A stretch of 64,000 bases of DNA from an uncultured delta proteobacterium (lineage in GTDB: Bacteria; Desulfobacterota; Syntrophobacteria; Syntrophobacterales; Syntrophobacteraceae), in the NCBI GenBank assembly GCA_963808625.1, contig CAWEHK010000035.1, positions 46,489 through 110,488 on the forward strand, read 5' to 3'. A model generated the notes under the pieces. The model was not told the DNA's origin, ran no database searches, and saw only the letters and a list, made by a program, of their open reading frames with translations. The position numbers and the translations under genes are program-made. Of this stretch, positions 1-64,000 are shown piece by piece; position 1 is the first letter of the stretch, and each line of letters begins with the position of its first letter.

Positions 1-209
1 CGCCCGGAACCGTGAGTGACATTGTCGAAACTCAGTTCGGTTACCATTTGATCAAGGTCACCGACAAGAAGGACGCCTCCACCGTCGCCTACGACGAGAT
101 CAAGGGCAAAATCGAAGATTACCTGAAACAGCAGAAGGTCAACGAGCAATTGGGCCAGTATGTCGCTCAGTTGAAGAAGGGCGCCAAGATCGAAACATTT
201 TTGAATTAA
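1..209 (+). CDS. PpiC/parvulin-type peptidyl-prolyl isomerase, C-terminal end (5' part outside window)
   Basis: SDIVETQFGYHLIKV parvulin motif followed by helical tail ending LKKGAKIE. Confidence 0.85.
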   Translation, partial: PGTVSDIVETQFGYHLIKVTDKKDASTVAYDEIKGKIEDYLKQQKVNEQLGQYVAQLKKGAKIETFLN

Positions 210-264
210 GAGACCGGCAAGACCTGGCCGGGGCCTAATTCAGGCCCTGTCGATTCAGTTTTTT

Positions 265-392
265 GTGGGGCAGGCTTTCCAGCCTGCCAATCCCATTCTG
301 TGGTGCGGCTTTTCCCCTGCCCTTTCGGTTTAGTGGTGTTGGCTCTCCAGCCTGCCAATTCGGTCATGGCAGAACGGAAAGCCTGCCCCACA
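265..392. repeat. REP-like palindromic doublet, family GTGGGGCAGGCTTTCCAGCCTG
   Basis: Inverted pair gtggggcaggctttcc / ggaaagcctgccccac; same motif recurs near 47978 and at 54466-54525. Confidence 0.75.
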
Positions 393-570
393 AAACCGCT
401 CTGCAACCAACTTCTTATTCTTCTGCAGCCGCCAATCCGGAAGTCGTGCTGGACGCCCGGCCTTTTTCTGATTGCAATCCTTGGTCAGACGGGATAAACC
501 TTTTCCCTGCCGCTAATCACGTGAAATCCCGAGGTCTTTGCAGGAAAACAACCTAACCGGATGGTTCAGG

Positions 571-2143
571 ATGGAAAGGTTTCCCTTCACCGAAGCAGAT
601 CGGCAGCAAATGCACGCGCTCGAGATCAGCGAGGATCAGGTGCGGGCGCAGCTCGCAGTGTTTCGAAAAACCCCGGCATGCATTCGTCTGCAACGTCCCT
701 GCACCCTGGGTGAGGGCGTGCATCAAATCGCGAAGGCCGACCTCGAAAGCTATCTCGAATGCCACGCCAGGGCCGCGCAGGAGGGGCGCTTCCGCAAGTT
801 TGTGCCGGCCTCCGGAGCGGCCACTCGCATGTTCCAGTCCCTCCTGCAGATCTACCACCTTCCCCAATACCTCGAGCCCAAAGAGCTTCACCGAAAAGCG
901 AAGTATGGCGTCGCCGTGGCGTGCGATTTCCTGAAATTCGTGGAGGGCATTCGCCAGTTCCCATTTTGTCAAGATCTCGAGACCGCCCTTGCCAGAGACG
1001 GCCTGGACCTCAGCGACCTGATCCATTCCCACCAGTATCGGACTATTCTGGACTATCTCCTGACCGACCTCGGGCTCAATTATGGCGGCCTCCCCAAAGG
1101 CCTGTTGAAGTTTCACTGCTATCCGAACGGATGCCGCACCGCCTTCGAGGAACACCTCGAAGAAGCGGTGTCCTTACGTTGCGTGCGCAAAGGGGATTTG
1201 CCGGATTCATTTCACGGTCTCTCCCGAACATGAAGAGGGCTTCAGGCGGCTCTTTGAAGAGGTTAGACTTCGCAATGAAAAGCGGCATGGGGGCGCCTTT
1301 GAGGTCAGCTTCTCCCACCAGCACCCGTCCACCAACACCATTGCCGTGGACATGCGCAACCGCCCCTTCCGGGATCGTTTCGGGCGCCTCGTCTTCCGGC
1401 CCGGGGGGCATGGGGCGCTCCTCGAAAATATCAGCGACCTCCAGGGCGACCTCGTTTACATGAAGAACGTTGACAACGTGAGTCAGGGTCGGTTCATGGA
1501 TGCGATCGGCTTCTGGAAGCGAGTTCTCGGGGGATGTCTGGTGGCGATCGAAGGTGCGGTGCACGAGCATCTGCGCCGTCTGAAAGCCGGCGTAACGCCG
1601 GGTGCGGTCACCGAGGCCGAGGCCCTGGCGGCGGAAAAACTGCTCGTGCGTTTTCCCAAATCCTATGCCGAATGGCCTCTCGATGACCGGCATGCCTATC
1701 TGGAGAAGAAACTGGACCGGCCGATTCGCGTCTGCGGCGTCGTCAGGAATGTGGGCGAACCGGGTGGCGCCCCGTTTTGGGTGGAGGACCGTAACGGAGA
1801 GCTCTCCCTGCAGATCGTCGAAAAGGCCCAGGTCGATTTCAACTCCCCGGAACAGCAGGAGATCTGGAACTCATCCACGCATTTCAATCCGGTTGACCTT
1901 GTCTGTTCCGTCAGGAATTATGAGGGCAGGCCCTTTGACCTGGCACACTACGTCGACCACGATGCCGTCTTCATTTCCAGGAAGTCCATGGGAGGGAGAA
2001 GCCTCAAGGCCCTCGAACTTCCCGGTCTGTGGAACGGTGCCATGGCCGAATGGCTCACGGTGGTCGTGGAGGTCCCACGGATTACTTTCAATCCGGTCAA
2101 AACCGTTTTCGATCTCCTCAAACCCGAACACCAGCCGGAGTAG
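571..2143 (+). CDS. DUF4301-like protein (nucleotide-diphospho-sugar transferase-like), one frameshift near 1173
   Basis: KFVPASGAATRMF, LPKGLLKFH, FRPGGHGALLENI, GEPGGAPFW, THFNPVDL and ALELPGLWNGAMA motifs span ORFs 538-1233 and 1346-2143; the frames join after one indel. Confidence 0.8.
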
Positions 2144-2149
2144 CGGAAG

Positions 2150-2390
2150 GGAAGACAGGAGACAGAAGACGGAAGACAGGAGTCAGGAGTCAGGAGTCGG
2201 GTAGAAGTAGCAGACAGCGTAGACAGGGTAGATAAGACAGGATCGATCAGGGGAGACAGGAGTCAGAAGTCAGGAGTCGGAAGCGGGACGGTTGATGGTT
2301 GATGGGTGAGTGGTTGATGGGTTGATGGGGTTGATGGTTGATGGGTTGATGGTTGATAGTTGATGGTTGATGGTTGATGGTTGATGGGTG
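2150..2390. repeat. Short tandem heptamer repeats (AGTCAGG/AGACAGG, then GTTGATG arrays)
   Basis: Directly visible tandem arrays. Confidence 0.9.
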
Positions 2391-2532
2391 ATTTTGTTCT
2401 GGCGTATGTTGATGTTTCTCTTTATAAGGGCTCTCTTTACAGAAACGACACACCTTCGGGCAATCGAGGAGTGGTCAGAAGAATCGTTGCCGGGTTTCCG
2501 ACAGGGTATTTCGACGAACATAAGGGAACGAC

Positions 2533-3459
2533 ATGATGCGTGCACAGAACTGGATGGTTGATCTACGGACTCGCAATCTGGCAAGTGTCTACCGGGTCAG
2601 GAAGACACTTGTGTTCACCTCATCGCGCTTCCAGGAAATCCTCATTGTCGAAACCGTAGGTTATGGCAAAGCCCTTTTTCTTGACGGGGTCCCTCAGTCT
2701 GCAGAGGCTGATGAGTATATCTATCATGAGGCATTTGTTCACCCGGCCATGTTCATTCATGCTGCGCCGAAGAAGGTGTTTGTTGCCGGGGGCGGCCCCG
2801 GGGCGATGCTGCGGGAGATCCTCAAGCATGAAGCCGTCGTGAAAGCAGTTATGGTGGATATCGATGAGGAGATGATCAGCGCGGCCAGGAAATATCTACC
2901 GGGCTGGCATCAGGGGGCCTTCGAAAACCCTCGGGTGACCTTGAAACACGAGGATGCCAGGGCCTTCCTGGCTGATTCCGGGGAAACCTACGATGTCATC
3001 TTCATGGACTGTACCGACCCCGTCAAGGACAGTCATGCCGCGTTGCTCTTCACCCGCGAGTTCTTCGAACTGGCCCGGTCGCGGCTCGATGCCGGGGGCA
3101 TTTTCGCCATCCAGGCGGAACAGACCAGCCCTGGCGAACTGACCGCCCACCTGTCGTTGGTCAAGACCCTCAGGGAAAGCTTCAGGTCGGTCGTTCCCTA
3201 CCAGGTTTGGGTCCCCTTTTTCGGGGCGCCGTGGGGATTTGTCATCGCCAGTGACGAACCGCTGGAGCCGCTCCTCAGCCCGGAGTCCCTGGCGCCGCGC
3301 TTTCAGGAGAAAGGAGACCTCGGCTTAAGGTTCTATGACATGGAGTCCCACCGGCACATGTTTGCCCTCCCCAAATACCTCCGCGATGCCATTGCAGACC
3401 CGAATCTGGGCGCGGTCATTCACGATCACAAGCATCTGGTGATCGGGGGCGACGCATGA
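2533..3459 (+). CDS. speE: Spermidine synthase / polyamine aminopropyltransferase
   Basis: GKALFLDG-QS-DEYIYHEAFVHPA, GGGPG, VDIDEE, YDVIFMD-TDP motifs. Confidence 0.9.
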   Translation: MMRAQNWMVDLRTRNLASVYRVRKTLVFTSSRFQEILIVETVGYGKALFLDGVPQSAEADEYIYHEAFVHPAMFIHAAPKKVFVAGGGPGAMLREILKHEAVVKAVMVDIDEEMISAARKYLPGWHQGAFENPRVTLKHEDARAFLADSGETYDVIFMDCTDPVKDSHAALLFTREFFELARSRLDAGGIFAIQAEQTSPGELTAHLSLVKTLRESFRSVVPYQVWVPFFGAPWGFVIASDEPLEPLLSPESLAPRFQEKGDLGLRFYDMESHRHMFALPKYLRDAIADPNLGAVIHDHKHLVIGGDA

Positions 3460-3801
3460 CCTTCTCTTTTGGTAGACCTCGCCCAAGACCTCCTCTTATC
3501 TGCCCGGGCTACGAGAAGACACTCCACCCCGGCCCCATTCTCCAAGTCTCTCGTTCTCAAGCACGTATTCATACCCTGTCATCCCATCTAAAAAGAGCGC
3601 GTCGAAGTTCACTGCGTGAAGAGCATCATCGCCTCTTTCGCTCGATGTCCTCATTCTGACTTGGGTTAACGGGAGGCGGGTTTTCCAACCGCCAGGCGAC
3701 ATCGGTTCTAGCGGCAATGTCTTCATCCTGAGCAGAGACCACACAATCCTGATCCTGCCCGGAAAGCAAGTGGGGGATTACCCCATATGCATCAGGCTAA
3801 G

Positions 3802-3954
3802 TACAGCACAGCAGAATAAAGTGTCCATTACCACCCGGTCGTCATTCCCGCATGCTCTTAGCGGGAATCCAGGGAATTTGCACAGCCTGAATTCCCGCCA
3901 GAAACACGCGGGAATGACGAGTGGCATTCGGACACCCATTTATGCGGGGGCGTA
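3802..3954. mobile_element. MITE-like element with imperfect 25-bp terminal inverted repeats, flanked by CTAAG, carrying a GTCATTCCCGC/GCGGGAATGAC palindrome doublet
   Basis: Near-identical copy at 50792-50942; both copies bounded by CTAAG direct repeats. Confidence 0.75.
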
Positions 3955-4013
3955 CTAAGGGGTTTACCCGAGGTGGATTTATGCCTGCGACCGCTTGCCA
4001 GTCGGATGATGAA

Positions 4014-4236
4014 TGCCCTGAAAGGGCTTCATAAAAAATAGCCCAGGGTCAGCAAGAGCGCCACCCTGGGGAGGGGAAACCCAATTTCCTTTTCTTTACC
4101 CTGAAAGGGTTAGATAAATCGTTGTACCGCTATGTTTTATGTAACCCATTCAGGGTAGATAGTCGTGTTGTACCTGGCTCCCCAGGGTGGCGCTATCGCT
4201 GACCCTGGGCTAATTTATCGAGCCCCTTCAGGGCAG
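4014..4236. repeat. Long nested inverted repeat (REP/REPIN-like, GCCCTGAAAGGG family)
   Basis: gccctgaaagggc...tagcccagggtcagc...gcgccaccctgggg pairs with ccccagggtggcgc...gctgaccctgggcta...gccccttcagggc. Confidence 0.8.
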
Positions 4237-4275
4237 TAAAGTTAGCTTGATGCAATTGGGGATTGCCCCCCACCG

Positions 4276-5712
4276 GTGAAGCGAAGTCCGCCGCGCTCTC
4301 CCACGAGCATGCTCCGGTCCCTTCTCCTCATGACCCATCTCAAAATTCCCAGCATCACCACGTGGGTCAAACAAACGCGCACCGTTCCGCTCTTTGCCGT
4401 TCTCGCCGGCTTTGAACGGGATGACACGCCGGGGATCGGGACCTATTACGATTTCTTCGGGCGCCTCGTTGATGGTCCCTATCAGAAACCCTGTCCCCAT
4501 CGGGTCAGGGAATCTCAGGTCCTCAAGGGACGGCATCAGAGAAACCTCGGAGCGGAGAAAAAGGCCCATCTGGAAAAGCACGACCCCTCGTGCCCCCAGT
4601 CGGAAAAGCTTGCCAATGAACTCCTGGCCGATGCTGACAAGCCGCGACCGCAGGGCCTGCCAAAGTTCCTCGAAGACCTCCTCATCAAGATCGCGATCGT
4701 CCCAACCATCCAGGACGGCCTCGTTGACAATCCACATGAACTCATCGTTTCCGGCGATGGCTCCATCCTCGTCACGGCCGCCTCACCCCGCGGCAAACCC
4801 ACCTGCGCCTGCCGCACCCACCAGTGCGACCATGAACGGAGCTACACCTCGCCCACCGCCAAATGGTGCTACGATCACTACCGCGACACTTACTTTTTTG
4901 GCGATCGCTATTATCACCTGGTGCTCCATCAGAATGGCCACGACCTGCCCCTGCTCACGCTCTTGCCAGGTGGCAACGAGAGCGATTTCACCCTCTCCCT
5001 CAAGGCCTTCGACCGTTTTCTCAAGGCCGCCCGGGAACACGGCCTCGATCTGAACATTGCCATCTTCTGCGGCGACGGCCACCATGACTCCCACGCCCAC
5101 TACCGCTATTTCCTCAAAAAGGACGTCAGTCCCGTGATTCCCCTCGGCGAGAACAGCAAAAAAACCTATCCCCATTTGCTCGATGAACAGGGCGTAAAAC
5201 TTGACAGCGACGGCGTACCCCTTTGCCCGCAAGGAATGCGCATGCGCCACCATCAGTATCAGGAAAGCCGCCACACTCATGTCTATGGCTGCCCGGCAAA
5301 ACGCAATACCCATCGCGACGGCAAATCAGTCTATGTCATGCACCTCGAGGATTGCCCGCAACAGAAGGACTGTGCACCCGAAAGCGTTCTCGCCCCTCTG
5401 GTCTACATCAAATCCGATACCGACCCGCGACTCTATCCCCCCATTCCTCGCGACAGTGAGCGCTTTAAAGAGCTCTACAAAGAGCGCAGCGCCACCGAGC
5501 GCTGCAACGCCCTCAATGACACCTGCAAACTGGATCGATCATGCCGAAACGCCAGCTATGGACTGATTCGCCTGACTCTGGCGAACATCGTCGAACATGC
5601 CGTGGTCCGCAACCTGGAAGCCGTGAAACGGTCCTCCAGGAAGAAGCTCCTGGCCCAGACCCTGAGCATGATCGGCATCATTTACCGCGAGGAATTCTTC
5701 AACAGCGGATAA
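4276..5712 (+). CDS. DDE transposase (IS4/IS5-superfamily-like), probably N-terminally truncated
   Basis: SGDGS, CGDGHHD and Y-ERSATER-N (Y..R...E signature); starts abruptly at the PR-P-SMLRS motif with no clear RBS. Confidence 0.75.
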   Translation: MKRSPPRSPTSMLRSLLLMTHLKIPSITTWVKQTRTVPLFAVLAGFERDDTPGIGTYYDFFGRLVDGPYQKPCPHRVRESQVLKGRHQRNLGAEKKAHLEKHDPSCPQSEKLANELLADADKPRPQGLPKFLEDLLIKIAIVPTIQDGLVDNPHELIVSGDGSILVTAASPRGKPTCACRTHQCDHERSYTSPTAKWCYDHYRDTYFFGDRYYHLVLHQNGHDLPLLTLLPGGNESDFTLSLKAFDRFLKAAREHGLDLNIAIFCGDGHHDSHAHYRYFLKKDVSPVIPLGENSKKTYPHLLDEQGVKLDSDGVPLCPQGMRMRHHQYQESRHTHVYGCPAKRNTHRDGKSVYVMHLEDCPQQKDCAPESVLAPLVYIKSDTDPRLYPPIPRDSERFKELYKERSATERCNALNDTCKLDRSCRNASYGLIRLTLANIVEHAVVRNLEAVKRSSRKKLLAQTLSMIGIIYREEFFNSG

Positions 5713-5992
5713 CGATAGGAGTCAAAATGTAGGATTGCTGCTGCCAAACTGAATCAAAATAACCTTCGCCCGGCCGAAAGCCCCTTTCGGACCGAACACC
5801 CGAGCTGTTCCCCTTGTTTCCGGAATGCCCCGCAACTCGACCCAGGATCACCCGTTTTGACCGACCTCCGACCGTCTATCCCCACCCAATGCCCCCCCAA
5901 ACCACCGCAAAACACCCCCGCCACACCAACACGAACCGCCTTCAACAACCAATGGGCTCTCGGATTTCAATTCCGAGAGTTCTCGAAGAAGG

Positions 5993-8740
5993 ATGAACGT
6001 TTTGAAGCCAGATCTGCAAGTGACAATCAAGACATTGCTGGGTAAGGGTCTGAGTCAACGGGAGATCGAACGAAAGACGGGGATCGATCGAAAGACCATC
6101 CGGAGGTATGATCAGTCAACCAGTTTGATGGGGTTGCAAGAAAGTGAGCATTCAAAATCCCCCACTGAGCAAGATGTGGCCACCGGGTCGGGAAAGCCAT
6201 CGGTGGACAATCCCCCATCCTGGCCACCGGCTCAGAAACCAGACTTCCCCAAGCATGTTCGTTCCGCCTGTGAAACGCATCGGGAGTGGATCCAGGAGCA
6301 GGTGAAGCTGGGCCGTAATGCCATGGCCATCTACCAGGATCTGGTGGAACTGTTCGGTTTCAATCACCGCTACAACAGCGTGAAGCGGTTTGTGCGGGGG
6401 CTCAAAAGACAAGACCCTCAGCAGTATGACCGGCTGGAATTCTTGATGGGAGAAGAAGCCCAGGTGGATTATGGGCTGGGCGCACCGACTCTTCATAGCA
6501 GTGGGAAGTATCGGCGCCCCCGTCTGTTCATCATGACGTTGAAGTATTCAGGGCGTGCCTTTCGTAAAGTTGTATGGCGATCGAGCAAGGAAACGTGGGC
6601 CAAGCTGCATGAGGAAGCCTTCCGCTATCTTACGGGGTGCCCCCAATATGTCACCCTGGACAATCTCAAGGAAGGCGTGATCAAGCCGGACATCTATGAA
6701 CCGGACCTCAATCCTCTCTATGCCGCCATGTTGGAGCACTACAAGGTGGTGGCGGACCCGGCGAGGGTCAGCGACTCGGACCGCAAGGGAACGGTGGAAA
6801 ATGCTGTGAAACACACGCAGAACACCGCCCTGAAAGGACGCAAATTCGGCAGCATCGAGGCCCAGAATGAATGGTTGTTGCACTGGGAAAGTCGCTGGGC
6901 ATCGCTGCGGATCCATGGCCGGGCCAAACGCCAGGTAGAGGAAATGTTTCAGGAAGAGAAACCCTATCTGACGGAACTGCCCCTGAGGCCGTTTCGCTAT
7001 TTTCAGCAGGAGACCCGGACGGTCTACGATGACGGGACGATCCAGGTGGGCAACTCCTACTATGCGGCGAGTCCCGCTCCGTTAGGCAGTGAGGTGATGG
7101 TGCGGATCTTCGATGAAGAAATCGAGATTCTCGATCCTCGCCGGATGGAGGTCATTCGTCGACATCCAAAGAGTATGCGGGCGGGTTCCTTGATGATGGA
7201 ACCCGGGGACCGGATCTTCAATCCGTCTCGGGAAACGGACCGACTCTTGGCCCAGGCCGAAGCCATCGGCCCGCACACCTTCGGCTTGTGCGAGCAATGG
7301 TTTAACGAAGAAGGGCGCAGCGGCCAACGCCGGATGTATGGCCTGGTTAATCTGGTTCGGCATTACCCGGCCGACACCGTGGAGAAAGCGGCAGAACTGG
7401 CCAGACACAATGGACTGAGAAGCTCCAAAGCCTTGCGGCGGATGGTGGAGAGCATGGCCGCGGAAGCCGGGGAAAGGAAGGTCGAACCATCCGAAGGGCT
7501 CACGCAAGACCATCCCTTGATTCGCTCGGGTGAAGACTACGCCGCCTTCTGGGATCAGCATGCCGCCCAAGCGGCGCCTGAGGCCGGAGCCGTCCCAAAG
7601 GAGAGCATTCCCTCCAGATCGCCCATCATCTGCCGGGAGCAACTGCCCCAAATCTGGCGGCAAGCAAGTTGGCTGAAGGTGATCGAGGTCTTTCAACTGA
7701 GTGTAGACCACAAGCGCCGCCGCCGAGACGATGAAATCTGGCTCAAATCACCGTTTACGCTTGAGGAGCAGGCCTCAATGCACGTCAGTTTATCGGCAAA
7801 CATCTACAAGGATTTCAGCAGCGGCAAAGGCGGCGGGATCATGCAATTCTGCCGGGAGATGCTGCGCCGGCAGGGTCGGGAAATGACCATGTTCGAAGCA
7901 GCGCAATGGATGGTAGCCGAAGGAATCTCCACGGCGAAGCCCGAAACCTTCCGTGCACACGGCGAGCGGCCGCAGCCAGAGGCAACAGGCCATCCCCTGG
8001 TCTCCAATCACATCAATCGCGCCATCGAAGTCGATCTGCGCCGTTATCTGCGCCCGGATCATCCCGAATGGCGTCGTCGGGGCATATCCGCTGGCACCTG
8101 CCGCTACCTGGGCTGTGGGTATTTGCCAAAGCTTGCCAGGGGAAGTGCGGCCTCTCCCCTCAACTCCAGGTTAGTGTTCCAGATTCGCGGCCTGAGAGAA
8201 AACGGCCATGATCTTCAGGCGATTATCCTGAGTCATAGCGGACGGGCACTCTCCCGTGAACAAGAAGACGCGGATGGAAAATACTGGAGCTATCCGTTCC
8301 GGAAAGGTTGGGAAATCTACAATCAGGATCAGCTTCTGTTAGATGCGGAAGCTCGCCGTCAAGCAAACACTTTTGGCCTGGTTCTGGTGGAGGGGTTTTT
8401 TGATGTGGCCAAGCTGGTGGAAGCAGGTTGCCGGAACGCCGGCGCCTTGATGGGCACACACCTCTCCGGGGAACAGATCGAGCGGTTGGCGTGGCTTCGT
8501 TCCCGCATCCGGTTCCCTCGGATCGTGTTGTTTCTGGACCGGGACCAGGCTGGGCGCAACGGAGCCCGGCAGATACGCGAGCGACTTCGGGGTCACCACT
8601 TCGAGGTGAACGTGTTTGACTGGGATCGGAACATCTCCTGGAATGGTAAACACCTTGAGCCGATCCCGGACGCTATCCAAGACCCGGCCGACATGCCGGT
8701 GGAACAACTTCAGCAGTTGCGCAGGGAAGGCATCATTTAA
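5993..8740 (+). CDS. istA: IS21 IstA transposase fused to a C-terminal DnaG-like primase (CHC2-like domain, catalytic core, TOPRIM)
   Basis: HTH (SQREIERKTGIDRKTIRRY), DDE triad AQVD / TLDN / KGTVE; then KSPF...YKDFSSGKGG, RLVFQI, SGRAL, KYW, VLVEGFFD, ALMGT, FLDRD-AG, DPAD. Confidence 0.88.
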   Translation: MNVLKPDLQVTIKTLLGKGLSQREIERKTGIDRKTIRRYDQSTSLMGLQESEHSKSPTEQDVATGSGKPSVDNPPSWPPAQKPDFPKHVRSACETHREWIQEQVKLGRNAMAIYQDLVELFGFNHRYNSVKRFVRGLKRQDPQQYDRLEFLMGEEAQVDYGLGAPTLHSSGKYRRPRLFIMTLKYSGRAFRKVVWRSSKETWAKLHEEAFRYLTGCPQYVTLDNLKEGVIKPDIYEPDLNPLYAAMLEHYKVVADPARVSDSDRKGTVENAVKHTQNTALKGRKFGSIEAQNEWLLHWESRWASLRIHGRAKRQVEEMFQEEKPYLTELPLRPFRYFQQETRTVYDDGTIQVGNSYYAASPAPLGSEVMVRIFDEEIEILDPRRMEVIRRHPKSMRAGSLMMEPGDRIFNPSRETDRLLAQAEAIGPHTFGLCEQWFNEEGRSGQRRMYGLVNLVRHYPADTVEKAAELARHNGLRSSKALRRMVESMAAEAGERKVEPSEGLTQDHPLIRSGEDYAAFWDQHAAQAAPEAGAVPKESIPSRSPIICREQLPQIWRQASWLKVIEVFQLSVDHKRRRRDDEIWLKSPFTLEEQASMHVSLSANIYKDFSSGKGGGIMQFCREMLRRQGREMTMFEAAQWMVAEGISTAKPETFRAHGERPQPEATGHPLVSNHINRAIEVDLRRYLRPDHPEWRRRGISAGTCRYLGCGYLPKLARGSAASPLNSRLVFQIRGLRENGHDLQAIILSHSGRALSREQEDADGKYWSYPFRKGWEIYNQDQLLLDAEARRQANTFGLVLVEGFFDVAKLVEAGCRNAGALMGTHLSGEQIERLAWLRSRIRFPRIVLFLDRDQAGRNGARQIRERLRGHHFEVNVFDWDRNISWNGKHLEPIPDAIQDPADMPVEQLQQLRREGII

Positions 8741-8784
8741 AAAAAGTAATCACCGGATGAAAAAGAAAACAAGGAGCCAAACCG

Positions 8785-9585
8785 ATGGACATGCCGAACG
8801 CAGAAATCCAAAGACATCTTGGGGCGCTTCGCCTCCATGGTATGAAAGCCACCCTGGAGCCCCGACTCATTCAGGCCAATCAGGGCGCTTCCTTTATAGA
8901 GATGTTTGCCTGCCTGGTGCAAGATGAGCTCGATTGGCGGAGCTCAAGGCTTACTGAAACCCGCTTCAAGGCCTCCGGTCTCACAGAGCGACCCACTCTG
9001 ACGGAATTCGATTGGGGCTTCAATCCGAAACTGCCCAAGAAGGAAATCTATGAACTGGTCAGCGGCAAGTTCATTCGAGACGGCGATGACGCCCTGCTGA
9101 TCGGGGCGCCGGGAACGGGCAAATCCCATATCGCCAAAACGGTGGCCCACTCCGCCATCCAGACCGGCTATAAAGTCGTGTATCGGGAAGCTCACACCTT
9201 CTTCGAAGACCTCTTCGAAGCCACTCAGCTCAAACGGAGAAAAAAGATGACCAAGCTCTTCTCCGAAGCAGATCTCTTGGTCATCGACGACTTGTTCCTG
9301 CGAAAGAAAGTCAACGATCACGCTACCGACGATTTGCTCGATATTATTCTGAATCGCTATTCCTCCAGGAAAAGTTCGATGATAACCTCAAATCGACCCC
9401 TGGAGGACTGGGGAAAACTCCTTTACGACAATGCCGCCTCCTCGGTCATCCTGTACCGCCTCCTTCACCGGGGCCATCTGCTCAAGTTCGAAGGCAAAAG
9501 TTATCGCCTCAAGGAGGCATCGATCCGGTTGACGGAAAACAAACGAAAATCTCTGGATGAAAAAGGAATAAGCTTGGATCTCTGA
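8785..9585 (+). CDS. istB: IS21 IstB AAA+ ATPase (DnaC-like)
   Basis: Walker A GAPGTGKS, Walker B LLVIDDL, ITSNR, RLLH, GKSYR; RBS AAGGAG upstream. Confidence 0.92.
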   Translation: MDMPNAEIQRHLGALRLHGMKATLEPRLIQANQGASFIEMFACLVQDELDWRSSRLTETRFKASGLTERPTLTEFDWGFNPKLPKKEIYELVSGKFIRDGDDALLIGAPGTGKSHIAKTVAHSAIQTGYKVVYREAHTFFEDLFEATQLKRRKKMTKLFSEADLLVIDDLFLRKKVNDHATDDLLDIILNRYSSRKSSMITSNRPLEDWGKLLYDNAASSVILYRLLHRGHLLKFEGKSYRLKEASIRLTENKRKSLDEKGISLDL

Positions 9586-9697
9586 GCAGATTAACGGTAG
9601 GTTATTTCTCTACTGTCGCCGAAGCACTTCGACCCGACTACAGGGTGGGGGATTTTGACCCGGCCACAAGTGGGGGATTTTCAAGTGGCCATCCGGG

Positions 9698-10270
9698 CTT
9701 CTGGTTGTCCAATCTGGGCATCTTGACCGAAGCGACTGGGTTTTCACCCAGATAGATCTTCCAGAGTTTTGCTAGATTATATAGACGATTCATGAGGACG
9801 ATCTGATGCTTTATAGTGGCCTCAGTGAAAGGCCTACCGTGAATATTCTTACCCTCCTTCAGCTCTGTTTTCATTCTTTCGATATCGGGACCAGTAATTG
9901 AGTCCAGGCGCATTTTCCCGAATCGGGGTTCAAGGTGAGCCCTGTAGTTGTATTCATCACACTTCCAAGTCTTTTTATTGTGTTTAGCCCAAATTAGGTA
10001 CTGTTCCAACAGATCATTGAGCTTCGGGCTTAGATTTACCCTATGGTGGGAGATGTCGTACTCAGCCCTGACAAGGTCACCCTTTATTGCAGCTTCAGTC
10101 TCTCTGGCAATGGTGAGATTATCGACCATCCGGTTTACGCGCTTGCCCTTTACGCTGACACATACCCTGTATTTTTTCTCCCTCCCAAAAATCATGCCAC
10201 AGAACGGGCATATCTTGGAATCAATCGCGACCGAGGACCTGCACTTTGTACAATAAATTTGGATAGCCAC
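9698..10270 (-). pseudogene. Tyrosine integrase, N-terminal half only (Zn-ribbon, arm- and core-binding domains), truncated by the IS21 element
   Basis: HLEPRFG-MRLDSIT-DIE, TIKHQI-LMNRLYN-A--W---GENP core-binding pattern; the frame runs into the IS end; catalytic domain absent. Confidence 0.8.
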
Positions 10271-10451
10271 GACTCACCCCTGTTCATCCGCAAGATAAAG
10301 TTCAAATCTGAGTTTTACGCGCACATTACGCGCACGGATGCAGCAAAACTAAGCTCAAATTATCGCAGAAAGTAGAACGACTTTAATAGGTAACATTATG
10401 ACTTGTCAACAATAATATGATATAGTGTTAAAAGAGAAAAAGGATATTCGG

Positions 10452-10500
10452 TTGAATGGCATTCAAGAGGTCGTCGGTTCGATCCCGTCCATTTCCACCA
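10452..10500 (+). mobile_element. att site: 3' half of tRNA-Ala(GGC), not an intact tRNA
   Basis: TTGA-ATGGCAT-TCAAG anticodon arm, GGTTCGATCCC T-arm and ACCA end; no D-arm or 5' acceptor strand upstream; next to an integrase. Confidence 0.85.
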
Positions 10501-10505
10501 GGAAA

Positions 10506-10543
10506 AATAAAGGCTTAGGAAGGTTGCTCCTAAGCCTTTATTG
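10506..10543. terminator. Hairpin downstream of the tRNA fragment (probable bidirectional terminator)
   Basis: aataaaggcttagga...tcctaagcctttatt inverted repeat. Confidence 0.7.
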
Positions 10544-11090
10544 CTGTGGATGACTTTTGGGATGACTTTTTGATCCGAGGTGGTGTTTTGACACCTAAAT
10601 AGTTCTGTTCGCAGGTACGATCCTTCACAACTTCTATGGGGAAACCGTTAGACCGTACGGTAGCATAGACATCGATTCCACATGCCTCCATTGAAGGTTT
10701 TGCATCCTCAGCATGGATGCACTCTCTCATGGTGCATTCTTTACAAAGCCGACAAGGCCCTGCACCGAGTGCCAAAGCTTTGTAGAAGCCACTGAGAAAG
10801 ATTTCTCTTTCCAGCTTAGCGACAATCTTGCTTGGTTTCACTTTCCCATTACAGTGAACAAGGAGAGCCCGTTTGTACCCGTCCAGGACTTCTCTCATCA
10901 TTTGAGGCGTAGGGGTGTTCGGTGGGCAACAAAGACTTGTGTTATACCCGCCACAGCCGAATTGACATTTGAGACGAACCCAAGGAGCGGTAACCACGGT
11001 CTGAGGGCTAATAACCTTTGCCCCTGTGGCCCCGAAAGCCTTTGCTTTGGCAAGAAACTCATCAATATCTGCCAATCTTTCATCTTCCAC
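10530..11090 (-). CDS. DUF2284-like metal-binding protein; C-terminus possibly replaced
   Basis: WVRLKCQFGC--Y---LCCPP, GAGPC-LC--C, PSMEACGIDVYAT. Confidence 0.85.
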   Translation of the reverse strand: MEDERLADIDEFLAKAKAFGATGAKVISPQTVVTAPWVRLKCQFGCGGYNTSLCCPPNTPTPQMMREVLDGYKRALLVHCNGKVKPSKIVAKLEREIFLSGFYKALALGAGPCRLCKECTMRECIHAEDAKPSMEACGIDVYATVRSNGFPIEVVKDRTCEQNYLGVKTPPRIKKSSQKSSTAIKA

Positions 11091-11247
11091 TGTCTATCCT
11101 CCTACCGAAACCCCAAACCGATTTGTCTTCTCTGTCAATGAACTCGACCAGTTGATGGTGGCGACTTTGTGGGCTGGCAACGATAATGGCTCATCGGTGT
11201 CGGGTTTGGTCAGCGTTGCCATTGCAGGCAGTCTTATTCAATGGTTT

Positions 11248-11445
11248 TCAGTCTGCTCCAGTGCTCTGACAGTGGGGGCAATCGATTTTTCCATCACCCT
11301 CGCACTGTCTGCACGGCCGGGGTAATGGCAAAGTCTGCCATTCGCCGAGTGTTCCTGGTGGAAGATGGACAGTGCCAACACCCCGGCACTCATCGCATTT
11401 AATGGTTCCTGAACCTTGACAAGATGGACAGTCTGTTGTCTTCAT
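11248..11445 (-). CDS. Small DnaJ-type zinc-finger protein
   Basis: Four CxxCxGxG-like repeats (CPSCQGSG, CDECRGVG, CRQCEGDG, CPHCQSTG). Confidence 0.75.
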   Translation of the reverse strand: MKTTDCPSCQGSGTIKCDECRGVGTVHLPPGTLGEWQTLPLPRPCRQCEGDGKIDCPHCQSTGAD

Positions 11446-11513
11446 TGATGGTTCCCTGGATGGGTGTGATCGTGCAGCCACTCAGCAAGGCTCACATCCG
11501 TCATTCAGTGGCG

Positions 11514-11834
11514 CTACTTCTGTCGGCCTGGGACCGGCGGTTTATCTTCTTCTCGATTGACCTTCTGCCTCAATATCGTTGAGCACTTGAATGTGACCAC
11601 TTTGCGCGGATCAAGCGTCATTGGCTCTCCACTTTGAGGGTTTCGTCCACGGCGTTGATGCTTCTCTCTGATGGAGAATTTGCCAAAGCCGCTGATGAGC
11701 ACATCATCACCCTCTGTCAGAGATTGCTTGATTCGTTCGAAGAGCGTCTCGATGATCTGGGCCGATTCACCCTTCGTGAACAGATTCTGCGCGAATAGAT
11801 TTTCTACAATATGAGCTTTGGTCAGCGTTGCCAC
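11514..11834 (-). CDS. Integration host factor alpha-like DNA-binding protein
   Basis: LTKA..., VLISGFGKF, RRGRNPQSGE, RKVVTFK. Confidence 0.9.
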   Translation of the reverse strand: MATLTKAHIVENLFAQNLFTKGESAQIIETLFERIKQSLTEGDDVLISGFGKFSIREKHQRRGRNPQSGEPMTLDPRKVVTFKCSTILRQKVNREEDKPPVPGRQK

Positions 11835-11891
11835 GTTATCCCTTTCAATTCCGTTTGACCGTCTGGAACCAAGCCAGGATCATTTTGCGCG

Positions 11892-12467
11892 TCATCTCAT
11901 AAAAATCCCAATGAATTTGAGGTAGCTGCAATCATCTCTCGGATCATGGTGAGTCCTGACAGAATCCAGTACCCGGTAGAGGCACTTCAATCTTGTGATC
12001 AGAGTCTCAGTCTCTGCAAATGATTCGCGAAATGCAAGAATGTCATTGATGCCGTCAACAATGCCCTGAACGTTGGGTGGCAATTCGGTGAGAAACCTTG
12101 AGGGTAGGTCCAATTGCGCCTTGCCCATTTCCAGCAGGTACACGAGTGCCGTCTCCACGTGCCTGTCGGTGATGTTCCCCCGCTCCCTATAGTTCTTACT
12201 GATCACAAACTCAATGTTCTGCAATACGTCGGCATAGGGGTCTTCGTTGCCGATGATGGATTTCATTTCCCGCTCAAAATCCGATAGCTTCTCTGCTTCC
12301 TGGCGGTCGGTAAAATACTCCTTGGACTTACCCAAGTAAAAGCAGTCTGGAGGGCAAACTATCTCTTTCTGCCTTTTCGTTCCGCAACACTGAGGGCAAA
12401 TGGCAGCTCCCAATGAAGGGCAGTTTCGTTTTCCTTTCCTTGCAGCACAAGATCCGCATTTTGCCAT
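11892..12467 (-). CDS. Hypothetical protein with Cys-rich N-terminal putative Zn-binding domain
   Basis: C--C---KGKR-CP-----IC--CCG-KR---I-CP-DC; RBS GAGGGG. Confidence 0.75.
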   Translation of the reverse strand: MAKCGSCAARKGKRNCPSLGAAICPQCCGTKRQKEIVCPPDCFYLGKSKEYFTDRQEAEKLSDFEREMKSIIGNEDPYADVLQNIEFVISKNYRERGNITDRHVETALVYLLEMGKAQLDLPSRFLTELPPNVQGIVDGINDILAFRESFAETETLITRLKCLYRVLDSVRTHHDPRDDCSYLKFIGIFMR

Positions 12468-12545
12468 CGGCTAACCCCTCTTTGAGTCTCGAATGCCTAT
12501 AGTCTCCGGTTGATCGGTGAAGGGATTGGGAGAATCCATCTCATG

Positions 12546-13479
12546 TTACCCAAACCGTTCTCTCAAGATATCCATGAACTCAGGCTCCAGAGCATCGATG
12601 ACCTGGATAACGCTTTCTGGATCAGCCATGTATCCTTTCTCATTAAGGAACCTGTAGAAGAATTTCAATGTTGGCGGAAAGGTGACATACTCGTGCGGCT
12701 CCGCGATCAACTTTCGCAAGAGGTAATCAAAAAGGAACTCCTCGAAGTAGGCTGGTGGAACGGAACGCAGGATGACCGGATCGTCGTGACTGTAAAGGTA
12801 GATGAAATTCAGGAACAACTCCAAATTGGATGCAAAGGCCCCGCTCTGTTCTGTTGCCCCCTTCTCGTGAAGCCATTTTTCAAAGCGATCCGCCACATCT
12901 TTTTCCATCGAGAAGTAGAAACTCTCCCATTCGTCATATTCCGCACCGTCAATAATGTACTTATCCATCCTCTTTATCTTCTCGATGGCGGCTTGGTCAT
13001 GCTCATCAGATGGTATCGGTGCTGATAAAAAGCTGATGTTGCCGTAATGAAAAGGGGCGATGAGGTGAGAGACATCTTTCCTCATAAACATGACTAAGGG
13101 ATTCTGAGATCGGACATCTTTTGGAAATAGAAACTGTTTTCTCTCGATCATCCTTTGAAATAGCTCCTTTGCCTCGTCATCGTTCATCTTGAAAAGAGCC
13201 TGCATGCTATTCAGGATGTCGCCTTTCCTTTCCTCCAGGTTGTCAAAAGCCCTACCCTGCAACGTGGCCTCAAAATTCCAGATGGCGTTGACAATCCCGA
13301 AAACCTCATTCAGTGCTTGATGGCTGTCTCCCGCATCTTTCATGAGAGGTTTTGCAAATTCCATCAGGGCTTGAGTGATAGAGACAGCACGGAATCCGTG
13401 TGGTGCTTCCATATGTTTTTCATTCCTTTGACTTAGCACGTTTTCTCTCCCTCGCTTTCTTGTCTTTCTTCTTAGCCAT
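12546..13479 (-). CDS. Hypothetical protein, possible frameshift near the 5' end
   Basis: 297-aa ORF; an upstream MAKKKDKKARERK start at 13479 lies in another frame. Confidence 0.65.
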
Positions 13480-13683
13480 AGAGTCTCCCCACCCTTGGAC
13501 GATAAATGAATTGTTTCAGCGCAAAAAGGATGTCAGGATACCGGAACTGAGGGTGGAACATCAAGAAGAGATCCGAAATGATTGTCGCAGAGAGGCATTA
13601 ACGAGCACATTGGTATTCTGTCTATGGAATCTCGATGATCCGATAGGAAAAGGGGCCGTCGCTCCAATCAGTGGAGATTGACC

Positions 13684-13890
13684 ATGAACTTTGAAAGAGC
13701 TACCGTTTTCAAGCTCCTGGAGCAAACCATTGGTATCCGAATCAAGATCATTTCCAACGATTACCACGAAATCCCCGGGTACGGAGACCACATCAACACC
13801 CACCAACCGATCGTTTTTCAAGTCAAGGAAGAGGAGCCCGATGATTGGGCTTTCGGGGTTCTGTTCTGCCTTTCATTGATGTCATTTACT
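13684..13890 (+). pseudogene. Hypothetical protein fragment cut by an IS remnant
   Basis: RBS GGAG plus ATG; protein-like sequence changes character at the putative IS end near 13888. Confidence 0.4.
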
Positions 13891-14455
13891 GAAGTTTCGC
13901 ACACCATCTGGGAGCTTTAGGTGATGGCAAGTAGCTGACATATCGTCATTTTTGGCGGTAAGGCAGCCCCAAATGCAGTAGTGTTGATTTTGCTAAGTCA
14001 TCACAACTACACAAAAAAAGGAGCTGCCATGAAGAAGAATATCGTATTTTCTCTCTCCCTTCAAAAGGAAATCGAGAAACGCCAGCTCAATATGGAATCA
14101 GAGGTGAACAAATCCATGAGTGAGCTGGGGATAAGGACCTTACTGCATCAGTCCGGCATCCAAAAGGAGAAGGGTTACTCAACCGTTACTCTGCTCTTTG
14201 CTCTGATCGTTCTGCCCGTGATCAGGCAATCCCTTTCAGCGCTATGGTCTGGGCAGTTTTTTGAGAACCTCATCCAAGCTCACAAGGACACTTACTACCG
14301 GTTTTTGAATTACCCGTGCTTCAATCCTTCTTGTCCAAATGATCCAGAGGTGCTGGCAAAATGGGATCAGTGCCCGCTTTGCCCTCTTTGATTCCTGGTT
14401 TGCCTCAGACAAGGTCATCTCCAAGATCCTTGACTTTGGTTATGGCGTCATCTGT
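13888..14455 (+). pseudogene. IS4/IS701-like transposase remnant with internal deletion
   Basis: GIQKEKGYS, KDTYYRFLN in one frame, then ALFDSWFAS in another; most of the enzyme is missing. Confidence 0.65.
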
Positions 14456-14831
14456 CGGCCGACGCGAAAGCCGCAATCCAGGTTTTCCGTGGGGTTCTGG
14501 ACCCCGGCTTCCGCCGGGGTGACGATATGAGCCAGTTATGAGATAGTTACTAAGGCCACTTGGGCGATGGTAATGGTATTACTGCCTTTCATGGGAGCCA
14601 TCTGCTGGCTCCTTTTTGGCCGCACGAAGGCATGGGGCACGGTGGCCGGTACACAATGTGTTTAATGTTCCGGGCACTTGGTTCGCTCTGCTGTGGCCCG
14701 GTTTCGCCCTCACTTGGAAGCCCTATGCTTCGCCATTCTTTGCAATTCCTATAGGCCGAACGATATGTGGACGCCACTATGGGATTTTCATTCCGAGCCT
14801 CAGAGAGAAAGAGTGGGTATCCTTTATGTCC

Positions 14832-16289
14832 TCACTCCTGCCGATCGCAAGCCCTTCCTTTTAGTTGGAAAAACAGTCTGAGCCCTTTGCGCACCTTCTC
14901 CGAGAAGAGCTTGGGGGCAAGGTATTTGCCCGCGATTCGTTTGTTGATTTCCGCAAGCGTTGGATAGGGGTGCACGGCAGCGGCCAGGGTGGCGAGTTTT
15001 ACCCTGCCGTTCAGGACTGCCACCCATTCGGCAAGAAGGTCTCCGGCGTGTGCTCCCAGAATCTGGATGCCGATCGGATTTTCGTGCTCATCCAGGAGCA
15101 TTTTGATTTTGCCGGTCGGATCGCCGTCCGCCAGGCTGCGGTCGTTGTTCTGGAACTCTTCGGCCCATACGGAGTAACGTATTCCCGCCAGCCTGGCCTG
15201 TTTTTCATTCATGCCGATGCTGCCTAGAGCGGGGTCTGTGTAGGTGCACCACGGCAAATAGGAATAGTCGGCCCGGCGCGGGAGGTGGAAAACGGCGTTG
15301 CTGAGCACAATTCCCCCTTCGTAGCCGGCGGCATGGGTGAATTGATAACCGCCGTTGACATCCCCGATCGCATAGATGTGTTTCTGACTGGTGCGCAAAC
15401 GGGAGTCTACCTTAACCCCCATCCGGTCGCATGCCACGCCGATGCTTTCGAGTCCAAGGCCGGCGGTATTGGGTGATCTTCCCAGGGCCATCAGGATGGT
15501 TTCCGCCTCAAGCGTGAGAGCTCTACCTTCGTTATCGATAATCGAGACGGCGCGGCAGTGGCCATGGTCTTGAACGGCTTCGATTCTGGCCCCCAGATAG
15601 AACTTTACCCCTTCAGCGTGCAAACGTTCCCTCACCAGATCGGCCATATCCCGGTCCTCTTTCACGAGAATCTGCGGGGCCAGGTCGATCACGTGGATCT
15701 CCGACCCGAGACGACAAAAGCTCTGGGCCATTTCACAGCCGATGGGCCCGGCCCCCAGGATGATCATCGATTGCGGCAGGCGATCGAGGTAGAAGATTTC
15801 CCGGTTGGTCACGAAGGGCGTGAAATCGAGACCTTTTATCGGGGGGATGGCCGGGGATGATCCGGTCGCAAGCACCCAGCGTCTCGCCGCGTAGATCGTA
15901 CCGTTGAGGCGCACCGCGTGGTCATCAATAAAGGTCGGGGAGCCGAATAGCACCCTCGCTCCGAGTCGACAGAACCGCTCCTCGGAGTCGTGCTGCTGGA
16001 TGACGGCAATGACCCCGCGGATGCGCTTGACAATTTGCTGAAAATCCACCGGTGCCGTGGTTGCAGGCGGAAGCCCGAAGCGCTCGGCGTGTTTGATGAG
16101 ATGATAAAGATGAGCCGACCGGATAAGCGTCTTGCTGGGAACGCACCCGTAGTGCAGGCAATCTCCGCCAAGGTCTTTTTCTTTTTCGATGAGCAGAGTT
16201 TTCGCCCCCAGTTGGGCGGCCCCGGCGGCAACCGTCAAGCCCCCGGCGCCACCCCCGATGATCCCGAGATCGAACTCGTACGCAGCCAT
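14832..16289 (-). CDS. Pyridine nucleotide-disulfide oxidoreductase (mercuric reductase / dihydrolipoamide dehydrogenase family)
   Basis: GGGAGG, GGDCLHYGCVPSK, GAGPIG-E, HPYPT. Confidence 0.9.
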   Translation of the reverse strand: MAAYEFDLGIIGGGAGGLTVAAGAAQLGAKTLLIEKEKDLGGDCLHYGCVPSKTLIRSAHLYHLIKHAERFGLPPATTAPVDFQQIVKRIRGVIAVIQQHDSEERFCRLGARVLFGSPTFIDDHAVRLNGTIYAARRWVLATGSSPAIPPIKGLDFTPFVTNREIFYLDRLPQSMIILGAGPIGCEMAQSFCRLGSEIHVIDLAPQILVKEDRDMADLVRERLHAEGVKFYLGARIEAVQDHGHCRAVSIIDNEGRALTLEAETILMALGRSPNTAGLGLESIGVACDRMGVKVDSRLRTSQKHIYAIGDVNGGYQFTHAAGYEGGIVLSNAVFHLPRRADYSYLPWCTYTDPALGSIGMNEKQARLAGIRYSVWAEEFQNNDRSLADGDPTGKIKMLLDEHENPIGIQILGAHAGDLLAEWVAVLNGRVKLATLAAAVHPYPTLAEINKRIAGKYLAPKLFSEKVRKGLRLFFQLKGRACDRQE

Positions 16290-16548
16290 CGTTGCTCCTT
16301 TCTTTTGTTTTGGTGATGATCTCCGGTTGCGCTTACTGGCTAAAATCAGCTAATAATTCATCCCCGTAAAGGTTCGAATGTTTCATTCTCGCGCAAGCGC
16401 CGCAGAGGACGCAGAGACGCCTGCCAGAGGCCTTTCTCCGCGATCTCCGTGCCTCCGCGCGAAATTGAGAGTGAAAGTTCTCAAGCCAAACCAGTATAGC
16501 TGGAAAATGGCAGGCAGAGCTCAGAAGTCGGATTCAAAAAGAAAAGCG

Positions 16549-17007
16549 ATGCGACTGATGGAAATACAAAGTGACCTCAAGAAAGCGTACGAAGCCAGCG
16601 TAACCACCTCCTGGGCCATGATTGTGATCCTGGTGCTTTGCCCAATCGTGGTCGAGATCGTCAGGATGTTCAACGCGCCCTTCACGGGATTTGCCCCTCA
16701 GGCTGCAACGCGAATCAAAGACTTCGTCTACGGACTGGCAATCCTTTTGCCCCTCTGCATAAGGACGATACGAAAAGCAATACTGAAGCGGAGCCGTTTT
16801 TCAGACGGGGAGAATTTGACCGGCAAACTGCGAACGGCCTCAACCATCACGGTCTTGATTGCCGAAATGCCGGCGATTTTGGGGTTGGTGCTGTTTCTCA
16901 TGGGTGGTTTCTACCGCGAATTCTATATTGCTCTCGCCTATTCCGTGCTGGTGTTGGTCGCCTATTTTCCCCGCTACCGCCATTGGGAGAAGCCCTTTGC
17001 ATTCTAG
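16549..17007 (+). CDS. Hypothetical membrane protein (about 4 TM)
   Basis: Hydrophobic segments, AE-PAILG, YFPR. Confidence 0.7.
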   Translation: MRLMEIQSDLKKAYEASVTTSWAMIVILVLCPIVVEIVRMFNAPFTGFAPQAATRIKDFVYGLAILLPLCIRTIRKAILKRSRFSDGENLTGKLRTASTITVLIAEMPAILGLVLFLMGGFYREFYIALAYSVLVLVAYFPRYRHWEKPFAF

Positions 17008-17325
17008 CTTCTCGGCGATCGGCAAAGAAGGAAAATTTCGTCCCGGGGGATGGTGCAAGGTGTGGACCCTCAACGGTTTCTGCAAAAGTCCCCAGCAGAG
17101 TGCCATTCAAAAAGAAATGAATTTGCTTTACGCCTGGGATACTATGCTGTACGAGTCGCGTCTGAGTCACGCATGATCCGTGCGTAGAAGATGGCGGCAG
17201 AAGGAAGAGGGGTGCGGGTGAGGATAAATCGTTCGTGCCGGGTCCAATCTCCTCGGTTTTATGTGCACCAGTGGTTTGACCGTGTTTTGGGCGAGCGGGT
17301 AAGTTCGGGGATATGGGGGGAGTCG

Positions 17326-17508
17326 ATGAGCGAGAGGAATTATCGAAACGTGATCGGGTTAGCGTTGGCAGCATTGGTTTTATTCTGCTCCGGCTGTGCC
17401 AACACGGAATCCTTCAGGGGCTTCGCCGTGGGCCCACCGAGTGACTTCTATTGCACTGTGGATAACCGGTCACCATTCCCGCCCTATTGTCATCCCGATC
17501 ACTGGTAA
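17326..17508 (+). CDS. Small putative lipoprotein
   Basis: RBS GGGAG, hydrophobic signal with lipobox-like CSGC. Confidence 0.55.
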   Translation: MSERNYRNVIGLALAALVLFCSGCANTESFRGFAVGPPSDFYCTVDNRSPFPPYCHPDHW

Positions 17509-17643
17509 GGCACTGTCCAAAAACAACTTGCACTCATTTCAGCCCTTTTTCGAACCACGAAGAACACGAAGAGCACGAAGAGCACGAAGAAATCACTTCG
17601 TGTTCTTCGTGGTAAAAGAAGGCCTTTTATTTTTGGACGCCCC
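17509..17643. mobile_element. Miniature element with short TIRs enclosing CACGAAGAA repeats
   Basis: ggcactgtccaaaaa ... tttttggacgcccc, bounded by TAAG and CTAAG; internal cacgaagaa / ttcttcgtg inverted arrays. Confidence 0.55.
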
Positions 17644-17761
17644 CTAAGGCAACCGCGCGTCGTGCAAGAGGAGGGAAGGCGCCGGCATTTATCCGGCGAC
17701 CGTTGCACCCCAACGCAATTATCGGTCAGCTTTACAGCGAGAGCATTGCGTAAGGTCTTGC

Positions 17762-18271
17762 CTACCAGCGATTGCGGTGGACGCGGTCCGCTCGGAAGCG
17801 ATCTTCGGGTTTCAGGGTTTGCGCAGGATATCCCATCACCACCAGTGCCAGAGGAATGACCTTCTCCGGGAGATTACAGAGCTTCCTGAATCCTGCGACC
17901 CGGTCCTCCATTGGGGTGATGCCGGTCCAGACCGCGCCAAGACCTTTCCCGTGAGCGGCAAGAAGCATATTTTGAGTGGCCGCCGAACAGTCCTGCACCC
18001 AGTAGCCCGGATACTTTTCCAGCGCCAGGTCAGCGCAGATCAAAATCGCCAACGGCGCCTCTCGAGCCATTGCGGCATAGGGGTTGAGACTGGGAACCTT
18101 GCCAAGGATCTCCCGGTCGGTAATGACGACAAAATGCCACGGCTGCTGATTCCCTGCCGAGGGTGCACTCATCGCCGCTGCGAGAAGTTCTTCAACCAGT
18201 TCAGCAGGAACTGGCTTCTGTTAAAACTTACGGATACTTCGTCGCGTGTGTATCGCTTCAATCACGTCCAT
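17762..18271 (-). pseudogene. Nitroreductase family protein with in-frame TAA at codon 17
   Basis: MDVIEAIHTRRSIRKF*QKPV...APSAGNQQPWHF...QNMLLAAH--GLGAVW. Confidence 0.8.
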
Positions 18272-18795
18272 TGTTCATTACCCTCCATTGAGTTCCTCTA
18301 TGGCCTTTTTCGGTGACTGTTTTTGCCGCACATCGTCTCACAACCGACTGCCCAATCATCGTCTTAACAACAAATGCACAGTCATGGTCTTAGTAACAAC
18401 TGCACAATTCTGTCATTTCGAGCATCATAGGACATCTATGCCCTCAGTTCGAGAAAAGAATCGGACTTCTCATCTTGGAGCCTGTTTCAGTTTGAATCCC
18501 TCTCATAGTCGATCACCCACTTTTGAGGAATCCCTCCATTCCTTGCTTGAATTTGACCTCAAGCTCCTTCATATTGGGGCCACCCGATGCCATTTGACCA
18601 TTGATTCACCATAACCCTTATTCGGAGGGTCTAGGATGCAAAGGAGTTCAGTACAACCCGACTTTTTGCTTCGACTTCGCGTCGGAAAAACTCCTCATCG
18701 TTAGGTGCTTTGAGCGTGCCAGGGGTACGTGGGGAAGAGGAACAGTCGATTGAGCAAGACGCCTTTAGAAACCATAGAAAGCTCTCAACCAAGCG

Positions 18796-19254
18796 GTGAG
18801 GCGCAATCCCGACCGGTTCCCTGCCGACTTTGTGTTTCAACTCAAGCCGGAGGAGGCGAACATAATAGTCCTTTCAAGGTCACAATCTGTGACCTTGAAG
18901 CGGGGTCAAAATATCAAGTACCTGCCCTATGCTTTCACGGAACACGGGGCGATTATGGCGGCCAACGTGCTCAATAGTCCGCGCGCCGTTCAGATGAGCG
19001 TCTTTGTGGTGCGGGCGTTTGTAAAAATGCGCAGGCTCCTGGGCAACACCCGCGAGCTGGCGAATCGTCTGGCGGCATTGGAAAAGGAGCTCAAAGAGCG
19101 CCTGGACGTTCACGAAACTGCTATTGTGGATATTCTCCAGCGCATCATGGATCTGATCAACCCGCCTGCCCCGCCCGACCCTCCTCCGCGCAAGTCCATC
19201 GGTTCTCATGCCAAGGAACGCTCCGCCAAGTACCAGTTTAAGAGGAAGAAGTGA
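18796..19254 (+). CDS. ORF6N (KilA-N-like) domain DNA-binding protein, N-terminally truncated
   Basis: RRN-DRFP-DFVFQL, PYAFTEHGAIMAANVLNSPRAV-MS--VVRAF. Confidence 0.8.
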   Translation: MRRNPDRFPADFVFQLKPEEANIIVLSRSQSVTLKRGQNIKYLPYAFTEHGAIMAANVLNSPRAVQMSVFVVRAFVKMRRLLGNTRELANRLAALEKELKERLDVHETAIVDILQRIMDLINPPAPPDPPPRKSIGSHAKERSAKYQFKRKK

Positions 19255-19681
19255 TGAGTCTGACACCCGAACAGAGCCAGGAACTGATCGGGCTTCTAGA
19301 AAACGGAGAGGAGCTTTCCCCGAGTGGGCCCGTGTCCTGTTTCCACCGGAAAAGCGGGAATACGAGCTGGTCTACCACGGCAAGGAGCGCGAGGAAAAGA
19401 TCATCGCTGATACCCTCGCCGTACCCCTCCAGCCGGTCCGCACTTTCGGGCGCAACGACGCCGACTGGCACAACATGCTGATATTCGGCGACAACCTTCA
19501 GGCGATGAAGACGCTCCTGGAAATGAAGAAGGAAGGCTAACTTTGCAATGCGGATGGGACGCCGGGCGTACGACTGATCTACATTGATCCGCAGGACTTC
19601 AACAAGTTCTTCATCAAACTGCGAAAGGACGACCTGCAGGGTTTTCGGTCGGAACTGGATGTCGCGTTGGGACAGTACTGA
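19251..19681 (+). pseudogene. Type III RM Mod-like DNA methyltransferase N-terminal remnant
   Basis: EYELVY-GK, NMLIFGDNL-AMK-L, VRLIYIDP, truncated inside the DPP(Y/F) motif; contains a frameshift and a stop. Confidence 0.75.
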
Positions 19682-19849
19682 AGAGACCAATGGTGATGGC
19701 TACTGAACATTGAACGGAACTCACGGATAGTCATTACAGGGTCATCGTTGTCACAAGAAGAAACCATGCATAACTCCTTCGCCAGTTCATCGGTGGTTCC
19801 CGCTCAACCCGGGTCATGATGGGGCGGTGTCAGGAAAGGTACCCAAGTC

Positions 19850-20371
19850 GTGGAAGATTCAACAAACCGGAAATCAGCAGTGGAACAAGCAGGAGAGGAT
19901 CTATTCAACTTTGCGGTTGACCGTGAGGATATCAAGACGCTGCTGGCAGCGCTGCCCAGCGAGACCGACATCGAACGGGGTAAGGTTGAATACGAGCTCG
20001 GGATACTGAGAATTATCAGCGTAGGCTGGAGCATATCCTACTTTCTTGAACACTCCCCATACAAGAATCGCCTAGCGGAACTCTACTGGAACGCTGTTCA
20101 GGAAATGTCGCAAAGCATATCTTCGACAGCCGGGCTGATGGTCGGCAAGGAAATCGATTATTTCCAGATCCTGAAAGCTCGTTTAGATATGTACGTGGAA
20201 GCTATGCGCCAAAGGCCCGATGCTCCTGAACCGGCGGTGGTCATAGGGCCGGTATTTGCCGGGGCCTGCGGCAATGTGAATAATGTCTATGCGGTCCTGA
20301 CCGGGACCAAGATGTTCATCGCTGCAGTGGGTAGTGTTAAGGCCTACCTCGAAGCGATGGAGCCGCAGTAG
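19850..20371 (+). CDS. Hypothetical protein
   Basis: 173-aa ORF with RBS-like AGGAAAGG and coding-like composition. Confidence 0.7.
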   Translation: MEDSTNRKSAVEQAGEDLFNFAVDREDIKTLLAALPSETDIERGKVEYELGILRIISVGWSISYFLEHSPYKNRLAELYWNAVQEMSQSISSTAGLMVGKEIDYFQILKARLDMYVEAMRQRPDAPEPAVVIGPVFAGACGNVNNVYAVLTGTKMFIAAVGSVKAYLEAMEPQ

Positions 20372-20488
20372 GCGTTCCCAAGCTGGAGCTTGGGAACGAG
20401 CGTAACTTATCGTTTTCTCTGTGTCCTCTGTGGTGAATGTTTGGTTGCGGCTTTTGGTTGCGCTGTGCATCCAGTGGAAGGAACAACC

Positions 20489-23400
20489 ATGAAGAAGATG
20501 ATGCTCTTGGCGGTAATCACCTGGGCGTTTCTGAACGGCAGCCTTGCCGCTCTGGCAGGGGTTCCGGATACGAACACCATTCCGTCGGAACTCGAGAGAT
20601 GGAAACCGTGGGTGCTGCATGGCAAGGAGGCGCACTTCTGCCCGATCACCTACAATAACGGGGAAGCCTTCCAATGTCTTTGGCAGTCGCGGTTGCAGCT
20701 TGCGCTGGATCAGCAGGGGGGCCGTTTCACTCAGGAATGGCAGGTCTTCGTTAAGGAGTGGGTGGTCCTGCCGGGAGGTCCGAACCTCTGGCCCCGCGAG
20801 GTTAAGGTCGACGGGAAGGCCGTTCCGGTGGTCGCGCGCAACGATCTCCCCATGGTGCTCCTCGCGCCCGGAAGACACGCCGTCGAAGGTTCCTTCAAGT
20901 GGGGCGAAATGCCGGAAATGATCAATGTCCCTGCGGCAAGCGGCCTGGTCTCGCTTTCCATCAATGGTCAGGCAACGAGGCTGCCGCTTCTTGACGATGC
21001 CGGTCGCCTCTGGTTGCAGCAGCGTGCTGCTGCGGGGAGTCAGGAAGACCGGATGGAGGTCAGGATTTATCGGCTGCTTGACGACACCATCCCGATGCAG
21101 GTGACCAATCTCGTGAAGATCAATATCTCGGGGCAGGCCCGGGAAGTGAAGCTGGATGGCATCCTGCTCGAAAGAGCTTTGCCCCTGAGCATGCAGAGCC
21201 TGCTTCCGGCAAGACTCGGCCCGTCCGGTGAATTGTTGCTTCAGGCCCGTCCCGGCCAATGGGAAGTCCGGATCGTGACGCGTTTCGATGACCCGATTCG
21301 GGAGCTCGGGCCCGTAAGGGGAACCTATGGGCAGGAAGTGTGGGCCTTCGCGGCGCAGAATCAACTGCGCATGGTTCAAATCGATGGGGTGCCCGGAGTC
21401 GACCCTAAACAGACGGACGCTCCGAAGGAATGGGAAAAGTATCCCACCTTCATTGTGCAGCCCGGTGTGGTGATGGTCTTTAAAGAAATCCGGCGCGGTG
21501 ATCCTGATCCGGCTCCCGATATGCTCAACCTGAAGCGCACCTGGTGGCTTGATTTTGCGGGGACCGGTTTCACGATCCGGGACCAGATTGACGGAACCAT
21601 GAGCCGACAGTGGTATCTCGCCATGAATCCGCCGGGGATTCTCGGGCGTGTGTCGGTGGATGGAGCAGACCAGCTCATCACCAGCCAGGGGCCGGAAAAG
21701 AAACCCGGCGTGGAACTCCGCAAGGGGCGGTTGGATCTGGTAGCGGAATCCAGATATGAAGCATCGTGCCAAATGCTTCCTGCGGTTGGTTGGGACCACG
21801 ACTTTCAGTCCGTTTCGGGAGTGCTCAATCTGCCTCCAGGGTGGCGGCTCCTGACCGCCAGCGGCGTGGACGTCATGCCGGGGACCTGGTTTGAGCAGTG
21901 GACCCTCCTGGACCTCTTTCTGGTATTGATCATTGCGCTGGCGGTGTTCAAATTGTGGAACACCCGCTGGGGCCTGCTGGCTCTGGCAACGCTTGCCCTC
22001 ACCTACCATGAGCCGGGGGCGCCGCGGATGGTCTGGCTCTGCCTGCTGGCCGCCCTGGCCTTGCTGCGCTTTCTCCCGGTAGGATGGGCGAGGAGATGGG
22101 TGGGCGTCTTCCGCCTGGTGGCTCTGGTTTCCCTGCTGGTGATCGCGATTCCCTTTATGGTGCAACAAATCCGCTGGGGGATTTACCCCCAACTGGAAAC
22201 TCCAAGGGCGAGTCGGGGCTTCGTGGCGGACCTGGTGGGGCTGGCACCGGCGCCCCAAATCCTGGAAGAAAAAGCAGAGGCTCCGGCGCCTGCGGCACGG
22301 AAACGCACGGCAGCCGCTCCTGCTCGATTGCCGACAGAAGGCGCCGCCGACATGCCTGACGTCCTCAAGGAAAAAACCGCCCTCACTCAAGATCCCAAAG
22401 CCCTGATCCAAACCGGCCCCGGTCTCCCCACCTGGTCCTGGCGTGCCATTGCCATGAAGTGGAATGGTCCCGTAGCCCGGAGTCAGGAAGTTCGCCTCTG
22501 GCTGATGTCGCCTGCGGTGAACCTGATTCTGGCGTTTCTGCGGGTGGTGCTGCTGGCGCTTCTGGTCTTTCGGATGCTCGACCTTCGTCACTGGAAGGAA
22601 CGCGGCAGAACGTTGAACCTCTCGGCTGGGATACTATTCGCTTTGCTCTTCCTGCCGCAAGGGGTGAACGCAGACAACTCCGGCATCAGTTTTCCCCCAC
22701 CGGAACTCCTTCAGCAACTTCAGGACCGCCTTCTGGAACCGCCGGACTGCCTGCCCAACTGTGCGGAAAGCCCCAGCATGGAGGTTGATTTGACGGCGGA
22801 AGGTTTGCGGGTCCTGTTCCAAATTCACGCCGCGACGGAAACGGCTGTGCCTCTGCCAGGGAACACCAAAGCCTGGCTGCCGGAAAAGGTGCTTCTGAAT
22901 GATCAACCTGCCGACGGGCTCATGCGGGACAAGGATGGACTGCTGTGGATGCTCATTCCCGCAGGCGTCCACAACGTGACGTTGAGTGGCAAAGCCCCGG
23001 CTGGGGATACCTTCCAACTGCCGCTGCCGCTAAGACCTCGTCAGGCGAAGGTGGTCAGCCCCGGTTGGGACGTTCAGGGTCTCCACCGGGACGGGCAAGT
23101 CGAAGCCAGCATTCAACTGACTCGTCAAAGGAAAGAAGACTCACGGACGGAGGATTGGACGGGAAACGCCGTGCCGCCCTTTCTCCGCATCGAACGGGAG
23201 TTGTCGCTGGGATTGAGTTGGCAGGTTTTCACGACCGTGCGACGGGTGACACCGGCGGGGACACCTGTCGTTGCGGCGGTGCCGCTGCTTGCCGGAGAAT
23301 CGGTAACAACCTCCGGAATCCGTGTGGCTGACGGCAAGGCGCTCATCAATATGGAGCCCGGCACGAGCGAGATCACGTGGAATGCGACGCTGGAGCGTCA

Positions 23401-24568
23401 GCCTGAGCTCCGGTTGCAGGCCACTTCCGGCGATGGTGGGGTTTCGTGGAGCGAAACCTGGATTTTGGATGCCAGCCCGATATGGCATTGCGAACTGGCA
23501 GGAATTCCGGTGATTCACCATCAGGACCGGGCGGGATTCTGGAAACCCCAGTGGCAGCCCTGGCCGGGGGAAAGCGTTACGATCACGGTGACGCGACCGG
23601 AAGCCATTCCCGGACAGCTGGTTACCATCGACGAGGCCCGGCTGCTGTTAGTTCCCGGGGAGCGCTTCAACAAGGAAAGTCTGGCGCTTACCATCCGCAC
23701 CAGCCAGGGCGGACAGCACAGCATCACTCTGCCTCGGGAGGCAAACCTTCAGCAGGTACAGATCAATGGCAAAACGCAACCCATCAAGCAGCAGGGAAGG
23801 GCGGTTATGGTGCCCTTGCAGCCGGGAGCTCAGAACGTCTCCCTGGAATGGCATCAGGATCGAACGGCTTCAGTCTTGACGGTGGGGCCCGAGGTGGAGG
23901 TGGGTGGTGCGGAACAACGTGCGGTCAACGCGAACGTGACGTTCAATATGGAAAATAACCGGTGGATTTTATGGACGGGGGGACCCAGGCTGGGACCGGC
24001 GGTGTTGTTTTGGAGCTACCTGCTGGCAGTCATTCTGGCCGCTTTCGGGCTGGGAAAAATCCCGTGGACGCCTCTCAAAACCCACCACTGGCTCTTGCTG
24101 GGTTTGGGACTCACGCAGGTGGAACCGCTCGTGGCCATCATGATCGTTGGCTGGCTGCTGGCTCTTGGTTTGCGAGAGCGATATTCCTTTCTGGAAGGCT
24201 CGGTCTATTTCAATTTGATCCAGTTGATGCTGGTGGCCTGGACCGTGGCGGCCATGGGAGGCCTGTACCTTTCCATTGAAAAAGGCCTGCTTGGAATTCC
24301 AAATATGCAGATTGCCGGCAACGGATCATCGGATTTCGTGCTCCACTGGACTCATGATCGCATCGGTTCGACCATGCCCCAGCCCTGGGTGCTGTCCCTG
24401 CCGATGTTCGTGTACCGCATCCTGATGCTCGTGTGGGCGCTGTGGCTGGTGCAGGCCTTGCTCAGATGGCTGAGTTGGGGATGGCAATGCTTCAGCAAAG
24501 GAGGATTGTGGCGCAAGGTATCTTTGCGCCACGTCAAACAGCACCCCGGAGGGCACAACGAAGCATGA
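20489..24568 (+). CDS. Large exported/membrane protein of unknown function with internal duplication (about 1360 aa)
   Basis: Signal peptide MKKMMLLAV..., two similar beta-rich soluble halves each followed by a TM bundle. Confidence 0.85.
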   Translation: MKKMMLLAVITWAFLNGSLAALAGVPDTNTIPSELERWKPWVLHGKEAHFCPITYNNGEAFQCLWQSRLQLALDQQGGRFTQEWQVFVKEWVVLPGGPNLWPREVKVDGKAVPVVARNDLPMVLLAPGRHAVEGSFKWGEMPEMINVPAASGLVSLSINGQATRLPLLDDAGRLWLQQRAAAGSQEDRMEVRIYRLLDDTIPMQVTNLVKINISGQAREVKLDGILLERALPLSMQSLLPARLGPSGELLLQARPGQWEVRIVTRFDDPIRELGPVRGTYGQEVWAFAAQNQLRMVQIDGVPGVDPKQTDAPKEWEKYPTFIVQPGVVMVFKEIRRGDPDPAPDMLNLKRTWWLDFAGTGFTIRDQIDGTMSRQWYLAMNPPGILGRVSVDGADQLITSQGPEKKPGVELRKGRLDLVAESRYEASCQMLPAVGWDHDFQSVSGVLNLPPGWRLLTASGVDVMPGTWFEQWTLLDLFLVLIIALAVFKLWNTRWGLLALATLALTYHEPGAPRMVWLCLLAALALLRFLPVGWARRWVGVFRLVALVSLLVIAIPFMVQQIRWGIYPQLETPRASRGFVADLVGLAPAPQILEEKAEAPAPAARKRTAAAPARLPTEGAADMPDVLKEKTALTQDPKALIQTGPGLPTWSWRAIAMKWNGPVARSQEVRLWLMSPAVNLILAFLRVVLLALLVFRMLDLRHWKERGRTLNLSAGILFALLFLPQGVNADNSGISFPPPELLQQLQDRLLEPPDCLPNCAESPSMEVDLTAEGLRVLFQIHAATETAVPLPGNTKAWLPEKVLLNDQPADGLMRDKDGLLWMLIPAGVHNVTLSGKAPAGDTFQLPLPLRPRQAKVVSPGWDVQGLHRDGQVEASIQLTRQRKEDSRTEDWTGNAVPPFLRIERELSLGLSWQVFTTVRRVTPAGTPVVAAVPLLAGESVTTSGIRVADGKALINMEPGTSEITWNATLERQPELRLQATSGDGGVSWSETWILDASPIWHCELAGIPVIHHQDRAGFWKPQWQPWPGESVTITVTRPEAIPGQLVTIDEARLLLVPGERFNKESLALTIRTSQGGQHSITLPREANLQQVQINGKTQPIKQQGRAVMVPLQPGAQNVSLEWHQDRTASVLTVGPEVEVGGAEQRAVNANVTFNMENNRWILWTGGPRLGPAVLFWSYLLAVILAAFGLGKIPWTPLKTHHWLLLGLGLTQVEPLVAIMIVGWLLALGLRERYSFLEGSVYFNLIQLMLVAWTVAAMGGLYLSIEKGLLGIPNMQIAGNGSSDFVLHWTHDRIGSTMPQPWVLSLPMFVYRILMLVWALWLVQALLRWLSWGWQCFSKGGLWRKVSLRHVKQHPGGHNEA

Positions 24569-25686
24569 GGACAGGAGATTCCCGACCCTTGGTTCATCTT
24601 GCTGCGGCTGCCGACCAGTTCGTCCCGCAGGGCCGGGTGGTCCACATCCAGGAATATGGCAAGGGCAATGTCCATGACACTTTCCTGGTAACCCTGGAAT
24701 CAGAAGGAGATGAGCATTTCCTCCTGCAGCGCATGAACCGGCACGTCTTTCCTCAGCCGGACCTGGTCATGAGGAACCTGCGCATCTACACCGAGCATGC
24801 GCGCAAGCGCCTGGATCGAGCTCCTCTGAATTCCGGGCGCCGCTGGGAGACGCCGCGTGTGCTTTTGACAGACGATGGCCGGGACCATTGGCTCGACCCC
24901 GAGAGGTCGTTCTGGCGCGCGCTCAGCTTCATTGAGGCGGCGCAGTCGTTTGACACCATCCAGGATATGGAGCATGCAAGAGAAGTCGGCACGGCGTTGG
25001 GCATGTTCCACCGTCTCATCAACGACCTGCCCACCGAAAGTCTGGTCGATACCCTGGAAGGGTTCCACATAGCGCCCCGCTATCTTTGCCACTATGACGA
25101 AGTTCTGGCGAAAAATGTTGTGCGCCGGACTCCCGAAGTCGATTACTGCGCGCAATTTGTGAACGAGCGAAGGGCCTTCGTGCCCGTGCTCGAATCCGCC
25201 AAAGCCCGGGGCCGACTGCGTCTTCGCCCCATTCACGGCGATCCCAAGGTCAACAACGTCATGATCGACAACGCCACCGGGCAGGCCGTGAGCATCATCG
25301 ACCTGGACACGATTAAGCCCGGACTGGTGCATTATGATATCGGCGACTGCCTGCGGTCGTGCTGCAATCCCCTGGGAGAAGAAACCGAGCGGTGGGAGCT
25401 GGTGCGCTTTGAACCCGACCTGTGCCGGACCATTTTGCAGGGCTATCTCGCGTTGGCACACGCGTTCCTCACCGCCAACGACCATGAATATCTGTTTGAT
25501 GCGATCCGTCTGATCGCTTTCGAACTTGGCCTTAGGTTCTTTACCGACTATCTGGAAGGCAGTGTGTACTTCAAGGCCAGGCGCCCGGAACACAATCTTG
25601 CTAGGGCGTTGGTTCAATTCAAACTCTGCGAGAGTATCGAAGCTCAGGAAAAAACCATTCGTGCCGTCATCCAGGACACGCGATGA
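24565..25686 (+). CDS. APH-family phosphotransferase (N-acetylhexosamine kinase-like)
   Basis: G-GNVHDTF, HGDPKVNN, IDLDT, YDIGD-LRS; ATGA overlap with the upstream gene. Confidence 0.88.
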   Translation: MRTGDSRPLVHLAAAADQFVPQGRVVHIQEYGKGNVHDTFLVTLESEGDEHFLLQRMNRHVFPQPDLVMRNLRIYTEHARKRLDRAPLNSGRRWETPRVLLTDDGRDHWLDPERSFWRALSFIEAAQSFDTIQDMEHAREVGTALGMFHRLINDLPTESLVDTLEGFHIAPRYLCHYDEVLAKNVVRRTPEVDYCAQFVNERRAFVPVLESAKARGRLRLRPIHGDPKVNNVMIDNATGQAVSIIDLDTIKPGLVHYDIGDCLRSCCNPLGEETERWELVRFEPDLCRTILQGYLALAHAFLTANDHEYLFDAIRLIAFELGLRFFTDYLEGSVYFKARRPEHNLARALVQFKLCESIEAQEKTIRAVIQDTR

Positions 25687-26246
25687 ATGCCCAGAGCTTT
25701 TCTCTCAAAGCATTTCCTTCCACCAAACCGCTATCCGATCTAAAGATCAGCGGCTGCATTGCCCGGCACTCCAACACCCTCGCCGTCCGATATACCCTCA
25801 ACGGCGCACTGGCGGAACTCGATATTCCCGCTCCGGCAGACGTACCCGCCCGCACCAACGGTCTGTGGGAGGAAACCTGTTTCGAGTGCTTTCTCGCCGC
25901 CAAGGATTTCTCCCCGTACTGGGAATGTAACCTTTCGCCGGCCGGGCACTGGAATGTGTATCGTTTTGCGGCCTATCGCCAGGGGATGGAAGAGGAAAAG
26001 GCCTTCACCGTGCTTCCGTTTCGCATCGAGCGTCAGGTGGATGCGTTATTGCTGGCCCTGGAGTTCGATCTGAGCAAAATCATCCCGCTGGACCGAGCCC
26101 TGGCGGTTGCTGTCAGCACCGTCATCAAACACCGGAACGGCAGGCTGACCTACTGGGCGCTGACCCATCCGGGTCCGCGGCCGGATTTCCACCGGCGAGA
26201 CAGCTTCGTCATTGAACTGCAAAACCCGACTATCGAGAGTCGATAA
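25683..26246 (+). CDS. DOMON-like domain protein
   Basis: LWEETCFE-F, YWE-NLSP-GHWNVYRF, YWAL-H---PDFH; ATGA overlap. Confidence 0.8.
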   Translation: MNAQSFSLKAFPSTKPLSDLKISGCIARHSNTLAVRYTLNGALAELDIPAPADVPARTNGLWEETCFECFLAAKDFSPYWECNLSPAGHWNVYRFAAYRQGMEEEKAFTVLPFRIERQVDALLLALEFDLSKIIPLDRALAVAVSTVIKHRNGRLTYWALTHPGPRPDFHRRDSFVIELQNPTIESR

Positions 26247-26264
26247 GCAACTTGGAGGTGAGCG

Positions 26265-28758
26265 ATGCAGCAGCCGGATTCCTGTTCCCCAGATCCGATA
26301 TCAGCCACGCGGAGAGACGTAAGAACGGGTCACTCTCCGGACATTTTAAAGCAGGCGCTTTTGGACAATCTCTATTGCCTCCGGGGAAGGCTCCCGGAAA
26401 ATGCTGCCACCAATGACTGGTATATGGCCCTGGCGTATACCGTACGCGACCACATGCTGGAGGCATGGATCAAGACGTTCCAACGTTACCACATGAAAGA
26501 CGTGCGGATTGTGAGCTATCTTTCCGCTGAATTTCTCATGGGTCCACACCTGGGCAATAACCTCATCAACCTCGATCTTTTTGAACCCATGCGGGAGGCG
26601 GTTGCCGGCCTCGGGCTGGAGCTGGAGCAGCTCATCGCCCACGAGGTCGAACCGGGGCTTGGTAACGGCGGGCTCGGCAGGCTGGCCGCCTGTTATCTCG
26701 ATTCCCTGGCAACCCTCCAGGTCCCGGCAATCGGCTATGGAATCCGCTACGAATTCGGGATTTTCGAGCAGACCATTCAAGATGGCTGGCAGGTGGAGGT
26801 GACCGACAAATGGTTGCGCCTGGATAATCCCTGGGAAATCCACCGCCCCGAGATCACGGTCAACGTCAAGCTTGGCGGGCACACCGAAGCGTATCACGAC
26901 AGCGAAGGCCGTTACCGGGTAAGCTGGATACCCCATCGCGTGGTAAAGGGGGAAGCTTATGATACCCCGGTGGTCGGCTACGCAGGTACCGCCGTCAACA
27001 TGCTGCGTTTGTGGCGGGCGGAGGCGGTCGAATCCTTTGATTTTCAGTGCTTTAACGTCGGCGACTACTACGGTGCTGTGGAAGAGAAGGTGTTTTCGGA
27101 GAATCTGACCAAGGTCCTCTATCCCAATGATGAACCCCTGCAGGGAAAACAGCTTCGTCTCGAACAGCAGTACTTCCTCGTATCCTGTGCCTTGCAGGAT
27201 ATCATCAGGATTCAAAGCCTGACCGGGAATGATCTGTGTGACTGCCACCGGACCTTTACGGTTCAGCTCAACGACACTCATCCCTCGCTCGCGGTGGCGG
27301 AATGGATGCGGCTGCTGGTGGATGAGCATCAAATGGGCTGGGAACAGGCATGGGAGATTACCCGGAACACTTTTGCCTACACCAATCACACGCTGCTTCC
27401 GGAAGCGCTGGAAAAGTGGCCGCTGCCGCTCTTTGGCAGCCTTCTCCCCAGGCACCTCGAGATCATTTATGAAATCAACCGGCGTTTCCTCGATGAGGTG
27501 CGGTTGCGCCATCCGGGGGATGATCAGAAAATTGCGCGGCTGTCGCTCATCGATGAAACCGGCGAAAAGCATGTCCGCATGGCGCACCTGGCCTGCGTCG
27601 GCAGTCATGCCGTAAACGGCGTTGCGGCGCTCCATACGGAATTGCTGAAGCGGGACCTGCTGCGCGATTTTTATGAGCTCTACCCGGAGCGGTTCCATAA
27701 CATCACCAACGGGGTGACGCCGCGGCGTTGGATGGTCCTCTGCAATCCCAGACTGGCGGACCTGATCAGCCGCAAGATCGGAAAGGGGTGGGTGCGCCGC
27801 CTGGAGGAGGATCTCAAGCAGACTGGAGCCCTTTGCGGACGACCCCGAGTTCCGCGATGCATGGCGTCGGATCAAGCTGCAAAATAAGCGCGACCTGGCG
27901 CTTCTCATCAAAGAGCGAACCGGGGTCGCGGTCAATCCCGAGACGCTGTTTGACGTCCAGGTGAAGCGCCTGCACGAATACAAGCGGCAGCACCTGAATG
28001 TGCTCCACATCATCACCTCGTACCGGAGGATTAAGCTGAATCCGGGCCTGGAGGTTACGCCTCGGACGGTCATTTTTGGCGGTAAGGCGGCCCCCGGATA
28101 TTTCCTGGCGAAACTGATCATAAAGCTGATCCACTCGGTGGCCGAGGTGGTGAACAACGACCGGGATATCGCCGAGCGCCTCAAAGTCGTGTTCTTCCCC
28201 GATCTCAATGTCAAAAACGGCCAGTACATTTACCCGGCCGCTGACCTTTCCGAACAAATCTCCACGGCGGGAAAAGAAGCCTCGGGTACCGGCAATATGA
28301 AGTTCGCCATGAATGGGGCGTTGACCATCGGGACCCTGGACGGAGCCAACGTTGAGGTCCGCGAGGAGGTGGGGGCCGAGAACTTCTTCCTCTTCGGCCT
28401 GACTGCCGGGGAAGTCCATGACCTGAAAGCCAATGGCTACAACCCCATGGACTTTTACCATGGCAACCCCGAGTTGCGGGAGGCTATCGACCTCATTCGT
28501 TCCGGGTTTTTCTCGCGCGGCGACCGCGATCTCTTCAAACCGCTTGTTGACTCGCTCCTATATCATGATGAGTATTTGGTCCTCGCCGATTATCAGGCGT
28601 ATATCGAGTGCCACGAACGGGTGAACCGGGCTTTTGGCGACCCCGATCACTGGACGCGCATGTCGATTCTCAACGTAACGCGCATGGGGAAGTTCTCTTC
28701 AGACCGCGCCATCAGGGAATACTGTGAGAAGATTTGGCAGGTGAAGCCGGGGAGTTGA
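26265..28758 (+). CDS. glgP: Glycogen/starch phosphorylase, one frameshift near 27820
   Basis: [43 protein letters not shown] (PLP lysine). Confidence 0.93.
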
Positions 28759-29039
28759 TGGCGGATAGTTGATGGTTGACAGCCAACCGCGAAGAGCCAA
28801 TCGCACCAAATTTCAGTGCTCTGGCCAAAACGCAGGGATTAATTCTTCATACCAGTGCGACCATTCGTCCCCAAAGAAAACTGGTGTGAGCCCCCGGCCA
28901 AAACGCCTGCGGGACCTGAGTCAGCAAAGGACAAAACGCTGCCTGAAGAGGCCAAGCAGGGGTAAGGCACTTTTCTGACACCGTGGCTGTCTAAGAATCG
29001 ATAATCTTTTCACCCAGGTCGCGGAAGGGCCAAATCAAT

Positions 29040-29153
29040 CCCCCATCCCCCATCCGCAATCCGCAATCCGCAGTCCGCAATCCGAAATCCGAAATCCGCA
29101 ATCCCCCATCCCCCATCCTCCATCCGCAATCCGCAATCCGAAATCCGCAATCC
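29040..29153. repeat. Heptamer tandem repeats (CCGCAAT/CCGAAAT/CCCCCAT)
   Basis: Directly visible array abutting the ndk stop codon. Confidence 0.9.
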
Positions 29154-29154
29154 G

Positions 29155-29898
29155 TCACCACTCGACTGATACCTTGCGGTTGACGAGATGTTTGGCCACT
29201 ATGGTTTGAAGAGAACAGGGGGCCGGCAATCTCTGAGAAATCAATTGGAGGGCCTGCAAATCCGATTCCCAGACGACATCACCCGGGGCGAGCAAACAGA
29301 GACTGCCCGGTTCATAGGTGCTAAACAGCCTGTCATCTTTGTAATAGAAATGGTCTTCGCAGTGGGTGGCGGCAAAAGCGCGCATGAAAGGCGGGATATC
29401 ATCCGGCTTGAACCAGAGTTTGATTTCGCGCTCAGCTTCCTCAAGGGATGCCGAGGCATGAATCAGGTTGTCCATGCGCTCTTCAATTTCTTCGTCTTCA
29501 GCGTTTTTCAACGGCATAATGGTGCCGAGAGAGCGGATGCATCCGGGCCTCTGCTCTCGGGCGTTATGAGGGTTCGTGGGCCCGGCTATCTCGCGAACCT
29601 TTTCAATAGCGTCCGGGCCTTGATAAACAAGGGCCATGATTCTCCGTTTATGAGGCTCCTCGGGGTAATGGAGATGACCCGTCAGGTATTCAATGAGCGA
29701 AGGATAGAACGCTTTGCCGCGATGTTCCGCGTAATGTTCCCCGGCAAGCATCCGCGTGACGTGGACCACCTTGGTGGCAGCAAACACCAGGCCGGTGTGG
29801 AACTCGGAAAGCTGTGAAAGCACATAGCCCGTCAGCGAATTCTTCATGGCGTCAGGTTTGATGAGTACCAGAGTTTGATCAAGCTCCTTATTGCGCAT
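29155..29898 (-). CDS. ndk: Nucleoside diphosphate kinase with C-terminal extension
   Basis: TLVLIKPDA, HYAEH-GK-FY, GPTNP, PG-IR, NLIHAS, EAEREI-LWF. Confidence 0.85.
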   Translation of the reverse strand: MRNKELDQTLVLIKPDAMKNSLTGYVLSQLSEFHTGLVFAATKVVHVTRMLAGEHYAEHRGKAFYPSLIEYLTGHLHYPEEPHKRRIMALVYQGPDAIEKVREIAGPTNPHNAREQRPGCIRSLGTIMPLKNAEDEEIEERMDNLIHASASLEEAEREIKLWFKPDDIPPFMRAFAATHCEDHFYYKDDRLFSTYEPGSLCLLAPGDVVWESDLQALQLISQRLPAPCSLQTIVAKHLVNRKVSVEW

Positions 29899-30318
29899 AT
29901 GAGAGCCCCTTTGCGGTTAGAAGATATCGTGGTTTCAGGCCGTAGGCAAAAAATGTGTGTCCGTGACATGCAGACCGACGCGGTTTCTGAAACCGCGTCG
30001 GTCTTCCCATCTTGGACGACTTCTTATTGCCAGGCGCCTTTGTTATGAGAAGAAGATTATGCCGCAACAGCCGCAGAACTACAAGATATCAGTTAAAAAA
30101 CTCCGCATGATCCGAAGCGGGGCGGGTGGCTGTCTGTCGCCGCGCATGAAGGCAAGCCCTGCAGCTCGGTTGCGGTAATCATCGAAGAGGTCGGAGAAGA
30201 TTGCAGGGGTTCAGGAAGTAGTATATGGTGGTTCAATCTTCATTCATTGGGTTGAGCTTTATTCGAACCGGCAAAATCGAGGGATCGCGTGGGCAAGAAA
30301 CCTGATAGGGGGAAAAAC

Positions 30319-31183
30319 GTGGAGATCATCAAGGTATGCGTTTTGGGCTCCGGCATCATGGGCGCGGGCATTGCCCAGGCAGCGGCGGAGGCCGGGTTCG
30401 ACGTTACGCTACGTGACATTGAAGATCGTTTCTTGGACAAAGGGCTGGCAACCATCAGGAAAAACCTCGAACGTGCGGTGTCCAAGGGCGAAGATGGAGG
30501 CAGCCGAGCTCGAAGCCGTTATGAGGCGCATCACAGTCACGACCGATCTCGGGATGGCCGCCGCTGACGCCCATCTGGTCATCGAAGCCGTCAGTGAAGT
30601 CATGAGCCTCAAGAAAGATGTCTTCAAAGAACTGGATGGCATGTGTCAACCCGGGACGATCCTGGCGTCCAATACCTCCGGGCTTTCCATCACCGAAATG
30701 GCGGCGGTGACCCGAAGGCCTGACCGATTCATCGGCATGCACTTCTTCAATCCCGTGCCGGTGATGAAGTTGGTGGAGCTCATTCGCGGGTTTCGTGACT
30801 TCCGATGCGACCCTTGCCGTGAGCAAGGCCTTCGTCGAAAAAATCGGGAAGACGCCCATCGAAGTCAAGGAGGCGCCCGGTTTTGCCGTCAATCGGATCC
30901 TATGTCCCATGATCAATGAGGCGATTTTCGTCTATGCCGAAGGCGTCGCTTCTGCTGAGGACATCGATCGCGCAATGGTGCTGGGCGCCAATCATCCTAT
31001 CGGACCCTTGGCTCTCGCGGACATGGTGGGCCTGGACACGCTGCTGCTCGTCCTGGAAGGACTTCATCAGGAATTGGGCGAGGACAAATACCGCCCCGCC
31101 CCTCTGCTTCGCAAAATGGTGCGCGCCGGGTATCTCGGGCGGAAAAGCGGACAAGGCTTTTACGATTATAGCAAAAGATCTAG
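30319..31183 (+). CDS. hbd: 3-hydroxybutyryl/3-hydroxyacyl-CoA dehydrogenase (frameshifted; 3' end approximate)
   Basis: [54 protein letters not shown] over three frames. Confidence 0.85.
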
Positions 31184-31214
31184 ATTACATTCAAGAACTA
31201 AGGAGGAACAGGTC

Positions 31215-32382
31215 ATGCAATACGATCTCACGGAAGAACAAGTCATTGCTCCAGAACATGGTCCGCCGGCTGGCCAAGGAGAAGGTTGCCCCGGGAGCGG
31301 GAAAGCGCGACGAAGAGGGAATATTTGCCTGGGAAATGGTGGAGCTCCTGCGTGAAAACGGACTGTACGGGATCGATTTCCCCGAGGCTTACGGCGGCTC
31401 GGACGCCGGGATGCTGGCTCTGGCCATCGCCATCGAAGAGCTGTGCAAGGTGGATGCCTCGTGCGGCCTCTGATTGCCGACCATGAACTTGGGTGCCCTG
31501 CCCATCCTCCTGGCGGCAAATGAAGCGCAGAGGGCCAGATACCTGCCCAAGCTGGCTCCGGTGAACACCTTGCCGCATTTGCCCTGACCGAGCCCGCTGC
31601 CGGCTCCGACGTGGCGCGGCTCCGCTGCCGTGCCAAGAAGGACGGCGACTCATTACATTCTGAACGGCACCAAGAACTTCATCACCAATGGCGGAGTGGC
31701 CGACGTGGTGACCGTTTATGCGGTCATCGATCCGGACAAGCCGACGCACAAGAATGCCGGGGTGTTCATCGTGGAAAAGGGAACACCGGGTTTCTCGGTG
31801 GGCAAGAAGGAAAACAAGATGGGGATCCGCTGGTCGGACACCGTGGAGCTCATTTTTGAAGACTGCCGGGTTCCGGCGGAAAACCTCCTTGGGTCGAGAG
31901 GGCGAGGGTTTTCCGATCATGATGAAGACCCTCGACTTCTCCCGCCTGCCGTGGCGGCCCAGGCCCTGGGCATCGCTGCCGGCGCCATGGAATATGCCGT
32001 TGCCTATGCCAAGGAGCGGGAGAGCTTTCGGAAAGCCCATCATCGAGCACCAGGGGATCGGTTTCAAGCTGGCGGACATGGCCATGCGCACCGAAGCCGC
32101 CCGACAGCTGCTGTACAAGACCTGCGCCATGCTGCAGGAACAGCCCAAGGATATGAGCCGCCTCGAGCCCGAATTCATCCGCATGAGCTCGATGGCCAAG
32201 TGTGTGTGCGGGGATGTGGCCATGTGGGTGGCCACCGAAGCGGTCCAGGTCCTCGGCGGCTACGGCTACATCAAGGAATACCCGGTGGAGCGCATGATGC
32301 GGGACGCCAAGATCACCCAGATCTACGAGGGCACCAACGAAATCCAGCGGATGATCATCGCTCGAAGCTCAAGGCGCGGTGA
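31215..32382 (+). CDS. Acyl-CoA dehydrogenase (multiple frameshifts; 3' end approximate)
   Basis: [54 protein letters not shown]. Confidence 0.85.
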
Positions 32383-32490
32383 AGCTGTGCCCACCCTCGC
32401 GTTCCGTAGGGTGGGCAGGTTTGCCCACTGAACATGCAGAACTTATGCTCTGTGTCCTAGCCACTAACCACTGCTTCCAAGGAGTCGAAC

Positions 32491-33697
32491 GTGAGTAGAC
32501 AACGATATTGTCATTGTGGCGGCGGCGCGCACTGCTATCGGCCGATTTGGGGGCGCCCTGAAAGACGTGAGGGCCTCCAGGCTGGCAGCCCATGTGATGA
32601 TAGGAGGTTATAAGGCGCGCTGATAACCTGGAGGCCGCATCTGATCAGTGACATCATCGTCGGGGATTGCGTGCAGTGCTTCGATGAAGCCAACACAGCC
32701 CGCACCGCCGCGCTGCTGGCCGGTTTCCCGGTAGAGGTTCCCGCCTTTACGGTGCAGCGGCAGTGTTCGTCGTCCATGCAGGCCCTGATTCCGGGGTCCA
32801 GCAGATTCGATGCGGGGATTCGGAAATCGTTCTGGTCGGCGGCGTCGAGTCGATGAGCTCGGCCCCGTACTACCTGCCAGCGGCGCGAGGTGGGGGATGC
32901 GCCTGCATGAACCAGGAAGTGACCGATGCCGTTTGGGAGATGCTCTATTCCGGCAGCCGCCTGCTTGGGGATCCCATGATCATGGGCATCACCGCGGAAA
33001 ACCTGGCGGCAAAATATAACATCTCGCGCGAAGCTCAGGACCAGGTGGCTGTGGAAAGCCACAACAAAGCGGAAGCCGCCATCAAGGCGGGACGATTCAA
33101 AGAGGAAATCGCGCCGCTTCCTGTTGCCGGGGAAAAAGGGACAAGAGGAATTATTCGAGCAGGACGAACATCCGCGCTTTGGTTTGACCATGGAGGATCT
33201 GGTCAAGCTCAAGCCGGCTTTCAAGAAGGATGGGACGGTGACGCCGGGCAATTCTTCCGGGCTCAATGACGGTGCCGCTGCGGCTATCCTCATGACGCGC
33301 AAAAGGGCCAGAGAGCTGGGCCTGACCCCGATGGCAAGGATTGTCACCCATGCCGTTGCCGGTGTTGAACCGCACCTCATGGGTTACGGACCGGTGCCCT
33401 CCAGCCAGAAGGCCCTGCGCAAAGCCGGAATGACCCTCAAGGATATTCAGCTCATCGAAGTAAATGAAGCGTTCGCTGCCCAGTACATTGCGTGCGAGCA
33501 GGGGCTGGGCCTCGATCGAGCCATCACCAACGTAAACGGCAGCGGCATCGGCCTGGGACATCCCGTCGGGGCCACCGGGCTTGCGCATCGTCGTCTCCCT
33601 GCTTTTTGAAATGGCGCGCCGCAATCTCGAAGTGGGCCTGGCAACCCTGTGCGTCGGCGGCGGCATGGGGGTGACCACGATCGTTGCCCGCGATTGA
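32491..33697 (+). CDS. Acetyl-CoA acetyltransferase (thiolase), multiple frameshifts
   Basis: [56 protein letters not shown]. Confidence 0.85.
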
Positions 33698-33706
33698 ATG
33701 CATTTT

Positions 33707-33890
33707 CACCACGAAGAACACGAAGAGCACGAAGGTGGCGAAGCCATTTGGCTCGTTCCCAAGCTCCAGCTTGGGAATGCAGGACGGAAGCTCCAGCCTC
33801 AAGTGTTTCTTGAGTACAGATGACGTCCACAGCTCAGACGAAGCTGGAGCTTCCAAGCAGTTGGGTTCCCAAGTCGGAACTTGGGAACCA
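33707..33890. repeat. Palindromic repeats (GTTCCCAAGCTCCAGCTTGGGAA family) preceded by CACGAAG repeats
   Basis: Same motif at 20374-20400 and 43941-44090. Confidence 0.8.
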
Positions 33891-34197
33891 GCTTTGAGGG
33901 CCTCTTCAAACCGAGCACTGCACGAAAATTGAACTTTCAGACCTGCTTTGAGAGCTGCCAAGACAAAGTTACGATGCTTCCAAACATCCCGGGGTCCCGA
34001 CAATTTCAGGATTCCAGGATCTTCACTTGATTCGCACAGATGATTGTGGTATGGGACACACGTCTCATAACTCCCCCGCAAATTAGCGCGAATTCGGTAT
34101 CATTATCCCCAAACGGCCTGTGTCGGGGGGCTCCGAAAGCGTCATTCATAAGTCAAACACCAAGGGTCTCACTTTTCAAAGAAGGAGGTACGGTACC

Positions 34198-35190
34198 GTG
34201 GAAGTCTTCGAACAAGGCATTGGAAGGTTGTTTACCGATCCAGACGCGGATAATGCGAGGGATCATTTCAGAACGAAGTCCCGGAGCATGACGAACAAAC
34301 TGATGACCCTTAAGGAGGCCATTGAGAAGTTTGTCCATGATGGCGATTATCTGGCGATTGGGGGATTCGGTGCCGACCGGGCATCGATCGCCGCGTGCCA
34401 TGAAATCGTGAGACAAGGGAAGAAAAACCTGGGTTTTGCGGGTCACACCGCAACGCATGACTTTCAGGTTCTTTCGGCCGGCAAGGCGTTCAACCGGTGT
34501 GACGCCGCCTACATCGTCGGTCTCGAAGCAAGAGGGCTTTCCCCCAACGCCAGGCGATACGTGGAAAGCGGTGCGGTAGAACTTTGCGAGTGGACGAATT
34601 ACGCGCTGGCGGCACGCATCAAGGCCGCTGCCATGGGGGTTTCTTTCCTTCCCGCGAGAAACATGATGGGAACGGACACCTTCAAATACAGCGGCGCCAA
34701 GAAGATAAAATGCCCTTTCACCGGGATCTTTTACTCGGCGATACCGGCGCTCTGGCCTGACATTTCGGTCATTCATGTCCACGAGGCGGATGTTTACGGG
34801 AATTCACGCATCACGGACATCACCATCTCCGATTGGGACCTTGCCAGGGCCTCGAAACATCTGATTATCACCTGCGAGAGGCTGGTTTCGAACGAAGAGA
34901 TCCGGAGCGCTCCATACCGAACCCAGATTCCTTTCTATTGCGTGGACGCGGTGTGCGAAGTTCCCTACGGGGGTTATCCCGGCGTCATGGCCTATGAGTA
35001 TTTCTCTGATGAGGAACACCTGAGAGAGTGGCTCACGGTCGAACAGGACCCTGAAAAATTTAAGGAATTTCTTGATCGGAACATCTATCAGTGCAAGGAC
35101 CACATGGAATATATCAACCTGCACGGCGGCAGGGAGAAGATGATGATGTTGAGAAGAAAAGAACTGCTGCTCAACGTAGACAAGAAGTAG
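34198..35190 (+). CDS. Family I CoA-transferase subunit A (glutaconate CoA-transferase-like)
   Basis: RBS AGGAGG; VHDGD-LAIGGF, AAAMGV-FLP, VIHV-EAD-YGN, VDAVCEVPYG-YP. Confidence 0.85.
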   Translation: MEVFEQGIGRLFTDPDADNARDHFRTKSRSMTNKLMTLKEAIEKFVHDGDYLAIGGFGADRASIAACHEIVRQGKKNLGFAGHTATHDFQVLSAGKAFNRCDAAYIVGLEARGLSPNARRYVESGAVELCEWTNYALAARIKAAAMGVSFLPARNMMGTDTFKYSGAKKIKCPFTGIFYSAIPALWPDISVIHVHEADVYGNSRITDITISDWDLARASKHLIITCERLVSNEEIRSAPYRTQIPFYCVDAVCEVPYGGYPGVMAYEYFSDEEHLREWLTVEQDPEKFKEFLDRNIYQCKDHMEYINLHGGREKMMMLRRKELLLNVDKK

Positions 35191-35211
35191 GGGAAAGGAG
35201 GAGCGCTCACA

Positions 35212-35983
35212 ATGGCTGACTATAACACAATGGAACTGATGATCTGCACGGCCGCCCGGGAGCTGACGGACGGTGCCTCGGTGGCCGTCGGGACCGGTGC
35301 TCCCTGCGCCGCGGCGATGCTTGCCCAGAAAACTCACGCGCCCAACCTGCTGATTATTTTCGAGGCGGGCGGTATCGGACCACTCCTTCCCGAAATGCCC
35401 ATCTCCGTCGGAGATTCCCGGACCATCTGGAAGGCGATTATGGCGAGCAGCATGACCGATGCCATGGAAACATTCTGCCGGGGTCTGGTTGATTATACCT
35501 TTCTCGGTGGCGCCCAGATCGATATGTACGGGAACATCAACTCGACGTTCATCGGGACGGATTACCAGAAACCGAAGGTCCGCTTCCCCGGAAGCGGCGG
35601 CGCCAATGATTTCGGTTCTTTCTGCTGGAATATGATGATGATCACCCCGCAGGACTCCAAGCGTTTTGTGGAAAAGTGCACCTTTATCACCACCCCGGGA
35701 TATCTGACTGGCGGTGATGCCAGAGTAGAAGCCGGTCTGGCGAGGGGAACCGGACCTTACCGGGTGATTACGAATATGGCTGTGATGGGGTTCCATCCGG
35801 AATCGAAAAGAATGATGATCGTCAGCATCAACCCGGGCTACACCGAGCAGGATGTGCAGAATAACTGCGGCTTTGAGCTTCTTAAAGGCCAAGAAGATCA
35901 AGGAAACGACTCATCCCAGCAAACGTGAACTCGAGGTATTGAGGGATCAGGTGGATCCCTACCGCTACATTATCGGCAGATAG
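35212..35983 (+). CDS. Family I CoA-transferase subunit B (frameshift near the 3' end)
   Basis: VGTG-P, IFEAG, LGGAQID-YGNINST, PGSGGAND. Confidence 0.85.
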
Positions 35984-36197
35984 CGCGTGCCATAGTCCGG
36001 CAACTTGGTTTTGGTGGGCACAAAAGGCCGTGCCCACCCTACGATTTTTTCGAAGTCCGAAGCTGCTGGTGTAGGGTGGGCGCAGCTTTATCGTGCCCAC
36101 CGGGACCGGATGATTACTTCCGCCGAAAGGTACTGGCGGTCACGGCCAAGGCTGGGCGGATTGCCGGAGTGCAATGGTTGCGCAAGGAGGAGGCGAA

Positions 36198-36980
36198 TTG
36201 GATCAGACACTGGTTTTGGAGGATCGAAGAGGAGCGGTGAGCGTGGTGACGCTCAACCGGCCGGAGGTGATGAACTCTTTTAACTTCGCCATGCTGAGGG
36301 AACTGCGGGATTGCATGGAGAAGCTCCAATGGGATCGCGAAGTGCGGGTGGTGGTCATTACCGGAGCCGGCGAAAAGGCGTTCTGCGCCGGGGCTGATCT
36401 CAAGGAAAGGGCAACGCTGGCGGAGGACCAGGTAAGGCAGTTTATCTATACGATTCGCAACCTGTTTACCTTCATTGAATACATGAACAAGCCGGTGATC
36501 GCTGCCGTAAACGGGGTAGCCCTGGGTGGCGGGACGGAACTTGCCCTGGCCTGCGATATCCGCATCGCGTCGGAGAGCGCCACGATGGGACTGACCGAAA
36601 CGCGCCTGGCGATCATCCCCGGAGCCGGCGGAACGCAGCGGTTGCCGCGCCTGGTCGGGCGCGGCAAGGCCAAGGAACTGATCTTTACGGGCCGGCGGGT
36701 GGATGCGAAGGAGGCCCTGGAGATCGGTTTGGTCAACAAGGTCGCTCCCGCCGAGAAACTCATCGATGCCTGCCTCGAGATGGCCGCCATGATCTGCGAG
36801 GCCGGGCCGGTCGCCATCGGCCAGGCGAAGTACGCGATCAACTACGGTCTCGAGGCGGACCTCCACACTGGGCTTGCCATCGAATCAAACGCCTATTGGG
36901 TAACCATTCCCACCGAGGATCGTTTGGAAGGCCTGACGGCTTTTCGAGAAAAACGCAAACCCGTCTACAAGGGGAAATAG
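36198..36980 (+). CDS. Enoyl-CoA hydratase (methylglutaconyl-CoA hydratase-like)
   Basis: AFCAGADLKER, ALGGGTELALACDIR, GLTETRLAIIPGAGGTQRLPR. Confidence 0.9.
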   Translation: MDQTLVLEDRRGAVSVVTLNRPEVMNSFNFAMLRELRDCMEKLQWDREVRVVVITGAGEKAFCAGADLKERATLAEDQVRQFIYTIRNLFTFIEYMNKPVIAAVNGVALGGGTELALACDIRIASESATMGLTETRLAIIPGAGGTQRLPRLVGRGKAKELIFTGRRVDAKEALEIGLVNKVAPAEKLIDACLEMAAMICEAGPVAIGQAKYAINYGLEADLHTGLAIESNAYWVTIPTEDRLEGLTAFREKRKPVYKGK

Positions 36981-36996
36981 ACGCGTCGCTCTTCTA

Positions 36997-38174
36997 CTAC
37001 TTCCAGGCCAATGGTCCCCATTTTTCCGGCAAAATGGCTTCCGCGGGCCAATCGGGAGGCACCAGCTGGCCGGGTTTTTCGCCCAGTTTCTGGATGAGCT
37101 TGCTTGAGACCGGGACGGGCGTATTGTGGATGCCCTTCTTTCAAGCGTCCGGCCGTTAATGACGGCCTCGGAACGGAGCCTGCGGCCGATCGTCCGCTCC
37201 ATCTTCGCTCCGAGCCAGAGGACCCGGTCCACATTGTAGCCGTGTTCGATGCCCAGTTCGTCAATCATCACCAGGAGGTCTTCGAAGGTGATGAGACCCA
37301 CATACCTCGGATCGTAATAGTAGTCGCCCGTTCCTCTCACGGGACAGTCGTCGAGGAAATTGGCCGGCTGTCCGCCCAGCCCGCCCAGGGTCCCCTCGAA
37401 GCGGCAGATGCCGGCCTGGAGGGCCGCCAGGATCGAGGCCGAGGCGACGCGCTTGGTCTCATGAAGATGGCATAGATGGGCCTCGGGATTGGGCATGGCA
37501 TCCAGGACCATGGAGAAATACCGGTAGACCTGGGCCGCAGAAGCGGAACCGTCATGGTCGGCGTGCTCGATGTCATGGGCGCCGATCGAGAAAAAGCGCT
37601 TGGTGAATTCCACCGCATCCTCGAGCCTCGTGGCGCCGGTGATGGGGCTCCCCCAGATGGTGCTCACCGTGCCGCACATCTTGATGCCCACGTCGGCGGC
37701 CTTCTTGATGCAACGTTCAGCCTCTTTCCAGTATTGGGTCAGAGTGGTGCCGGAGTTGGCAAAATGGTGTTCGGGGTCGGTGGAGACCATCATCAGGACA
37801 CGATCGGGACCGATGCCTTTCTGTCTTAGCTCGATGGCTTTGTCCACCGCCGGCTCGCGGATCGTCACCGCGGTCATGATGAGCTCATCGTATTTGACTC
37901 CCGCCCGCTCGCAGCGCTTCTTGAAGGCATCGCTCCGGAGCGCGGTGAGCACCTGTTCGGCATCCCGGAACTGGGGAATGCCCTCCGGACTTCCGAGGTT
38001 GGTTACCTCGATCTCTTTTGCTCCTGCCAGGATCAACTCCTGGGCATAAAAAATCTTGGCATTGGTCGAGATGAATTTCTCTTCATGCTGAAAACCATCG
38101 CGCACGGTTATGTCGCCGAGGGTCACTTTTTTCGGCATTCTGGGAAAGATTTTCCAATAATCATATTCTGTCAT
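36997..38174 (-). CDS. HMG-CoA lyase-like DRE-TIM metallolyase (frameshifts near the 3' end)
   Basis: DITVRDGFQHE, ADHDG, HLHET, GGLGG. Confidence 0.8.
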
Positions 38175-38268
38175 AAACCACGTCCTCCCTTTCAGACTCT
38201 ACTCTTTGAGTATTTGAATATTGCTTCTAAATCTCTGCGTCCTCTGCGTCTCTGCGGTGGAAGGGGCC

Positions 38269-39898
38269 CTAAACCTTGAGATCGCCCCAATCAGTTCTCC
38301 CGATCGGCACGCGGTAGCAGAGCTCCAGTGACCGGGCCAGCTTGTCACGCGCCTCGCTGAAGGCGATGACGCCGTCATGAAAGAGCAGGGCCCCGGTCAG
38401 GAAGGGATGTCCTTCCGCGTCATAACGGTCGATCATCATCTTGCGGAAGGCTGCCATTTCTTCCTCATTGACCTCCTGGCCGCGGTCGACGATGTTCTTC
38501 CGGCGGACCGTTTCCACGACGAAGGCGGCAGTCCTTCCGGACATAACCGTCGTGCGGCCCCTCATATTGGTAAAGCAGAATACCGGCCGAAAGGCCCTGC
38601 CGCACATCCCGTAGTTGGCAGCGCCGTGGTCGGGGCCAATGACGTACTGGATTTTCGGAACGTTCAGCACGCTGCAGGTGCGGACCATGTCCGATCCGTA
38701 TTTTCCGATGCCGCTCCATTCTTCATTTTGCCCCACCATATAGCCCGGAGATCCCTGGAAAAAGATCACCGGCAGATTTGAGTTGCCGCAGCGGATCATC
38801 CATTCGGTTGCCTTTCTTGCGGCCTCAACATAGATGATGCCGTTGCCGTTGGAGGCAATAACGCCCACGGGCATCCCTTTCAGCCACATCTTGCCGGCCA
38901 CGATCGTTTCCCCACGCGCGAGGCCGTAGGTCGGCTTGTATTCGTGGAAATAGCTGTCGTCGGCAAGACATTTGAGCGTCTCTCGGATCGGGATGGCGTG
39001 GTAGGTATGGACGGGAGTGGCGCGCATCATATCCAGGTAATCATACTGTGGCTCCACTACCGGTCTTGCGCTCGCAGTAAAGGGTTTGAGAGGGTTCAAA
39101 CTCGATGATGTCGCGGAGCTTCTGGACCCCTTCTTCCTGGGATTTAACGATATGGTCGCAGCCTCCTGAATGTTGCGTATGCACATAGGCGCCCCCGAGG
39201 TCCTCCATCGTTACGGTCTCGCCGATGGCCGATTTCACCATGGGAGGGCCCGCCAGGAAGGCAAAAGCAAGCTTCTCGATCATGATGGACTCGGACGCGA
39301 GGTAGACGATGTAGGCGCCGCCCGCAGTATTCCCGCCGGTGGAGAGGGTGTATTGCTTGATGCCCATGGCTGACATGCGGCACATGTTGTAGAACATGCT
39401 GCCGAAGTGGCCGTCATCGGCAAAACAACCCAGTTGCAGGGGCAGGTTGATCCCCCCGGAATCGGCGATGTAGATGCAGGGCAACCGCAGGCGCTCGGCA
39501 ATCGCCTGGGCCCTCATGTGCTTCTTCAGGGTGATCGGGAAATAGGTCCCTGCGGCGTAGCGGTTTTCATTGGCAAAGATCATGCAATCCTTGCCGTGAA
39601 CGACACCGATGCCGGTAATCACGCCCCCGCCCGGGATGTGCCCCCGTTTCTCCGATTCGTAGATATCGCCGCCGTAAAGCTTGATCTGTCCTATGTGATA
39701 GCCCGCATCCAGGCCAAGCTCAAAGAATCCGGTACCCGGGTCGATCAACATCGCGATCAGCTCACGCATCGTTTTCTTGCCCTGCTTGGCAAGACGCTTG
39801 AGCTGGTCCTCCCCGCCGATGTGGTATGCCTCCTCACGGTGCGCAATGAGGATGGCATCCTGCTCTTCCCAATGCTTAATGCGGTCTTCCTCTACCAT
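38269..39898 (-). CDS. Acyl-CoA carboxyltransferase subunit (3-methylcrotonyl-CoA carboxylase beta-like), frameshift near 39050
   Basis: GGVITGIG, GTYFPIT-KKH-RAQ, DSGG--LP, GGNTAGGAY, GPPMVK-A-GE, GAANYGMCGRA. Confidence 0.88.
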
Positions 39899-41040
39899 AT
39901 CAATCCTCCTCAACCATCCCCGGGTGGGTCCCCCCACCCAGACAGCCAGTACTTTTCAGAGAACTATCGTCAGACAACGCAAATGAGATAAGTAAGCAAA
40001 CACGAGATGAGGAACACCTTTGCCCTTCATTGACCGGTTGCGTTGCATTGCGGACAGGGTTGCCGGTGATTCTCCAGGCAACGAAACGCCTCCATGCAAG
40101 CCTGCTCCAATCTTTGAAAAGGGCGCTCTCCCACTCTCGGCAAGGGATTGAACACGCTACGTTTCACTGCAAGACGGCGGTAAGAGCTGTTGTAAAAATT
40201 GTTAAGAAACGATCATCAAACAAGAAGAAGGCACGCAACCGCAGGAACAGGAGGCGAAGGTCGAGACAATCAACACCGGATCAGGAATCGAATCGGCCCA
40301 GGAAACCGTACAGAGGGAGCCTTTGCGAAACGCAGCATGGACCCTCTGGCAGCGAAGCCATGATATAATACAAAAATTGGCCAAGTCAATGGCCAAATCC
40401 TGGCGCAAGAACCACCTGAGGGTGTAAGGAAGATCCAAGTTCAGGCAGATCTAAGTTCTTGACACCTTCGAGTGCCAAATGTAGGATGCCTTCTGATCAA
40501 CCTCTACCAACGGCGATGGGCTTTGGGAAAGCAGGCATGGAGCTGGTCGGGTCGCTCCACGAAGGGATGCCCGGGGCATTCCCTTCCGGAACGGTTGCAT
40601 GTGCCTGAACCCGAGATGAACAGCCCAAGAACTATTATAGAATCAACAACATCTGGTTATGGGAACGAGAGACTCCGTGTTTCAGACGCGCGAAGGCACG
40701 GCTGTGCATGGCGGGGTTCCCTGAAATTTCCGTGGTTCTCGACTAAAGTTCCTGTTCGCAATTCTGCCGGCTACACTTCCTGCTCCCTATCGTCACTTAC
40801 ATAAGCCTGGCTTGTGGCTGATTTTCGCAAAGGTTTGTTTATCCTATGAGAAAGTTATTACATGGTTTCATAAATTCAGTGTCATCTCGAGCTCAGCGAT
40901 AGATCTCCAAGTTTTGTCCGGTTGCGCAAGGTTTTTCACTGCGTTCGAAATAGCCGATGCATCACGGAATTTATGACATTCAGCACTTAGGTAGCAGTGG
41001 GCCATCAATCAATCATTTAATGCTGAGGAGAGGAGCACTC

Positions 41041-42226
41041 ATGGATTTCCAACTGACTGATGAACAACGCATGATTAAGGAAACCGTTTACAAGTGGTCG
41101 GTAAATGAGTTGGGACCGTTGCAGGAGAAAATTGATGAGGAGGATTGGTTTCCTCCGGACTTTTTCACGAAATGTGCCGAGATCGGAATCCTGGGGATCA
41201 CCATTGATGAAAAATACGGCGGGCTGGGCGGGGATGTGCTCATGCAGACCCTCGCCATCGAGGAGATGAGCCGCATCTGCCCGGCCCTGGCCATGACCTA
41301 CGGGGCCCATTCCAACCTGTGCGCCAACAACATTTATAAGAATGCCAGCGAGATGCTTAAAGACAAGTATCTCCCTCCCTTGGTGAGCGGGGAGAAGATC
41401 GGGGCCCTGGGCCTCACCGAACCCAATGCCGGCTCGGATGCCATGAGCCTGCGCACGCGCGCGGTCAAGAAAGGCGACAAGTACCTTCTCAACGGTTCCA
41501 AGATGTTCATCACCAATGGGCCGATGGCCGACACCCTGCTCGTCTATGCCAAAACCGATCCCGAGAAGGGGGCGAAAGGGAATCAGCGCCTTCATCGTGG
41601 AGAAGGACTTCCCCGGCTTTTCCGTGGCCCGGAAGCTGAAGAAAGTGGGCATGAGGGGCTCACCCACGGCCGAACTGGTCTTTCAGGATTGTGAAGTGCC
41701 CGTAGAAAACCTGGTGGGTCAGGAGAACATGGGCGTCCACGTGATGACCAGCGGGCTCGATATCGAACGCATCGTGCTTGCCGGCGGCTCGATCGGGATG
41801 GCTCAGCAGGCGCTGGAATATTCCGTTCGTTATGCCGTAGAGCGCGAACAGTTCGGACAGCCGATTGCCAACTTCCAGATGATCCAGCAAAAACTCGCGG
41901 ATATGTATACGCGCACCGAAGCCGCCCGGCTCCTGGTGTACCGTGCCGCGGACTTTGCCCAGAAGTCGCCCCGGGGAGGGAAGGGCACCGAGCTCACCCG
42001 GCAGGCTGCCGCTGCCATTCTCTTTGCCGCCGAGACGGCGACCTGGGTGTGCGATCAAGGGGTCCAGATTCATGGCGGGTATGGTTATTGCCTCGAGTTC
42101 CCCGTGCAGAAGCTGTGGCGGGATGCCAAACTCTATGAAATCGGGGCGGGCACCAGTGAGATTCGGCGCATGATTATCGCTCGTGAGCTGACTCGCGAGG
42201 AATTTGCCAGAAAGGCCAGTCGTTAG
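41041..42226 (+). CDS. Isovaleryl-CoA dehydrogenase-like acyl-CoA dehydrogenase, frameshift near 41580
   Basis: YGAHSNLC, GLDIERIVLAGG, RDAKLYEIGAGTSEIRRM are IVD-type signatures. Confidence 0.88.
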
Positions 42227-42329
42227 TCGTGAACCGTGAAAGCTGCTCAGGCCTGTTGCTCCGCCTTGCTGACCAATGGGACCGAGCGGCTGAAACCAGA
42301 CAATTCACCAACACAAGGAGGAATGATTC

Positions 42330-43844
42330 ATGACAACGCCCGTTCAGCAAAAGATTCGAGACAAAAAGAGGACCCCTGAACAAATCGCAGAGATGGTAAA
42401 ATCCGGGGATTGGATTAACAACGGCAGCGTCGGTGGGGATTCCACGGTCTGCACCGAGGCCGTCGCCAAAAGACTGGGGCCTGGCCCTGGTGAATTGAAG
42501 GACATCGAATTCTGGCTTTATGCCTGTTTTTACCCCCATCCCGAACTGCAGCAAATCGATCCTCTCCAGCAATATCACTGTGTTCACGAGTATTTCTTCT
42601 TCCCCTGGAACCGCAAGGCCAGGGATACCAACAACGTGACCGACTGGGCCCAGTGGGGATGGGCTTACGGCATGTGGGCTCACCATTACCGGTTCATCAA
42701 TGCCGTCAAGGAAAAGCGAGGCATGGACTGGTGGTTCAATGCCGCTACCGCCCCGGATAGTCACGGCTTCTTCAACATGTCCTACGGCACCAACAACACC
42801 AACATATTTAGACAGACCGCCAAGAAGACCGTGTTCGAGGTCCGGTCCGATTACCCCTGGGCCGAGGGCGGGCGGTACAATACCATCCACATCGACGATG
42901 TCGATTACTGGGTGGAAGTCGACTGCGAGAAGTACAAGTGGCCTCAGATCAACGAGAAGGCCATCAAGTCGAAGCCGGAAGAAGAGGCCATTGCGCACCA
43001 CGTCATGAGCATCATGCGGGACCGGGACATCGTTCAACTCGGCATCGGCGCCCTCCCTTCCGCATGTGTCGCGGCCATGGCGGACGCGGGATTCAAGGAC
43101 CTTGGCATTCATACCGAGATGCTCAACTACGGCCTCATTAAGCTGATCGAATCCGGTCAGGTGACCAACGCCTACAAGTCGATCGATCGCGGGAAGAGCG
43201 TCTGGACCTTCGCCTTCCCCGTGGATGTGCAATGGTATTACGACACGGTTGAGCGGAACCAGCAACTGGCCGTCTACGACATTGGCTACACGAACAACCT
43301 CCAGATCCTCAGCCGCATCGACAACATGATTGCCATCGACAACTGCGTCGCGGTGGACCTGCTGGGACAGCAGTGTTCGGGATTCTATGAGAAGCGGCCC
43401 ATTTCCAGCACCGGCGGGTATTTCCAGTTTGTGAGCTTCTGTGCCATGTCAAGAGGCGGCCGGGGCGTGGCATCCATGACTGCCCGAAGCAAGCATGGGA
43501 CTTCGCGGATCGTGCCCTTCCTTCCCGAAGGGTCAACCGTGGATGTTCCCGCCCAGTTGTCCAACTATGTGTGCACCGAGTACGGCATCGTAAACCTGAG
43601 GGGGCTGAGCGGCTACGAAAGGGCGAGCGCCTTGATTTCCATCGCCCATCCCGACGACCGCGAGTGGCTCGAAAGCGAAGCGCGCAAACATGGCCTGCTG
43701 GCGCCGAAGTTCCCGGTCAGCATGCTTCCCAAAGAGGGCGGCGACCGAAGATATCCCAGCTACGAAGAGCGAAGAAAATACAAACTGCCGCTCCATAGCG
43801 AAGTCTGGGGGATGGATTGGGATCCTTATCAGTCAGGAAAGTAG
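42330..43844 (+). CDS. Acetyl-CoA hydrolase/transferase family (butyryl-/4-hydroxybutyryl-CoA transferase-like)
   Basis: QLGIGALP, LGIHTEM, SSTGG, VCTEYGIVNLRG, LISIAHPD-R. Confidence 0.9.
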   Translation: MTTPVQQKIRDKKRTPEQIAEMVKSGDWINNGSVGGDSTVCTEAVAKRLGPGPGELKDIEFWLYACFYPHPELQQIDPLQQYHCVHEYFFFPWNRKARDTNNVTDWAQWGWAYGMWAHHYRFINAVKEKRGMDWWFNAATAPDSHGFFNMSYGTNNTNIFRQTAKKTVFEVRSDYPWAEGGRYNTIHIDDVDYWVEVDCEKYKWPQINEKAIKSKPEEEAIAHHVMSIMRDRDIVQLGIGALPSACVAAMADAGFKDLGIHTEMLNYGLIKLIESGQVTNAYKSIDRGKSVWTFAFPVDVQWYYDTVERNQQLAVYDIGYTNNLQILSRIDNMIAIDNCVAVDLLGQQCSGFYEKRPISSTGGYFQFVSFCAMSRGGRGVASMTARSKHGTSRIVPFLPEGSTVDVPAQLSNYVCTEYGIVNLRGLSGYERASALISIAHPDDREWLESEARKHGLLAPKFPVSMLPKEGGDRRYPSYEERRKYKLPLHSEVWGMDWDPYQSGK

Positions 43845-44103
43845 CTTCCCATGAAAGATAAGGGGGAGTGGCCAGTGATCAAGAGTCAGAAAGGGCCAAA
43901 ACGGTAAGGGTCTCCATTTGCTGGTGTGCTGGTTTTGCTGGTTCCCAAGCTCTGGCTTGGGAACCCACGTGTTTGGAAGCTCCAGCTTCGTGTGATGTGT
44001 GGATGTCAACTGCTGGTGAAGAGACGCGAGAAGCTGGAGCTTCCTCCTTGCGTTCCCAAGCTGGAGCTTGGGAACGAGCGAGTTCCCAAATGGCACCTTG
44101 CAG

Positions 44104-44130
44104 GCGGGCGGCAATTTGCCGCCCGCTTTT
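44104..44130 (+). terminator. Intrinsic terminator-like hairpin
   Basis: gcgggcggca-att-tgccgcccgc followed by TTTT. Confidence 0.6.
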
Positions 44131-44183
44131 GCTTGGTGCCCATTCCGGCTTTTCCTGGAGAATGGATGAAAGGAGGGAGTTTT

Positions 44184-45512
44184 ATGCCCGGAGCTTTCAA
44201 CGACTATGTGAAGAATAAATTCAGGAAGCCCGCCCCGCTGAAGGGACTGAGGGTCCTGGAGGTCTGCACGCTGCTCTTCGGCCCGGCCGGCCCATCGTTT
44301 CTGGCGGAAATGGGGGCCGAGGTCATCAAAATCGAGCTGCCCCCGCTGGGCGATGTGACCCGGTCCCTGAACCCGTTTGGCTGGTTCTACAAAGAGCAGG
44401 GGCCGGCCTTCATGCACATCAATCCCAACAAATACTACATGGCGCTGGACCTGCACATCGATCTCGGGCAGCAGATTTTTAAGGAACTCGCCGCCAAGTC
44501 CGACATTGTGGAATTCAATCTCAGACCGGGGGTCACGAGCCGCTGGAATGTGGGCTATGACGATATCCGGGAGGTCAACCCGCGCATCATCTACATTGAA
44601 AAAAACGGCTTCGGTCAGTGGGGGCGGTATGCTGCCGAGAACCGGCCTTCCAATGACGGCGCGGCTCAGGCCCTGGCGGGGTACGCCTGGACTTCCAGTT
44701 TTCCGAATCGGCCCCCGCTCAAGCAATCGGTGTGGGTGTGTGACGTCTTCGGGGCGCTCATGGGGGAAGTGGCGGTGCTCTCCGCACTCCATCACCGGCA
44801 TAAAACCGGAAAGGGCCAATACCTCGAAATGTCCCAAAGCGAAAATATCATGCGCGCCATGGGCTGGGTCTGGCCCTATCAGCAATTGACCGGGAAAGGC
44901 GCGGAACCGGCCGGCAACCGTGACCAGTGCATCTGCCCTGCGGATACGTTCCTCTGTAAAGACGACAAATTTGCGGCCCTTGCGGCGCCGGCGCCGGATG
45001 AATTTCGAGGCCTCTGCACCGCCATGGGAAAGCCTGAGCTGGCGGACGACCCGAGGTTTTCCGACCACACGACGAGGCTCCAGGACGAAAATGCCCTCGC
45101 CATTCTGAAAATCATTGCCGACTGGGCGCGAACCAAGACTGCGGACGAGGTCGAGACACTGGGGAAACAGCATGGCTTTGCCGCGACACGCCTCCATAAT
45201 GCCAGGGATGAAAACGAGGATCCCCATCGCCGGGAGCGCGACTTCGTGAAAGAGATTGACGATCCCATGTACGGCAAATACGTTGAGCACGAGCTCCCGG
45301 TGATGATGTCCAAAACGCCGCCGAAAATCAAATGGACGGTGAGGCCGGTCGGTTTCGATAATGAGTTCATCATGGCAAAAATCCTGGGGAAGACCCAGGC
45401 CGAAATCAACGAGCTTTACCGTTACGGGGTCCTGGGAAAATGGAAAGACATGCAGGGCCGGCGCCCACCTCCGGATTGGGACCAGAAATCCGGAATGATC
45501 TTAAGGAGGTGA
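44184..45512 (+). CDS. Family III (CaiB/BaiF) CoA-transferase, catalytic-type subunit
   Basis: PLKGLRVLE, GAEVIKIE, NLRPG, GFGQWG, conserved Asp in VCDVFG. Confidence 0.9.
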   Translation: MPGAFNDYVKNKFRKPAPLKGLRVLEVCTLLFGPAGPSFLAEMGAEVIKIELPPLGDVTRSLNPFGWFYKEQGPAFMHINPNKYYMALDLHIDLGQQIFKELAAKSDIVEFNLRPGVTSRWNVGYDDIREVNPRIIYIEKNGFGQWGRYAAENRPSNDGAAQALAGYAWTSSFPNRPPLKQSVWVCDVFGALMGEVAVLSALHHRHKTGKGQYLEMSQSENIMRAMGWVWPYQQLTGKGAEPAGNRDQCICPADTFLCKDDKFAALAAPAPDEFRGLCTAMGKPELADDPRFSDHTTRLQDENALAILKIIADWARTKTADEVETLGKQHGFAATRLHNARDENEDPHRRERDFVKEIDDPMYGKYVEHELPVMMSKTPPKIKWTVRPVGFDNEFIMAKILGKTQAEINELYRYGVLGKWKDMQGRRPPPDWDQKSGMILRR

Positions 45513-45518
45513 TGAGCG

Positions 45519-46868
45519 ATGAAAGAGCTTGAGAAAGCAAAACAGACAGAGTGGGCAGAGCGCATCCGATCCCTGGATGATCCGGCGACGGCGTCCAGGA
45601 AACCCGAGGCGCTCGATGATCTGGTGGTGCTCGATTTGAGCTCCCGCAGCATGGCCGGTTGTTTCTGCTCTTCGCTTCTGGCCGAACTGGGTGCGGAAAC
45701 CATTCGCATCGAACCACCCGGAGGCGATATCGTCAGGACCTATTCCCCCAACGGCATCATGCACAAAGACACCGGGCTGGCCTATCTGCAGGAGGGAAGG
45801 AACAAATACCACGTAACGCTGAACCTGGAGACCGAGGAGGGAAGAGAAATGTTGCGATCCCTCGCCGGGCAGGCTGATGTCCTGATCGAAACCTTTCCCG
45901 CAGGGACCATGGATGCATGGGGGATTGGCTATGACGCACTGAGCCAGCTCAATCCCCGGCTCATCTTTGCTTCGCTCACCGCTTTCGGGCAATTTGGCCC
46001 GGAGAGCGGAAGGCAGCAATACGATTACGACAATGTCAGCCAGGCCCGCTCGGGGATTCAGTACGCTACGGGAGAGATCCTGCCGGAGGGGAAGACCGTC
46101 GACGAGATGCCTCATGCCGTCCCCACCAAGGCCGGGCCCTGGATTGCCTGGGCCACCTCCGGAACGTTTGGTGCGGTGGGCATTCTCGCGGCCCTCTTTC
46201 ACCGGACGATGACCGGTGAGGGGCAGGCAATCGATGTTGCGACCCCCGAAGCCTATGAGCGTTTCAATGATTACGGGCTGCACTGGTATGGCGATCAGGG
46301 CGTGATCAACGAACGCTTCGGCAACCTCGATGCCTGCCTGTGGCTCTATGGCTTCTATCCGACGCAGGATGGCGGCGTGTTTCTCGGCGGGTTAAGGCTC
46401 GAAATGTGGAAGGCCCTCGTGGATATGCTCGGCAAATGGGACGAGTGGGGGGCCGATGATTGGACGACCCTGGCTCCCTTTATGAAAAAGGACTGGCAGC
46501 TCAAGTACCAGGCCATGATCAATCCCCTGACCTCGCACTATACGAGCGAGGAACTGACCAACAAGTCCATCGATTATGCCAAGAGCGGCCGTCTGGCGCC
46601 CATCACCCCGGTCGTCGCCGAAATCGTGCCCCCCTGGAAAACCATGCAAGATGAAAACTGGCAGGAACGTGGCATCTTCACCCCGGTGCAGGACCCCATC
46701 TACGGCTCCATCGTCTGCGCCCAGGCCCAGTGGAAGGCCACCGAAACGCCGCCGCGGACCAAATGGGTTTGCCGACCCGTAGGCTACGACAACGGCTTTG
46801 TTTATCTCAAGTACCTTGGACATGGTCCCGTAAGGCTCAAAGAGCTTGAGGAAAAGGGGATCATTTAA
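45519..46868 (+). CDS. Family III CoA-transferase, second subunit (catalytic Asp apparently absent)
   Basis: ALDDLVVLDL, GAETIRIEPPGGD, FGQFGP; PWIAWATSG at the Asp position. Confidence 0.88.
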   Translation: MKELEKAKQTEWAERIRSLDDPATASRKPEALDDLVVLDLSSRSMAGCFCSSLLAELGAETIRIEPPGGDIVRTYSPNGIMHKDTGLAYLQEGRNKYHVTLNLETEEGREMLRSLAGQADVLIETFPAGTMDAWGIGYDALSQLNPRLIFASLTAFGQFGPESGRQQYDYDNVSQARSGIQYATGEILPEGKTVDEMPHAVPTKAGPWIAWATSGTFGAVGILAALFHRTMTGEGQAIDVATPEAYERFNDYGLHWYGDQGVINERFGNLDACLWLYGFYPTQDGGVFLGGLRLEMWKALVDMLGKWDEWGADDWTTLAPFMKKDWQLKYQAMINPLTSHYTSEELTNKSIDYAKSGRLAPITPVVAEIVPPWKTMQDENWQERGIFTPVQDPIYGSIVCAQAQWKATETPPRTKWVCRPVGYDNGFVYLKYLGHGPVRLKELEEKGII

Positions 46869-47158
46869 AAGCAAGGGACGTATGGAGAAGGTACAAGTCT
46901 GTCATTGCTCCAAAATGGCAAAGAGGGTGTAAACGCCTCTTCTCAATGTTTAACGACACGAACGCGGAACCGGGTCTCTTGAATCGTCTCTCATCTGATA
47001 GCTGGTTTATGGCGGATTGGGCCTGGTCGTGACTCGCTGGTTGCCAGCGTGGGAATGGTTCCTCATCTGCTACTGAGCCCAGGCCCGAAGTGGTGGCTTC
47101 CGCAATCCTGAGCCAGGGGATGCGGAAGCCACGAACTAATGCACAAGGGAGCAGAAAT

Positions 47159-47860
47159 ATGGAAGCGGTGATTCGTGGCATAGGTATTCTCGGGGTCTTG
47201 CTGGTAGTCATTGGACTGTGGATGGAGTTCCGCCCGCCTCGCGTCAAAGCCGTGAGTCCTCTACCGAACGGCTTTACCCAGCCAGTCCTCGCCATGGAGC
47301 TTGCCAAAACGGTAGCTGACGTGGAGCAAATTGTCGGCCAGCAGGGCAACTCTGTGGATCAGCTGAAGGCGTTGCGGTGTAACACAAAGCGGGATTTCGC
47401 CTTGATTCTGACCTACATGAGTCTGTTTCTTGCCATGAGCATGGTGCTTGCTCAGCGTGAATTTGCCTGGGCGCCATGGCTTGCTGTGGCCGCAGGAGGC
47501 TGCGCGCTTGCGGCCGCCGTTGCCGATGTTATCGAAAATCTGCGCATCCTTCGGGTGTTGGACCTGCCGCTGACATCGATGTCGGACTCCATGGTGTATG
47601 GGATTCGGCAGGTATCACTCCTCAGGTGGGGATTGATCTTTGCAACGATGCTACTCCTGGCGCCGACATTTGCCTTCCGAACTGGCGGAATTTCCGTCCT
47701 GGGACTCATCATTGGGGCAAGCTTTGCGGTCAGCGCTGCGATCGGTTTTCTCAGCCTCCAGCGGTGCAATCCGCTTATCGAACTGGCGCTTACCGCATGT
47801 ACGCCGGGGTTTCTTCTTCTCATTGTCTGCTCGCTGCGATGGCCTCACCTGTTGCGTTAG
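47159..47860 (+). CDS. Hypothetical multi-pass membrane protein
   Basis: About 6 hydrophobic segments, D--EN motif. Confidence 0.7.
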   Translation: MEAVIRGIGILGVLLVVIGLWMEFRPPRVKAVSPLPNGFTQPVLAMELAKTVADVEQIVGQQGNSVDQLKALRCNTKRDFALILTYMSLFLAMSMVLAQREFAWAPWLAVAAGGCALAAAVADVIENLRILRVLDLPLTSMSDSMVYGIRQVSLLRWGLIFATMLLLAPTFAFRTGGISVLGLIIGASFAVSAAIGFLSLQRCNPLIELALTACTPGFLLLIVCSLRWPHLLR

Positions 47861-48332
47861 GCGCTTTCGCACAGCAGTGCGGGGCAATTGTCGCTTCACT
47901 CCAATGTGGGTGGCGCCTGCGAGTTCTCGGGAATCCTTCCAGTAATACCAAGATACTTTGATAGAGCACCAAGCCCCGTGGGGCAGGCTTTCCAGCCTGT
48001 CATGACGAGTTGGCCGCAAAGCCGGGTAGCGCCCCTGCCCCGCAAATTGAGACCCCCGCAGAAGCTTTATCTGGCAAACAACTGCGAAACCGACCGTACA
48101 ATGGCCCATGAGAGTTCGACCAGACTAACGGAGGCTATAAGTTTTGCTCGTGATTGCAGACGCTCTATGCCGTGGCAGAGGGAAGGTTTTGCTTTTTTGC
48201 TTTTGACAATCGGCTTTCCCAGGTAAAATCATCTTTATCCGAAGAGAACAGGATAGCACAATGAGGCGAATTGCCTCTATCTACGGCATTGCTTACGCTG
48301 TAAATCAACCACAGCAAGGTTAAGGAGATTCC

Positions 48333-50318
48333 ATGAAGCCTCACGCCTTTATCGCCATGCCTTTTGGCTCCAAGCCGGATGCTTCCGGCCAGATCATCGA
48401 CTTCAACCGCGTCTATACCGAGTACCTCAAACCGTCGCTGGAAGCAGCGGGGCTGGAGGTCTTTCGCGCCGACGAGGAACAGCGCGCCGGCGATATCCGC
48501 ATCGATATGTTCCAGGAACTGCTGGTGGCAGACCTGGTGGTGGCAGACCTGACGCTTGAAAACCCCAATGTTTGGTACGAACTTGGGGTGCGCCATGCGT
48601 TGCGCGCTCGGGGAGTGGTGCTGGTGTGCGGCGGACGGACGACGACCGCCTTCGATCTCTACACCGATCGTAAGCTGCGCTATGGCATAGCAAGTGGGGG
48701 GCCAGATCCTGAAACGCTGCAAGAAGATCAGCGCAAGCTTACCGAGATGGTGAAGGCGACTATGGAGTCATGGTATGGTCGCAAGCTGAGCCCGGTCTAC
48801 AACCTGATGCCCAACCTGCAGGAACCGGACTGGAAGTCGTTGCGCATCGGCGACGTGCGCGAATTCTGGGAGCAGCATGACGCCTGGGAGAAGCGGATCA
48901 ATCTGGCCCGCAAGGGTGGGCGCATTGGCGACCTGCTGGTCCTGGCCGATGAGGCGCCGGTGGCCGCCTTTCGCGCCGAGGCATGGATCAAGGCCGGTGA
49001 AGCCTTGCGCAAGGTGGAACGTTTTGACTTCGCACTGGAGCAGCTTGAACGAGGTCTGGCGATCGAACCGCACAACCTCAAGGGTCTGCATGAAAAGGGC
49101 ATTTGCCTGCAACGGCTCGCGTTGACAGGCAGTCCCGCGTATTCTTTGGATCGCGCCCGCGAGCATTACCGCAAGGTGCTGGAAGAGTATCCCAATGATC
49201 CGGAGACCTGGGCGTTGCTCGGTCGTGTGGACAAGGATGCCTGGATAGCATCCTGGCGGCAGCCCGGCAATTCGCCTGAAAAGATGCGCGATGAAGCCGG
49301 CTATGAAGATGCCCTGCTCAGGGGGGCCATTGAGAGCTACGCCCAGGGCTACCGCCGTAACCCCGGTCATTACTACTCGGGTATCAATGCCCTGACCCTG
49401 ATGCATCTGTCACCGCGATCTCACAGGCGATACCCGGTACGACCGGGAGATGACCACCATGGCCGGCGCAGTGCGTTTTGCGGCTGAATCTGAGCAGGAT
49501 CCGGATCTGCATTTCTGGTCCAAGGCGACTCTCGGCGACCTTGAGGTGTTGATCGGTACCCCCGACACGGTCAAGACCGCGTATAAAGAGGCTATCGCGA
49601 AAAACGAGAAGGACTGGTTCGCCCTCAACTCCAGCCGGGCGCAACTGGACCTGCTGAAGGACCTCGGCTTCCGCCCGGGTGTCGTCGAAGCCGGCATCGC
49701 CACCTTTGACCGGACTCTGCAAAAGCTTACCAAACCCGAGGATAGCTGGCGCCCCCGCCAGGTATTCCTCTTCAGCGGCCACATGATCGATGAACCCGGC
49801 CGCGCCATCCCTCGCTTCCCCCTGACAAGGAAACCAGCGCCGCGCAGAAGATTGCCGAGGCGCTGGACCTGTCAGGCGCGGGTCCGGAAGATCTGGCGCT
49901 CACGCAGGGCGCCTGTGGAGGGGACCTCCTTTTCACCGAGGCATGTCTGCAATGCGGTATGAAAGTCCAGTGGCTCCAACCATTTCGTGAACCGGAGTTC
50001 ATCCAGAACTCGGTGCTTCGCGGCGGCGAGGCATGGCGGAATCGTTACCTGAATGCCAGAGACCGACTCCGTATACCGCTCCGTGCTGCGCCCGAAGAAC
50101 TGGGCGAGCCGCCGCGCAATGCCGGGCAAGGTTATCCCTATGAGCGCTGCAACCTCTGGCTGCTCTATACTGCCCTGGCCTGGGGCTTGGACAAGGTGCG
50201 TTTCATCTGCCTCTGGGACGGTGGCGGAGGCGACGGGCCGGGCGGGACGGCGCACATGTACAATGAGGTAAAGCGGCGTACCGGCAGGGTGACCTGGATC
50301 GACACCCGAAAAATCTAG
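48333..50318 (+). CDS. DRHyd/NDT-like N-domain, TPR (DUF4071/MAP3K TRAF-binding-like) and SLOG-like C-domain protein; frameshifts near 49410 and 49825
   Basis: AFIAMPFG, RADEE, ADL-VADLT--NPNVWYELGVRHA; ET-ALLGRV-KD, YYSGINA, W-KATLG; FSGHMID-P-R--PRFP, GACGGDLLF-E, LWDG-GGDGPGGT. Confidence 0.8.
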
Positions 50319-50534
50319 CCGGAATACAAGGGGCTGCCACGGAATAACTCATAACCGGCCACTCCATTGCCGACGCTCACGGCCAAGCGACTGCGGCCCT
50401 GAGGTTCATACGCGTTCCGCAGAAAAGAATTCCAAAGCTATGTGTGAGGGCGAACCAGGATGCGTCGCGGTCTTTTCTGGTGGGATAATGGCTAGATTTA
50501 GAGAAACGGCCACTCGTGGTCACCCTCGAAGAGT

Positions 50535-50942
50535 TACAGCACAGCAGAATAAAGTGTCCGAATACCTTTAGCCTCGTAGCCTCGTAGGTTGGGTTTCGTT
50601 CCTCACCATGACTGCGGTTCACACTACCCTGATTGATCGAGGAACGAAACCCAACATTCCGCTTCAGGCTCTTGTTGGGTTTCGTTCCCCGAATATTCCA
50701 CAATGCTGTGCGTGTTTCGCAACGGAACGAAACCCAACCTACGCATCGACGCATCGAATTTGGACACCCTTTTTTGCGACATTGTACTAAGTACAGCTCA
50801 GCAGAATAAAGTGTCCATTACCACCTGGTCGTCATTCCCGCATGCTCTTAGCGGGAATCCAGGGCATTTGCACAGCCTGGATTCCCGCCAGAAACGCGGG
50901 AATGACGAGTGGCATTCGGACACCCATTTATGCGGGGGCGTA
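50535..50942. mobile_element. Two tandem MITE-like elements sharing a TIR family but with different palindromic cargo
   Basis: 50535-50786 carries GTTGGGTTTCGTTC palindromes; 50792-50942 matches 3802-3954; they are separated and followed by CTAAG. Confidence 0.7.
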
Positions 50943-52178
50943 CTAAGCAATCTCAGTTCTGGCCGGTGCTCGACACAATGCCTTCTGCTGCAAGAGATTT
51001 TTTATCTTCCCCTCGGAATAGCCCAGGAGTTCCTTCAATATAGCCTCGGTGTGCTCTCCCAGCAGGGGAGGGGAGGTGTAGGGTTGTTGTTCACTGTTTG
51101 GCATGCGAATGGGATTCCCGGCGGTCTTGAAGGTAAGGCCGACGCCTTTGTGGTCGATCTCCACCACCATGTTCAGCGCCCGGGTGGCGGGGTCGTTGAG
51201 GGCCGCGTTCAGGTCATTGATGGGCGCGCAGGGGATGCCGTTCGCCTCCAGAATTTCGAGCCATTCCCGGCTGGTTTTCATGGCAAAGATGGTGTTCAAC
51301 AGATTGAGCAGTTCCTGCCGGTGGTTGTTTCGCGCTTCCAGGTTATGGAACCTGGGGTCATGCTCGAGCTCTTTGACGTTCAAGGCCCGGCAGAACGACG
51401 ACCAGAACTTGGGCAGATGGGCATCGATCACGATATGGCCGTCTTTGGTCTTGACGGCATTATAGGGCATTAACGACCGGTGGCCGGACCCAACGGGACC
51501 CGGCACTTCCCCGGAATAAAGGTGAAAGGCTGCCTCGTAGCTCAACAGCGAAATCATGGTGCTGAAAAGAGGGACTTCGAGCTTTTGCCCCCTGCCGGTC
51601 TGTTGGCGGGCGTGGAGCGCCGCCAGAATCCCCGCTACGGCATAGATCCCGGCAACATGGTCGGAGATGGAAACCCCCATGCGAAGCGGCGGTCCGCCCG
51701 GCTCTCCTGTCAGACTCATGCCTCCTCCTCGCGCCTGCATCATCAGGTCAAAGGAAGGCTTGGCACAGTCCGGCGTATCAGAGCCATAACCGTTGATGGA
51801 GCACGAGACGATGGCGGGGTTGTAGCGCTGCAAGACCTCGTGGTTGATCTGTAACTTCTCCAGGGCGGGCGGCCTCAAGTTATCCAGCACCACGTCCGCT
51901 TTCTTGACCAGGTCGTAGAACACGCGCCGCCCCGCCGCTTTATTGAGATCGAGGACGATGCTTCTCTTGTTCCTGTTGAGGGCCATGAAATAGATGCTCT
52001 CCCCGTGGTAAAAGTGAGGAGGCGTGCGGCGCGCGCTATCTCCGCCATCGGGTGATTCGATCTTAATGACGTCGGCTCCCAGGTCTCCCAGGATCATCCC
52101 GGCATAGGGCGCCGCGAGCACCTGACCCAGTTCGAGCACGCGAATATCAGCAAGGCAGGGTTTCATCTCTGTTTTCAT
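50943..52178 (-). CDS. Family III (CaiB/BaiF) CoA-transferase
   Basis: RVLELGQVLAAP, GADVIKIE, NRNKRS, NLRP, SISDHVAG, PPLLGEHT. Confidence 0.92.
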   Translation of the reverse strand: MKTEMKPCLADIRVLELGQVLAAPYAGMILGDLGADVIKIESPDGGDSARRTPPHFYHGESIYFMALNRNKRSIVLDLNKAAGRRVFYDLVKKADVVLDNLRPPALEKLQINHEVLQRYNPAIVSCSINGYGSDTPDCAKPSFDLMMQARGGGMSLTGEPGGPPLRMGVSISDHVAGIYAVAGILAALHARQQTGRGQKLEVPLFSTMISLLSYEAAFHLYSGEVPGPVGSGHRSLMPYNAVKTKDGHIVIDAHLPKFWSSFCRALNVKELEHDPRFHNLEARNNHRQELLNLLNTIFAMKTSREWLEILEANGIPCAPINDLNAALNDPATRALNMVVEIDHKGVGLTFKTAGNPIRMPNSEQQPYTSPPLLGEHTEAILKELLGYSEGKIKNLLQQKALCRAPARTEIA

Positions 52179-52201
52179 TTTTCTATCGGTACTCGTTAAG
52201 G

Positions 52202-52408
52202 ATGAAAGGTTTCTTTCTTCACCGCGGAGAAAGCAGAGTACGCAGAGAGATTTTGCTCTGAAATGATTAGCTTTCTCTGCGATCTCAGCGCGCTCTGCGG
52301 TAAGAATGAAAGGTGTCTCTTTTCACCGCGGAGAACGCAGAGTGCGCAGAGGGATTTTGCTCTGAAATGATTAGCTTTCTCTGCGATCTCAGCGTGCTCT
52401 GCGGTTAA
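52202..52408. repeat. Tandem duplication of a roughly 104-bp hairpin unit (ACCGCGGAGA...CTCTGCGGT)
   Basis: Two near-identical adjacent copies. Confidence 0.85.
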
Positions 52409-52584
52409 TTCTCTCAAATATTCGCCAAGCACCTTACACCGGTCGGGGCGCGATGAAAATGAAGAATTGATTTGAGGAAAAGGAGAATATTGGATAAGGA
52501 AACACTGCGTTTCGAAAGCTTCCCGGGAGCCTCAAGCAAGGGTGGGGGCTTTGACGGACAGGGCAAAATCGAGGAGCAGTCGCC

Positions 52585-54272
52585 ATGATCATGCATGAAG
52601 TGCTTATTGTCGGAGGAGGGCTGGCCGGTCTCATGGCTGCGCTCACCGTCTCGGAGAGCGCCGATGTCGCCGTGCTGAGCAAGGTCTATCCCACCCGCTC
52701 GCACAGCGGGGCGGCGCAGGGAGGCTTCAATGCCGCCCTGGGCGAGGACGACAGTGTTGAGGCCCATATTTTCGATACCGTGAAAGGGAGCGATTACCTG
52801 GGCGACCAGGATGCCATCGAGGTGCTCTGCGCCGATGGACCGGAAGTCATTCTCGAACTCGAGAGGATGGGCGTAACGTGGACGCGCCGCGCTGACGGCG
52901 GCATTGCTCAACGCTCTCTCGGCGGCGCCGGTTTTCCGCGCGGCTGCTTTGCCGCTGATTTTTCCGGCCATGTGGTCCTGCATACCCTGTACGAACAGAG
53001 TCCTGAAGCGTGGCGTGAAGGTCTACCCGGAGTGGTATCTTCTCGAACTTCTGCTTGAAGATGGGTGCGTGGCCGGGGCCTTGGTCTACGATCTGGCGAG
53101 GGCAAGGCTCGAGGTTATCCGTGCCAGACAGATCATCCTCGCAACCGGCGGTTACGGCCGGGCCTTCTTCAAAACGACCAACGGTCACGCCAACACGGGC
53201 GACGGCATGGCAATCGCCTACCGGGCAGGAGCGGTGCTTTCCGATATGGAGTTCGTGCAGTTTCACCCGACCACGCTCTATGGCACGAACATCCTCGTCT
53301 CCGAGGCCGCCCGCGGGGAAGGGGGGTATCTCCGCAACACCGAGGGGGAACGGTTCATGGCCCGCTACGCTCCGGAGAAGATGGAGCTGGCTCCCCGTGA
53401 TGTGGTGGCGCGGGCGATTTTCAAGGAAATCAAAGAAGGGCGGGGCTTTGACGGGCACTGCGTGCATCTCGACCTCACCCATCTCGGTGAGGCCCTGGTG
53501 GCCGAGCGGCTGCCCCAGGTGAGAGACCTTGCCATCCGCTACGCCGGCGTCGATCCGGTGAGCGTGCCCATGCCCATAGAACCGGCCCAGCACTACAGCA
53601 TGGGCGGGGTGCGGACGGACCTATGGGGAAAGACCACGCTGCCGGGGCTGCTGGCGGCCGGCGAGGTTGCCAACGTCAGCGTGCACGGCGCAAATCGGCT
53701 GGGCGGCAACTCGCTCCTCGAAACCGTGGTTTTCGGCCGGCGGGCGGGCAAAAAGGCCGTGGAACTCGTCCGGGGGCAGCCCTGGCTGAACCTTTCCAGC
53801 ACGGTCCTGAGGCGTGCCCTGGAACCGTGGAACGCCTTGCTGGCGGCGCCGCGGCCAAGGTCCCGGTCCGATGACAGCACCTTCGCCATCCGCCGCGAGA
53901 TGACCACGCTTATGACCAACCAGGTCGGAGTCTTCAGGACCGGCAGCGAACTCGAAGATGCCGTGGCGCGCCTGGGGCATTTGCGGGAGCGCTATCGGAG
54001 GCTCTCGCTGACCGGGGAGGCAAAACCCTTCGATTATGCCCTTATGGATTACCTGGAAGTGGGCTATCTTTTGGATCTGTCGGAGATCATCGCCCGCGGG
54101 GCGCTGGCGCGCACCGAGAGCCGGGGGGCTCACTACCGCCTGGACTACCCGCAGCGGGACGACCGGAAATGGCTGCACCATACCTTCGCCCGCAAGGCGA
54201 GCCGACGGTCCCGAGTTCAGTGCCGGCCCGGTTGCGATCACCCGCTATCAACCCGAGGAGCGGGGTTACTGA
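52585..54272 (+). CDS. sdhA: Succinate dehydrogenase/fumarate reductase flavoprotein subunit (frameshifts near 52995 and 54200)
   Basis: GGGLAG, RSHSGAAQGG, QFHPT, SEAARGEGG, ELAPRD, HYSMGG, HGANRLGGNSL, ESRGAH. Confidence 0.92.
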
Positions 54273-54585
54273 GGGGGCGTGGCCAAGAGATAAATGGCCT
54301 TCGTTTACCGCGAAGGACACGAAGAGCCGAAGGAGACGAAGTGATTTCTTCGTGCTTATCGTGGCCTTGTGGTTCAGAGAAGGGCTAAAATGAGTGCAAG
54401 TTGTTTTCTTGGGCAAAAACTGAGCGTCTGCAAGGAACGACGGACATCATGTTGATGTGTTTACCGTGGGGCAGGCTATTCCAGCCTGCCAAAAGGCTCT
54501 AGGCAGGCTGGAAAGCCTGCCCCACAAACCTGGTCATTGGTCCGGTGATGATTTGCCGGTCTTGGAGAGGAAAGAAGCTGCCGAA

Positions 54586-55239
54586 ATGGAAACGGTTCTC
54601 AAGATATGTCGATTTGATCCGGAGAGCGATACGGCTCCCTGGTTCCAGGAATTTGCGCTGACTCTGGAGGCAACCCAGACGGTGCTGGACGCTCTGCTGC
54701 TCGCCTGGCAGCAGGACCCCGGCCTCGCTTTTCGCCGTTCCTGCCGGAGCGCCATTTGCGGTTCGTGCGCCGTATGCATCAACGGGCAGCCGGCGCTGGC
54801 CTGTCAAACACTGATGCAAAAGGCTGCAGCCGGCGGTGGACCGATCGTCCTGGAGCCGCTTCCCCATTTCCGACAACTGAAGGACCTGGTGGTGGATCTG
54901 GAACCCTTCTTCGACTCGCTCAAAGCGGTTGTTCCATGGCTCGTTTTGCGGGATGGCTACGACGGTCGGATGGCCCCGGAGGTTGCGCGCCGGCTCGAAG
55001 ATCCGGCAACCTGCATCCTCTGCGGGGTGTGTCACGCCGACCCGGATCTTGCGCGTGGCGAGATCAAACCGGCCGCCCTGGTAAAGGCCCTGCGCCTGGC
55101 TCAGGACCCCCGCGACGCCGCCGGCCTCCATCGCCTCCGACTCCTGCAGGTGCCACCCGAGGTCTTGAGCTTGTTCATCAGCAAGCTTCCCGAAAAGTGT
55201 CCGAAGGGGATAAGGATAGATGCCTCTTCATTTTCCTGA
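54586..55239 (+). CDS. sdhB: SdhB/FrdB-like Fe-S subunit with a reduced cysteine set
   Basis: SCRSAICGSC..LAC, KDLVVD, CILCGVC, CPKGI. Confidence 0.85.
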   Translation: METVLKICRFDPESDTAPWFQEFALTLEATQTVLDALLLAWQQDPGLAFRRSCRSAICGSCAVCINGQPALACQTLMQKAAAGGGPIVLEPLPHFRQLKDLVVDLEPFFDSLKAVVPWLVLRDGYDGRMAPEVARRLEDPATCILCGVCHADPDLARGEIKPAALVKALRLAQDPRDAAGLHRLRLLQVPPEVLSLFISKLPEKCPKGIRIDASSFS

Positions 55240-55371
55240 GAAGGTGTCCAAAACGTCTGAACAAATGCCTTGATGGTGACTACTGCGAGCTGCCACGGCG
55301 CAGCGGAAAATCCGAGAACGTCATTTGGTATCACGAACTGGACGCGGACACCCCTTTCACTGGAGCTTTAC

Positions 55372-56774
55372 TCAGCGTGGCCGCCTCATTGCCGCCGCAC
55401 AGCGTGACAGGATCGAGAGCACCTCGAAGGGTTGTTCGATCTCCGGGAAAGAAGGGACGCCGAGGGGTTCGATATAAGCCTTGCACTCATCCTCGAAGCG
55501 CTTGTCGCCGCTGAAGGTTACCAGGACCGGTTTATCCGGGTATTTCCGGGCCATCTCCACGAGGAAATCGAAGGAGCGGCACCCCGGTATCCTCAGTCAG
55601 CATCAAGACCGGGACCACGGCGTCGATATTCGGGTCTTTGAGCACCGCTTCCATCCCTTCCCGGTATCCGAATTCGACGCCGTTCACCGAGGCGGCGGCC
55701 CAGATATCGACGGGGTTTCTCATCCTGATGAAGGGAGGGCTGATCTCCTGAATGCGCTGGAGGGCTTCCGGGCTCAGGTCCGGCACTTCAAGGTTCAGAC
55801 GGACGCAGAGGTCGGTAAGCACCACGAGCATGGCGCCGGAGGGGGCGAGGAAGCTGACCCGGTTGCCGCGCGGCAGGGGAAGCATGGACAGGGCCTTTCC
55901 CGCCAGCACCAGGTGCGTGTAATCCCAAATGCGAACAATGCCGGCCTGGCGCAGCAGGGCATCGACGAGGCGATCTTCGGCGGCCATCGCGGCGGTGTGG
56001 GCTACTGCCGCGTGCTTCCCGGCTTCCGTCGAGCCGCTTTTCAACACCACCACCGGTTTCTTGCCGGGTGACCTCACTGGCGACCTCCAAAAAGCGCCGC
56101 GGCCGTTTGATGCTCTCGAGGTACATGATGATCCCGGTCGTTTCGGGGTCGTCGCCCAGATACTCGAGCGCGTCGCTCTCATCGATATCGATTTTGTTCC
56201 CGAGGCCGATGACTCGGGCGACGCCGAAGTGCTCTGCGGTGAGAATGTGTTTCATCGTGTGGGTGGCGAAGTTGCCCGTTTGGGCAATGTAGGAAACCTT
56301 GCCGCGCCGGATCTTGCCGAGCGGGAAGAAGGTCGAGGTGAAATGATGCGGCGTTGAGGTGTGCCCGGAAGTGTTGGGTCCCAGGACGCGAATCCCTTTC
56401 TCCCGGATGATATCGATCATTTCCTGCTGAATCTTCGCCCCGAATTCGTCCACTTCGGCAAACCCTCCGGCCGAGAGGACCACCTGACCGATCCCCTTTT
56501 CGGCGCATTCGCGAAGGGCCTTGGGGGTGTCCTTGGCGGGGAGGAGGATGATGGCGAGGTCGACGCCGTCGGGCAGGCCGGCGATCGAGGGAAAAACCGG
56601 AAGGCCAAGAATCTCTCCACCTCTGGGGTTGACCAGGAAGAGCCTGCCGGCATAATCATTGGCGAGGATGTTTCGGATCACATCATGGCCGGGTTTTCCC
56701 GGGTTTCCCGAGGCCCCGATGATGGCGACGCTCGCAGGCTCAAAAAAGGGGGCAATTTTTCCTTTCATGGTCAT
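55372..56774 (-). CDS. ADP-forming acyl-CoA synthetase (ACD) alpha subunit, frameshifted
   Basis: SVAIIGAS, SAGGFAE, LGPNT-G, GLGNKIDI, KKPVVVLKSG, AHTAAMA (phospho-His), NPVDI. Confidence 0.88.
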
Positions 56775-56823
56775 CTCTCCGGGTAAATTTCATAAAAATG
56801 GTCGCTGCCTCAACCGAATTTTT

Positions 56824-56895
56824 CACCACGGAATACACGGAACACACGGAAACCAAAACCGATTCTTCTTCCGTGTATTCCGTGTGTTCCGTGGT
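56824..56895. repeat. CACGGAA inverted tandem-repeat hairpin
   Basis: ccacggaatacacggaacacacgg / ccgtgtattccgtgtgttccgtgg. Confidence 0.8.
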
Positions 56896-56939
56896 TCAAA
56901 AGAAAGTCAGAAAGAGAGCAAGTTATTCCTGGACGATGC

Positions 56940-57617
56940 CTAAGATTTTTCACTCTTCAAGACCACCAGCGCGTCCACGGCCACGGGCGTTCCGTCGGGG
57001 CGGATCTTCAGGGGATTGATGTCCACCTCGGCAACGGCTTCGTGCTTGAGTCCTATTTCACCCAGGGCCATCAGGGTCTGACACAACCTGTCCAGATCCA
57101 CGGCAGCTTCGCCCCTGAAGGGTTCGAGAATCTTTTTGCCGCGAATTTCCATGAGCATCTCTCGGGCATCCCAGGAAGTCAGAGGGGCAAGGCGGAAGGA
57201 GGTATCTTTCAGGATTTCCGTCAGAATGCCGCCGATCCCGAACATGACACAGGGACCGAAATGAGGGTCCCTGATCAGGCCGCACACCAATTCCCGGCCG
57301 CCCTTGACCATTTCCTGAACCAACAAGGCTTCACATCCGGGAATTTCCAGCAGGCGCTGCCCCTCTCGTTCCACATCCTTCTCGGCCCTCAGGTTCAAAC
57401 TCACCCCTTCGACCTCGGTCTTGTGAAAGAGCGTGGCCCCGGCTGCTTTGAGAACCACCGGGAAACCCATCTCGGCGGCGGCCCGGGCGGCTGCCTGGGC
57501 GTCCCGAACCAGGACTTCCCGCGTCACAGGAATGCCGAAGCCGGCCAGAAACTGCTTCGATTCGTATTCACCGAGCGCCGATTGGCCCTTGGCGACGGCG
57601 GTGGCAATCAAATCCAT
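56940..57617 (-). CDS. ADP-forming acyl-CoA synthetase beta subunit (ATP-grasp)
   Basis: EYESKQFL--FGIP, GFPVVLK, HKTEV-GV, FGPCVMFG-GG, EVDINPL. Confidence 0.9.
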   Translation of the reverse strand: MDLIATAVAKGQSALGEYESKQFLAGFGIPVTREVLVRDAQAAARAAAEMGFPVVLKAAGATLFHKTEVEGVSLNLRAEKDVEREGQRLLEIPGCEALLVQEMVKGGRELVCGLIRDPHFGPCVMFGIGGILTEILKDTSFRLAPLTSWDAREMLMEIRGKKILEPFRGEAAVDLDRLCQTLMALGEIGLKHEAVAEVDINPLKIRPDGTPVAVDALVVLKSEKS

Positions 57618-57826
57618 TGGTCCCTCCTGAGTGGCAAGCTCTCGATAATCTCCATTGCGGCATTTCACCTGGCCGGGAATTTATCCCCGGCCATCGGGTG
57701 TTTTGGAGAATATCACATAACCTCGTGTTTGCAGCATGCGTTTTTGTAGCATAATAGAAATTCAGCGGTATGATTGGGAGGTTTGATGAGCAGAAGGGAA
57801 GCAGATATTTACCGGGGGAACCGCCG

Positions 57827-59188
57827 ATGGAAGGCCACGAAGATTCTGTTCCATCTCTTACCGTCCTGTTGGTAGACGACGAGCCCAATATTCGCAAGGT
57901 GCTCGGGATTTCGCTCGAGGCCGAGGGGCATCACGTTACCGCCGTAAGCAATGTGAAGGATGCCCTGAGCGAAGCCACGCGGCGACCGTTTGATCTGGCG
58001 CTGGTCGATTTGCGCCTGGGTACGGAATCGGGGATGGAGCTGATCCCGGCGCTGCGCTCGCTCTGTTCCTGGACCAGGATTGTCGTCATCACGGCCTACG
58101 CCGCCGTGGATACGGCGGTCGAAGCCATGCGGCGCGGTGCCTTCGATTATCTCCCCAAGCCGTTCACCCATGACCAGGTTGCGCTGTTGGCGCGCAAAGT
58201 GGCCGAAGTGCGGGCGTTGGAACAAAAAGTTGCGGCACTCCAGGAAACTCTGAGTGAGATCTCCCCGGAGGTGGACCTTGCAACGCAAAGCCCGGTGATG
58301 CAGCGAACCCTTGAGTTGGCCCGCAAGGTTGCCGACAGCGAAGCAACGATCCTGATCAGCGGGGAGAGCGGCACGGGCAAAACGGTGCTCGCGCGCGCGA
58401 TCCACTCCTGGAGCAGTCGCGCCGGCAAGCCATTTTGCGTGGTCTCTTGCCCGTCCCTGTCGGCGGAGCTCCTGGAGAGCGAACTGTTCGGCCATGCAAA
58501 GGGGGCGTTTACCGGCGCCGTGCGGGACTATCCCGGGCGTCTTGCCGCGTGCCAGGGGGGGACGCTCCTGCTCGATGAAATCAGCGATTTGCCGCTCTCG
58601 ATCCAACCCAAGCTCTTGCGGGTCCTCCAGGAAAAGACTTACGAGCGCCTGGGGGAATTGCAGATGCGCAAGGCAGACGTGCGCATCATGGCGGCAACGA
58701 ATGCCGACATCGAAGCCGCTGTAAAGGCCAGGACCTTCCGGGAAGACCTTTTCTATCGCCTCAATGTGGTGGACATCGTCATCCCTCCCCTCCGGGAGCG
58801 GCGTGAAGATATCCTGCCGCTGGCCGAGCGCATGCTGGCCTTCTTTGCCAGGCGGAATCATCGCCACATTCTGGGCCTGACGGAGGAGGCGCTTGGGGTG
58901 CTTCAGCGATACGACTGGCCCGGCAACGTCCGCGAACTGCATAATGCCATCGAACGCGCCGTGCTCCTCTGCAGCGACGAGCGCATCGGCGTGGAACACT
59001 TGCCGGTAAGGCTTGCACCCGCAAAAGAACCGATGCCCCATATCGGCGACCTGGTTTCCCTCGAGAAAATTGAAGAAATGCACATTCGGCGGGTCTTGGC
59101 GGCAGCCCGATCGCTCGAAGAAGCCGCCGAAGTGCTGGGAATGGATTCGGTAACCCTCTGGCGGCGCAGGAAGAAATACGGGATCTAA
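57827..59188 (+). CDS. Sigma54-dependent response regulator (NtrC family, AlgB-like)
   Basis: Receiver LVDD..D..KPF, GESGTGK, ESELFGH-KGAFTGA, LLDEI, WPGNVREL, C-terminal Fis-type HTH. Confidence 0.92.
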   Translation: MEGHEDSVPSLTVLLVDDEPNIRKVLGISLEAEGHHVTAVSNVKDALSEATRRPFDLALVDLRLGTESGMELIPALRSLCSWTRIVVITAYAAVDTAVEAMRRGAFDYLPKPFTHDQVALLARKVAEVRALEQKVAALQETLSEISPEVDLATQSPVMQRTLELARKVADSEATILISGESGTGKTVLARAIHSWSSRAGKPFCVVSCPSLSAELLESELFGHAKGAFTGAVRDYPGRLAACQGGTLLLDEISDLPLSIQPKLLRVLQEKTYERLGELQMRKADVRIMAATNADIEAAVKARTFREDLFYRLNVVDIVIPPLRERREDILPLAERMLAFFARRNHRHILGLTEEALGVLQRYDWPGNVRELHNAIERAVLLCSDERIGVEHLPVRLAPAKEPMPHIGDLVSLEKIEEMHIRRVLAAARSLEEAAEVLGMDSVTLWRRRKKYGI

Positions 59189-59441
59189 AAATCTTGGTTT
59201 TCCGCAGCCCACCTCTAACTTTGCTACCGCGAGGACTCGGAAAGCAGGAAAGCGGGCAGTTCCCGCCACTGGAACGGGACCAAGATTGCGTGTGATGTGA
59301 TCCGGATAGCCAAATGGTGCTCTGGCTCCCCATTTCGCCACGCAAATGGCGTGTTTCGGGCTCGCAATCGTTACTTCTGGAGCCCTTCGTTCCCAGAGGC
59401 CCGGCGTGGAATCTGGCTCATCCAGACGATCGGTTCTGATA
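59094..59441 (+). repeat. Direct repeat copy 1 (3' end of the regulator plus about 250 bp downstream)
   Basis: Aligns with 63462-63811. Confidence 0.9.
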
Positions 59442-59874
59442 GTCAGAACAAAATGTTTACACAGGATGCGGCTCGCGCCTCCGCCATTAGCCGGCGTACG
59501 TATCGGTCCAACCAACTGATGATTGACCACAAACCCTGATCCTGAAGACTTAATCGATCACGCCCGCAGTACATCACCATCTGAAAATGTTTGGCGGGAA
59601 TGTGTTGAGTCACGGCAGTGATCAATTCCTCAGCAGTGAGAAAGCATTTTCCCGTTCGGTGGCAGGCTGTTGTGGGAGAAAGAAGGGAATCAGCGGCTTA
59701 TCGATAAAATTGGCCGGAATACCAGTTGGGAAAGGAGAACCAGTGGTCTTCACTCAAATAATGCAGCGGGAAAGATAATTGTCGTTACCCGGTGAAAATA
59801 GTTGACGCCAGGCACATTCTGCGATATCAAGCGCTCTAAATACCTTACTTGCAGGTTTCTTAAGTGGAGGGCTC

Positions 59875-61167
59875 ATGTCGTTCAAACACACCATCAAGGT
59901 CGCCAACCCCTCGTCTGACGAACGCAGCGACTATGTTGAGGTCGACTTGGAGTCGGCGGGCGTACCACCTGATCTATATGACAAGACTCTCCGGCTTGTA
60001 CGGAATTGGCGGACAGGGTCTTCCGAGGAAGCGTTCCAGATCGATTATCCGTTTGGCCGGGAGGCAGGGTACCGCACTTTGACGTTTTTTTCGCGGAATA
60101 CGCCGCCAGGGGATACGGATTACACACGGCACACAGCCGAGTTCTCGCTCGAAGCAGGAAATCCCCACAACTTTGCTGATTCCGTAAACCCACATCTCCT
60201 GAGGGTTGAGCATTACCCTACTCCAGGGGTCGGCGAGGTGCCCTGGAACCCCGAGAAACGTTATGTTGGCGTGAAACTCCTCAACGGCGGTGCCCCCACA
60301 CAGCAAGACCAGGTGTCGTCCGATGGTCTCCAAGTATATTTCAGCCTGGTTCCTAGACCAGAAGTGAACGCGCCGCTCAACTACAGCGGGGCTGCGACCT
60401 CCGTTCTTCACCATCGCGCTTGGAGGGGAGGGCCACCCGAGGCGCTTGCCCCAGTCCTCTTTCGCCCTCATTCGGCCGAAAAACGTTGGGGTCAGTTAAC
60501 CCATATCGACATGGCCGCGCTGCCGTGGGAGCGGAGATCGTATCAACTTGAATCGATGCTAGGCGAACCGGGGAAAGAATCGGACTACACCCTTGTCTGG
60601 TCCAATACAGGTCCATTGCGGGCAACAGTTACGCTCAAGAGCAAGCCCATTCACGTCCGATATGGTGGTATGCCTTTCTTTCAGCCGAACGAAAGGGAAC
60701 TGACCTGCCACCTTTATCGTATTATATCCGTGTATCCGAATCAGGAGTTTTACACGGAGAAACTGATCCTGCGCCCCGACGAGCAGAGGGGGGCGGGGAA
60801 GGACAGGATTTCCATTGCTTTCCGGGCCTATTATTGCTCCCACCTCGATTACCCCGCAGGTTTTCCGCTGACTCTGGCCAGGTTCGAAGACACGCCAGAC
60901 TATTTTTGTGTATGGAGATCATTCGCAGGGCAGCATCGCGGGTATGCATTTGCCTCCGAGATGCATGTTCGGGAACTCCGCGTGACGGGTTCTCAGATCA
61001 GCTGGCGACTTGCGCGTGGGCACGAGCATCGCTGTGTTCACCTTTTTCCGTTCCACGGCTATCCCGAAGAGGGTTTCGACCCATTTCACGAGGTCGGCCA
61101 TGCTTGGTACGAGTGGTTGTATAAGCCTCTGTTGGCCATTCCGCCTAACCGCTACGTGCCGTCCTGA
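59875..61167 (+). CDS. Hypothetical protein, beta-rich, possibly a carbohydrate-active-like supersandwich fold
   Basis: 430-aa ORF with RBS GGAGG; V-NP---R-D-VEV start and NTGPLRATVTL motif. Confidence 0.8.
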   Translation: MSFKHTIKVANPSSDERSDYVEVDLESAGVPPDLYDKTLRLVRNWRTGSSEEAFQIDYPFGREAGYRTLTFFSRNTPPGDTDYTRHTAEFSLEAGNPHNFADSVNPHLLRVEHYPTPGVGEVPWNPEKRYVGVKLLNGGAPTQQDQVSSDGLQVYFSLVPRPEVNAPLNYSGAATSVLHHRAWRGGPPEALAPVLFRPHSAEKRWGQLTHIDMAALPWERRSYQLESMLGEPGKESDYTLVWSNTGPLRATVTLKSKPIHVRYGGMPFFQPNERELTCHLYRIISVYPNQEFYTEKLILRPDEQRGAGKDRISIAFRAYYCSHLDYPAGFPLTLARFEDTPDYFCVWRSFAGQHRGYAFASEMHVRELRVTGSQISWRLARGHEHRCVHLFPFHGYPEEGFDPFHEVGHAWYEWLYKPLLAIPPNRYVPS

Positions 61168-61180
61168 AGAAGGAGGAAAG

Positions 61181-61636
61181 GTGGCTTTCTACGAAGAAGT
61201 GTTCTTTAAGCAGCTGAAGATTTCTAAGGAGTTTCTGGATGAGCACGCGGATGTCATCCGGGAGAAGCTGGAGTTTGCGGCTGCGGAGTTCAACCGGGTA
61301 CATGGCAACATATTCGCCATTAACATGTGCCTCCACGCGGCCAGCAGCGTCATTCTTAGCAACCCGGATTACTTGAATGATACGCTGAACCTGCTCAGAT
61401 GCACACCAGGGTTAGAGGGAAGAGATCCAACTACGGTCCTCACGGTAATCGCACTCTACTGCCTGATTCAGTGGGACGCCAGCCGGGCGGCTTCGGAGAA
61501 AGTGAGTGGACAGACGAAAGCGGAGAGGGACAAGGCGCAGGATTATGAAGCCAAACTGGCAACACTGCGCCAAGGCTTTGACGCGATCAAGTGGATCATT
61601 GGCGAGGGGGCGATGCGGACACTGGAATTCGAGTAA
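61181..61636 (+). CDS. Hypothetical alpha-helical protein (151 aa)
   Basis: RBS AGGAGG at 61171 and GTG start, 13 bp after the upstream stop. Confidence 0.75.
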   Translation: MAFYEEVFFKQLKISKEFLDEHADVIREKLEFAAAEFNRVHGNIFAINMCLHAASSVILSNPDYLNDTLNLLRCTPGLEGRDPTTVLTVIALYCLIQWDASRAASEKVSGQTKAERDKAQDYEAKLATLRQGFDAIKWIIGEGAMRTLEFE

Positions 61637-61651
61637 GGCGCGGATAGGCGT

Positions 61652-62956
61652 GTGGGTTTACGCGGAGAAAGTACTGTGGCGCCTCCAAAAGATTCCGAAC
61701 GTGTACCGCGATGGGCCGTCTTCCTCAGTTACGCTCCAGCCGACGAACTTTCGGTTCTCGACATCGCTGGAGGGATCACACGCTGTGGGGCGACTGTCTT
61801 TCTCGACCAGGCCTGCATCCGAGGCGATCCCGCATCGCATGTGCTGGATGCCCTGAGCTTCGCCGACGAGGTACTGATTCTTGTTACACCCACCCGCGCA
61901 GAGCAGTTGAATACGCGCTCGGTCCCGGCATTTCTCGACCGTCGCTTTGTGTGGCTCGCTATTGGAGCAGCCTTTGCTCGGGGCATCCGAATTCGAGGTT
62001 TGCTGAAAGGGATGAGTCAAAAGGAGCTCGTTGAAGACTCGGCGATTCCCGTATTCATCAGAGATTTCGAAATGTTCGAGACTATTGATTCGTACGAAGC
62101 CGATCTTCTCAAGCGAGTCCAAAATCGACGCCTGACTTCCACCTGTCCACCCGCCTCACACTGCCGGGTCTGTCTGTTCCGTGGCTCCCGGAGTGCCTCC
62201 GCTCTCGGCAGCATCGAGAAACGGTTACAGAAGGCAGGCATCGCGTCGAATAGATGGCATCCCACCTCGAACGTCGACCACTTCGATGCGGTATTCGTTC
62301 TTGTTGGCGACAGAGCTTCCGAGGCCTGGAAAACGCCGGAATTGGTCCGTTTCCTTCAAGCCTTCGCCAGCCGCAAGAAACCGGTGATCCTCCTCGTCCT
62401 TCCCGGTGCCGGCTGGCCGCCGATTGTCCCCGAATGGTTGCGGTCTGCGTCGTGTGTCGATTTCCGCGAATCAGACCACCTCTCATTCCTGCAACTCGTC
62501 TGGGCGATGGTTGATTACCGACGGTACAATATGGAGGGGGTGGAAGCTATGTCGACTCTCGACTTCGATGTCTTCATCTGTCATTCTTCACAGGACTTGC
62601 CAGCGGTAAAGACGCTCGTGCAGAAACTCCGTGAAGCTCGGATTCGTTGCTGGGTTGACCACGAACAGATAAACTTTGGCGATGATGTCACATCAAAGAT
62701 CGAGGAGGGCCTTCAGCATAGTCGGTACGTAATCGTTTGCCTTAGCAGGAATCTTGGGAAGTCAAATTGGTGCCGTCTTGAATACGGTCCGATTCTTAAT
62801 CGCGAACGCAGTTCGCACGAAACGAGAAGAGTCATACCAGTCAAGCTGGATGATTGCTCAGATAAACAAATTCCTATCCTCCTGTACGATAAGCGACGAG
62901 CTGACTTTGCTAAGCCGGATGAAATGTCCGAGTTAATATGCTTTCTCCGGGGCTAG
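61652..62956 (+). CDS. Protein with three tandem TIR/TIR-like domains
   Basis: VFLSY---D...VFLD; degenerate middle domain (VFVLVG, PVILLVLPG, VDFR); FDVFICHSSQD..CWVD..SNWCRLE..VIPVKLDDC. Confidence 0.85.
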   Translation: MGLRGESTVAPPKDSERVPRWAVFLSYAPADELSVLDIAGGITRCGATVFLDQACIRGDPASHVLDALSFADEVLILVTPTRAEQLNTRSVPAFLDRRFVWLAIGAAFARGIRIRGLLKGMSQKELVEDSAIPVFIRDFEMFETIDSYEADLLKRVQNRRLTSTCPPASHCRVCLFRGSRSASALGSIEKRLQKAGIASNRWHPTSNVDHFDAVFVLVGDRASEAWKTPELVRFLQAFASRKKPVILLVLPGAGWPPIVPEWLRSASCVDFRESDHLSFLQLVWAMVDYRRYNMEGVEAMSTLDFDVFICHSSQDLPAVKTLVQKLREARIRCWVDHEQINFGDDVTSKIEEGLQHSRYVIVCLSRNLGKSNWCRLEYGPILNRERSSHETRRVIPVKLDDCSDKQIPILLYDKRRADFAKPDEMSELICFLRG

Positions 62957-63216
62957 GTGCCCTTCGCACAGTCAACCGGCCGATAGATCCGCTTTAGCGC
63001 CGCAGGGTTTAGGATCGCTTCAGACGGACGTAACGTCGTTATCCCGTAGAAGTGCCGCCGGCCTGAAGCCCCCCAGATGCCGCGTTCTGGGAACGGTTCA
63101 CGCTGTGATGGAGGCACCTCGTTCCCGCGAGATCCCCTCGGAAGCCCTTACTTTAGCGCCTAGCAGACCTGCTGACGCAGCCTCAAATCGGGTTTGGGCC
63201 GCCGGCATGCTGTCGA

Positions 63217-63445
63217 TGCGTATTCCGACGATGCCGATCACTGATTCCGATTTGATGGCGATCACTATTGCGAGTGATGCCGATCGCCGTCGGAGCGAAG
63301 CGACGGTGGGCTCCTCTTGTCATGCTGAAGTGATCGGCATCCGTCAATCTTTTTGTTGATGAGCGGGGGTCGGAGAGCGATTGCCCCCCTTGTCCCGCTC
63401 ACTGGAGAGAGCTTCCGGGCAACGGTCGTTCATGAGTTTTCTTCA
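63217..63445 (-). mobile_element. Isolated end of a second IS21-family element
   Basis: Terminus TGCGTATTCCG, three spaced GATG(C/G)CGATC repeats, CGGAGCGAAGCGACG motif; no transposase. Confidence 0.65.
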
Positions 63446-63461
63446 GTCTTGCCAGGGCGTC

Positions 63462-63811
63462 TCTTAGCGGTAACTCAATCGCTGGAGGAAGCGGCCGAAG
63501 TGCTGGGAATGGATTCGGTAACCCTCTGGCGACGCAGGAAGAAATACGGGATCTAAAAATCTTGGTTTTCCGCAGCCCACCTCTACCTTTGCCACCGTGA
63601 GGACTTGGAAAGCCGGAGAGACGGCGGTTCCCGCCGCAGGAACTGGACCAAGATTGCGTGTGATGTGATCCCGATAGCCAAAATGGTGCACGGGTTCCCC
63701 ATTTCGCCGCGAAAATGGCGTGTTTTAGCCTCGCAATCGTTACTTCTGGAATCCTTCCCGTTCCCAGAGGCCCGGCGTGGAATCGGGCTCATACCGACGA
63801 TTTGTTCTGAT
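63462..63811 (+). repeat. Direct repeat copy 2 (orphan 3' fragment of the regulator plus downstream DNA)
   Basis: Encodes SLEEAAEVLGMDSVTLWRRRKKYGI*, identical to the regulator C-terminus. Confidence 0.9.
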
Positions 63812-64000
63812 GGACAATGGATCTGGTGAATAGGGATGGGCAGCACAAGAAGATGTGCCCACCATTCCTGGCTCAGATTGGGCTGAATCAGCGCGTCATC
63901 GTCGGGGCAGGGTTACCTGAGCGCATGATATGCTTCTATCATAGCACCCAGCGTCAGACCATCGAATATCTGTGCATCCAACCCGAGGAGAAAAGAGCTC

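Follow-up and report, generated by a model that had tools for sequence, protein, structure and literature searches.

Organization of the locus

The window is a stretch of 64,000 nucleotides from an uncultured delta proteobacterium (GenBank assembly GCA_963808625.1, contig CAWEHK010000035.1). Positions 5993..8740 of its + strand form a single stop-free ORF of 915 amino acids, which encodes an IstA transposase fused to a DnaG-type primase, followed by istB; both genes belong to an IS21-family element. The fusion is real and has the following features.

5985..9697, + strand: copy of the IS21-family element, 5'-truncated, 97% identical to a second copy
5993..8740, + strand: istA-primase fusion gene, a single ORF that is open also in the second copy
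6029..6982, + strand: IstA HTH and DDE catalytic domain, amino acids 13–330 (NF033546)
6151..6222, + strand: terminal repeat motif, two internal copies in forward orientation within istA, at 6151-6166 and 6209-6222 (repeats I5, I7, I15)
6467-6469, 6659-6661 and 6797-6799, + strand: codons of the DDE triad, D159, D223 and E269, respectively
6977..7183, + strand: IstA β-barrel, Mu-transposase C-terminal-like, amino acids 329–397 (PF22483, E 5.1e-07)
7223..7552, + strand: IstA helical C-terminal region, amino acids ~411–520 (model helices and alignment with unfused IstA)
7553..7636, + strand: variable linker between IstA and primase, amino acids ~521–548 (dN/dS, indel, low pLDDT)
7637..7918, + strand: zinc-less zinc-ribbon-like domain of DnaG type, amino acids ~549–642 (profile match, confident fold)
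8027..8362, + strand: DnaG RNA-polymerase core, N-terminal subdomain, amino acids ~679–790 (motifs RRGIS, RLVFQIRG, GRAL and GKYW)
8363..8737, + strand: TOPRIM domain and short C-terminal helix, amino acids 791–915 (Toprim_4/Toprim_2), with acidic residues E800, D804, D849, D851, D897 and D900
8785..9585, + strand: istB, AAA+ helper ATPase, 266 amino acids (PF01695)
9645..9697, + strand: right terminal inverted repeat with two GTGGGGGATTTT(G/C)A repeats, 85% identical over 53 nt to the left inverted repeat of the second copy

An earlier note on this DNA had claimed an uninterrupted 915-amino acid ORF, which the ORF listing bears out, and its motifs lie where that note placed them: the IstA end motif LTQDHPLIRSGEDY starts at nt 7499, E800 of VEGFFD is at nt 8390, D849 of DRD at nt 8537, and D897 of DPAD at nt 8681. 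The same note took 5993..9697 as the element and placed istB inside its right end. That right end, at 9697, is confirmed, but the left end is absent and the copy is not whole.

The second copy, which is complete, occurs in the same genome (G000:C36), and its identity to the window copy runs across window positions 5985-9697. Homology begins at 5985, 8 bp upstream of the ATG. The window copy, which is truncated beside another IS, lacks the leftmost ~137 bp and with them the left inverted repeat. Of the two copies, only the second has a left inverted repeat (L002 1364-1415), and a search of the source assembly for an orphan left end gave none. The second copy, like related copies, has two repeats per end; the window copy has its right end only. 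The fusion ORF of the second copy is intact, with a 9-amino acid in-frame deletion in the linker. The window copy is probably no longer mobile by itself, though both of its genes are intact.

Internal copies of the repeat motif occur in related loci as well, paired and with equivalent spacing in L053, L050, L027, L037, and L032, and singly in L011, L013, and L048.

IstA and IstB

The first ~520 amino acids form a complete IstA with an intact D-D-E triad, as had been proposed. The NCBIfam IS21 transposase profile NF033546 matches amino acids 13–330 with 240.8 bits (cutoff 160), the Mu-transpos_C_2 β-barrel profile (PF22483) matches amino acids 329–397, and all of the fusion homologues compared (30 of 30) retain D159, D223, and E269. 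This part of the protein aligns with the structures of IS5376 IstA (PDB 8b4h/8q4d). Helices at amino acids 411–495 have pLDDT values of ~80–90 within an otherwise poor full-length model, and unfused IstA relatives, with open frames of 522 and 571 amino acids, align as far as amino acids 517–518. In a sample of 400 genomes from the same phylum, the unfused IstA nearest to the fusion reaches only 38% identity.

The presence of istB downstream of the fusion was also correctly recognized: its product matches PF01695 (163.3 bits, cutoff 24.1) and comes slightly below the cutoff for NF038214 (193.9 bits, cutoff 200), and istB is found downstream in 56 of 57 related loci.

The element shares with canonical IS21 elements (IS21, IS5376) the HTH, DDE, and β-barrel layout of IstA, the placement of istB after istA, and, in its complete copies, two repeated sites per terminal inverted repeat and short target duplications. 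It differs in the length of its transposase, which is reported as ~400 amino acids for IS21 in a published paper, whereas the protein here has 915 and includes a complete primase module. The size of the element, about 3.7–3.8 kb, is a further difference.

Primase module

The earlier note read the C-terminal part as a DnaG-type primase and named profile searches and structure prediction as the check; both give DnaG matches. In a profile search against the PDB, Aquifex DnaG (2au3) was matched across its ribbon and polymerase domains (E 8.2e-35), and S. aureus DnaG was also matched (E 2.1e-24). The PHROG 'DNA primase' was matched at 1.3e-27. Toprim_4 (42.5 bits, E 7.6e-11) and Toprim_2 (39.6 bits, E 6.8e-10) both match amino acids 796–884 above their cutoffs. 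The dnaG equivalog TIGR01391 gives an E of 6.4e-24, yet its 84.6 bits fall well short of the cutoff (283.6), and zf-CHC2 (PF01807) gives 21.2 bits, under its cutoff of 24.9. The AlphaFold (AF2) model of the module has a pLDDT of 90.9, and the best 20 Foldseek matches to it are all DnaG structures, with 2au3 first at 4e-16; RNase M5 appears only at 1.2e-2, covering ~70–117 residues. The full-length AlphaFold model (pLDDT 57; shallow, homogeneous alignment) provided no usable placement of the primase relative to IstA.

A CHC2-like domain, also claimed in the earlier note, is present as a fold but not as a zinc site. The ribbon-like fold is confident in the model, is retained in the Foldseek matches, and pairs in the profile search with 1d0q and the Aquifex DnaG ZBD, but its four zinc-ligand positions are S, T, D, and S in the window protein. 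Among 40 family members, the first ligand is lost in 36 and all four (CHC2) are kept in one. Cellular DnaG needs its zinc-binding domain for template recognition, and the activity of the module could therefore be altered or lost.

In 30 fusions with 59–83% identity to the window protein, E800, G801, D804, D849, D851, D897, D900, R726, and R751 are invariant, as is Y764, and K763 is nearly so. By these residues the module appears to be catalytically intact, and it is predicted to make primers. Because the ORF ends 31 amino acids after the TOPRIM match, there is no helicase (DnaB)-binding domain. The module thus has the fold and catalytic motifs of cellular DnaG but is far below the equivalog cutoff, without zinc ligands, and without the C-terminal DnaB-binding domain.

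The primase part is under purifying selection, with dN/dS of ~0.12–0.19 in the family, which answers the dN/dS check suggested in the earlier note. The family medians, taken over 209 pairs that are not independent of one another and come from 34 sequences (for the linkers, 183 pairs), are 0.115 for the ribbon-like domain, 0.137 for the core, and 0.188 for TOPRIM, with 0.14 and 0.12 for the IstA parts and 0.39–0.48 for the linkers (0.39 for the IstA/primase linker). Between the two copies in the source genome, dN/dS is 0.24 for the primase part and 0.21–0.22 for the two IstA parts.

Origin of the module

Free-standing relatives of the module are ~360–400 amino acids in length and 34–39% identical to it. 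They show the same loss of zinc ligands, and their gene neighbors include MobA/VirD2 relaxases, MobC/NikA, T4SS coupling proteins, ParA, Rep3, and integrases. In a quick tree, whose midpoint root serves display only, the fusions form one group nested among these free-standing relatives. No match was found at E<=1e-8 in the 72,556 plasmid records of PLSDB; at E<=0.01, the matches listed (15 of 95 records) are ~25% identical and lie on genes annotated as dnaG or DNA primase or on unannotated stretches.

Iyer et al. (2017) describe Toprim_2/3/4 proteins as DnaG-like primases that belong to conjugative elements, are active, and prime DNA once it has been transferred; TraC1 of RP4 and SogL of R64 are named there as conjugative and mobilisable TOPRIM primases. 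The module resembles this class, by class rather than by direct comparison with TraC1 or Sog, in having a ribbon-like domain, a polymerase core, and TOPRIM without a helicase-binding domain, and in having Toprim_4 and Toprim_2 as its best Pfam models. It differs in being fused to a transposase, in an insertion sequence without relaxase or T4SS transfer genes. Judged from sequence, a single capture event brought in the module from the small DnaB-independent primases that conjugative or mobilisable elements carry.

Distribution and mobility

The element, an IS21-family insertion sequence of about 3.72–3.82 kb, is widespread and has been active recently. The fusion protein has 579 database matches, and most of the best 120 are 900–920 amino acids in length. 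Close relatives occur at 71 of 80 genomic loci, and a single open frame runs from IstA through the primase in 41 of 50 testable ones. A search of genomes for the same IstA-TOPRIM and IstB layout, as the earlier note had suggested, thus yields numerous independent homologues. The element holds two genes only, istA-primase and istB. One long-read genome contains five copies that are 99.9–100% identical, have inverted repeats, and lie at five different sites, flanked by target duplications of 8, 7, 6, 5, and 4–5 bp. The isolate NaphS2 carries many copies. By record title, the loci come from Desulfobacterota-type groups, Acidobacteriota, Omnitrophota, and Treponemataceae.

A chimeric join at the IstA/primase boundary, which the earlier note had named as refuting, was not seen; the boundary is bridged in the second copy and by contigs from four public runs. 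RNA-library contigs (X16, X17) cover most of the element, and because DNA carry-over is possible, no claim of expression is made from them. The contigs (not raw reads) of the four runs contain no junction of right end to left end, which is weak evidence because contigs drop rare forms.

The IS-length contigs L013 and L053 were considered as a circular or tandem form and rejected, as their two termini coincide exactly with the inverted repeats and do not overlap.

Possible roles of the primase in transposition

We judge it an even call, on the evidence of the predicted domains, that the tethered primase primes copying of the IS21-type element during transposition, via a copied-out intermediate. 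IstA and the DnaC-like IstB would cut and join 3' ends only. The element would then need to be copied, and this may occur by copy-out/paste-in through a circle or abutted-end junction, as proposed for IS21. The donor 3'-OH would serve as primer for one strand, and the primase, held on a flexible linker at the IstA C-terminus, would synthesize RNA primers at the transpososome, on the single strand that is displaced. A host polymerase would finish the double-stranded intermediate without assembly of the host DnaB-DnaG primosome. If the module is independent of host loaders in this way, it would help the element to function in several phyla. Canonical IS21 elements, which are not known to encode a primase, transpose nonetheless, and the module is therefore not required by IS21-family chemistry.

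The structural papers present the IS21 copy-out pathway as a proposal only, leave the role of the IstA C-terminal region undefined, and report that the non-transferred strand stays uncleaved by IstA in the substrates used. A 2023 preprint includes IS21 in its list of circle-forming IS families. Our literature search found no support for the dependence of IS911 copy-out on host DnaG, which the earlier note had given as established; the paper that it turned up does not contain the word 'DnaG'. The IS-excision enhancer IEE, a PrimPol-helicase that acts together with copy-out/paste-in IS elements, is similarly a primase-class enzyme linked to transposase action on circle-forming IS. Unlike the module, however, IEE has a primase of archaeo-eukaryotic type, is encoded by a separate gene outside the IS, promotes excision, and is not part of the transposase.

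An active tethered primase might instead work at another step, priming the lagging strand after both 3' ends have joined the target (Shapiro intermediate) and giving rise to cointegrates rather than a circle. The literature describes IstA as a close structural analogue of the replicative transposase MuA and IS21 as known for replicon fusion and 'cointegrase' forms, and the uncleaved non-transferred strand would fit as well. We nonetheless consider this unlikely, as no resolvase or res-like function is seen in the two-gene element and the copies examined are mostly simple insertions with short duplications. More doubtful still is that the module is not a polymerase but a DNA-binding or targeting device, which would direct insertion to replicating or conjugating DNA by attaching to forks or to single-stranded DNA. 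The widespread loss of zinc ligands, the lack of a helicase-binding domain, and the variation of target duplications from 4 to 8 bp are consistent with such a device, but the invariant metal-binding acidic residues and basic residues of the polymerase core would be needless for mere binding. The free-standing relatives, moreover, have also lost the ligands, yet belong to a class described by Iyer et al. (2017) as catalytically active.

We give little credence to the TOPRIM domain being a nuclease that, like TnsA in Tn7, cuts the 5' strands that are not transferred, which would make the element a cut-and-paste transposon. The TOPRIM domains of OLD-family proteins and of RNase M5 do act as nucleases, and 'RNase M5' is the automatic protein name given at JGI. 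An entire, conserved DnaG polymerase core lies upstream of TOPRIM, however, the Pfam models that match best, Toprim_4 and Toprim_2, are of the primase type, and the top structural matches are all primases, with RNase M5 only at E 1.2e-2. The chance that the fusion is an assembly chimera, or its primase part a functionless, decaying passenger domain, is negligible. The source is a metagenome-assembled draft (54 contigs, 84.6% complete), and the window copy is truncated beside another IS, but this reading is refuted by the intact second copy, hundreds of independent homologues, occurrence in isolate genomes, the contigs of four runs that bridge the junction, and purifying selection on the primase part.

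Implications

A literature search found no published description of an IstA-primase fusion, and the claim that the architecture is undescribed stands to that extent. The fusion has been deposited many times in databases, as 'IS21 family transposase' only or, wrongly, as RNase M5, which amounts to an annotation gap. Priming of a copied-out intermediate by the tethered module would carry a broader claim, for which our belief falls just on the doubtful side: this may be the first DDE transposon found with its own priming enzyme, one that is helicase-independent, tethered to the transpososome, and deployed alongside a DnaC-like ATPase, so that the replicative step would be self-sufficient and portable across phyla.

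That a natural lineage has kept a catalytically intact primase at the C-terminus of IstA, and that selection on it is purifying, argues for DNA synthesis as a step of transposition that is both integral and limiting. The fusion offers a system in which this step can be turned off by point mutation. If the proposed role is true, TOPRIM point mutants would be a direct genetic handle on the unproven IS21 copy-out/paste-in pathway, and the open mechanistic question of the fate of the uncleaved strand and of replication in IS21 transposition becomes testable. The fusion may also serve as a compact, host-independent priming tool. The recruitment of a conjugation-type primase by a transposon represents a new route of domain flow among mobile elements.

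Architecture of the IstA–primase fusion

The IS21-family element at 5985–9697 (+) carries an istA–primase fusion gene followed by istB. The ORF calls, NCBIfam, and Pfam bear out the uninterrupted ORF and downstream istB described in an earlier note on this DNA, whose motif coordinates were right to within a few bases.

Features of the element and its flanks in the window
4276–5984: IS1182-family-like element, 478-aa ORF (NF033551, 4e-13, and a weak DDE_Tnp_1 match)
5993–8740, + strand: istA–primase fusion, single uninterrupted ORF of 915 aa
8785–9585, + strand: istB, 266-aa ORF (PF01695, 163 bits; NF038214, 193.9 bits, slightly below the cutoff of 200)
9638–10270, − strand: partial tyrosine integrase ORF (zinc-ribbon and SAM-like N-terminal domains only)

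Amino acids 13–330 of the fusion match the IS21-family transposase model (NCBIfam, 240.8 bits; cutoff 160), and Pfam places a Mu-type beta-barrel at amino acids 329–397 and, each above cutoff, Toprim_4 and Toprim_2 at amino acids 796–884. With 21.2 bits, the CHC2 zinc-finger model stays under its cutoff of 24.9, and TIGR01391 (dnaG) matches with an E of 6.4e-24 and 84.6 bits, far under the equivalog cutoff of 283.6. The IstA part is a complete transposase on its own; unfused IstA relatives with open frames of 522 and 571 amino acids (38% and 34% identity, respectively) align as far as amino acids 517–518.

Fold and conserved residues of the primase module

The C-terminal 386 amino acids of the fusion form a primase module of the DnaG type. 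A profile built from 40 family members matched Aquifex aeolicus DnaG (2au3; E 8.2e-35) across the zinc-binding and polymerase domains, the catalytic cores from S. aureus, B. subtilis, P. aeruginosa, E. coli, and M. tuberculosis (E 1e-12 to 1e-24), and the isolated Bacillus zinc-binding domain (5e-13); the PHROGs match was 'DNA primase' (1.3e-27). The AlphaFold2 model of amino acids 530–915 was confident (mean pLDDT 90.9), its sole disordered segment being amino acids ~657–671. Foldseek returned 2au3 first (4e-16) and DnaG catalytic cores next, with RNase M5 and RecR reaching only about 1e-2. The HMM and structure-prediction check proposed earlier for this part thus gave DnaG and Toprim matches.

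Across 30 fusion proteins with 59–83% identity to the window protein, the IstA triad (D159, D223, and E269) is invariant, as are, in the primase part, R726 and R751, the EGxxD residues E800, G801, and D804, the DxD residues D849 and D851, and the DPxD residues D897 and D900. A DnaG core and TOPRIM with intact acidic residues, as the earlier note had read them, are therefore supported by profile, model, and conservation (30/30). Its CHC2-like domain held in part: the zinc-binding-domain profile matches, but the four zinc ligands are replaced by S, T, D, and S. The first of these positions is Ser in 36 of the 40 family members, and CHC2 is kept in one. Cellular DnaG, in contrast, has four zinc ligands, and it also has a DnaB-binding domain, which the fusion lacks, since the ORF stops 31 amino acids past the TOPRIM match.

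Selection on the module

We determined dN/dS by the Nei–Gojobori method on codon alignments.

Family median dN/dS by region (209 non-independent pairs from 34 distinct sequences, dS 0.05–1.2; linkers, 183 pairs)
IstA, aa 1–400: 0.14
IstA C-terminal region: 0.12
Ribbon-like domain (DnaG-type zinc-ribbon fold, aa ~549–642): 0.115
Polymerase core: 0.137
TOPRIM: 0.188
Two linkers (variable segments): 0.39 and 0.48

Between the two copies in the window's genome, dN/dS was 0.24 for the primase part (24.5 synonymous vs 20.5 non-synonymous differences) and 0.21–0.22 for the two IstA parts. As values are comparable both in the family and between these copies, the primase, zinc-less ribbon included, is constrained as much as the transposase; its low family medians (0.115–0.188) show none of the neutral drift for which a check had been suggested.

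Distribution and mobility

The primase part has 579 matches in a large protein database. The best 120 of these have 67–95% identity, are mostly 900–920 amino acids long with transposase and Toprim Pfam domains, and are named 'IS21 family transposase' (NCBI) or 'transposase/RNase M5' (JGI). In a species-representative genome collection, searched as the earlier note had proposed, 80 loci were kept, 71 of them close relatives. Of the 50 loci with enough upstream sequence, 41 read in a single frame from the first residue of IstA to the last of the primase (frameshifts or insertions break the other nine). Where the primase match is full, istB lies downstream at 56 of 57 loci. The IstA/primase boundary is bridged by contigs of four public runs, two of DNA and two from RNA libraries, from at most three studies. 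The fusion is genuine, and the element is active.

By record label, isolates with the element include Desulfoferrobacter suflitae and, with many copies, Delta proteobacterium NaphS2; labels of other genomes include Syntrophobacteraceae, Desulfatiglandales, Acidobacteriota/Terriglobia, Omnitrophota, and Treponemataceae. Among 401 genomes sampled from the window's phylum, two have the fusion (the window's genome and G223) and one a free-standing relative (G279); the element is therefore patchy, as horizontal spread would predict.

One long-read genome has five copies with 99.9–100% identity over 3,724 bp, sharing inverted repeats with two AAAATCCCCCAC-type repeats at each end. All occupy different sites, flanked by direct duplications of 8, 4–5, 7, 5, and 6 bp (loci L044, L045, L046, L047, and L068, with the element at 3311–7034). 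The outermost bases of the element are CC...GG, and the usual TG...CA lies 2–3 bases further in. In four other loci (L033, L043, L064, and L071), insertions of 1.8–3.5 kb interrupt istA, the primase part, or istB, which suggests that IS elements have inserted into one another in NaphS2 and a Desulfatiglandales genome.

Two forward AAAATCCCCCAC-like motifs also lie inside the istA coding region (window 6151–6166 and 6209–6222). Both recur at equal relative positions in L027, L032, L037, L050, and L053, and a single one occurs in L011, L013, and L048. These motifs could give the transposase additional binding sites, or could simply reflect a conserved peptide.

No description of an IstA–primase or IstA–TOPRIM fusion was found in full-text literature outside subscription journals and ISfinder, in line with the earlier note, which knew of none; a prior description may exist.

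Two copies in the window's genome

The draft genome (54 contigs, 84.6% complete) has a second, complete copy (locus L002) with 97% identity over window 5985–9697. Its fusion ORF and istB are intact, the sole length change being a 9-amino acid in-frame deletion in the linker. The match begins at 5985, 8 bp upstream of the ATG. The left inverted repeat (L002 1364–1415) lies within an extra ~137 bp of the second copy and is missing from the window copy; no orphan left end occurs elsewhere in the assembly. Window 5204–5984 is instead the end of the IS1182-like repeat, of which contig C21 carries a 98.7–100% identical stretch. Relatives of 71–74% identity on contigs C27 and C8 also stop at 5984, so the IS1182-like terminus abuts a truncated IS21 copy. 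The window copy has both genes intact but is probably immobile by itself.

The IS21 right end overlaps the 3′ end of the integrase ORF. Since this ORF holds N-terminal domains only and ends in codons supplied by the IS, the gene appears to have been cut by the insertion; its catalytic half was not found nearby. Separately, a DUF4301 gene at 538–2140 is split over two frames (538–1230, profile positions 1–187; 1346–2140, positions 245–507), as a result of a frameshift, pseudogenization, or misassembly.

Origin of the module

An exhaustive representative search gave 1,948 relatives (E≤0.001). Ranked under the fusions are many free-standing proteins of ~360–400 amino acids that cover the whole module at 34–51% identity. 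We fetched context for nine such genes from several phyla (L072–L074, L076, L080–L082, L086, and L087) and scanned neighbors for all except L086. Their small DnaG-like products form a clade in which the ribbon domain is zinc-less. The scanned genes adjoin MobA/VirD2-type relaxases, MobC/NikA, type IV coupling proteins, ParA, a Rep3 initiator, or tyrosine integrases, pointing to putative mobilizable or conjugative elements as hosts. None of those with context is flanked by an IS21 gene pair, and PLSDB plasmids have no close relative of the clade at E≤1e-8.

In a quick maximum-likelihood tree (52 rows; midpoint root for drawing only), all fusions fall in one group nested among free-standing proteins, together with one 383-amino acid protein beside the second fusion cluster; this topology is compatible with a single origin. 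The Toprim_2/3/4 profiles represent active TOPRIM domains of conjugative-element DnaG-like primases, among which TraC1 and SogL prime DNA synthesis following transfer (Iyer et al. 2017); the word 'transposase' is absent from that paper.

Possible role in transposition

The architecture, intact catalytic residues, constraint on the module, and mobility of the element are established here. Joining of pre-cleaved 3′ ends takes place on a bent target and is carried out by IstA tetramers together with IstB decamers, and the extreme IstA C-terminus is invisible in the structure, its role undefined (Nature 2024). IS21 is listed among IS families with circular intermediates (2023 preprint).

In a copy-out or Shapiro-type replicative route, the transposase-made 3′-OH would prime one strand, and the complementary strand would require de novo priming. 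Host DnaG normally depends on DnaB, and hence on primosome loading. Tethered to the transposase, a primase of plasmid type that works without a helicase would supply primers on site.

Priming might instead occur at a target-joined replicative intermediate, which we regard as unlikely. A non-catalytic targeting role, somewhat less probable, has to be set beside both the lost zinc ligands and the invariant acidic residues. A nuclease role is improbable; the JGI name includes RNase M5, and that fold ranks far below DnaG in Foldseek. An artefact, given the bridging contigs, has almost no chance of being the explanation. The reading we favor, at roughly even confidence, is that the tethered primase would prime the element's own DNA synthesis during transposition.
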